DNA of 32,000 nucleotides from positions 330,001 through 362,000 of the forward strand of contig NZ_CP043316.1 in NCBI RefSeq assembly GCF_008189405.1. Reading direction: 5' to 3'. The notes under the pieces were generated by a model. The model made no database searches. It was given only the letters and a program-made list of their open reading frames with translations, and was not told the DNA's origin. The DNA is from Candidatus Saccharimonadota bacterium (lineage in GTDB: Bacteria; Pseudomonadota; Alphaproteobacteria; CAJXXZ01; 1604HC). A program made the translations under genes and the position numbers. This document shows, one piece after another, positions 1 through 32,000 of the stretch (the first letter of the stretch is position 1; each line of letters starts with the position of its first letter).

Positions 1-8988: not shown

Positions 8989-9100
8989 TTAAGTTTAGAA
9001 ATACAATTTTCTTACGTATACTTGTTTTAATGATTTTGATAAGTGTTGTGTAAATAAGATATTACTGTATTGTTGTTATATTAGAAGGAGAACGAACCCT

Positions 9101-10765
9101 ATGGACCAAATTAAGAAATCTTTAAAATATCATTCAAATTTTCCTAAAGGGAAATGGGGAATGCACGCCACTAAACCTTTAACTTTGCAAGATATGGCAT
9201 TAGCTTATTCTCCTGGAGTTGCTGATCCTTGCCTAGAAATTGAGCGTGATTTAGAAACTGCTAAAGAATATACAGCAAAACAAAATTTAGTTGCTGTTAT
9301 TAGCAATGGAACAGCGGTATTAGGATTGGGAAATATTGGAGCACTTGCATCAAAACCTGTGATGGAAGGGAAATGCATTCTGATGAATAAGATGTCAGGG
9401 GTTTTTGGTGTTGACATAGAAGTTGATGAGAAAGATTCAGATAAAATCATTGAGATTATTAGAAAAATTTCTCCTACATTTGGTGCAATTAACTTAGAAG
9501 ATATTAAAGCTCCTGAATGCTTTATAATTGAAGAAGCATTACAAGATTTAGATATTCCTGTATTTCATGATGATCAACATGGGACAGCAATTGTTGCTAC
9601 AGCTGGAATTGAAAATGCATTAAAGCTATCAGGAAAGTCATGGGGCTCTGTTAAGGTTGTGGCAAATGGTGCTGGTGCTGCTGGTATTGCATGCTTAGAT
9701 TCTATGGTTAATATGGGTTTAAATCCTAACAATATTATGCTTTTTGATTCAAAAGGATTGATTAATGATACACGTTCTGACCTAAACAAATATAAGCAGA
9801 AATATGCTATAAATAAAAAATCATGCACATTAGAAGAAGCATTAAATGGTGCTGATATATTTCTGGGAATGTCCGCAGCAAAAGCATTAAAACCAGAGTG
9901 GATAGTAAATATGGCAAAAGATCCTGTAATTTTTGGACTAGCAAACCCAGAACCAGAAATAATGCCAGAATTAGCAAAAGAAGTTAGACCAGATTGCATA
10001 ATGGCTACAGGAAGATCTGACTATCCAAACCAGGTCAACAATATTTTATGCTTCCCATATATTTTTAGAGGAGCATTGGACTCTCAAGCAAAAAGCATTA
10101 ATAATGAGATGAAAAAAGCATGTATCAAAGCAATTGCTGAAATTGCAAGAAATGATAAAAGCTTTGGTACTAGTCATATAATTCCTAATTCATTAGATGA
10201 AAGATTAGGCTTGATTGTATCAAACGCTGTCGCTCAAGCAGCAATTGAAAGTGGTGCTGGTAAATCAGTGCCTAATTTATATGGAAGATATATAGAGAAA
10301 ATGCTTAATATAAATTCAGAGCGATATTTTAATATATATAATGGATCTAATCCTATAAATATTGATAACATTCAAACGGATATTCAATCATTTTTAAATG
10401 CATGGGAAACTCCAATCAAATCAGATTCAAATTCACAATATGTTATCAAACCTATGGAAAAATCTTGTAATGGTGAAAAATTGGTTTGGATTTTTGGCCT
10501 AGAATCATCTAATCCTTGGATAGCATATAGCACTAGTGAAAATTCTATAATTAAGGATATTAGATCAATATTAAGCTTGTCTAACATGCCACATATTCCA
10601 GTAGTAGATATAAAACAATGTAGAGATTTAGAAAAAAGAAATGATTTTTGTGGTAGAATTTCATTAAATGAGGGGTTAAAAATGGAATTCAAACCAGGAT
10701 TAAGAAATATAGCCTACCTTACATTGCTTTTAAGTGGTATTGCAAATGTCAAAATTACCTATTGA
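9101..10765 (+). CDS. maeB: NAD(P)-dependent malic enzyme, MaeB-type N-terminal module with a short unrecognisable C-terminal tail
   Basis: 554 aa. Residues 1 to about 410 carry MaeB-type motifs (YSPGVA, VISNGTAVLGLGNIG, FHDDQHGTAIV, GAGAAG, NPEPEI, NQVNNILCFPYIFRGALD). The SD AAGGAG lies at 9085..9090. The last 145 aa or so show no PTA-like motifs. Confidence 0.88.
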   Translation: MDQIKKSLKYHSNFPKGKWGMHATKPLTLQDMALAYSPGVADPCLEIERDLETAKEYTAKQNLVAVISNGTAVLGLGNIGALASKPVMEGKCILMNKMSGVFGVDIEVDEKDSDKIIEIIRKISPTFGAINLEDIKAPECFIIEEALQDLDIPVFHDDQHGTAIVATAGIENALKLSGKSWGSVKVVANGAGAAGIACLDSMVNMGLNPNNIMLFDSKGLINDTRSDLNKYKQKYAINKKSCTLEEALNGADIFLGMSAAKALKPEWIVNMAKDPVIFGLANPEPEIMPELAKEVRPDCIMATGRSDYPNQVNNILCFPYIFRGALDSQAKSINNEMKKACIKAIAEIARNDKSFGTSHIIPNSLDERLGLIVSNAVAQAAIESGAGKSVPNLYGRYIEKMLNINSERYFNIYNGSNPINIDNIQTDIQSFLNAWETPIKSDSNSQYVIKPMEKSCNGEKLVWIFGLESSNPWIAYSTSENSIIKDIRSILSLSNMPHIPVVDIKQCRDLEKRNDFCGRISLNEGLKMEFKPGLRNIAYLTLLLSGIANVKITY

Positions 10766-12110
10766 GATTCATAGATATGAAACTGCACAACGCCGAATAG
10801 CGTTTATTATATCTAGCTTAAATAGCAATTCAGTAATTACTACTAGAAATATTTTCAAGCATATACATGCTTCTGAAGCTGCTATAGTATTGCATTTTTT
10901 ATCTCCATCTCAGAGAGAAAAGTTAATCAATATTTTAGGTTCAGATTTTGATCCTTATATATTAGCATTTTTAGATGATGAGGTTCGTGAAGAAATTGTA
11001 GATAGTTGGGCTAATGATCAGTTAGGTAAGGCATTAAGTTCATTAAATGAACATGACGCTTTAGAGATTCTATCTGAATTGCATCCAGAACAAAGAAAAG
11101 CAATTTTAAAGTCAATTAGTCCTGAAATCAGAATTTTTCTTGAAGAAGGATTAAGCTATCCAGAAAAAAGTGCTGGACGTTTAATGTGTTATCAAGTTGT
11201 CGCACTGCCTCAGTATTGGACTATGGAAAAGGCAAAATCATTTTTAGCCAAAGCAAAGCACCTTCCAGAAGAGTTTTATTCTATTTTTATTGTGGATAAT
11301 TTTAATAAGCCAGTAGGATTTATAAAATTACAGGATGTTTACAGATATGCTAAATCAACTGTTTTATCTAGCTGTATGGAGGATGTTTTATTTGAAGCAT
11401 CTACAGATACAGATCAAGAAGAATTGGCTTTATTATTCAAGCAATATTCTGCAATTAATGCCCCTATTGTAAATAAGAATGGACGAATCGTTGGTGTGAT
11501 CAATGCAAACTTAATTGTAAATATTATCTTTAAAGAAAGTGCAGAAGATCTTCTGCATATGGCTGGTGTGGAAGACACTGGATTCCATGCAAATATCATA
11601 GAAACTGCAAGAGCAAGATTTAAGTGGCTATTTGTATCTAGTTGTACAGCAATGTTATCATCTAGTGTTATTGGTATGTTCCAAGGCGTAATATCTACTC
11701 ATCATCAACTTAGTATTGTTTTGCCAATGACTGCTGCGATGGGTGGTAATTCTGGTATGCAGGTTGTTGCTGTGATTATCAGAGCATTATCCAACCGACA
11801 GATTAGCACGATTAATGTATGGCGTGTTTTACGAAAAGAAGTATTAGTAGGGTTACATAATGGGTTTATATTTGCAATTCTATTTGGATTGATCTCATAT
11901 TTTTTCATATCCAAACAAATTGCGTTCGTACTAAGTATAGCGATCATGCTTAACATAGTATGGTCCAGTTTAATAGGAATGGTTTTGCCAATGATGTTAG
12001 ATAAAATGGGTTTAGATCCGGCATTAAGCACAGCATCATTTTTAACTGCTATGACTGACATGATGGGATATACTGCATTACTCCTTACAGCTTCATATTT
12101 CTTACTATGA
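10746..12110 (+). CDS. mgtE: magnesium transporter MgtE
   Basis: ORF 10734..12110. It has the MgtE N-domain, a CBS pair region and a C-terminal 5-TM domain with AAMGGNSGMQ and TDMMGY motifs. I prefer the ATG at 10746 (MSKLP...). Either start overlaps the maeB stop at 10763..10765. Confidence 0.9.
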   Translation: MSKLPIEIHRYETAQRRIAFIISSLNSNSVITTRNIFKHIHASEAAIVLHFLSPSQREKLINILGSDFDPYILAFLDDEVREEIVDSWANDQLGKALSSLNEHDALEILSELHPEQRKAILKSISPEIRIFLEEGLSYPEKSAGRLMCYQVVALPQYWTMEKAKSFLAKAKHLPEEFYSIFIVDNFNKPVGFIKLQDVYRYAKSTVLSSCMEDVLFEASTDTDQEELALLFKQYSAINAPIVNKNGRIVGVINANLIVNIIFKESAEDLLHMAGVEDTGFHANIIETARARFKWLFVSSCTAMLSSSVIGMFQGVISTHHQLSIVLPMTAAMGGNSGMQVVAVIIRALSNRQISTINVWRVLRKEVLVGLHNGFIFAILFGLISYFFISKQIAFVLSIAIMLNIVWSSLIGMVLPMMLDKMGLDPALSTASFLTAMTDMMGYTALLLTASYFLL

Positions 12111-12553
12111 TTTATATATTAAATTACATGCAACCTCTTCCAAAAGAGCTAAATATGATTAACATAAACTATATTATTAAATATTTTAATGGTAATGGGC
12201 TTGATGCTTATAGATTGTCCTATAATTAAGGTTCATTATTTTCCTTATATAGCAGCAAAAAAAATCTATTAAATAATACAATCAAGAGAAGAAATAATAA
12301 TACACTACGATTAGCATAACAGGTGAAATTGAAAAATGAATATAAAATATATGATTAGTAGCTTCTTCAGATTGCATATTCACATAATTTTGATTAACAA
12401 TTTAGTGCAAAGTTCAGCAATTATTAATTTGAAAGCACCGATCATTTGAATATTATAAAATACACACAACTTCATCATTACATTATTTTATTCGACAATA
12501 TCGCTTCCGTTTGTCAACAATTATCCTAAGATTTGAATATGTTTATGTTATAA

Positions 12554-12873
12554 ATGCCAGAAGCTTTTTATCTATATTCTATTAAGTTTCTTGAGAAACA
12601 TCCTCCTCCTCTTCAGTATCCACTTCATTCATAGCTACAGCTTTAAACACATTTTATTATATAAAATATGCCAGAAGCTTTTATCTATATTCTATTCAGT
12701 TTTTTGGGAAACATCCTCCTCCTCTTCAGTATCCACTTCATTCATAGCTACAGCTTTAAACACATTTTATTATATAAAATATGCCAGAAGCTTTTATCTA
12801 TATTCTATTAAGTTTCTTGAGAAACATCCTCCTCCTCTTCAGTATCCACTTCATTCATAGCTACAGCTTTAAA
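12554..12873. repeat. tandem repeat, 2 full units and one 93-nt partial unit, period 114/113 bp; every unit contains the last 66 nt of gyrA
   Basis: Units begin with ATGCCAGAAGC at 12554, 12668 and 12781. Unit 3 overlaps the real gyrA 3' end (12808..12873). Unit 1 differs from it by one extra T. Unit 2 differs by 3 substitutions around the ghost stop codon. Confidence 0.95.
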
Positions 12874-15354
12874 TAACTTATCATCATCTAATCTAGCTAA
12901 GCGTACCCCTTGTGTTTTTCTACCAGCTACACGTATATCATCAGAATTACATCTAATGATCTGGCCATTTTCAGTCATCATTAAAATTTCACTATCATTA
13001 TCAATTCTATATGCACCCATCACTTTTCCTGTTTTTTTAGTGACATCTAATGCAGAAACACCTTTTGCTCCACGTTTGGATCTTCTATAGTTACTTTCAG
13101 TGCTACGTTTACCATATCCATTTTCACTAATTGTCAAAATCATAGAATTGTCTTTTTCATTAATAAGTGTTGCTGATACAATTGTATTATCTTCTATACC
13201 ACTTAAATTCATACCAATCACACCATGTGAAGATCTACTATTAAATACTCTTACATCTTTAATAGAAAACCTTACAACTTTACCTTGTGATGAAGTTAAT
13301 AGAATATCATCTTCTTCACTACAAATCATAGCAGAAATCAATTTTTCATCACTTTCCAACTTCATGGCAATTTTTCCATTTGACCTAATGCCTTGGAAAT
13401 CTTTAATTGTGTTTCTTCGTACATATCCTTTAGAAGTAATAAAAATAATTGTTTGTTTATCATCAATTTGTAACGGCAATGCAAGTGAGCTCATAATACG
13501 CTCATTAGTATCAATAGGAAATAGGTTCACAAGCGCCCTTCCTTTACTCTGACCAGCATTTACTACAGGTAGTTTATAAACTTTCATTGAATATGAATAT
13601 CCAAAACTACTAAAGAAAATAACTTCTTGATGAGTGTTTGCTACAAACATATGTTCTACAGGATCATCAGAATCCATACCAACTTTTCCTTTTCCTCCAC
13701 GTTTTTGCAGCTTATATGATGATAATGGCATGCTTTTTACATACCCTTTAGTACTCAATGTAATAACCATTTCTTCAGATTTAATATAAGATTCATCAGT
13801 TGTTTCTTCCAAATTAATTTCTAATTCAGTTCTTCTTGGAGTACCAAACAATCTATTTATTTCTTCTAAATCCTCTTTGATAATTTTAAATCTTTCACTC
13901 TCATTATTTAGTATATGCAAATATTTTGTAATATTTTCACCAAGCAGTTGCAATTGATTCCACAGTTTATCTCTTTCTAATCCTGTCAATCTGCTTAATC
14001 TTAAATTCAATATTGCTTTGGCTTGCTCTTCTGAAAAGAAATATTTATCTACAGGTTCACAATTCTCACTAATACAATTTAAATAACCCTTAATATCATC
14101 CCAAGACCATTCCATTTTTTGTAAACGCAACTGTGCTTCTTGAGAATCTTGAGATGTTTTTATACAATAAACAACTTCATCCAACTTCTTCACAGCTAAA
14201 GATAATCCCCATATTACATGTGCTTTAACTCTATCTTGATTTAAAAAGAATTTTGTTTTTCTAATTAAGACCTGCTCTCTATAATCAAGAAAAATGTTAA
14301 GAGAGCTCTTCAAGCTTATTTGCTTTGGCTTATGATTATGCAAAGCAAGCATGTTTACATGCATTGCAATTTGCATTTGAGTAAATTTATATACCCTATT
14401 CATAATTAATTCTGGTTCTGCATCTTTTTTTAATTCCAAAACAACACGCATACCATCTTTATTAGATTCATCACGAAATGTGTGAATAGGTCCAAGAATC
14501 TCTGTTTGCATTAAATCTGCAATCTTATCCATCAAATTCTCTTTATTTACCTGGTATGGAATTGAAGTAATAACCAATGCATTTCTATTGTTTACTTGCT
14601 CATGATGCATTTTACCTCTTACAGTAAAGCTTCCTCTGCCTTTTGTATAAACATCAATCAAACCACTATTTTTGAAAATTATTCCACCTAATGGAAAGTC
14701 TGGAGCTGGCAAGTATTGCATTAAATCTATTGAGTTTAACGTTCTATCATCAATCAATGCACATGTAGCATTAATCACTTCAGACAAATTATGTGTTGGG
14801 ATAAATGTAGCCATACCAACAGCAATTCCACTAGCACCATTTACAAGTAAATTTGGGAATCGTGCAGGCAATACTTCAGGAATTTCTAATGTATTATCAT
14901 AGTTAGGATGCATATCAACTGTGTTTTTATCATAATCTTCCAAAAGATATTTTGCTATTTTTGATAAACGGGCCTCAGTATAACGCATAGAAGCAGGCTT
15001 ATCTCCATCAATAGAACCAAAGTTACCTTGCCCATCAATTAATGGTGAATAAATAGAAAAATCTTGAGCCATTCTAGTCATTGCATCATAAATTGCAGCT
15101 TCACCATGAGGGTGATATTTACCAAGAACATCACCAACGATACGAGCAGATTTTCTATGGGGATTTTCTGGCACACAATTTGTTTCAATCATTGAATATA
15201 AGATTCGCCTTTGAACTGGCTTTAATCCATCATACGCATCTGGAACTGCCCTACTAGCAATCACACTCATAGCATAATCTAAATAAGAAGATTGTAATTC
15301 ATCTTCAAAAACTTTTTGTGTGGGTTTGTCTATATTATCAACGTTCATATACAT
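12808..15354 (-). CDS. gyrA: DNA gyrase subunit A
   Basis: 848 aa. It has AMSVIASRAVPDAYDGLKPVQRRILY and the active-site Tyr context ASMRYTEARL. The GyrA box QKRGGKG in the C-terminal beta-pinwheel distinguishes it from ParC. The tail is acidic (DTEEEEDVSQET). Confidence 0.97.
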   Translation of the reverse strand: MYMNVDNIDKPTQKVFEDELQSSYLDYAMSVIASRAVPDAYDGLKPVQRRILYSMIETNCVPENPHRKSARIVGDVLGKYHPHGEAAIYDAMTRMAQDFSIYSPLIDGQGNFGSIDGDKPASMRYTEARLSKIAKYLLEDYDKNTVDMHPNYDNTLEIPEVLPARFPNLLVNGASGIAVGMATFIPTHNLSEVINATCALIDDRTLNSIDLMQYLPAPDFPLGGIIFKNSGLIDVYTKGRGSFTVRGKMHHEQVNNRNALVITSIPYQVNKENLMDKIADLMQTEILGPIHTFRDESNKDGMRVVLELKKDAEPELIMNRVYKFTQMQIAMHVNMLALHNHKPKQISLKSSLNIFLDYREQVLIRKTKFFLNQDRVKAHVIWGLSLAVKKLDEVVYCIKTSQDSQEAQLRLQKMEWSWDDIKGYLNCISENCEPVDKYFFSEEQAKAILNLRLSRLTGLERDKLWNQLQLLGENITKYLHILNNESERFKIIKEDLEEINRLFGTPRRTELEINLEETTDESYIKSEEMVITLSTKGYVKSMPLSSYKLQKRGGKGKVGMDSDDPVEHMFVANTHQEVIFFSSFGYSYSMKVYKLPVVNAGQSKGRALVNLFPIDTNERIMSSLALPLQIDDKQTIIFITSKGYVRRNTIKDFQGIRSNGKIAMKLESDEKLISAMICSEEDDILLTSSQGKVVRFSIKDVRVFNSRSSHGVIGMNLSGIEDNTIVSATLINEKDNSMILTISENGYGKRSTESNYRRSKRGAKGVSALDVTKKTGKVMGAYRIDNDSEILMMTENGQIIRCNSDDIRVAGRKTQGVRLARLDDDKLFKAVAMNEVDTEEEEDVSQET

Positions 15355-15732
15355 AGAATTATATGCGCATTATTAAGTGGTGTCTATGTCTTAAGTATGA
15401 TTAATTCAACCAAAAACTCTATTAATTTATATTAGTTATAAAATAAATTCTTATTCTATTATGCATACAAACTCAATATGGTTTGTTGTTGAGCTAATAG
15501 TAAAATTCTGATTTTATTATACATATAATTTATTATGCATATAAATTAATCAACAATTTGTCATCAAGCTATAATACAAATCTGAGCACATAATGAGCAA
15601 GATGATTCTTGATTTCTATGACTTGTCTTAGGATATAAAATTGCATTCATATTTTCCATCATTTGATGCATTTCTTTCATGTTTGCTTCTTTTCTTTTTT
15701 TACTTTCTGCTAAAAATTCTACTACATTGCTA

Positions 15733-16392
15733 TTATTGCTGCAGATTAGATGTAAATTCACGCATTTTGCTACGTATTTTTTGTGATAATTTTCTTTGGT
15801 TATTGCTATATGGTATATTATGCAACAATACATTATCTTGCATTATAAATTTATAACCTAATATTTCCTCTGATAATAAATGTGATGCATGAATTGTATA
15901 ATCAAAATATCCTCCATTAAATTGAAGTTCACAACCTTCAATCAAGCAAACATTGCCTTCTCTAAATAACCAAAATATATCATTATGAAAAGCCCATGGC
16001 CTATGGCGATTATTTAGCAGCATATACTCACTACGCATTAATATAATTGCATTTTCTGCATCTTTATGTAGATTTTTTGCTTGATCATAAGTAATTAAGG
16101 TTGTATTAGATTCATTAAACTCACCCCTTGGTAGAAAATCTCTTTTTCTAACATTTTTCGGCTCAATAAAATTTGTTAAATTTTTACCATCTAATATTGA
16201 ATTACAATTTATAGCTAAACCTAAATAAATAATTTTTCCATCTTCTTCTTGAAATATTTTTTCATATTTACCTTGGTCAACTAGCTTTTCTGCAATTTTC
16301 ACATTAAAAGTAAAAGCGTGTACATCTGTATTATATATGAACATTGAATGCACTTTGGAAACTATTAAAGCGCATAATATAAATCTTCTCAT
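15733..16392 (-). CDS. hypothetical exported protein
   Basis: 219-aa ORF with a hydrophobic N-terminus (MRRFILCALIVSKVHS). I recognise no motif. The ORF length is the main support for coding. Confidence 0.5.
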   Translation of the reverse strand: MRRFILCALIVSKVHSMFIYNTDVHAFTFNVKIAEKLVDQGKYEKIFQEEDGKIIYLGLAINCNSILDGKNLTNFIEPKNVRKRDFLPRGEFNESNTTLITYDQAKNLHKDAENAIILMRSEYMLLNNRHRPWAFHNDIFWLFREGNVCLIEGCELQFNGGYFDYTIHASHLLSEEILGYKFIMQDNVLLHNIPYSNNQRKLSQKIRSKMREFTSNLQQ

Positions 16393-16501
16393 GTATTATT
16401 TATACACAAAATATCAATAGTTTATAACATCTATAGCATGTAAAATTTGAAAAATATAACTGTTTAGAATATTATAAACAATATTTACAATATGATATTA
16501 A

Positions 16502-16975
16502 TTAAAATGGAATATCAATATCAGATTCTTGTTTATCAAATGGCATATTATTGTTTGATTCAGAAGGCTCTGAAGATTGAGCATTAAATGAAGAACCATA
16601 TTCAGAATTACCGTCATCATATTGCTCAGAACTATCATTTCTTGATCCAAACATTTTCAAATCTACCATTTCTACTTCAACTGTAGTTCTTTTTTGTCCC
16701 ATATCGTCAACCCAAGATGTTGGTCTTAGTCGCCCTCTAATATATACAAGACTACCTTTTTTAAGATATTTAGATGCAATATCAACTAATTGTGGGTTAA
16801 AAACCGCAATTCTATGCCAATCAGTTCTAGAAAATTTCTTTCCTGATTCCTTGTTCATCCACTCTTCAGATGTTGCAACAGAAAATTTTGCTATCTTGCT
16901 ACTCTTACCTTCTTTGATTTCAGGATCATTTCCTAAGTTTCCAATGATCATAACCATATTTACAGACTTTACCAT
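16502..16975 (-). CDS. ssb: single-stranded DNA-binding protein
   Basis: 157 aa. It has an OB-fold N-terminus (NMVMIIGNLGNDPE..., TDWHRIAVF), a low-complexity acidic/Ser linker and the canonical C-terminal tip DIDIPF. Confidence 0.95.
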   Translation of the reverse strand: MVKSVNMVMIIGNLGNDPEIKEGKSSKIAKFSVATSEEWMNKESGKKFSRTDWHRIAVFNPQLVDIASKYLKKGSLVYIRGRLRPTSWVDDMGQKRTTVEVEMVDLKMFGSRNDSSEQYDDGNSEYGSSFNAQSSEPSESNNNMPFDKQESDIDIPF

Positions 16976-17221
16976 GCCCGGATTCTAACACATGAAAAAA
17001 TACAATACAATTAATAATATAATTTCATTTAATATTTATTATTAGTACAGAAATCACGTGTAAAAACTATAGAAAATTTAAATCTTTATAAATTAATAGA
17101 TTAAATATCTTATGATGCAAATATCACTTCAAAAACTATAAATCAAACTATCATAAATTAAATTATAGTATGTAAATTTATATAATCTATATAATAAATC
17201 AATAATGAACCACATGATTAA

Positions 17222-17229
17222 GGGGGGGG
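17222..17229. repeat. G8 homopolymer (C8 on the minus strand)
   Basis: The sequence is AGGGGGGGGA. It lies 14 nt past the terminase stop codon and about 250 nt upstream of the ssb start. It is the longest G/C run I saw in the window. Confidence 0.9.
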
Positions 17230-17242
17230 AAGAATATACTAT

Positions 17243-18493
17243 TCATATAATTGAAGAAAAGATTCTATTAGTTTTATTAATATGATTAATTCCAATCACA
17301 AGCGCATCTACACGATCAGGGGATTTACTAAAACCGGGAAAGGATTTCATTTGTTTTTCTAGCTCTGTAAAAGTACCAATATGAAAAACTCTTCTATGAT
17401 CATATAGGCATGCTATCGGTTGTGCTCGCATAATCTTGTTATGTACAGATCTAATGCCTTGAAATCTCACCATTCTATTCTGCATTTTAATCAGCTGTTC
17501 TATCATGTCTCCACCCTGATTAATCTCTGCAATCACATTATTGGTTTTATATTTTTGGCATAATTCTGCACAAACTTTCGGCCACTCTGACATAGACCAT
17601 TTCCCACTTTTATCTTCTAGTACATAAAACTCATCGTTTTTCTTACCTACCACAATAATGCCAGTTTCATCACTATTTTCATTATTTGTAACAGCAGGAT
17701 CTATGGAAATTATAATATTGGATAATTGAGATATATCTGATGTGGACATTTCTTTCCTTAGAATATTATTATCTGACCACATTGTGATTTTATCTAATAA
17801 TTCACCACTAATTTCTTGCTTACCAAAATTTGTTCCCTCATATTCATTTTTAATATAACTAAGATATTCTTTAGATAAATTTAGCTTGTTTTCCATTGTA
17901 TTACCACTAGTATAATGCACATCACTCCTTTTAATGATTTTATGTAATAAAGGTATTGGCTTAGGTGTAGTAGTGACAATAATCTTTGGAATCCCTAATC
18001 GCATTGTCATCATTAATTGATCCCATGCTTCATCTAAATTATTAAATTTTGCCAATTCATCTACCCAAGCTAGATCAAATTGTGGCCCCCTCAAGCTTTC
18101 ATAAGAATCAGCACTATGTATTTGGGCAATAGCACCATTTTTCCACTTTAATATATTTTGTGAGGCAAAGAATTTTGGCTTTTCTTTATTCGAATACACA
18201 CTTAATATTCCGCTTTGACCATCAACCATGATTTTTCTCACTTCTTCTTTGGTTTTTCCTAATAAACAAATGTTTTTATATCCCATCTGAACAAATTGTT
18301 TGATTGATTCTGATCCTGTACGTGTTTTACCAAAACCTCTTCCAGCTAATAGTAACCAAATTCTCCAGTCCCATTGTGGAATTTTCTGATTATCACGTGC
18401 TTGCATTCTCCAATCATACTTTCTTTCTTCTTGGTTAATTAACTTTATCCCTAAACTGTATATCTCTTCTAATAATTTTATATTCGCATGCAT
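17243..18493 (-). CDS. phage/GTA-type terminase large subunit (RcGTA g2-like), orphan
   Basis: ORF 17243..18568. I prefer the internal start MHANIKLL (ATG at complement 18491..18493). It has the Walker A-like LLAGRGFGKTRTG preceded by the W-rich WDWRIW segment, Walker B LAWVDELAKF, and a C-terminal nuclease-like region (ISIDPA..., SPDRVDALV). These are typical of alphaproteobacterial GTA TerL. Confidence 0.82.
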   Translation of the reverse strand: MHANIKLLEEIYSLGIKLINQEERKYDWRMQARDNQKIPQWDWRIWLLLAGRGFGKTRTGSESIKQFVQMGYKNICLLGKTKEEVRKIMVDGQSGILSVYSNKEKPKFFASQNILKWKNGAIAQIHSADSYESLRGPQFDLAWVDELAKFNNLDEAWDQLMMTMRLGIPKIIVTTTPKPIPLLHKIIKRSDVHYTSGNTMENKLNLSKEYLSYIKNEYEGTNFGKQEISGELLDKITMWSDNNILRKEMSTSDISQLSNIIISIDPAVTNNENSDETGIIVVGKKNDEFYVLEDKSGKWSMSEWPKVCAELCQKYKTNNVIAEINQGGDMIEQLIKMQNRMVRFQGIRSVHNKIMRAQPIACLYDHRRVFHIGTFTELEKQMKSFPGFSKSPDRVDALVIGINHINKTNRIFSSII

Positions 18494-18605
18494 AACTCTA
18501 TTGTAGAAAATATGCTTACCATAATTCAAACCTTTTATAAAAAATTGAAACAATCCTAAAACACACAATACTTATATTTGCTTAAACTCATGTTAATATA
18601 TAGTT

Positions 18606-18944
18606 ATGAATAAGATGGTTTTATTAATGCTTTGTATAAAGAGTGTGTTTGCTAGACCAATGCAATCAATAGTTATTGATGAGCCTAACAAGACAACAAA
18701 TGCTATAGAAATTTTCAATTCTTTTAAAATCACTGAAAATCCAGAATATAATGAATATTTAGAATTACTTATTTTCTACCCATATTTTATGATGCAATAT
18801 AGTTTTGATATCAAGAACAGTATGATTTTTGATATAAATCTTACAAGTAATACTATAAATATGTGCATTAAAAATCCATTAGAATTAGCTGAAAAATTTG
18901 AAATTGCAACTCAATCTAGATCTCCTCCTTCACCAGAAAAATAA
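18606..18944 (+). CDS. small hypothetical protein, possibly exported
   Basis: 112-aa ORF divergent from the terminase, with a hydrophobic N-terminus (MNKMVLLMLCIKSVFA). It has no motifs and could be non-coding. Confidence 0.3.
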   Translation: MNKMVLLMLCIKSVFARPMQSIVIDEPNKTTNAIEIFNSFKITENPEYNEYLELLIFYPYFMMQYSFDIKNSMIFDINLTSNTINMCIKNPLELAEKFEIATQSRSPPSPEK

Positions 18945-19043
18945 AAAAATAAGAATAAAGAAAGAAATACTTCAAACCTTATAGTCAAGCATCATTTTCT
19001 AATGCTCATAGATTTGTATTTATTAAAATTATAGAATATATGT

Positions 19044-20111
19044 ATGTACATTACTCGATCTTTTGGATATTTAGATAAAAAAATAATGTTTTGTTTGTTA
19101 AGCTTCTTTATGATCAGTTCTTTTTGCATGGCAGCATATGCACCTGCATCAATATTCAGACATATATTTTTATGGGGAATAGGCATTTCTATAACAATTT
19201 ACATGCATTCTAAAGATAGTGGTTTATTATATAAAGTTTCACGTATATTATTTATAATCTCAATATTTCTCATACTCTTTACATATTTCAAAAGCTCTGC
19301 AATTAAAGGGTCAAAACGATGGATTTCAATCTTTGGATTATCATTACAACCATCAGAATTACTCAAAAGCTCATGCATCATACTAACTTCAAAGTATATT
19401 TTCCAATCTAAGCATTTAAAATTTTTCAGTACATATTTCTTGAGTATAGCACTCTTAATTAAACAGCCAGATTTCGGTTCAGCACTACTGCTACTATCAA
19501 TAATGATGATACAACTATTCATATCCGATATAAAAATGTCTACTGTTCTGATTTTCTTTATAACTGCCCTAGTATTTGCAATATTTGCAATATTATATTT
19601 ACCACATGTTAGAGCTAGAATTTTGAACTTTATATATGGAAATAAATCTATATTAGAGGGTGGATATCAAGGATTCATGTCAGTGCAAACAATCAAATCT
19701 GGTGGTTTATTTGGGCTTGGAATTGGAAAAGGAATTATGAAACGTTACTTACCAGATGCATATTCAGATTTTATATTTGCTGTGATTGGTGAGGAATTAG
19801 GAACTATAGGATGTATATATTTAATCTTTATCTTTCTACTATTAAGCTTCATATCATTCAAAAATAATGCAAAACTCCACGGATACTCTGAATACTATTT
19901 AAATATTAGCTGTACAAGCATTTTTATTATACAAACATGGATTAATATTGCTTCCGCATTATGGATCATACCTACAAAAGGAATAACCTTACCATTTATT
20001 AGTCATGGAGGAACTTCTTTATTAATATCATTTTGGACTTTATCTGGAATTTTCATTTCTTCTAGAAAAGCACAGTTTTCTAGAGAATTTTTATTGCATA
20101 AATATTATTGA
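19044..20111 (+). CDS. SEDS-family peptidoglycan glycosyltransferase (FtsW/RodA)
   Basis: 355 aa and polytopic. It carries the conserved SEDS block LPDAYSDFIFAVIGEELGTIGC and GITLPFISHGGTSLL near the C-terminus. I cannot tell FtsW from RodA by eye. Confidence 0.85.
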   Translation: MYITRSFGYLDKKIMFCLLSFFMISSFCMAAYAPASIFRHIFLWGIGISITIYMHSKDSGLLYKVSRILFIISIFLILFTYFKSSAIKGSKRWISIFGLSLQPSELLKSSCIILTSKYIFQSKHLKFFSTYFLSIALLIKQPDFGSALLLLSIMMIQLFISDIKMSTVLIFFITALVFAIFAILYLPHVRARILNFIYGNKSILEGGYQGFMSVQTIKSGGLFGLGIGKGIMKRYLPDAYSDFIFAVIGEELGTIGCIYLIFIFLLLSFISFKNNAKLHGYSEYYLNISCTSIFIIQTWINIASALWIIPTKGITLPFISHGGTSLLISFWTLSGIFISSRKAQFSREFLLHKYY

Positions 20112-20207
20112 TATTTTTATATGCACATCACTTGATTTATTGTTATATATATATTACTTTATTATAAGTTATGATAAAATCATTTACCATTTGATCAAAT
20201 ATTATTA

Positions 20208-20780
20208 CTAACCATTATATAAAGATTGACTAGACGCATATGCTTTTTGTAATGCGTCTATTCCAGAATATACACTATAAGCCAAACCTTTTATTTTAAT
20301 TAAATTATCTAAACTCACCTCATAATTTACTTCATTAAATGAGTTAGGTGTCTTATTATAGAAAGCATTAAAAGCAGTATATAGTGAGTTTAATAGATTA
20401 TATATATCCATAAGTTTTTTTCTATTTTCTGGAGTAGGCAAATATTTACCAGGCAAATCTTTTGCTGCACTATACCCACGTTGTGCTGTACTATATCCAT
20501 ATTGTGCTGCACTATGTGCTGCATTATATCCTTGAGAAGGCAAATTACGCCCTGCATTCAAAGCTCCTTGCGCCAAATGCTGAGTAGATTCTATACCACT
20601 TTGAAGCATACTACTTGCGCTTGCAGCTAATCTATCCACAACAGTTCTATCTGCATTCTGCTGCTTTCTTGCGTTAGTATTCTGTCCTTTTGCTAACTGA
20701 GCTCTTGATGGACCTGGATTAGACTCTACACTTGCACATGATCCTAAAATACATAATATTGCAATATAATTCTTTTTCAT
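20208..20780 (-). CDS. predicted lipoprotein, paralog A of a three-gene family
   Basis: 190 aa. The signal peptide with lipobox is MKKNYIAILCILGS-C15. The mature part is A/Q/S/G/N-rich with GY(N/S)xA repeats (QGYNAAHSAAQYGYSTAQRGYSAA). The C-terminal VSLDNLIKIKG motif is shared with paralog B. An SD-like GGGAGAAAAATCTA precedes the ATG. Confidence 0.7.
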   Translation of the reverse strand: MKKNYIAILCILGSCASVESNPGPSRAQLAKGQNTNARKQQNADRTVVDRLAASASSMLQSGIESTQHLAQGALNAGRNLPSQGYNAAHSAAQYGYSTAQRGYSAAKDLPGKYLPTPENRKKLMDIYNLLNSLYTAFNAFYNKTPNSFNEVNYEVSLDNLIKIKGLAYSVYSGIDALQKAYASSQSLYNG

Positions 20781-20842
20781 TAGATTTTTCTCCCTATATT
20801 TAAATTATACTTAAGCTATATTAATTTTTCATAGATTTTTAC
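20732..20842 (-). repeat. conserved 5' cassette of lipoprotein paralog A (first 49 nt of the CDS plus 62 nt upstream)
   Basis: It aligns without gaps to 21558..21668, with about 9 mismatches in 111 nt by hand count. The offset is 826 bp. Confidence 0.85.
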
Positions 20843-21045
20843 ATCAATCATATAGTAGATATGTATCATTGTACTTGTTTTTTATTTGATTTTTCACTTA
20901 ATATTATTATCTTCTAATTGTTTTTTCAGAATATTTATTTGTTATTGAGTTATGCAAATTGAACTATATATTGATGTATTTTATAAACTAGAGTATCTCT
21001 TGATACATCATAAAAATCATACTATTTTTAAATGATCATAGCTCA

Positions 21046-21606
21046 TTATGCATTTGTTGCATGATTATTCATTTTATACATAGTTATTAATTCAGTAGCT
21101 GCACCATGCACTTTTTGAGATGAATCTTTAATTTTTTGAACATTGTCTAAACTAACCCCATTATCATAAATATCGCGAGCAGCACTTGTACCAGGACGAA
21201 TAGATTCTACTATCTTACATATCTCTTCAGCTATTCTTAACATTTTGTCAAATCTTTCCTTTGCATTTCGATCATGCAAGTATATACGTGCTTTTGCAAC
21301 TTGCGATGCAGCTGATACATATGCTTGTTCACCTGCTTTGCGTAATGCCTCTTGCCCAGCATTTATTGTATTTTTAGTACTATCTGCAATTTCTTGTGCC
21401 CTTACACTTGCATTATGCATAGAAGAAGTCACAAATGGACCTGTATTATTGATTGCAGTATTTATACGTGGGCCTACATTACCTCTAGCAGTAAATACTT
21501 GTTTACGCGCAGTATTCCATAATGCTTGCGCTCTAGATGGATTAACACATTTCACATTTGCACATGATCCTAAAATACACAATACTGCGATATAATTCTT
21601 TTTCAT
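21046..21606 (-). CDS. predicted lipoprotein, paralog B
   Basis: 186 aa. The signal peptide MKKNYIAVLCILGS-C15 and the upstream region are nearly identical to those of paralog A. The mature part is diverged but keeps PSRAQ, INAGQ and VSLDNVQKIKD. Confidence 0.7.
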   Translation of the reverse strand: MKKNYIAVLCILGSCANVKCVNPSRAQALWNTARKQVFTARGNVGPRINTAINNTGPFVTSSMHNASVRAQEIADSTKNTINAGQEALRKAGEQAYVSAASQVAKARIYLHDRNAKERFDKMLRIAEEICKIVESIRPGTSAARDIYDNGVSLDNVQKIKDSSQKVHGAATELITMYKMNNHATNA

Positions 21607-21668
21607 TAGATTTTTCTCCCTATATTTAAATTATACTTAAATCGTATTAATTTTTCATGGATTTTTAT
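21558..21668 (-). repeat. conserved 5' cassette of lipoprotein paralog B
   Basis: This is the partner of 20732..20842. The 47-nt core AATTCTTTTTCATTAGATTTTTCTCCCTATATTTAAATTATACTTAA is identical in both copies. Confidence 0.85.
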
Positions 21669-21871
21669 ATTGACAATACATAAATATATTGCATTATGAT
21701 TGCAAAGTATACTATATTCTTATTATGCTTTATTTGAATTATTACTATTATTTTGTTTGCTTGTTTCGAATTATTAAAGATAATTGATTGAATATATAAA
21801 ATTAAAAACTATATTATGCAGTTGTTAAAAATATATTGATCATTATTAAATTGATTTTACTCAAAACACTA

Positions 21872-22645
21872 TTAGCGTGAGTATGCTTCATGACCAGCAT
21901 TGTACAATGTTTGTCCAGCTGCTTTTGCATCATTTAACTTACTATGTGCATTATGACCAGCTTCTTGAAGTCTATTGAAGTTTTGTGCATTCAAGTAACC
22001 TGTTCCTTGGTTTTTAATTGTATTAAACTCTTGTTTAATGGCACCCTTATGAGTGTTTGCATAGTTGTATCCATCTTGCAATGTTTTACCTGCATTAATA
22101 ATTTTATTTCTGTTATCTGGGTTAGATACGTATGAAACACCCCTTCTACCTAAATCATACCCTTTATGAGCAACACCACTTACTTTTCCAGCAAATTGAC
22201 TTAATCTACCTTGAGATGAAGAACCGTTGGAACCATAAACTGTGTTACCAGCATTGTACAATGTTTGTCCAGCATGCTTAGTTCTATTGAACTCTTCTTG
22301 TGCTTGTTTACCAGCATTTGATAATCTATTCATATTTTCTGCGTTAAAATAGTTCATACCTTCGCTTTTTGCTTTATGGTATTCATTAATTGCAGCATCT
22401 TTATTATCTTTTACATAGTGATATCCACTTTTAATTTGATTTCCTGCATTTTTGATATTTGCTACGTTTGATGGGTCTTTTATGTAATTAAAACCTCTTT
22501 GTCCAACTTCAATACCTTTTTTACCTAAGTTAATTCCTTTATTAACAGCACTTGATGCAGTCTTTTTTACTTTAGAAAATAGACCACACTCTATCTTTGT
22601 ACATGATGCTAACACACATAATATTGCAAAATAATTTTTGTTCAT
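21872..22645 (-). CDS. predicted lipoprotein, paralog C, with an internal two-fold duplication
   Basis: 257 aa. The signal peptide is MNKNYFAILCVLAS-C15, a textbook L-A-S-C lipobox. It shares NAG....GY(N/H)Y-type motifs with paralogs A and B. The two halves (G44-Y137 and G162-Y255) align. Confidence 0.7.
   Translation of the reverse strand: MNKNYFAILCVLASCTKIECGLFSKVKKTASSAVNKGINLGKKGIEVGQRGFNYIKDPSNVANIKNAGNQIKSGYHYVKDNKDAAINEYHKAKSEGMNYFNAENMNRLSNAGKQAQEEFNRTKHAGQTLYNAGNTVYGSNGSSSQGRLSQFAGKVSGVAHKGYDLGRRGVSYVSNPDNRNKIINAGKTLQDGYNYANTHKGAIKQEFNTIKNQGTGYLNAQNFNRLQEAGHNAHSKLNDAKAAGQTLYNAGHEAYSR
21881..22516 (-). repeat. intragenic duplication, two units of about 282 nt offset by 354 nt (118 codons)
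   Basis: The exact 26-nt CCAGCATTGTACAATGTTTGTCCAGC occurs at 21894 and 22248. At protein level, GIEVGQRGFNYIKDPSNVANIKNAG...AGQTLYNAGNTVY aligns with GYDLGRRGVSYVSNPDNRNKIINAG...AGQTLYNAGHEAY. Confidence 0.85.
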
Positions 22646-22796
22646 TTACTTCTCCTGTACTCAAACTGTACTTGTATTAAATTAAGTTTAAGTAAATTTT
22701 AAATTATAAACAAATGAATCTTGCTATATATAAAGAACTATCATGCTATTATACTTCAACACTACTATATAACACATACTTTAAATGTCATTTTAT

Positions 22797-23471
22797 CTAA
22801 ATATAATCTTGTAAATTAACTTCTTGTAACTCTCCTAATTTTAAATTTTCTAACTGAAATGGTCCATGTTGGATTTTCTTTAATCTTAAAACTGTCATTT
22901 CATGCTTATCACAAATTCGCCTTATTTCTCTATTTTTTCCCTCATGCAATTCTAATACAATCTTATAACATCGATCCAATACTTCTACACCTAAAAGACG
23001 AATAGGCAATAATTTATAACCATCTAATTCAGGATTTTCTAACTCTCTTATAAAAGACTCCATAACCCTATCAACCAAAACTTCATAAATCCTGTTATAT
23101 TTACTAGATGAAAATTTTGAAACTAATGATGGAACATTAGTCAAAACCATTAACCCTTCTGACATATAGTCTAACCGCCCAATAAACGTTAAATACTCTT
23201 CTATATTTATCAAATCGAAAATACTATTATATCCATTTTGGGATTTGTGGCTAGCAAGATACATAACGGGTTTATGAAATAGAAATAATCTCATATCTGA
23301 TTTTATAAGTTTTTTATTATCTATATAGATATCAGCATTATCATCCACCCTTATAGCACATGTTTCAACTTTTTCCCCATCAATGTAAACGCGACCATCT
23401 AAAATTAACTGTTCTGCTTTTCTTCTACTACAAAACCCTGATGATGAAATAACATGTGCAATCTTTTTCAA
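22797..23471 (-). CDS. RNA pseudouridine synthase, RsuA/RluB family
   Basis: 224 aa. It has an N-terminal S4 domain (ISSSGFCSRRKAEQLILDGRVYIDGEKV) and the catalytic motif GRLDYMSEGLMVLTN with the conserved Asp. Confidence 0.85.
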   Translation of the reverse strand: MKKIAHVISSSGFCSRRKAEQLILDGRVYIDGEKVETCAIRVDDNADIYIDNKKLIKSDMRLFLFHKPVMYLASHKSQNGYNSIFDLINIEEYLTFIGRLDYMSEGLMVLTNVPSLVSKFSSSKYNRIYEVLVDRVMESFIRELENPELDGYKLLPIRLLGVEVLDRCYKIVLELHEGKNREIRRICDKHEMTVLRLKKIQHGPFQLENLKLGELQEVNLQDYI

Positions 23472-23554
23472 TTATAGCCTTTCATAATGTTTCAATTACT
23501 TTATTCTATTCAACTACTTAGCTTATTGCAATTCTTATAATCTTACTGCAACCT

Positions 23555-24088
23555 CTACAGTCCTACTGCAATTCCAAGGTATTCATTAATTAATTTTATT
23601 CCATCAACACCAAACCATTGAAACTTAAAATCTTGAGTTTTATATTGAACTTTATTGTTTTTCATCAGCACAACTGTAGGTTTTTGACGTATTCTAAACT
23701 TTTTAGCAAATTTATTATTTTTATCTAAATAAACTTCAAATCCAAAATTAAATTTATACCTTTTTTGCATTAAGTTTAGCAAATATAAAATTTGACTTTC
23801 GTCTGAATCTGAATCAACATTTAAAACCATAGCAATTTTTACATCTTTCCCAAATAATGCATGAGCCTGTGAAAGCATATACATAGCAACTATATTTTGC
23901 TCTGATGGCAAGCTATTTTTTTTAATCTCAGAAAATATAATCATAATTGGCTTTGTTATTTTAGTAGATAAAGAGCCACTCTCATTCTTCAGCACATATT
24001 CTTTATTTACTTGGAAGCATAAAAATCCAATTGATAACAAAATAAATACAGCAATTAAGTTGCGGGTTTTTTTAATTTTACAAAACAT
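23555..24088 (-). CDS. hypothetical membrane-anchored protein
   Basis: 177 aa with one N-terminal TM/signal anchor (LIAVFILLSIGFLCF). The remainder loosely resembles a thioredoxin-like fold (KPTVVLMKNNKV) but has no CxxC motif. The functional call is speculative. Confidence 0.45.
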   Translation of the reverse strand: MFCKIKKTRNLIAVFILLSIGFLCFQVNKEYVLKNESGSLSTKITKPIMIIFSEIKKNSLPSEQNIVAMYMLSQAHALFGKDVKIAMVLNVDSDSDESQILYLLNLMQKRYKFNFGFEVYLDKNNKFAKKFRIRQKPTVVLMKNNKVQYKTQDFKFQWFGVDGIKLINEYLGIAVGL

Positions 24089-24119
24089 ACGATTATCTTA
24101 TACTAAAAAACTTAAAATT

Positions 24120-25445
24120 ATGGTAGGATTTTGTGTGGATTTTTATCAAGTAAGAGGCGGATATAATTTTTCTGGACAAATAAAATGTGGTGGTGCTAAA
24201 AATTTGTCTACTAAAGCTATAATCGCAACCTTGCTTTCTGATGAAATTTCTATTTTAGATAATATTCCTAATATTGGAGATGTTGAAGTAACTAAAGTTC
24301 TTCTTAAAAAAATAGGTGTTTATTTTGAATTTGAAAATGGAAAGATGACAATCAGCCCAAATCAAATTAACAATTTTACAATTAAACCTGAACACAATAT
24401 TTTATATGGAAGGCTTCCTATATTGCTTCTTGCTGTATTAATACATAAAAACGATAGTGTTTCAGTTCCTAAATTAGATGGATGTAAGTTTGGACCAAGA
24501 TCAACTGATTTTCATTTTGACATATTGCGCAAATTCGGAATAAGTATTCAAGAAAATGAAGATAATTACATAGCAAAAAAAACAAAAAAAATCACAGGTC
24601 AAAACATTTCATTACCATTTCCTTCTGTTGGTGCTACTGAATTTGCTTTGTTTATTTCTGTTTTAGCAGAAGGAATATCTGTACTTGAAAACATTGCTGC
24701 AGAACCTGAAATTATGTGTTTAATTGCTATGTTACAGCAGATGGGGGCTAAAATACATTGGATCAGTCATAATAAGATTGTAGTTGAAGGTGTGAAAAAA
24801 TTACATGGAGTAAACTACAGAATTATTAATGACAGGATCGAAATGGCTTCTTGGGCTGTACTAGCAGCATGTAGTGATGGTGTGATTGATATAGAAACAG
24901 TTGATCACATTGAATGGCTTTCAACATTTTTAGGAGTTTTCCAAAGAATGGGCGGTGGATTCAAAAGAATAGATAATGGAATAAGATTTTTTAAAAAAGG
25001 GGAATTAAAGAGCATTTCAATTGAAACTGGACCTTATCCAGCATTTTCAACAGATTATCAACCAATGATCACATTAATGATGTCTCAAGCGAATGGAATA
25101 AGTTCAATTCATGAAACTCTATTCGAAGATCGATTATCACACTTACAAAATTTGAAAAAGTTTGGTGTAAAAAGTGAAATCATTACAAAATGCATTGGGT
25201 CTTCATGTCAATTTTCTAATCAAAACTATTATCACAGCGCTTTTATATGCGGCAATACTAAATTGGAATCTCCTAATCAAATCATTAAATCTGAGAACTT
25301 AAGATCTGGAATTACATATTTAATCGCAGGGTGCATATCAAAAGGAATATCTAAAATAGGAAATACGAATTTAATAACTAGGGGATATGAAAATATTCTT
25401 GAAAAATTCAAGTTATTAAATGTTGATATAAATCTTATAAAATAG
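24120..25445 (+). CDS. murA: UDP-N-acetylglucosamine 1-carboxyvinyltransferase
   Basis: ORF 24060..25445. I prefer the ATG at 24120 (MVGFCVDFYQVRGGYNFSGQIKCGGAKNLSTKAI...), which matches the MurA N-terminus (V.G...L.G.v.isGAKNaal). The active-site Cys context LDGCKFGPRSTDFH corresponds to E. coli GGCAIGARPVDLH. The sequence is divergent but full length. Confidence 0.88.
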   Translation: MVGFCVDFYQVRGGYNFSGQIKCGGAKNLSTKAIIATLLSDEISILDNIPNIGDVEVTKVLLKKIGVYFEFENGKMTISPNQINNFTIKPEHNILYGRLPILLLAVLIHKNDSVSVPKLDGCKFGPRSTDFHFDILRKFGISIQENEDNYIAKKTKKITGQNISLPFPSVGATEFALFISVLAEGISVLENIAAEPEIMCLIAMLQQMGAKIHWISHNKIVVEGVKKLHGVNYRIINDRIEMASWAVLAACSDGVIDIETVDHIEWLSTFLGVFQRMGGGFKRIDNGIRFFKKGELKSISIETGPYPAFSTDYQPMITLMMSQANGISSIHETLFEDRLSHLQNLKKFGVKSEIITKCIGSSCQFSNQNYYHSAFICGNTKLESPNQIIKSENLRSGITYLIAGCISKGISKIGNTNLITRGYENILEKFKLLNVDINLIK

Positions 25446-25455
25446 AGAGGTTAAC

Positions 25456-27339
25456 ATGGAAAAAATAATTAACAAAACACAACAAGGAACATCAAACAGC
25501 CAAAAAAGGCCATTTAATAGAAATAAAAAAAATGTTCCATTCAACAAAAAAGGGATGTCATTTAATAGAAATGCCAAAGCTAATAGTGATATAGAGAAAG
25601 CATCATTTGATATAAGCAGTATTGACATGAATTCTTTATGCTTTATGCCATTAGGTGGAGCTGGAGAATTTGGACTTAACTTAAACTTGTATCATTGCAA
25701 TGGAAAATGGTTATTAGTAGATTTAGGAATGAGCTTCGAAGATATGCCAGGATCCAATATAATACTACCAGATATTAATTTTATCAAAAAATTAGACAAA
25801 AAAGATATTATGGGATTGGTAATCACTCATGGACATGAAGATCATATTGGAGCTATTCCTTACTTAATCCAAGAATTAAAGATTCCTATTTTTGCAGGTC
25901 CATTTACATCTTCTTTAATAAAAAGAAAACTAGTAGATAATAATATTAAAGCAACCTTAAATACTGTAAACGTTGGAGAAACATTTTCACTAAACCCATT
26001 TGAAGTTAAGCTTATTAATGTAACACACTCTATTCCTGAAAGCTCAATGGTATATATAAAAACACCTTTAGGTAATATTATGCATACAGGTGATTGGAAG
26101 CTAGATAATAGCCCTGTCACTGGAGAAAAAACTGATATGGAATCATTGGAATCTGCTGCAAAAGATGGAATATTAGCTGCTGTATCTGACTCAACAAATG
26201 CTATGACTTATGGAGAGACTGTATCTGAAGAAACTGTTAAAGAGTCTATTAATGAAGTACTATCAAAAGTTGATAGAAAAAACCGTATAGTTATTGGTTG
26301 CTTCTCATCAAATGTTTCTAGGATAGATTCATGTGCTAGATTAGCACAAAAATATGGAAGAAAAGTTGCGTTAGTTGGAAGATCCATCCATAAAATCAAA
26401 GAATCAGCTTATGAGCATGGGTATTTTGCTAACTTACCTGAATTTTTAACTGAAGAAGAAGGATTCAAAACATCTAAAGATAAAATTTTATTTATTTGCA
26501 CAGGATCACAAGGGGAAACAAACTCTGGACTAAAAAGAATGTCTGAAAATGACCACCCTAGAATTAAATTAGATAAAAGTGACACGGTTATAGTTTCAGC
26601 TAAAACTATTATAGGAAGAGAAAAAGAAGTATCAGGAATGTTGAATAATTTTGCAAGAAATAATGTAAAAGTAATTACATATTCTGAAGATGCACCTATA
26701 CATGCATCAGGTCATCCTGTAAGATCAGATCTAAAGAAATTATATACATTATTAAAGCCTAAATTTTTAATTCCTGTTCATGGAGAAAGATTACATCAAA
26801 ATGCCCATGCTGAACTTGGAAAAGAAATGGGAATAGAGCCTGCTGTTATAAAGAATGGTGATATATTAAAAATTGAACAATCTAGCATGAAAATCATTAA
26901 TAACTTTCCTATCTCTAAATCTGTATTAGATGGTAAGGTAGTGGTTCCATATGATGGAAAAACCATGACTGAAAGATATTGGTTAGAAAATGGATGTATT
27001 TTCGTGAGCATACTAATTGGAAACAGAGGATATTTCAAATTAATAGCAACATTTTCAGGAATATGTGAGCAGGATGATATTTTAAGAGACAAAGTAAAAG
27101 AAAGAATTAAAACTGCTATTATGTCATTAAACCAGGATGATAGAAAAGTTCAAAAGAAACTTGCAAGCGTTATTAGGAAAGCAATTAGGTATGTAATGTT
27201 TGAATTAAGAGGAAAAGATCCTGCTGTATTTATCCATTCAACTATTTTGGACAAAAAACCTGCATCTCCAAAAGAAGAAAAAGAAGGGGTACAAATTGAC
27301 ATTGATGAAGAAAGAGAATCTGATTCATTAGGAGATTGA
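25456..27339 (+). CDS. rnj: ribonuclease J (metallo-beta-lactamase / beta-CASP family)
   Basis: 627 aa. It has MPLGGAGEFGLN, the HxHxDH motif (THGHEDHIGA), and beta-CASP motifs (TGDWK, HASGH, PVHGE). An SD-like GAGAGG lies 5 nt before the ATG at 25456 and supports the long form, which has an N/K-rich N-terminal extension of about 57 aa. An alternative start is M58 at 25627. The C-terminal tail is acidic. Confidence 0.9.
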   Translation: MEKIINKTQQGTSNSQKRPFNRNKKNVPFNKKGMSFNRNAKANSDIEKASFDISSIDMNSLCFMPLGGAGEFGLNLNLYHCNGKWLLVDLGMSFEDMPGSNIILPDINFIKKLDKKDIMGLVITHGHEDHIGAIPYLIQELKIPIFAGPFTSSLIKRKLVDNNIKATLNTVNVGETFSLNPFEVKLINVTHSIPESSMVYIKTPLGNIMHTGDWKLDNSPVTGEKTDMESLESAAKDGILAAVSDSTNAMTYGETVSEETVKESINEVLSKVDRKNRIVIGCFSSNVSRIDSCARLAQKYGRKVALVGRSIHKIKESAYEHGYFANLPEFLTEEEGFKTSKDKILFICTGSQGETNSGLKRMSENDHPRIKLDKSDTVIVSAKTIIGREKEVSGMLNNFARNNVKVITYSEDAPIHASGHPVRSDLKKLYTLLKPKFLIPVHGERLHQNAHAELGKEMGIEPAVIKNGDILKIEQSSMKIINNFPISKSVLDGKVVVPYDGKTMTERYWLENGCIFVSILIGNRGYFKLIATFSGICEQDDILRDKVKERIKTAIMSLNQDDRKVQKKLASVIRKAIRYVMFELRGKDPAVFIHSTILDKKPASPKEEKEGVQIDIDEERESDSLGD

Positions 27340-27406
27340 AAACTTATTAAAAAAGCTGTATACTGCATGTATATCAATAAATTTTGAATAATTGGAGGAT
27401 AATTCG

Positions 27407-27589
27407 ATGGCAGTTCCTAAAAAACGAGTTTCGATTAATAAAAGAAGATTAAGACATTCTAATAGTAGAGTTAAATTACCTAATGTTGTAATTTGTACAT
27501 GTGGAAAATATAGATTACCACATCATGTATGCAAATCATGTGGAATGTACAAAGGAAGACAAATTCTAGATATTAAATCAAAAGAATAA
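27407..27589 (+). CDS. rpmF: 50S ribosomal protein L32
   Basis: The protein starts MAVPKKRVSINKRRLRHS... and has Cys pairs CTC...CKSC (zinc-ribbon type). The SD GGAGGA at 27394..27399 lies 7 nt upstream of the ATG at 27407. The track ORF starts 15 nt earlier. Confidence 0.95.
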   Translation: MAVPKKRVSINKRRLRHSNSRVKLPNVVICTCGKYRLPHHVCKSCGMYKGRQILDIKSKE

Positions 27590-27595
27590 AAGAGC

Positions 27596-28570
27596 ATGAA
27601 GAAATTTTCCATAGATTGTATGGGAGGAGATTATGGTCCTCAGGTTTTGCTTGATTCTGCCTCTCATATATTAAAAGAATATGAAGATCTGCACTTACTG
27701 TTTTTTATAGATAAAAATAGTGAATTCAGCATAAAATGTTTAGAGCCCTTTAAACATAGAATAGAAATCAGGAAATGTGATAATTTTTTGAAAGCTGATA
27801 AATCTTTATTATCTACATTAAAAAACTTCAAGTCATCAACAATGTATGCAGCGTTACAATCTGTATCTACAGGTGAAAGTAATGCAGTATTCACAGTTGG
27901 TCATACTGCTCCGTACTTCATATTAGCAAAAAAAGTTTTAGGTAGCCTAGATGGGTTAGATAGATTGCCTTTGGCTGTACTAATTCCATCAGTTAATGGG
28001 CATAAAGTATTAACTGATATAGGTGCAAATCTTGAATGCTCTGAAAATGACTTATATAATTTTGGCTTATTAGGAAAAGCATTTGCTACTAGCGTATTAG
28101 GAATTGAAAATGCAAGCGTTAGCTTAATTAATGTTGGGCATGAAGAAACTAAAGGCACTAGTGTTTTGAAGAATGCATCTAATTTATTTAAGAAAAATAT
28201 AGATAAAAATTTTAAAGGGTTTATAGAGGCTGATCAAATCTTTACATGTGAAGCTGATGTTATTGTAACAGATGGATTTTCTGGAAATTGTATTTCTAAA
28301 TCATGTGAAGGAACATCAAGGTTTATTATGAACAAATTCAATAAATATTGGATTGTACGCAAATTAATGTCTATGTTTTTACATAATGCAGATAGATATA
28401 ATGGTGCTGTCTTATTGGGGACCAAAGGGTTGTCAATTAAAGCACATGGTTCTTCAAAAATGCCATCATTAATCAATGCATTACGTACTACATATAAGTT
28501 TGCTGATAAAAACAAATCACTTACTAATAATCTAAACTCTATTGACTTTGCGTCAAATGCATTGCGATAA
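27596..28570 (+). CDS. plsX: phosphate acyltransferase PlsX
   Basis: 324 aa. It has the N-terminal DCMGGDYGP motif, VTDGFSGN, and the conserved rpmF-plsX-fabH gene order. Confidence 0.92.
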   Translation: MKKFSIDCMGGDYGPQVLLDSASHILKEYEDLHLLFFIDKNSEFSIKCLEPFKHRIEIRKCDNFLKADKSLLSTLKNFKSSTMYAALQSVSTGESNAVFTVGHTAPYFILAKKVLGSLDGLDRLPLAVLIPSVNGHKVLTDIGANLECSENDLYNFGLLGKAFATSVLGIENASVSLINVGHEETKGTSVLKNASNLFKKNIDKNFKGFIEADQIFTCEADVIVTDGFSGNCISKSCEGTSRFIMNKFNKYWIVRKLMSMFLHNADRYNGAVLLGTKGLSIKAHGSSKMPSLINALRTTYKFADKNKSLTNNLNSIDFASNALR

Positions 28571-28578
28571 TTTCAATC

Positions 28579-29511
28579 ATGATAAAAAACACAATGCTAA
28601 ATAATATTGTTAGTAATACAAATAACAATATGATGATAAGTGATATGGGCATTTCAGTACCAGAAAACCTTGTACATAATAATGATTTGCCAGAAAACTT
28701 AGATACAAATCATGAATGGATCCAGCAAAGAACAGGAATAGAAACTAGATATATAGCAAAAGATGAAACCACATATTCCATGGCATATAATTCTGTAAAG
28801 CATATGAAATTTAAAAATTTAAAAATCATTATAGTTGCTACATCAACTCCGGATATGGCATTTCCTTCATGTGCGTCTTATGTACATGAAAAATTGGAGT
28901 TAGAAAATGATGTTATGTGCTTTGATGTACATGATGCATGTAATGGATTCGTACAAGCAATGGATATTGCATTGAAATACTTAAAAGATTTTGAAGAATA
29001 TTCTGAAGTATTAGTAATTGGAGCTGAGACAATGACTAAACTCCTAGATTGGAATGATAGAGGCACAGCAATATTATTTGGTGATGGAGCAGGATCAATC
29101 TTACTCAATAATACGCATGGAGAAGTTTTATTTAGATCCTCAAAAAGCATAGCAAGCTATGACTCATTAAACACAAGCACAGGCACAGTTAAAATGAATG
29201 GGAGGCATGTGTTCAAAAATGCTGTTCATAGCTTCTCAGAAGATATAGCAAATGTCATGGCTGATGTAGGGAAAGTAGATTGGTTCATTCCCCATCAAGC
29301 TAACTTACGCATAATAGAATCTGTAATAAAAAACACAAATTTCCCTACAGAATCTGTAATTTATAATGGAAATAAATATGGAAACACATCTGCAGCTTCA
29401 ATACCATTAGCATTATTCGATTTTTTCCATAAAATCAAATCTGGTGACACAATATTACTCAGTGCTTTTGGTGCAGGACTACGTGGAAATAGCTTGTGTA
29501 TCAGGATATAG
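28579..29511 (+). CDS. fabH: 3-oxoacyl-ACP synthase III
   Basis: It has DTNHEWIQQRTGIETRYIA, the active-site Cys context (HDACNGFVQAMD), the His context (IPHQANLRI) and the Asn context (YGNTSAASIPLAL). Alignment to the E. coli FabH N-terminus suggests the true start may be the MMISDMG methionines at 28630/28633. Confidence 0.9.
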   Translation: MIKNTMLNNIVSNTNNNMMISDMGISVPENLVHNNDLPENLDTNHEWIQQRTGIETRYIAKDETTYSMAYNSVKHMKFKNLKIIIVATSTPDMAFPSCASYVHEKLELENDVMCFDVHDACNGFVQAMDIALKYLKDFEEYSEVLVIGAETMTKLLDWNDRGTAILFGDGAGSILLNNTHGEVLFRSSKSIASYDSLNTSTGTVKMNGRHVFKNAVHSFSEDIANVMADVGKVDWFIPHQANLRIIESVIKNTNFPTESVIYNGNKYGNTSAASIPLALFDFFHKIKSGDTILLSAFGAGLRGNSLCIRI

Positions 29512-29733
29512 CACACCTTTAAGCTAAGTTATATATTTATGTTAAATTATATATATTGAGATATAAGAAAATTAAAATACTATCATATTGAAAAATTAAA
29601 AACAGCATTGCATCATACATAAAATTTCATTAACCTAACTAAAGCTTTGAAAAAGTATGAATTAATAATAATTAATAATCTAAAGGTAAAAATGTTATAT
29701 AAAATTAAAAAGCATACTAAAAATTAGGACATA

Positions 29734-29769
29734 ATGCCTTCATATTAAAAAATGTCTTCATATTAAAAA
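29734..29769. repeat. 18-bp tandem repeat, 2 units
   Basis: ATGCCTTCATATTAAAAA is followed by ATGTCTTCATATTAAAAA, with one mismatch. It lies in the long fabH/tRNA-Thr spacer. Confidence 0.7.
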
Positions 29770-30035
29770 ATCAAAAATGCATAATAACTCCATACAAAAC
29801 TTCATTAAACCAGCTCAAATTTTAGAAAGCACAAATAAGTAGTATATTAGTACGTAAAATATACTAAAGTTTAAATATGAAAACACATGAAAGGTTTATA
29901 TACAAAACCTATTAATAGAAATACAACGTACACTTTTATCTATGCCATTGGAGAGATATGTACAATACACACATTATCTACGAAATGTATGATTGTAAAC
30001 TTTGCTTATCAATTCTTAAATTAATAAGCAAGTTC

Positions 30036-30165
30036 TACAAGCTCATGCTATTCGCTTGCTTAATCTATATAGTAAATTCCTTATGCCATTGGAGAGATTT
30101 TACAAGCTCATGCTATTCGCTTGCTTAATCTATATAGTAAATTCCTTATGCCATTGGAGAGATTT
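30036..30165. repeat. 65-bp tandem repeat, 2 exact units; the second unit contains the 3'-terminal 17 nt of tRNA-Thr
   Basis: 30036..30100 equals 30101..30165 (TACAAGCTCATGCTATTCGCTTGCTTAATCTATATAGTAAATTCCTTATGCCATTGGAGAGATTT). A third, isolated copy of TATGCCATTGGAGAGAT lies at 29941..29957. Confidence 0.93.
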
Positions 30166-30220
30166 GAACTCTCGGCCTCTCCCTTACCAAGGGAACGCTC
30201 TACCCCTGAGCTACAACGGC
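30149..30220 (-). tRNA. tRNA-Thr, anticodon GGU
   Basis: Hand-folded on the minus strand: GCCGTTG-TA-GCTC-AGGGGTA-GAGC-G-TTCCC-TTGGTAA-GGGAG-AGGCC-GAGAG-TTCAAAT-CTCTC-CAATGGC-A. It is 72 nt and CCA is not encoded. It is a GC-rich island. Confidence 0.9.
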
Positions 30221-30504
30221 ATAAATAAATTGATCCCATAAAAATACAATAAAAACAAGATACATATATATAAAACAACACATAATTAACATGCTTTTTA
30301 TGTTTTGAGCTATACATTACTCCAATTTATCAACATTTATAAAATAACATAACAATACTTAATAAAGATATGGCATTTCTATTTATTTGCCAAATTAAGA
30401 CTTTTTTTCATCTAAATTTACATAAAATTATATATAAATTTTAGTTTTTTTTTACTTTTTTGCCTAAAAATGTTTTTATTAACTTATGGATAGGAGAAAG
30501 TTCT

Positions 30505-31326
30505 ATGAAAGTCCTTCTAATAGAAGACGATAAGGCAGTAGCATCTGCGATCATTGCAATGTTGAAATCACAAAGTATCATTTGTGACCATGATATAAAT
30601 GGTCAAGATGGATTTGATTCTGCAAGATTATCAGATTATGATGTAATAATTTTAGATATGATACTACCAGATATAAGAGGTGAAGAATTACTAAATAGAA
30701 TTAGAGCCTGCGAAATCAAAACTCCAATTATTATTTTGTCATGCATTTCTGAAACAAATCAAAGAATTAAAGCGCTATCTGATGGAGCTGATGATTACTT
30801 GCCAAAGCCATTTGATAAACACGAATTGCTTGCAAGAATAAATGCGATTGTTAGAAGGTCTAATGGGCATGCAGCATCAGTTATTAGAATAGGAACATTT
30901 GAAATAGATTTACAACGTAAAACTGCTTCTATTGCTGGGAGAAACCTGGTACTAACTAAAACGGAATATAATATACTAGAATTATTAGCTAGAAGAAAAG
31001 ATTCTTTTTTACATAAAGATTCATTCCTAGATCATTTGTATAATTCTGATTGCAATGAACCTGGTAGAAAAATCGTTGATGTATTTATGTGCAAATTACG
31101 TAAGAAACTTTCTAATGCATTAGGTGACTCTAAAAATGATGATAATAGCCCAGCTATTGCTACGTCATGGGGGAATGGGTATAGATTAGATCAACGTAAA
31201 AATTTAGCAGATTATTTACTCCCCAAAAACAAAACCCAAACTAAGCAAATTTCAGATAATCAATTTAATAATAAGCATGATTTTATCAACTCTAAATTAA
31301 GTAAAAAAATTAAAATAAGCAGTTAA
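30505..31326 (+). CDS. ctrA: OmpR-family response regulator, CtrA ortholog
   Basis: ORF 30460..31326. I prefer the ATG at 30505 (MKVLLIEDDKAVA...) with the SD AGGAG at 30492..30496. The receiver domain has the phospho-acceptor context VIILDMILPD. The winged-helix block TKTEYNILELLARRK...IVDVFMCKLRKKL...WGNGYRL closely parallels Caulobacter CtrA (GKEYQMLELLSLRK...IIDVFICKLRKKL...WGRGYVL). Confidence 0.82.
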   Translation: MKVLLIEDDKAVASAIIAMLKSQSIICDHDINGQDGFDSARLSDYDVIILDMILPDIRGEELLNRIRACEIKTPIIILSCISETNQRIKALSDGADDYLPKPFDKHELLARINAIVRRSNGHAASVIRIGTFEIDLQRKTASIAGRNLVLTKTEYNILELLARRKDSFLHKDSFLDHLYNSDCNEPGRKIVDVFMCKLRKKLSNALGDSKNDDNSPAIATSWGNGYRLDQRKNLADYLLPKNKTQTKQISDNQFNNKHDFINSKLSKKIKISS

Positions 31327-31465
31327 AATTTTATAAACATTACCTATTCTATAAAGCATATTGTTCATTTTATTCTAATTAATATTTTGTAATAAGATAT
31401 TAATGCATTAAAGAGGTCACACTTTAAATTTGACCTGCATACCTAAAGCTGATAACCTTTCAATA

Positions 31466-32000
31466 ATGATTAATTGTTTTAATGTTTTTTTTGAATCATA
31501 TATTTCGGTATTTTTTATTTTCAACGCGTTTATGAATATATTTATTATAATCTCATTTACTCCCCATATGAATTTCATACAAAGACAAAATACTATTAGA
31601 AAATCTATGCTTGTTGCTGCTGCTGCAGTGTTTTTATTTGCAATCATAGGGCAGTTAATGCTTGATGTTCTAAACGTTACAATGTCTGCTATGAAATTAA
31701 CGGGAGCAATACTGATTGGTCCAGCTGCATATGATATGGTTGTGGGACATTCTATAGATAATAAAAAAGAACACAAAAATGATATGCACTTCTTCCCTAT
31801 AGGAGTCCCAACACTTGCTGGACCTGGAGTATTCACAACAGTATTAATGATTCTAAAAAATGGGGGAGCTGCTGATTTGATTCCGTCAATATTAGGCATA
31901 ATTGCAGCACTATTTACAACGTATTTTGTAGTTAATACAGGAAATAGGTTTTTCAGCACTATTAACAGCTCATATATACGTATGATGAGTGTGTTTTTCG
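31466..32000 (+). CDS. MarC-family (UPF0056) integral membrane protein; the 3' end lies beyond the window
   Basis: Not in the ORF track because it is an edge ORF. Hand translation of the frame starting at the ATG at 31466 gives MINCFNVFFESYISVFFIFNAFMNIFIIISFTP...RKSMLVAAAAVFLFAIIGQLMLDVLNVTMSAMKLTGAILIG...DMHFFPIGVPTLAGPGVFTTVLMI..., which includes the family-typical FPIGVPxLAGPG block. An in-frame TAA lies at 31409..31411. The listed minus-strand ORF 31417..31959 is its antisense shadow. Confidence 0.72.
   Translation, partial: MINCFNVFFESYISVFFIFNAFMNIFIIISFTPHMNFIQRQNTIRKSMLVAAAAVFLFAIIGQLMLDVLNVTMSAMKLTGAILIGPAAYDMVVGHSIDNKKEHKNDMHFFPIGVPTLAGPGVFTTVLMILKNGGAADLIPSILGIIAALFTTYFVVNTGNRFFSTINSSYIRMMSVFF

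Follow-up and report, generated by a model that had tools for sequence, protein, structure and literature searches.

Downstream of gyrA in the 32,000-nt stretch of DNA analysed here (the window), the end of the gene, its stop codon and a short piece of 3' flank are repeated head to tail. The resulting array, on the chromosome of Candidatus Cytomitobacter primus, very probably goes back to a recent tandem duplication that is lineage-specific and most likely neutral. Tandem Repeats Finder reported the array at 12554..12873 with a period of 113, 2.8 copies, 96% matches and a score of 610. It has the features of a tandem duplication of a gene 3' end, namely a constant period with high identity, a stop codon and flank within the unit, and an intact, collinear gene.

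Anatomy of the gyrA array and its spacer

The live gene was recognized from an open reading frame on the minus strand that scored 1009.5 bits against NF004043 (cutoff 902) and 992 bits against TIGR01063. Its stop codon, which reads TTA on the plus strand, occupies 12808..12810, and the final 21 codons (FKAVAMNEVDTEEEEDVSQET) extend to 12873. The features of the locus, with the neighbouring gene, are as follows:

12808..15354, minus strand: gyrA, the live gene, 848 aa (NCBIfam equivalogs NF004043/TIGR01063, above cutoff)
12781..12873, minus strand: repeat unit 3, 93 nt, comprising 27 nt of 3' flank, the stop codon at 12808..12810 and codons 828-848
12668..12780, minus strand: repeat unit 2, 113 nt, a ghost copy
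12554..12667, minus strand: repeat unit 1, 114 nt, the distal ghost copy
12111..12553, no strand: non-repeated part of the spacer, 443 nt between the convergent mgtE and gyrA
10734..12110, plus strand: mgtE, a magnesium transporter gene (TIGR00400, 246.6 bits), convergent with gyrA

When the units were aligned, the array on the plus strand read left flank-X-j-X-j-X-gyrA body, in which block X (93 nt) carries 27 nt of flank in addition to the stop codon and 63 coding nucleotides, and segment j (CACATTTTATTATATAAAAT) is 20 nt long; a full unit combines the same coding part and stop with 47 nt of flank. Unit 3 joins the gyrA body at 12873/12874, which places the proximal duplication junction inside the gene, between codons 827 and 828. 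The first-pass annotation had described a 113/114-bp tandem repeat with units starting at 12554, 12668 and 12781, and these starts and its base-level statements agree with the sequence and the alignment: the last 21 gyrA codons and the stop are included in every unit, two ghost C-termini follow a live gene that is itself intact, and the junction does lie within coding sequence. The duplication is present as described, but the array does not consist of three clean 113-nt units, for its X-j-X-j-X order amounts to 2.83 units, with j present only twice and absent from the outer (left) side of unit 1. Because of this missing outer j, a simple duplication model needs either an extra 20-nt deletion or a junction filler. 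Segment j resembled neither the adjacent gyrA body nor the left flank beyond their AT-rich background, and its closest other match in the window (1679..1698, with 3 mismatches) was 11 kb off.

The units are nearly identical to one another, the total divergence among them being 3 substitutions and 1 indel. Across the common 93 nt, unit 1 is the same as unit 3 save for one additional T in a T-run, and unit 2 and unit 3 disagree at three positions only (12697, 12703 and 12707); both the single extra T and the clustered substitutions had been noticed in the first reading, and both were seen in the alignment. On the coding strand the changes in unit 2 are TAA to GAA at the ghost stop, after which TAG comes next, GAA to AAA, and TCT to TCC. 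For three randomly placed substitutions, the probability of falling within a 10-nt span of 113 nt is P = 0.02, and a search within the window found no ectopic template from which the three could have been copied. The same substitutions disrupt a 6-bp quasi-palindrome, GTTTCT-CA-AGAAAC, which both of the other units preserve.

To examine a fourth, decayed copy that had also been suggested at 12468..12510, we aligned the doubled unit to 12111..12553 with the Smith-Waterman method. The best local score was 23, which is at chance level: the mean for shuffled sequence was 21.8, and scores of at least 23 were reached by 172 of 500 shuffles and by 33 of 69 real control segments. We therefore rejected this copy.

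Since the family profile stops at residue 832 of the 848 residues of GyrA, the coding sequence that was duplicated amounts essentially to the non-conserved acidic tail of the protein. Searches of the repeat units themselves gave neither an Rfam family nor a terminator-like site, promoters were not in excess and the fold z was about 0, so nothing in these searches suggests a function for them. An 89-codon open reading frame on the plus strand crosses the array antisense to gyrA; the gene caller used on OX638200.1, the C. primus assembly described below, assigned no gene there, and the frame is a by-product of the repeat.

At 697 nt (12111..12807), the mgtE-gyrA spacer is the longest in the window, where the median spacer is 110 nt, and the two ghost units supply 227 nt of it. 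The two longest spacers of the window, 12111..12807 and 29512..30147 (697 and 636 nt), are the two that carry arrays, and with the extra copies subtracted both stay unusually long (470 and 571 nt). The 443-nt non-repeated part was equally free of Rfam families, terminator-like sites and any excess of promoters, and comparison of the spacer with the gyrA loci of four relatives by blastn and tblastn returned nothing significant and no detectable gene remnant. With a replication terminus or dif site in the convergent spacer in mind, the left flank was read by eye against the dif consensus; it offered a rough match to the XerD-arm half only. GC skew changes sign at ~12 kb and ~24 kb, matching the flips in gene orientation at the convergent mgtE/gyrA pair and at a divergent pair at ~24.06 kb; since local skew tracks the coding strand, skew in the window is unusable for placing a replication origin or terminus.

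Source genome and relatives

By protein search, the window GyrA was 100% identical to DNA gyrase subunit A of Candidatus Cytomitobacter primus, the next matches being those of C. indipagum (82%) and Ca. Nesciobacter abundans (66%). Over ~34 kb compared, nearly all of it within the window, the DNA was base-for-base identical to OX638200.1 (GCA_951805245.1; 622,378 bp), and the window corresponds to the reverse complement of OX638200.1 376869..408868. This PacBio HiFi/metaMDBG chromosome was the sole assembly used for comparison with the window. C. primus, whose chromosome measures 622 kb, belongs to the Holosporaceae and lives as an endosymbiont in the diplonemid Diplonema japonicum; its genome has been described as gene-dense and stable, with few pseudogenes (bioRxiv 10.1101/719211). 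The same paper reports that RecA, RecFOR and MutSL are present in these endosymbionts, that RecBCD is absent and that PolI is without several domains, and the word 'tandem' appears nowhere in it. The first-pass annotation had invoked variable-copy tandem repeats, of a kind that takes in gene ends and inflates spacers, as a published hallmark of Ehrlichia ruminantium genomes; the GyrA match and the ~34 kb of identity correct the organism to a diplonemid endosymbiont rather than the heartwater agent, and the hallmark can serve as an analogy only, because the genome is not that of E. ruminantium.

A peptide-anchored scan in which each bacterial species was represented by one genome recovered two relatives only, with GyrA 81-83% identical, both of them 619-622-kb chromosomes labelled 'MAG: Rickettsiales bacterium'. 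A metagenome scan for the unit's coding sequence found 0 matches. We compared the region 3' of gyrA in four relatives (C. indipagum, two Cytomitobacter-like MAGs and N. abundans, with GyrA 66-84% identical) and found no repeat there in any of them; the genes downstream of gyrA differ in all four. The GyrA proteins of these relatives have acidic tails that differ in sequence and length. In a C-terminal alignment, the C. primus protein was collinear with three relatives across the duplication junction (...DDDKL/FKAVAMNE, with the slash at the junction, vs DNDKLMKAVPMND and DNDKLVKVVAMNE). Since the four relatives carry no repeat after gyrA, the duplication is lineage-specific and recent, and the near-identity of the units, which differ by just 3 substitutions and 1 indel, also argues for a recent event, as the first reading had proposed. 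The duplication is confined to the C. primus lineage, and the sequence of the live gene has stayed ancestral.

Several other features of the window are recorded here. At 20208..22645 on the minus strand, three adjacent hypothetical genes (190, 186 and 257 aa) without Pfam matches have 5' ends and 59-117 nt of upstream DNA in common at 83-91% identity, and they look like a small tandem paralogous family. A 746-aa open reading frame at 4678..6918 on the plus strand, again with no Pfam match, contains degenerate internal repeats, for example 6216..6256 with 6471..6511 and 5695..5729 with 6151..6185. A lone large terminase (Terminase_6N/6C) is encoded at 17243..18568 on the minus strand, near ssb at 16502..16975; it is in line with the gene-transfer-agent genes that have been reported from these symbionts (PMC9254644), and the ssb-terminase-ftsW neighbourhood is also found in N. 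abundans. The two-piece (permuted) alphaproteobacterial tmRNA at 8368..8725 on the minus strand (RF01849, 170.9 bits, tag peptide ANNNAFAPANGNSLQAVAVGA) is ordinary for the class.

Junction hairpins, the tRNA-Thr array and the origin of the repeats

The duplicated flank ends in a predicted hairpin, and a second array in the window, at a tRNA-Thr gene, has the same architecture as the one at gyrA. This recurrence had been pointed out in the first reading and was borne out by Tandem Repeats Finder, which found a 65-nt unit present 2.0 times across the gene end and its flank. The features concerned are:

12761..12783, minus strand: hairpin copy 1, 23 nt, with its 3' foot at the unit junction
12648..12670, minus strand: hairpin copy 2, the same hairpin at the junction of unit 2 and unit 1
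30148..30221, minus strand: tRNA-Thr (GGU), the intact live gene (ARAGORN; Rfam RF00005, 69.4 bits)
30036..30165, minus strand: tRNA-Thr array, 65 nt x 2.0 at 100% identity

The gyrA hairpin, CAUAUUUUAU-AUA-AUAAAAUGUG, has a 10-bp stem, a 3-nt loop and a dG of -4.8 kcal/mol. In the direction of the gene it is composed of the last 3 nt of X plus j, beginning 24 nt past the stop codon, and the next unit starts right after its final base. In the tRNA-Thr array each 65-nt unit consists of the last ~18 nt of the tRNA gene plus 47 nt of 3' flank, and the hairpin GCAAGC-(11 nt)-GCUUGU (6-bp stem, dG -6.2 kcal/mol) lies at flank positions ~24-46, with the junction 1 nt after its end. Among 23-mers on both strands of the window, 1.6% are as stable as the gyrA hairpin and 0.5% as stable as the tRNA-Thr hairpin. 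Both arrays thus have a duplicated block made of a gene terminus, a spacer of ~24 nt and a 23-nt hairpin, with the distal junction 0-1 nt from the 3' foot; the missing outermost j of the gyrA array also starts near the other foot of the hairpin. Because this coincidence was noticed post hoc, in two cases and with weak stems that are AU-rich or short, we treat the geometry common to both arrays as suggestive. In N. abundans we read by eye a small palindrome within the first ~50 nt after the gyrA stop, which would fit j being ancestral flank rather than junction filler.

Two other interpretations of the junction sequences were set aside. A consensus scan of 11900..13100 found 0 terminator-like sites, and the stem of the junction hairpin is almost all A-U, which does not agree with an intrinsic terminator. 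A motif that seemed common to the gyrA and tRNA-Thr flanks (ATATAGAT...) resolved into an 8-mer that is widespread in the window and a longer pattern confined to the gyrA units.

The spacer holding the tRNA-Thr array is 636 nt long, the second-longest in the window. We considered whether this array could be the duplicated att site of an integrase and rejected it: there is no integrase, the neighbouring open reading frames being fabH and a response regulator, and the copies are adjacent, the flank is duplicated too and nothing is enclosed between them. We also searched OX638200.1 beyond the window, for ~9 kb on one side and ~7.5 kb on the other. At L006 17537..17635 of OX638200.1, ~4 kb past the right end of the window, there is a perfect array of a 9-nt unit x 11 (AACTAAAAC) that starts within the stop codon (TAA) of a gene encoding a 188-aa cold-shock-domain protein; antisense to the array, a 46-aa open reading frame had been placed by the gene caller. 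In all, ~52 kb of C. primus contained three near-perfect arrays, each abutting a gene 3' end, and ~48 kb of relatives contained no array of comparable quality outside coding repeats, numbers that are too small for a test.

We infer that the gyrA array could have arisen in two steps. The duplicated segment begins at gyrA codon 828, takes in the stop codon and ends 47 nt downstream, at the hairpin's 3' foot. In a first, illegitimate event this segment may have been copied head to tail through a template switch or slippage during replication; our inspection of the junction found no useful microhomology there. A second event, either slippage misalignment of the 113-nt copies or a RecA/RecFOR-dependent unequal sister exchange, would then have raised the number of copies to three. 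The ghost copies would from that time have been dead DNA that enlarged the spacer by 227 nt, and later changes may have added the clustered triple substitution in unit 2, the slip of one T in unit 1 and the loss, or original absence, of the last 20 nt on the outer side. The same route may have produced the tRNA-Thr array. GyrA is unchanged and the event was presumably tolerated because the copy that is joined to the gene body keeps the full C-terminus and stop codon. That such arrays are seen at gene ends may similarly be explained by selection, which would remove duplications lying wholly inside genes and let those at gene ends and in spacers survive. Under a purely neutral model the clustering of the unit 2 substitutions over the ghost stop (P about 0.02) has to be a coincidence.

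This clustering, at the end of the tail and over the stop codon, is one point in favour of a different reading, in which the array is a contingency locus where recombination between units switches the acidic tail of GyrA (from ...SQET-stop to ...SQKTE-stop) or the length of the 3' UTR and so tunes gyrase activity or expression. After a contraction unit 2 would indeed encode an altered tail, with E846K and one additional residue; RecA and RecFOR, which could carry out the recombination, are reported present; and GyrA tails vary between related species. In E. coli the acidic tail of GyrA modulates supercoiling. Swapping of the tail through recombination between units, which the first reading had raised, is possible in principle. 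Against a locus that has been kept for such switching, there is one variant unit only and the change in it is small, the tRNA-Thr array has the same architecture with no coding tail to swap, the array is absent in the four relatives, and the ghost units have neither a start signal nor an unusual structure, so that we regard this reading as very unlikely. Still less credible is an error of assembly or polishing in a genome whose true sequence has one unit. A single assembly was inspected and the extra T of unit 1 falls in a homopolymer, as an error might; yet the window matches a PacBio HiFi/metaMDBG assembly whose reads span 320 nt many times over, and three substitutions are peculiar to unit 2 and an indel to unit 1, which expansion of a single unit would not create. 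An artefact is very improbable because the HiFi assembly is identical and the middle unit has variants of its own.

Two broader readings take the gyrA array as one instance of a wider process. A system of expansion and contraction like that of E. ruminantium, inflating spacers throughout the genome and varying between isolates and passages, would be in keeping with two long-period arrays and the 9-nt x 11 array in ~52 kb, all at gene 3' ends, with none of comparable quality in ~48 kb of relatives; E. ruminantium itself shows expansion and contraction at non-coding tandem repeats. The source organism is C. primus, however, and not E. ruminantium, its 622-kb genome is gene-dense and 'stable' with few pseudogenes and a median spacer of 110 nt, and three loci are too few for a genome-wide process; we consider such a system unlikely. 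We find it doubtful, though a little easier to entertain, that duplications bounded by a hairpin foot and capturing gene 3' ends are a recurrent mutational signature of this endosymbiont lineage. The favoured unit of duplication would in that case be a gene terminus together with a ~24-nt spacer and a 23-nt hairpin. The cause would then be a degraded replication and repair toolkit, with PolI lacking domains and no RecBCD, and the signature, if true, would show spacer growth even in a shrinking, 'stable' genome of 0.6 Mb.

The neutral tandem duplication that we favour is a real but ordinary kind of mutation, small and most likely neutral on its own. In practice it provides two or three candidate markers that could be sized by PCR in C. 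primus populations or culture passages, namely the gyrA array (113 nt x 3), which the first-pass annotation had put forward as a candidate VNTR marker, the tRNA-Thr array (65 nt x 2) and the 9-nt x 11 array a short way beyond the window. For annotation it is a warning, in that the ghost C-termini and the 89-codon antisense frame across the array are not genes. A recent gain of DNA in a genome published as gene-dense and stable is of modest conceptual value, and the geometry common to the arrays, with the junction at a hairpin foot ~47 nt past the gene end, hints at where replication errors may start.

Comparison with known systems

The tRNA-Thr array recalls the attL/attR repeats left by integrases in that the last ~18 nt of the tRNA gene occur twice in direct orientation. 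Unlike attL/attR, the copies are 47 nt apart, the whole 65-nt unit is 100% identical, and there is neither an integrase nor an inserted element.

Variable-copy tandem repeats are known from E. ruminantium (Collins et al. 2005 PNAS; Frutos et al. 2006 J Bacteriol; both as cited in PMC7343930 and PMC10710844), a genome with a coding ratio of ~64%. That they typically take in gene ends is the statement of the first-pass annotation. The gyrA array resembles them as a set of ~100-nt head-to-tail repeats in a spacer of an AT-rich, obligate intracellular alphaproteobacterium, with enlarged intergenic DNA. E. ruminantium belongs to the Anaplasmataceae, whereas the host genome here is of the Holosporaceae, in another order, and in contrast to the ~64% coding E. 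ruminantium genome, C. primus is gene-dense, with a median spacer of 110 nt in the window. The likeness is one of form only.

Another counterpart may be found in the tandem duplications of E. coli that are mediated by misalignment. These reportedly arise through slipped-strand or template-switch events, some of them stimulated by hairpins, and defects of PolI in flap processing are said to raise the rate of duplication. The C. primus array differs in being non-integer and in having no clear microhomology at the junction, and a mechanism of this kind would be attributed to it on the strength of its form. The resemblance extends to a short segment copied head to tail, to the gain of more copies once a repeat exists, to a gyrA junction that lies beside a hairpin, and to a host whose PolI is reported to be without several domains, a truncation that may, like the hairpin, have played a part.

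Follow-up and report, generated by a model that had tools for sequence, protein, structure and literature searches.

The chromosome of Candidatus Cytomitobacter primus carries a tandem array of three paralogous genes, A, B and C. Two of them, A and B, share a near-identical 5' cassette that spans a candidate promoter, the 5' UTR, the Shine-Dalgarno (SD) sequence and the signal-peptide coding part, amid flanks that have diverged to saturation. We propose that the array originated in a long-lived slot next to ftsW, that the two cassette copies of A and B are alike owing to recent gene conversion or unequal recombination, and that the products are exported; taken as one explanation, this probably accounts for the locus.

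The window, i.e. the whole stretch of 32,000 nt that was analysed, stems from the 622-kb genome of Ca. C. primus, a Holosporaceae endosymbiont of the diplonemid Diplonema japonicum, and the obligate intracellular life suggested by the preliminary description is thus borne out. A and C are 100% identical to hypothetical proteins of this organism in a protein collection, in which A is recorded on two contigs and C on two contigs, the longest having 622,378 bp. The array is surrounded by chromosomal housekeeping genes and comprises the following elements:

20208..20780, minus strand: gene A, 190 aa; signal peptide MKKNYIAILCILGSC, then a basic (pI 9.4), hydrophilic mature part
20463..20515, minus strand: in-frame 21-nt tandem repeat inside A, 2.5 copies, encoding AQ(Y/R)GYS(T/A)A
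20781..21045: intergenic spacer between B and A, 265 nt, 20% GC; the shared block is only the 64 nt adjoining A
21046..21606, minus strand: gene B, 186 aa; signal peptide MKKNYIAVLCILGSC
21607..21871: intergenic spacer between C and B, also exactly 265 nt, 18% GC
21872..22645, minus strand: gene C, 257 aa; signal peptide MNKNYFAILCVLASC with canonical LASC lipobox
20736..20780 (A), 21562..21606 (B) and 22601..22645 (C), minus strand: codons 1-15, signal peptide through Cys15 (LGSC in A)

Three same-strand genes of these lengths with a common N-terminus had been described here, and both the ORFs and a DNA search confirm them, the strand being minus. The N-terminus reads M(K/N)KNY(I/F)A(I/V)LC(I/V)L(G/A)SC, with Cys at position 15, and a degenerate DNA pattern covering codons 1-10 has three matches in 32 kb, A, B and C only, where 0 are expected. 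GC3 of the three genes is 0.16-0.19, like that of housekeeping genes, at a GC1/GC2 of 0.38-0.46, and all three ORFs are longer than the longest ORF found in 300 shuffles (maximum 173 codons). Base composition by codon position and the length of the ORFs thus both mark A, B and C as real genes. That they are tandem paralogues also holds: the signal peptides are clearly homologous and the mature parts align better than shuffles of the same composition (A-B z=5.3, A-C z=8.3, B-C z=3.4). The mature part of A is predicted to be all-helical. That of B is the most diverged of the three; it still shares PSRAQ and VSLDNVQKIK with A, and the two motifs noticed early on, PSRAQ and VSLDN(L/V)xKIK, indeed occur at collinear positions in both proteins. 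Outside the shared block the C-B and B-A spacers are identical at random level only.

The cassette common to A and B has the following anatomy:

20728..20844, minus strand: 5' cassette, A copy, 117 nt, about -64 to +53
21554..21670, minus strand: 5' cassette, B copy, 117 nt, 91% identical to the A copy
20804..20832, minus strand: candidate sigma-70-type promoter of A, ATGAAA-17 nt-TATAAT, 10/12 match
21630..21658, minus strand: candidate promoter of B, ATGAAA-17 nt-TATAAT, hexamers identical to those of A
20790..20794, minus strand: SD sequence GGGAG of A, -14 to -10; the B equivalent is 21616..21620

The 111-nt block first described with about nine mismatches (20732-20842 versus 21558-21668) contains exactly nine differences on alignment and extends to the 117 nt given above, for which a repeat finder reports 10 mismatches, each of them a transition. 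Positions -30 to -1 are identical at 30 of 30 sites, and four of the five upstream mismatches are clustered between the -35 and -10 hexamers. The promoters are candidates by consensus match, in AT-rich DNA in which scan sites are not enriched over shuffles. On both sides identity drops to random level, i.e. to 37% in the 201 nt that make up the rest of the spacer (z=0.6) and to 10-40% per 10 nt past +60. The contrast between a conserved promoter/SD/signal-peptide cassette and diverged mature parts, the core of the preliminary description, is therefore real for A and B, with flanks that are saturated. The exact 37-mer TTAAGTATAATTTAAATATAGGGAGAAAAATCTAATG occurs at two places only in the window, both of them cassette copies, and a dispersed repeat or mobile element is out on account of these two copies; a regulatory RNA is likewise out, as the Rfam search of the cassette gave no match at E<=1 and the folding z-scores range from -1.0 to +1.0.

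The position of the array can be followed through five genomes besides C. primus, namely C. indipagum, two further Cytomitobacter (L002, L003), N. abundans and a 558-kb MAG. The order ftsW / slot / rluB-like gene / 175-aa gene / murA / RNase J, in which the rluB-like gene encodes a pseudouridine synthase, is found in C. indipagum, the two further Cytomitobacter and the MAG; in N. abundans the slot gene adjoins ftsW and the rluB-like gene lies elsewhere. The slot proteins differ from genome to genome. Each is a very divergent signal-peptide protein, and they have an MNKN-F type N-terminus, a pI of 9.4-9.8 and a hydrophilic composition in common. Pairwise z-scores of their mature parts are 4-7, with most pairs involving unrelated controls at about z<=1 but one of these, Cp_C-Ci_224, at 4.3, and an HMM of the module described below, run against a 543-ORF database, finds the C. 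indipagum gene at E=0.049 and B at E=0.11, both marginal values. Cross-species homology of the mature parts may thus be called marginal. The slot would be long-lived, yet rapidly turning over, in the Cytomitobacter/Nesciobacter clade of diplonemid endosymbionts, and the array in C. primus would be a lineage-specific trio of Sec-exported, basic, hydrophilic, predicted all-helical proteins.

Gene C links this array to the slots of the sister genomes, and three features are relevant here:

22681..22696, minus strand: upstream element TTTACTTAAACTTAAT, at -51 of gene C
22235..22555, minus strand: internal repeat 1 of C, about aa 31-137
21881..22201, minus strand: internal repeat 2 of C, about aa 149-255

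The 16-nt element TTTAC[AT]N5TTAAT is present at -48 to -57 before the C-type slot gene in all six genomes, against a background of only 13 occurrences in 270 kb of DNA, both strands counted, and could serve as a -35 region or an operator. Over the 64 nt that precede C, identity to the orthologues is 74%, 68% and 67%, as against 60% between A and C and 55+-3% in shuffles. With A and B, C shares the signal-peptide coding part alone (79-85%), its upstream region being at random level. Judging from its promoter and MNKN-F N-terminus, both common to the slot genes of the sister genomes, C is the ancestral slot gene. The earlier view of C as a more distant paralogue therefore needs qualification: the paralogy stands, but C appears as the ancestral gene and is itself an internal tandem duplication, its two repeats being about 37% identical (z=26.7) with a module of about 107 aa. 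The C-terminal half of A corresponds to one such module. We suggest that C, as ancestral occupant of the slot, was doubled internally to give two modules of about 107 aa, and that A and B are C. primus-specific copies that would carry a diverged version of the promoter.

The C. primus genome carries secABDEFY and ffh. A, B, C and the C. indipagum orthologue have the n-region, h-region and lipobox of the PROSITE-type rule (PS51257-type). The N-termini read MKK/MNK followed by YIAILCILGS, and the maximum 9-residue Kyte-Doolittle mean is 2.66-2.71. C (LASC) fits the strict pattern [LVI][ASTVI][GAS]C, whereas A and B (LGSC, G at -2) fit the broad PROSITE-type rule only, and Cys at 15 is the minimum position allowed (range residues 15 to 35). 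It is plausible that A, B and C are lipid-anchored after Lgt/LspA processing, and in C. primus and C. indipagum, where the signal peptide ends in L-x-S-C, such an anchor would be probable. The lipoprotein call of the preliminary description is a prediction: the presence of Cys15 in all three proteins and the canonical LASC of C speak for it, the non-canonical A and B and the other genomes against it, since Cys15 is confined to C. primus and C. indipagum and the slot genes of four of the five relatives (L002, L003, N. abundans and the MAG) lack it.

It is quite possible that the proteins are not lipoproteins at all but signal peptidase I substrates that end up in the periplasm or further out, with Cys15 being incidental. 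The four relatives have VLMNKTES, FLSKSDA, FNAEA and GLTA instead of a lipobox, and A and B, in which G at -2 fails the strict pattern, contain an alternative signal peptidase I site (cleavage after S-C-A, before S) that fits the -3/-1 rule. No lgt, lspA or Lnt/Lol gene lies within the 32-kb window, no mention of lgt, lspA or Lol in these genomes was found in the literature, and Tol-Pal is nearly absent. On the other hand, silence of the literature on lgt/lspA does not count as absence, and the recurrence of L-x-S-C, with Cys exactly at 15, in all three C. primus copies and in C. indipagum, together with the textbook LASC of C, argues for lipidation.

The differences between the two cassette copies bear on its age. 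Aligned mature codons of A and B differ by 114 transitions and 159 transversions (42% transitions), and 38 of the 127 differences in the rest of the spacer are transitions; against these flanks the 10 transitions in 10 cassette differences stand out (Fisher p=2e-4). Cassette divergence is 8.5%, while the aligned bodies are 45% identical at the nucleotide level. Informative sites change likewise: those grouping A with B, A with C and B with C number 28, 6 and 4 in the 5' module, and 96, 117 and 70 in the mature part (p=6.5e-5). At residues identical in A and B, 2 of 14 synonymous codons differ in the signal peptide and 8 of 13 in the next stretch (p=0.018, post hoc); codon identity at identical residues in the coding part of the cassette (12/14) does not differ significantly from that in the mature part (24/41, p=0.10).

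As all differences are transitions and lie amid saturated flanks, recent conversion of the promoter/SD/signal-peptide module is favoured over constraint alone, in a comparison of two copies from one strain in which conversion, recent transfer of the 5' module and very strong constraint are not formally separable. Of the two mechanisms offered by the preliminary description, the data hence favour gene conversion and disfavour constraint alone. In our model the 117-nt tract, from the -35/-10 candidates via a short 5' UTR and the SD GGGAG to the signal peptide up to its cleavage site, would have been homogenised recently by gene conversion or unequal recombination, with the remaining genes and spacers left at mutational saturation, and one module would express and export two very different mature proteins.

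A scenario based on constraint only, in which the A/B duplication is old and purifying selection keeps the promoter/operator, the translation-initiation region and the signal peptide in the absence of recent recombination, is unlikely, even though selection does keep the 5' module at this locus: the 16-nt element and MNKN-F persist across six genomes with unalignable mature parts. The boundaries of the block match functional ones, as it starts shortly before the candidate -35 and stops at the signal-peptide cleavage site; the clustered upstream mismatches fall where sequence matters least, and 59% of the codons at conserved residues are identical through codon bias alone. However, the same 64 nt are kept at only 67-74% across species and at 60% between A and C, yet at 91% between A and B, i.e. 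most positions are free to vary. The free sites of an old block should be saturated and show the mix of the flanks (30-42% transitions) rather than transitions exclusively, and constraint would have to conserve the block base by base with neither RNA structure nor Rfam family to explain it.

Even less probable is a recent duplication of the whole gene after which the mature part of one copy, B, diverged very fast by positive selection or decay with the 5' module unchanged: A- and B-type genes are found in no sister-genome slot and the duplication is hence lineage-specific, it is B that has the long branch for the mature part (sites grouping B with C are fewest, those grouping A with C most), and orthologous mature parts are unrecognisable between species whose FtsW is still 74% identical, but a block diverged by 8.5% next to mature codons that are 55% different and a spacer at random identity requires, for a single age, non-synonymous and intergenic rates many times neutral over a 170-aa body and 200 nt of spacer, and mature third positions are already rich in transversions (30 transitions versus 56 transversions).

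The architecture of the array has well-described counterparts. The Erp proteins of Borrelia burgdorferi (OspE/F-related, 'upstream homology box') have a conserved promoter/operator, leader and first mature residues, while the rest of the ORFs is diverse and recombining. Both systems follow one logic of co-expression and co-export, and the architecture is matched by A and B only (91% block versus 45% bodies). Erp genes differ in that they show no sequence similarity to A, B and C (Pfam, NCBIfam, profile search) and reside at allelic sites on multiple cp32 prophage plasmids, in contrast to a chromosomal tandem array of three. Moreover, Erp regulators (BpaB, BpuR, EbfC) and surface exposure have been demonstrated, whereas the properties of the C. 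primus array are predictions from sequence, and the C. primus host is a protist lacking adaptive immunity, unlike the Erp setting.

The Vsp cluster of M. bovis and the Vpma cluster of M. agalactiae combine a conserved 5' UTR, signal peptide and lipoprotein cleavage motif with divergent, repeat-containing mature parts, and their copies recombine in short shared tracts (PMC5634654). A and B show such conservation of 5' UTR and signal peptide, C that of the signal-peptide coding part only. Vsp and Vpma switch by Xer-type site-specific inversion around a single promoter, whereas A, B and C all point one way, A and B each own a candidate promoter copy, and no recombinase gene lies within the 32-kb window. 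Vlp of M. hyorhinis, a related variable lipoprotein family of Mycoplasma, relies for switching on a poly-A tract in the promoter; homopolymers in the cassette do not exceed A5, and the candidate promoter has no long homopolymer or SSR. Sequence similarity between Vsp, Vpma or Vlp and A, B and C is absent. As the cassette logic is already well described in Borrelia and Mycoplasma, the array does not reveal a new principle.

The OMP-1/P28/Msp2 proteins of Anaplasmataceae (Pfam Surface_Ag_2) are likewise tandem, fast-evolving envelope proteins of obligate intracellular alphaproteobacteria. They are, however, beta-barrel porin-like and not lipoproteins, whereas A and C are predicted, at low confidence, to be all-helical, and A, B and C have no match to Surface_Ag_2 even at E<=1. 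The bacteria belong to another order and live in another type of host; since C. primus is a Holosporaceae endosymbiont of a diplonemid and not an Ehrlichia/Anaplasma-type pathogen, this comparison is beside the point. A, B and C are also three of the secreted, lineage-specific ORFans reported from reduced endosymbiont genomes (George et al. 2019/2020); the family, the ftsW-rluB slot, the upstream element and the A/B cassette do not feature in that work.

The mature parts are saturated (45% nucleotide identity, and at conserved residues a codon identity of 59%, no more than codon bias would give), rendering dN/dS meaningless, and drift on low-complexity proteins accounts for their divergence equally well as the diversifying selection initially invoked. 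The mature part would be free to take on nearly any sequence as long as it remains basic, hydrophilic and helical, and the function would most likely be a structural or host-facing one at the cell envelope. That the proteins contact the host cytosol or mitochondria is speculation. If our model is true, it offers a testable handle on how a 622-kb protist endosymbiont keeps and renews exported, host-facing proteins. Its components would be a syntenic slot persisting from Nesciobacter to Cytomitobacter, a 16-nt upstream element outliving the protein sequence under its control, and a young conversion tract implying that homologous recombination still shapes the C. primus genome. Among 169 hypothetical proteins A, B and C would then be candidates for the unexplained association of symbiont and mitochondrion. 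A very improbable extension, put forward as speculation, regards the slot as a 'renewable face' locus, in which a clade-wide promoter element and export signal are kept and the envelope or surface body is free to be remade as genes duplicate, repeats arise within them and low-complexity stretches expand; the cassette would be actively copied between paralogues in C. primus, several bodies would be displayed together, and these basic helical proteins would mediate the documented close contact with host mitochondria.

Searches for relatives agree with the proposal of an undescribed family. In Pfam and NCBIfam, A, B, C and the sister-genome proteins match no family and yield sub-threshold noise only (REC114, Maf1, YebG, LMP), and protein libraries of 5.8 and 1.84 billion gave no clear recovery beyond A, B and C. 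No characterised family emerged from Pfam, NCBIfam, or PDB by sequence or fold. Among solved structures searched by sequence, the best matches, the C-terminal helices of T4 lysozyme (E=0.16-0.9), include none of the catalytic residues and owe their number to the many mutant entries; they were set aside as chance. AlphaFold2 models of A and C consist of helices only at low confidence (pLDDT 55 and 60), and the fold search of these two low-confidence models against the PDB returned nothing below E=0.06 and TM-scores <=0.45, i.e. generic helical bundles, which were set aside as uninterpretable. A metagenome scan gave 264 pattern matches, 0 of which were confirmed. The array copy number rests on a protein profile built from A, B and C, which recovered these three and one weak outside match, P0124, among the 1.84 billion representatives. 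P0124 (E=5e-5), a lipoprotein with helical K/E/Y repeats, comes from an unrelated, apparently free-living bacterium, its contig context being thrS-infC-rplT-pheS and aconitase; we regard it as an analogue or as a match by composition.

In the endosymbiont Candidatus Cytomitobacter primus (C. primus), three neighbouring genes of the window, termed A, B and C, encode proteins with the common N-terminus M(K/N)KNY(I/F)A(I/V)LC(I/V)L(G/A)SC:

20208-20780, minus strand: gene A, ORF of 190 aa
21046-21606, minus strand: gene B, ORF of 186 aa
21872-22645, minus strand: gene C, ORF of 257 aa

Codons 1-10 of this N-terminus, written as a degenerate DNA pattern and scanned across the 32 kb, returned the starts of A, B and C only (expected matches: 0). 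Together with the ORFs this bears out the same-strand, three-ORF array proposed in a preliminary description made from the sequence alone. A, B and C are real genes, as judged by codon-position GC content (GC3 0.16-0.19, like ftsW, gyrA and murA; GC1/GC2 0.38-0.46), by ORF lengths exceeding every ORF from 300 shuffles of the region and, for A and C, by records on two contigs each in the protein collection. Moreover, C. primus 'hypothetical proteins' on a 622,378-bp contig match A and C with 100% identity. The neighbours of the array in the window are housekeeping genes, i.e. gyrA, ssb, a GTA-type terminase gene, ftsW, an rluB-like pseudouridine synthase gene, murA and the genes for RNase J, plsX and fabH. 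C. primus belongs to the Holosporaceae and lives as an endosymbiont in the marine diplonemid Diplonema japonicum; its genome has ~30% GC, and its cells often lie pressed against the host mitochondrion. Its published genome analysis reports 169 hypothetical proteins, 60 signal-peptide proteins, and secABDEFY plus ffh, and discusses neither the A/B/C family nor lipoprotein processing. The mature parts of A, B and C are basic (pI 9.4-9.8), hydrophilic and rich in A, N, S, G, K and Y, and AlphaFold2 models are helix-only and of low confidence (pLDDT 60 for A, 55 for C).

A and B share a 117-nt block found by a repeat finder (20728-20844 versus 21554-21670; 91% identity, 10 mismatches), which in gene orientation extends from about -64 to +53 and is identical at 30 of 30 positions between -30 and -1. 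The two 111-nt stretches compared in the preliminary description differ at exactly 9 positions, as it had counted, and the sharp loss of identity noted there downstream of the block is confirmed, identity falling to background level beyond both ends: past +60 the coding sequences have 1-4 matches per 10 nt, and identity between the spacers over their remaining 201 nt is 37% (z=0.6 versus shuffles). Both spacers (20781-21045 and 21607-21871) are exactly 265 nt long, which could be chance or the relic of a duplication unit; their best local alignment outside the 64-nt block reaches z=2.4. The block contains a candidate promoter, ATGAAA-17-TATAAT, a short 5' UTR, the SD sequence GGGAG (-14 to -10) and the signal peptide. 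The promoter call is limited to a consensus match, since consensus matches show no enrichment here, the DNA being AT-rich. Neither an Rfam search nor folding yielded a family or RNA structure accounting for the block. Four of the 10 differences are adjacent transitions between the candidate -35 and -10 boxes (GCTA at 20815-20818 versus ATCG at 21641-21644, plus strand), and this cluster could be a single multi-nucleotide event.

The mutation spectrum, the distribution of informative sites and synonymous codon usage, in one strain and two copies, speak for a young block and not simply a constrained one. Each of the 10 differences is a transition, as against 114 transitions and 159 transversions in the aligned mature codons (45% identity) and 38 transitions among 127 differences in the rest of the A/B spacer (block versus flanks, Fisher p=2e-4); in an old, constrained block, sites free to vary would be expected to have the same saturated spectrum as the flanks. 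In the 5' module, informative sites group A with B (AB|C 28, AC|B 6, BC|A 4), whereas those in the body do not (AB|C 96, AC|B 117, BC|A 70; p=6.5e-5). Finally, synonymous codons differ at 2 of 14 conserved signal-peptide residues, but at 8 of 13 among the conserved residues that follow (p=0.018, post hoc), although over the whole gene the synonymous match, 12/14 versus 24/41, is not significant (p=0.10).

Of the two mechanisms offered in the preliminary description, the transitions and the site switch thus favour conversion of the 5' module over constraint alone. That constraint alone keeps the A/B block is unlikely in view of the purely transitional differences, which do not resemble the flanks, and since in C and its orthologues selection lets the corresponding region change by 26-40%. 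A recent duplication of the whole genes followed by runaway divergence seems even less probable: it would hardly leave a block diverged by 8.5% beside a body diverged by 55% and a spacer at random level. This contrast leads us to favour recent gene conversion or unequal recombination, which was probably limited to the promoter/SD/signal-peptide tract. The young conversion tract would tie two paralogues, A and B, to a single expression and export module.

The signal peptides of A, B and C are plainly homologous. For the mature parts, paralogy is indicated by global alignment against composition-preserving shuffles (A-B z=5.3, A-C z=8.3, B-C z=3.4) and supported by collinear motifs, namely PSRAQ directly after the signal peptide and VSLDN(L/V)xKIK close to the C-terminus, both of which had been recognised beforehand and are indeed present in the same order. 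Within C, a ~107-aa module is duplicated in tandem, the repeats being 37% identical (z=26.7), and one C-type module aligns to the C-terminal half of A (YLPTPENRKKL/YVSNPDNRNKI and SQSLYNG/GQTLYNAG).

Syntenic regions were fetched via the FtsW orthologues of C. indipagum, two further Cytomitobacter genomes of ~620 kb, a 558-kb MAG and Nesciobacter abundans. The Cytomitobacter genomes and the MAG keep the order ftsW, slot (the position occupied by the array), rluB-like gene, 175-aa gene, murA and RNase J; in the rearranged N. abundans a slot-type gene still adjoins ftsW. The gene content of the slot differs from genome to genome:

C. indipagum (locus L001): 362 aa, N-terminus MNKKNFAIFCALMSC, L-x-S-C lipobox present
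Cytomitobacter genome (locus L002), 11210-13012, minus strand: 600 aa, N-terminus MNKNIFLIFICTVLMNKTES
Cytomitobacter genome (locus L002), 13142-13621, minus strand: 159 aa, N-terminus MNKNIFYIFICVALMNSTES
Cytomitobacter genome (locus L003), 13459-14652, minus strand: 397 aa, N-terminus MNKNIFLLISCLFLSKSDA
N. abundans (locus L004): 205 aa, N-terminus MNMKKFVSFAILGLCCFNAEA
558-kb MAG (locus L005), 9041-9553, plus strand: 170 aa, N-terminus MNKSLILFSIFVSAGLTA

With the exception of the acidic 159-aa protein, the slot proteins are basic (pI 9.6-9.8) and hydrophilic, and the non-slot signal-peptide ORFs of the same loci have unrelated N-termini. Mature parts of slot proteins score z=4-7 against A, B, C or one another, control comparisons with three unrelated proteins mostly about z<=1, with a single exception of 4.3. 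An HMM of the module ranked the C. indipagum protein (E=0.049) and B (E=0.11) highest among 543 ORFs, both marginally. The adjoining FtsW is 57-74% identical across the same genomes. The slot persists, whereas its protein bodies evolve extremely fast. In the L002 pair the coding sequences of the signal peptides are 79% identical (MNKNIF..IFIC..LMN.TES; transitions account for 8 of 10 differences), one mature part is basic and the other, unrelated to it, acidic, and there is no upstream similarity; the pair is an independent case of signal-peptide sharing. Three slot proteins end in an aromatic motif (...GIKKFW in the 600-aa protein, ...SWFGW in L003, ...KKLKFW in the MAG), which is absent from those of C. 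primus, C. indipagum and N. abundans. The 600-aa protein also contains long coiled-coil repeats of the RLARERAEQ type, and Ser makes up 21% of the L003 protein.

Over the 64 nt upstream of C, identity to the orthologues is 74% (C. indipagum), 68% (L002) and 67% (L003); the same comparison gives 60% each for A-C and B-C, near what shuffles yield (55+-3%). When eight upstream regions were aligned, a 16-nt element, TTTAC[AT]N5TTAAT, emerged at -48 to -57 of the slot gene resembling C (C-type gene) in all six genomes; a diverged form, TC(T/C)ATGAAAAATTAAT, is present in A and B. The composite pattern, defined post hoc on the same six sequences, occurs 13 times on both strands of the 270 kb examined, six of these being the C-type gene sites. 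By upstream identity and element, C is the ancestral slot gene, A and B being C. primus-specific additions, and selection has long acted on the promoter region of C at the motif level.

Searches of Pfam and NCBIfam gave zero matches for A, B and C, a word-indexed search of 5.8 billion proteins returned only the queries, and neither a PDB sequence search, Foldseek of the models nor a metagenome scan found a meaningful match or relative, in line with the preliminary description, which recognised no known family. A HMMER profile search of 1.84 billion representatives retrieved A, B, C and one weak match, P0124 (E=5e-5). P0124 (locus L006, 6001-6606, plus strand; 201 aa) is a lipoprotein (LLVSC) with K/E/Y helical repeats of the form KxKxLYxxxKxxVSxxYxxAKEKxQEVY, lacks a Pfam family, and its gene adjoins an aconitase gene in an unrelated metagenomic bacterium. 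We treat it as an analogue; it may exemplify a wider class of small lipoproteins with helical repeats that has gone unrecognised. On these searches, the recognisable family consists of three members, all within this array. OMP-1/P28/Msp2 identity is excluded by the absent Pfam match and the predicted all-helical fold.

The shared-5'-module arrangement itself is already known: as proposed for A and B, the genes of Borrelia Erp and Mycoplasma Vsp/Vpma/Vlp have promoter and leader in common, differ in their bodies and recombine between copies. However, A, B and C belong to neither, as they have no sequence similarity to them, no prophage plasmid as in Erp and, within the 32-kb window, no recombinase, inverted copies or phase-variable tract as in Vsp/Vpma/Vlp. 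The array represents an exported-protein family of a protist endosymbiont that is restricted to the clade and has no other known relatives. The preliminary description was hence correct in its observation and right only in part in its interpretation.

Sec export of the three proteins is well supported. The lipobox Cys at position 15 proposed before holds for A, B and C, and for the C. indipagum orthologue, under a PROSITE PS51257-type rule (K in the n-region, hydrophobic core, Cys15), but the strict pattern [LVI][ASTVI][GAS]C fits C alone (LASC), A and B carrying G at -2. Moreover, A and B have an alternative signal-peptidase-I site, S-C-A|S, and the slot genes of four other genomes lack the lipobox Cys. 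Publications on these genomes mention neither lgt nor lspA, which does not argue for their absence. Lipidation is plausible, with an even or slightly better chance. That the slot is a dedicated, renewable locus for host or mitochondrion contact would be a long shot.

The terminase large subunit gene (Terminase_6N/6C, phage/GTA-type; 17243-18568, minus strand) lies between ssb and ftsW and adjoins ftsW in six of six genomes, in C. indipagum (L001, 11218-12456, plus strand) on the opposite side of ftsW, within the variable slot. It fits the gene-transfer-agent genes reported in protist endosymbionts (PMC9254644). Further features of the window are:

4678-6918, plus strand: 746-aa hypothetical protein without Pfam match, signal peptide MKSSLLASVLFFSFVINA, E/K/Q/N-rich body resembling a coiled coil
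8368-8725, minus strand: alphaproteobacterial two-piece (permuted) tmRNA, tag peptide ANNNAFAPANGNSLQAVAVGA
8906-8988, plus strand: tRNA-Leu(GAG)
15733-16392, minus strand: 219-aa hypothetical ORF, signal peptide, MRRFILCALIVSKVHS
18606-18944, plus strand: 112-aa hypothetical ORF, signal peptide, MNKMVLLMLCIKSVFA
23555-24088, minus strand: 177-aa membrane-anchored protein
30148-30221, minus strand: tRNA-Thr(GGT)

The 219-aa and 112-aa ORFs have no family match and are unrelated to A, B and C. Large unannotated ORFs also lie near gyrA in L002 and L003. The 177-aa protein has no Pfam family and gives a thioredoxin-like match that is faint (E=0.007); the Cytomitobacter genomes and the MAG keep its gene in the same place, flanked by murA and the rluB-like gene (170-181 aa; start MFCK/MLCK/MFCR), and in N. 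abundans a similar 187-aa ORF adjoins the relocated rluB-like gene.

Follow-up and report, generated by a model that had tools for sequence, protein, structure and literature searches.

Candidatus Cytomitobacter primus, a member of the Holosporaceae, is an alphaproteobacterial endosymbiont of the diplonemid Diplonema japonicum, and its genome consists of one contig of 622,357 bp with 30% G+C. [quoted passage not shown] The plus-strand genes on the fabH side comprise an RNase J-like gene, rpmF, plsX and fabH itself, while an OmpR-type response regulator (from about 30460/30505) and a MarC-family gene lie on the other side of the tRNA. Because fabH and the tRNA converge, the 637-nt spacer is a 3' flank at both sides. 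Below, the segment from the T-loop to the 3' end of a tRNA is called its tail, and a copy of the tail outside the gene a ghost. In window coordinates, the features are as follows.

28579-29511, plus strand: fabH (open reading frames, Pfam)
29512-30148, no strand: convergent fabH-tRNA spacer, 637 nt (open reading frames, Pfam)
29941-29963, minus strand: older, lone tail copy, G53-A73 plus 2 nt of trailer, with 21/23 matches and both changes in the T-loop
29993-30040, minus strand: AT-rich hairpin with 22-nt arms and a 4-nt loop, adjoining the units (inverted-repeat search)
30036-30100, minus strand: distal 65-bp unit, an exact copy, with the ghost tail at 30084-30100 followed by the copied trailer at 30036-30083 (TRF)
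30101-30165, minus strand: proximal 65-bp unit, the real tail A57-A73 (30149-30165) plus a 48-nt trailer (30101-30148) (TRF, repeat search)
30149-30220, minus strand: tRNA-Thr(GGU), 72 nt, CCA not encoded (Infernal/Rfam RF00005, 69.4 bits, manual cloverleaf numbering)

The tRNA-Thr cloverleaf features an acceptor stem GCCGTTG/CAATGGC, a T-stem GAGAG/CTCTC, a T-loop TTCAAAT (positions 54-60) and the discriminator A73; ARAGORN calls the gene, as tRNA-Thr(ggt), at 30148-30221 of the minus strand. TRF delineates a tandem array at 30036-30165 with a period of 65, 2.0 copies, 100% matches and 0 indels. Read in the sense of the tRNA, the unit opens with A57, the C56|A57 border lying in the T-loop, and extends via A73 through the 48-nt trailer, and the inner ghost tail matches A57-A73 of the tRNA at 17/17 positions. 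Both units are located 3' of the tRNA on its sense (minus) strand, and the older ghost likewise. An initial annotation, made from the letters of the window, had described 30036-30100 and 30101-30165 as identical units, had placed the last 17 nt of the tRNA at 30149-30165 and their ghost at 30084-30100, and had interpreted the pair as a tandem duplication covering the tRNA 3' end. The exact 2.0-copy array and the Infernal/Rfam boundaries bear out all three statements, and ARAGORN and Infernal concur that the repeat reaches into the tRNA, to A57.

The 17-mer TATGCCATTGGAGAGAT, composed of 2 nt of trailer and 15 nt of tRNA, occurs three times in the window, with starts at 29941, 30082 and 30147 (the copy in the real gene therefore occupies 30147-30163), against a shuffle mean of 0.04 matches and three matches in 0/100 shuffles. 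The 65-nt unit shows no fold beyond that of its shuffles (z = +0.52), matches no family in an Rfam search that returned the tRNA only, and has no second locus in a genome-wide search of C. primus. The same holds for the spacer part of the unit, for which a search for further copies had been proposed: the genome holds no second copy of the 48-nt spacer or of the 219 nt on its left side. A dispersed repeat family was considered and rejected, a 17-nt match at 412214 lying inside an open reading frame and looking like chance.

The third tail copy had been reported at 29941-29957 in otherwise unrelated sequence. The copy is present and its flanks are unrelated, but its extent had been underestimated, the similarity continuing to 29963. 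It spans the whole T-loop back to G53, beyond the border of the 65-bp unit, and comprises 15 identical tRNA nt, or 17 when the 2-nt trailer is counted. Its interpretation as a decayed tandem unit did not withstand analysis, since no similarity links its flanks to the tRNA trailer: when the 200 nt after the older ghost were compared with the 120 nt after the real tail, the local score fell below the mean of the shuffles (p = 0.996). As the tail is 21/23 identical and the flanks are unrelated, uniform decay is excluded. An old tandem unit of 141 bp was rejected as well, the sequences after the real tail and after the ghost lacking homology.

Both ends of the 65-bp duplication fall within inverted repeats. 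The distal breakpoint (30036) is located in the outer 5 bp of the hairpin (30036-30040), and the proximal one, C56|A57, in the loop of the T-arm dyad. Microhomology at the junction amounts to 0 nt, since the array is exactly 130 bp long; the array flanks read GTTC|...|GAAC, and the bases preceding the two units have 2/3 nt in common (TTC/TTT). As RNA, the hairpin region (29985-30045) folds with -18.7 kcal/mol in the tRNA sense (z = -5.27) and with -12.9 kcal/mol on the opposite strand (z = -2.85); the hairpin at 29993-30040 may act on the tRNA transcript as a terminator or as a processing hairpin. A terminator scan revealed no canonical terminator, including between the tRNA and the units, and a promoter scan no signal above chance in the spacer. 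Another small tandem repeat lies in the same spacer (window 29733-29771, 18 bp x2.2, 95%), as would be expected if local duplications are tolerated there.

To place the locus in its family, six genomes of the Cytomitobacter/Nesciobacter family, namely C. primus, four complete relatives and G004 minus its first 400 kb, were scanned with ARAGORN, TRF and crude longest-ORF calls; each species is represented by a single genome, and the genomes are not independent of one another. Ghosts were sought by matching the last 15 nt of each tRNA, with at most 2 mismatches, within 500 nt. Downstream tail ghosts were found at 15/205 tRNAs, with 0 upstream and 0 antisense, against 33/7076 in a control that compared tails with the flanks of other tRNAs. 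When 15-mers were slid over whole tRNAs, recurrence in the gene's own flank was confined to windows in the last 23 nt, the remaining matches being adjacent tRNA genes with similar arms. Ghosts accompany 10/24 tRNA-Ser genes vs 5/181 other tRNAs, and the genome G006 has none. Within C. primus, further tail ghosts follow tRNA-Ile(tat), Arg(cct) and Ser(gct). A candidate ghost of tRNA-Leu(gag) in the window was discarded as a chance AT-rich match within coding DNA, and no ghosts were found behind the 5S rRNA and tmRNA genes. Several of the tail ghosts belong to perfect or near-perfect tandem arrays (TRF) that, like the Thr array, start in the T-loop:

tRNA-Ile(tat), C. primus: 49 bp x5.4
tRNA-Ser(tga), G001: 77 bp x6.3
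tRNA-Glu(ctc), G001: 89 bp x5.6
tRNA-Ser(cga), G002: 69 bp x2.2
tRNA-Ile(tat), G003: 80 bp x1.9

Seven arrays overlap a tRNA, and in six of them, the Thr array included, the overlap is 15-22 nt. In aged arrays the tails are 13-15/15 identical while the spacers are near-random, a difference partly biased by how the ghosts were found. At the distal ends of several arrays, and at the older Thr ghost, a tail copy gives way to unrelated DNA within 1-4 nt. The spacers between ghosts contain no other piece of a tRNA in sense, and the units were thus rejected as decayed copies of whole or partial tRNAs, their spacers having no similarity to the rest of the tRNA. What is special and specific to tRNAs is that the tail from the T-loop to the 3' end is re-copied alone, and always downstream.

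Some of the sister loci display further features of their own. The complement of the tail is significantly present in 3-4/15 spacers, though not at Thr. Behind tRNA-Arg(cct) of C. primus (G000:C1:259057-259131, minus strand, outside the window), an 83-nt unit x1.6 ends in the gene's own tail about 160 nt downstream, and its spacer holds a 9-nt exact tail complement, GGAGGGATT; similar anti-tails follow Ser(gct) in C. primus and Ser(cga) in G001. Judging by their complementarity, the anti-tails would close a minihelix-like stem. Three tRNA-Ser arrays from two species have in common the motif GGGAAGAACGAGA (GGGAAGAACGAAA in the third), which is otherwise absent from those genomes at the search stringency:

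G001:C1:521096-521649: tRNA-Ser array with the motif
G002:C1:326462-326687: tRNA-Ser array with the motif
G002:C1:582955-583130: tRNA-Ser array with the motif

The common motif suggests that Ser genes whose tails are similar have exchanged units, or else that the arrays descend from one ancestor.

Among known systems, the locus comes closest to the tRNA-linked repeats (TLRs) found in Escherichia coli, which Egan and Landy first described in 1978 and Rudd treated again in 1999 (both as cited in PMC8144298). Stenum et al. [quoted passage not shown] Examples are the 178-bp units x3.1 at tyrT/tyrV (rtT/rttR, tpr) and rrA/rrB/rrF behind 5S rRNA (PMC8144298). Our own inspection of E. coli K-12 (NC_000913.3) showed that the tyrV array (178 bp x3.1), which contains the annotated rttR and tpr, has its start in the T-loop at A58, that its units each begin with the last 19 nt of the tRNA and that the array stops right after a tail copy. 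The tyrT-tyrV spacer (NC_000913.3 1285500-1288500) further contains a lone 19-nt tRNA-Tyr tail with unrelated flanks, which parallels the isolated Thr ghost.

As in E. coli, the Thr units follow a tRNA gene immediately and in its own orientation, they end in a copy of the last 17-19 nt of the gene, and their number (two, within the range of 1-5 per locus) and occurrence at several loci per genome are alike. Unlike the E. coli TLRs, to which they have no sequence relationship, the Thr units are shorter (65 and about 141 nt vs 100-180) and carry a tail without CCA; this tail is shorter than the E. coli tails because CCA is not encoded. Ghosts of 5S rRNA or tmRNA are absent from C. primus, and the host is an endosymbiont with a 0.62-Mb genome without mobile-element enzymes. 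Structurally, the Thr locus is of the same build as the E. coli tRNA-linked repeats.

Our preferred reading, which we hold to be probable, is that the Thr locus consists of units of TLR build, and that the 65-bp pair arose from a very recent replication or recombination error, without any mobile element, and is tolerated in the 3' flank. It is founded on the anatomy of the units, the recency of the pair, the absence of element enzymes and the recurrence of the T-loop border at other tRNAs of the genus. The older layer would have comprised, in this order, the tRNA, the 48-nt trailer, the strong hairpin, about 35 nt and the tail copy at 29941-29963. Within it, the segment that begins at A57 and takes in the first 5 nt of the hairpin's foot would then have been duplicated head to tail, giving the 65-bp pair with its 0 substitutions. 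The bacterium's own replication or recombination machinery was probably at fault, through template switching at a stalled fork or unequal exchange between sister strands, with both ends of the duplication at hairpin-forming DNA. The copy would persist because the spacer is a convergent, promoter-free 3' flank and the gene is left intact. We infer the slippage itself (stalling, switching), the role of the two hairpins and the neutrality of the copy from this arrangement. A junction microhomology of 0 nt is unusual for slipped-strand mispairing and thus speaks against simple slippage, and a simple tandem duplication leaves both the constant T-loop border and the ends in which a tail is followed by unrelated DNA unexplained. 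Also weighing against this reading are the modest, about 2.4-fold enrichment of tandem repeats over tRNA 3' ends and the equal copy number of the unit in two assemblies of the strain.

Two candidate causes were discarded on comparative grounds. A loss of DNA polymerase I is not the cause of the duplications, because the polymerase domain is absent in 13/13 genomes searched in the order, including the ghost-free G006; the sole Pol I remnant in C. primus is an open reading frame for a 284-aa 5'-3' exonuclease (G000:C1:191752-192606), and recA and mutS are retained in this genome. A constant orientation relative to replication was rejected since arrays occur on both replichores and in both orientations.

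Taken alone, the Thr locus is an ordinary recent duplication beside an intact tRNA, and its value lies in its context. The TLR build has been known in E. coli since 1978; here it is present in a genus whose 0.62-Mb genomes gave no match to the mobile-element enzyme families searched, and units are formed and replaced there on a timescale comparable to that of species. This argues that an element-encoded enzyme is not needed for the build. Cytomitobacter hence offers a minimal system for asking how the T-loop border is set. For annotation, a note of caution follows: duplicated tRNA 3' ends alone are no evidence of integrated elements.

An alternative that we regard as doubtful holds that the units are functional TLR RNAs, co-transcribed by read-through, processed at the 3' end under the direction of the tail, and acting as small RNAs or as a buffer for processing or termination, with the tails under selection. 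It would account for the tails that are nearly identical where spacers are near-random, for ghosts that are always sense and downstream, for the several sister arrays that end just past a tail, for the minihelix-like stem that the tail complements in 3-4/15 spacers could form, and for the concentration of ghosts at tRNA-Ser. Some E. coli TLRs are indeed transcribed and processed, and the repeated 3' end has been discussed as a processing signal (PMC8144298). However, TLRs are without known function in E. coli except for three 5S-linked ones, which bind Hfq and CsrA (PMC8144298). The Thr units themselves have no anti-tail and fold no better than their shuffles, four relatives show no conserved counterpart at the orthologous locus, and the identity of the tails is in part an ascertainment effect.

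It is likewise unlikely that the tail is a discrete module copied by the core machinery, be it replication, repair or Xer-type recombination, under guidance by the structure of the T-arm dyad, and that the same process makes the E. coli TLRs. If it were true, the set of about 520 genes would shorten the list of candidate makers, because the units would have been made with these genes, among which the integrase, transposase, reverse transcriptase and homing-nuclease families searched gave no match.

Prophages and genomic islands that integrate at tRNA genes reportedly use att sites with a T-loop sublocation. Such sites resemble the Thr locus in that direct repeats from the T-loop to the 3' end flank an insert and the intact tRNA lies on the 5' side, and direct repeats of the tRNA 3' segment do bracket the Thr inserts (48 and 124 nt). 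The tail copies could accordingly be imagined as attL/attR-type scars of an integrated element that was almost fully deleted and later amplified locally. A core that runs from the T-loop to 1-4 nt past the 3' end, and a succession of tail, insert, tail and unrelated DNA, fit tyrosine integrases that target the T-loop, as do the flanks of the older ghost, unrelated to the trailer. We nonetheless consider this history very unlikely. The inserts measure merely 48-124 nt, contain no open reading frame and no recombinase domain, and have no match elsewhere in the genome; the locus has neither integrase nor cargo. PF00589 is represented by exactly 2 genes in each of 7 family genomes, and the two tyrosine recombinases of C. 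primus (at 209.6 and 306.7 kb, about 150 and 50 kb off) are XerD- and XerC-like, these being their best NCBIfam models, below the curated cut-offs. Searches of the C. primus genome for resolvase, reverse transcriptase, GIY-YIG, HNH and DDE transposase (DDE_Tnp_1) gave no match, and the genome paper records very few mobile elements.

Comparison with relatives points in the same direction. At the orthologous tRNA-Thr loci of four relatives (three congeners and one of another genus), there is no ghost, no 3'-end tandem repeat and no island. In G003 the gene order is kept around a syntenic spacer of 431 nt, whereas in the more distant G006 (G006:C1:18038-21149) tRNA-Thr(GGU) is inverted between the same neighbours, fabH and the response regulator, as a one-gene inversion. 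The spacers of the genus relatives are too diverged to align with that of C. primus, and a metagenome scan with FabH yielded best matches of at most 42% identity, hence no second strain or close relative. The ghosts are species-specific and therefore younger than the genome reduction common to all four species (about 620 kb). For the 65-bp pair, an att scar is disfavoured by the perfect tandem with its copied trailer, a structure that does not result from integration; an integrase is unlikely as the maker of the older ghost and of the class. The initial annotation had ranked a remnant of an island behind a tandem duplication, and the XerC/XerD-like recombinases, the short AT-rich inserts and the empty orthologous loci uphold that ranking.

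Its wider proposal, that all three tail copies stem from one gene-end tandem-duplication process as seen at gyrA, with the lone ghost as an older decayed unit, fared less well and is in our view highly improbable. The gyrA array is located in the same window:

12554-12873: gyrA-end tandem repeat, 113 bp x2.8, 96% identity, re-copying the last 66 nt of gyrA (TRF)

Intergenic tandem repeats are moreover numerous in the genus, with 9 to 47 intergenic arrays per species in the four Cytomitobacter genomes. We compared the high-identity tandem repeats of four Cytomitobacter congeners with a null model that places repeats at random outside wholly coding DNA. At tRNA 3' ends, repeats were ~2.4-fold more frequent than expected (7 observed vs 2.94, P = 0.023), while none lay over tRNA 5' ends (0 vs 2.92). 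Protein-gene 3' ends showed no excess (23 vs 26.7), which speaks against a process common to gyrA, and repeats within 30 nt of protein-gene 5' ends showed a ~4-fold deficit (7 vs 26.1; as low in 0/1000 shuffles). The latter looks like the removal of harmful copies rather than an attraction to gene ends. Given a 5' deficit without a 3' excess, the "gene-end duplication" is therefore mostly survivorship, copies in 3' flanks being those that persist. Survivorship does not explain the copying of the tail only, the T-loop border or the arrays that end after a tail. Overlaps with protein genes range from 4 to 80 nt, unlike the narrow cluster at tRNAs, and the flanks of the lone ghost, as described above, lack any residual homology beside a well-preserved tail.

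Two further systems resemble the locus by description. Ehrlichia ruminantium, an AT-rich, obligately intracellular alphaproteobacterium, reportedly harbors tandem repeats of variable copy number and truncated gene fragments; head-to-tail duplication of noncoding DNA there takes in gene ends, so that dead fragments come to lie next to intact genes. It belongs to another lineage than the Holosporaceae, the C. primus genome is far smaller and gene-dense, and copy number varies there, whereas the Thr array is equal in two assemblies of one strain. To our knowledge, a specificity for tRNA tails bordered in the T-loop is not part of the description of E. ruminantium. In the Douglas-fir chloroplast, direct repeats are said to derive from a partially duplicated tRNA gene, so that a partial tRNA copy gave rise to a minisatellite in a small, AT-rich, recombination-poor genome; this is an organelle, however, and the likeness is one of description, not of borders or polarity.

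An assembly artefact in the form of a collapsed or expanded repeat, for which nothing speaks beyond the general risk that repeats carry, has a negligible probability, as a second assembly of the same strain (OX638200.1, GCA_951805245.1; 622,378 bp, PacBio HiFi, Sanger Tree of Life pipeline) agrees base for base with the 622,357-bp one across the locus. The identity extends over window positions 25579-32000 (6.4 kb) and 9808-18354; the copy number of the 65-bp unit is equal in both assemblies of this single strain and the gyrA array is identical, and therefore neither array is an assembly fault. Two genes from gyrA, on the minus strand, lies a large-terminase gene (Terminase_6N/6C, window ~17243-18354), which presumably belongs to the gene-transfer-agent cluster of these endosymbionts. 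Such a cluster has reportedly been found in a study of them.
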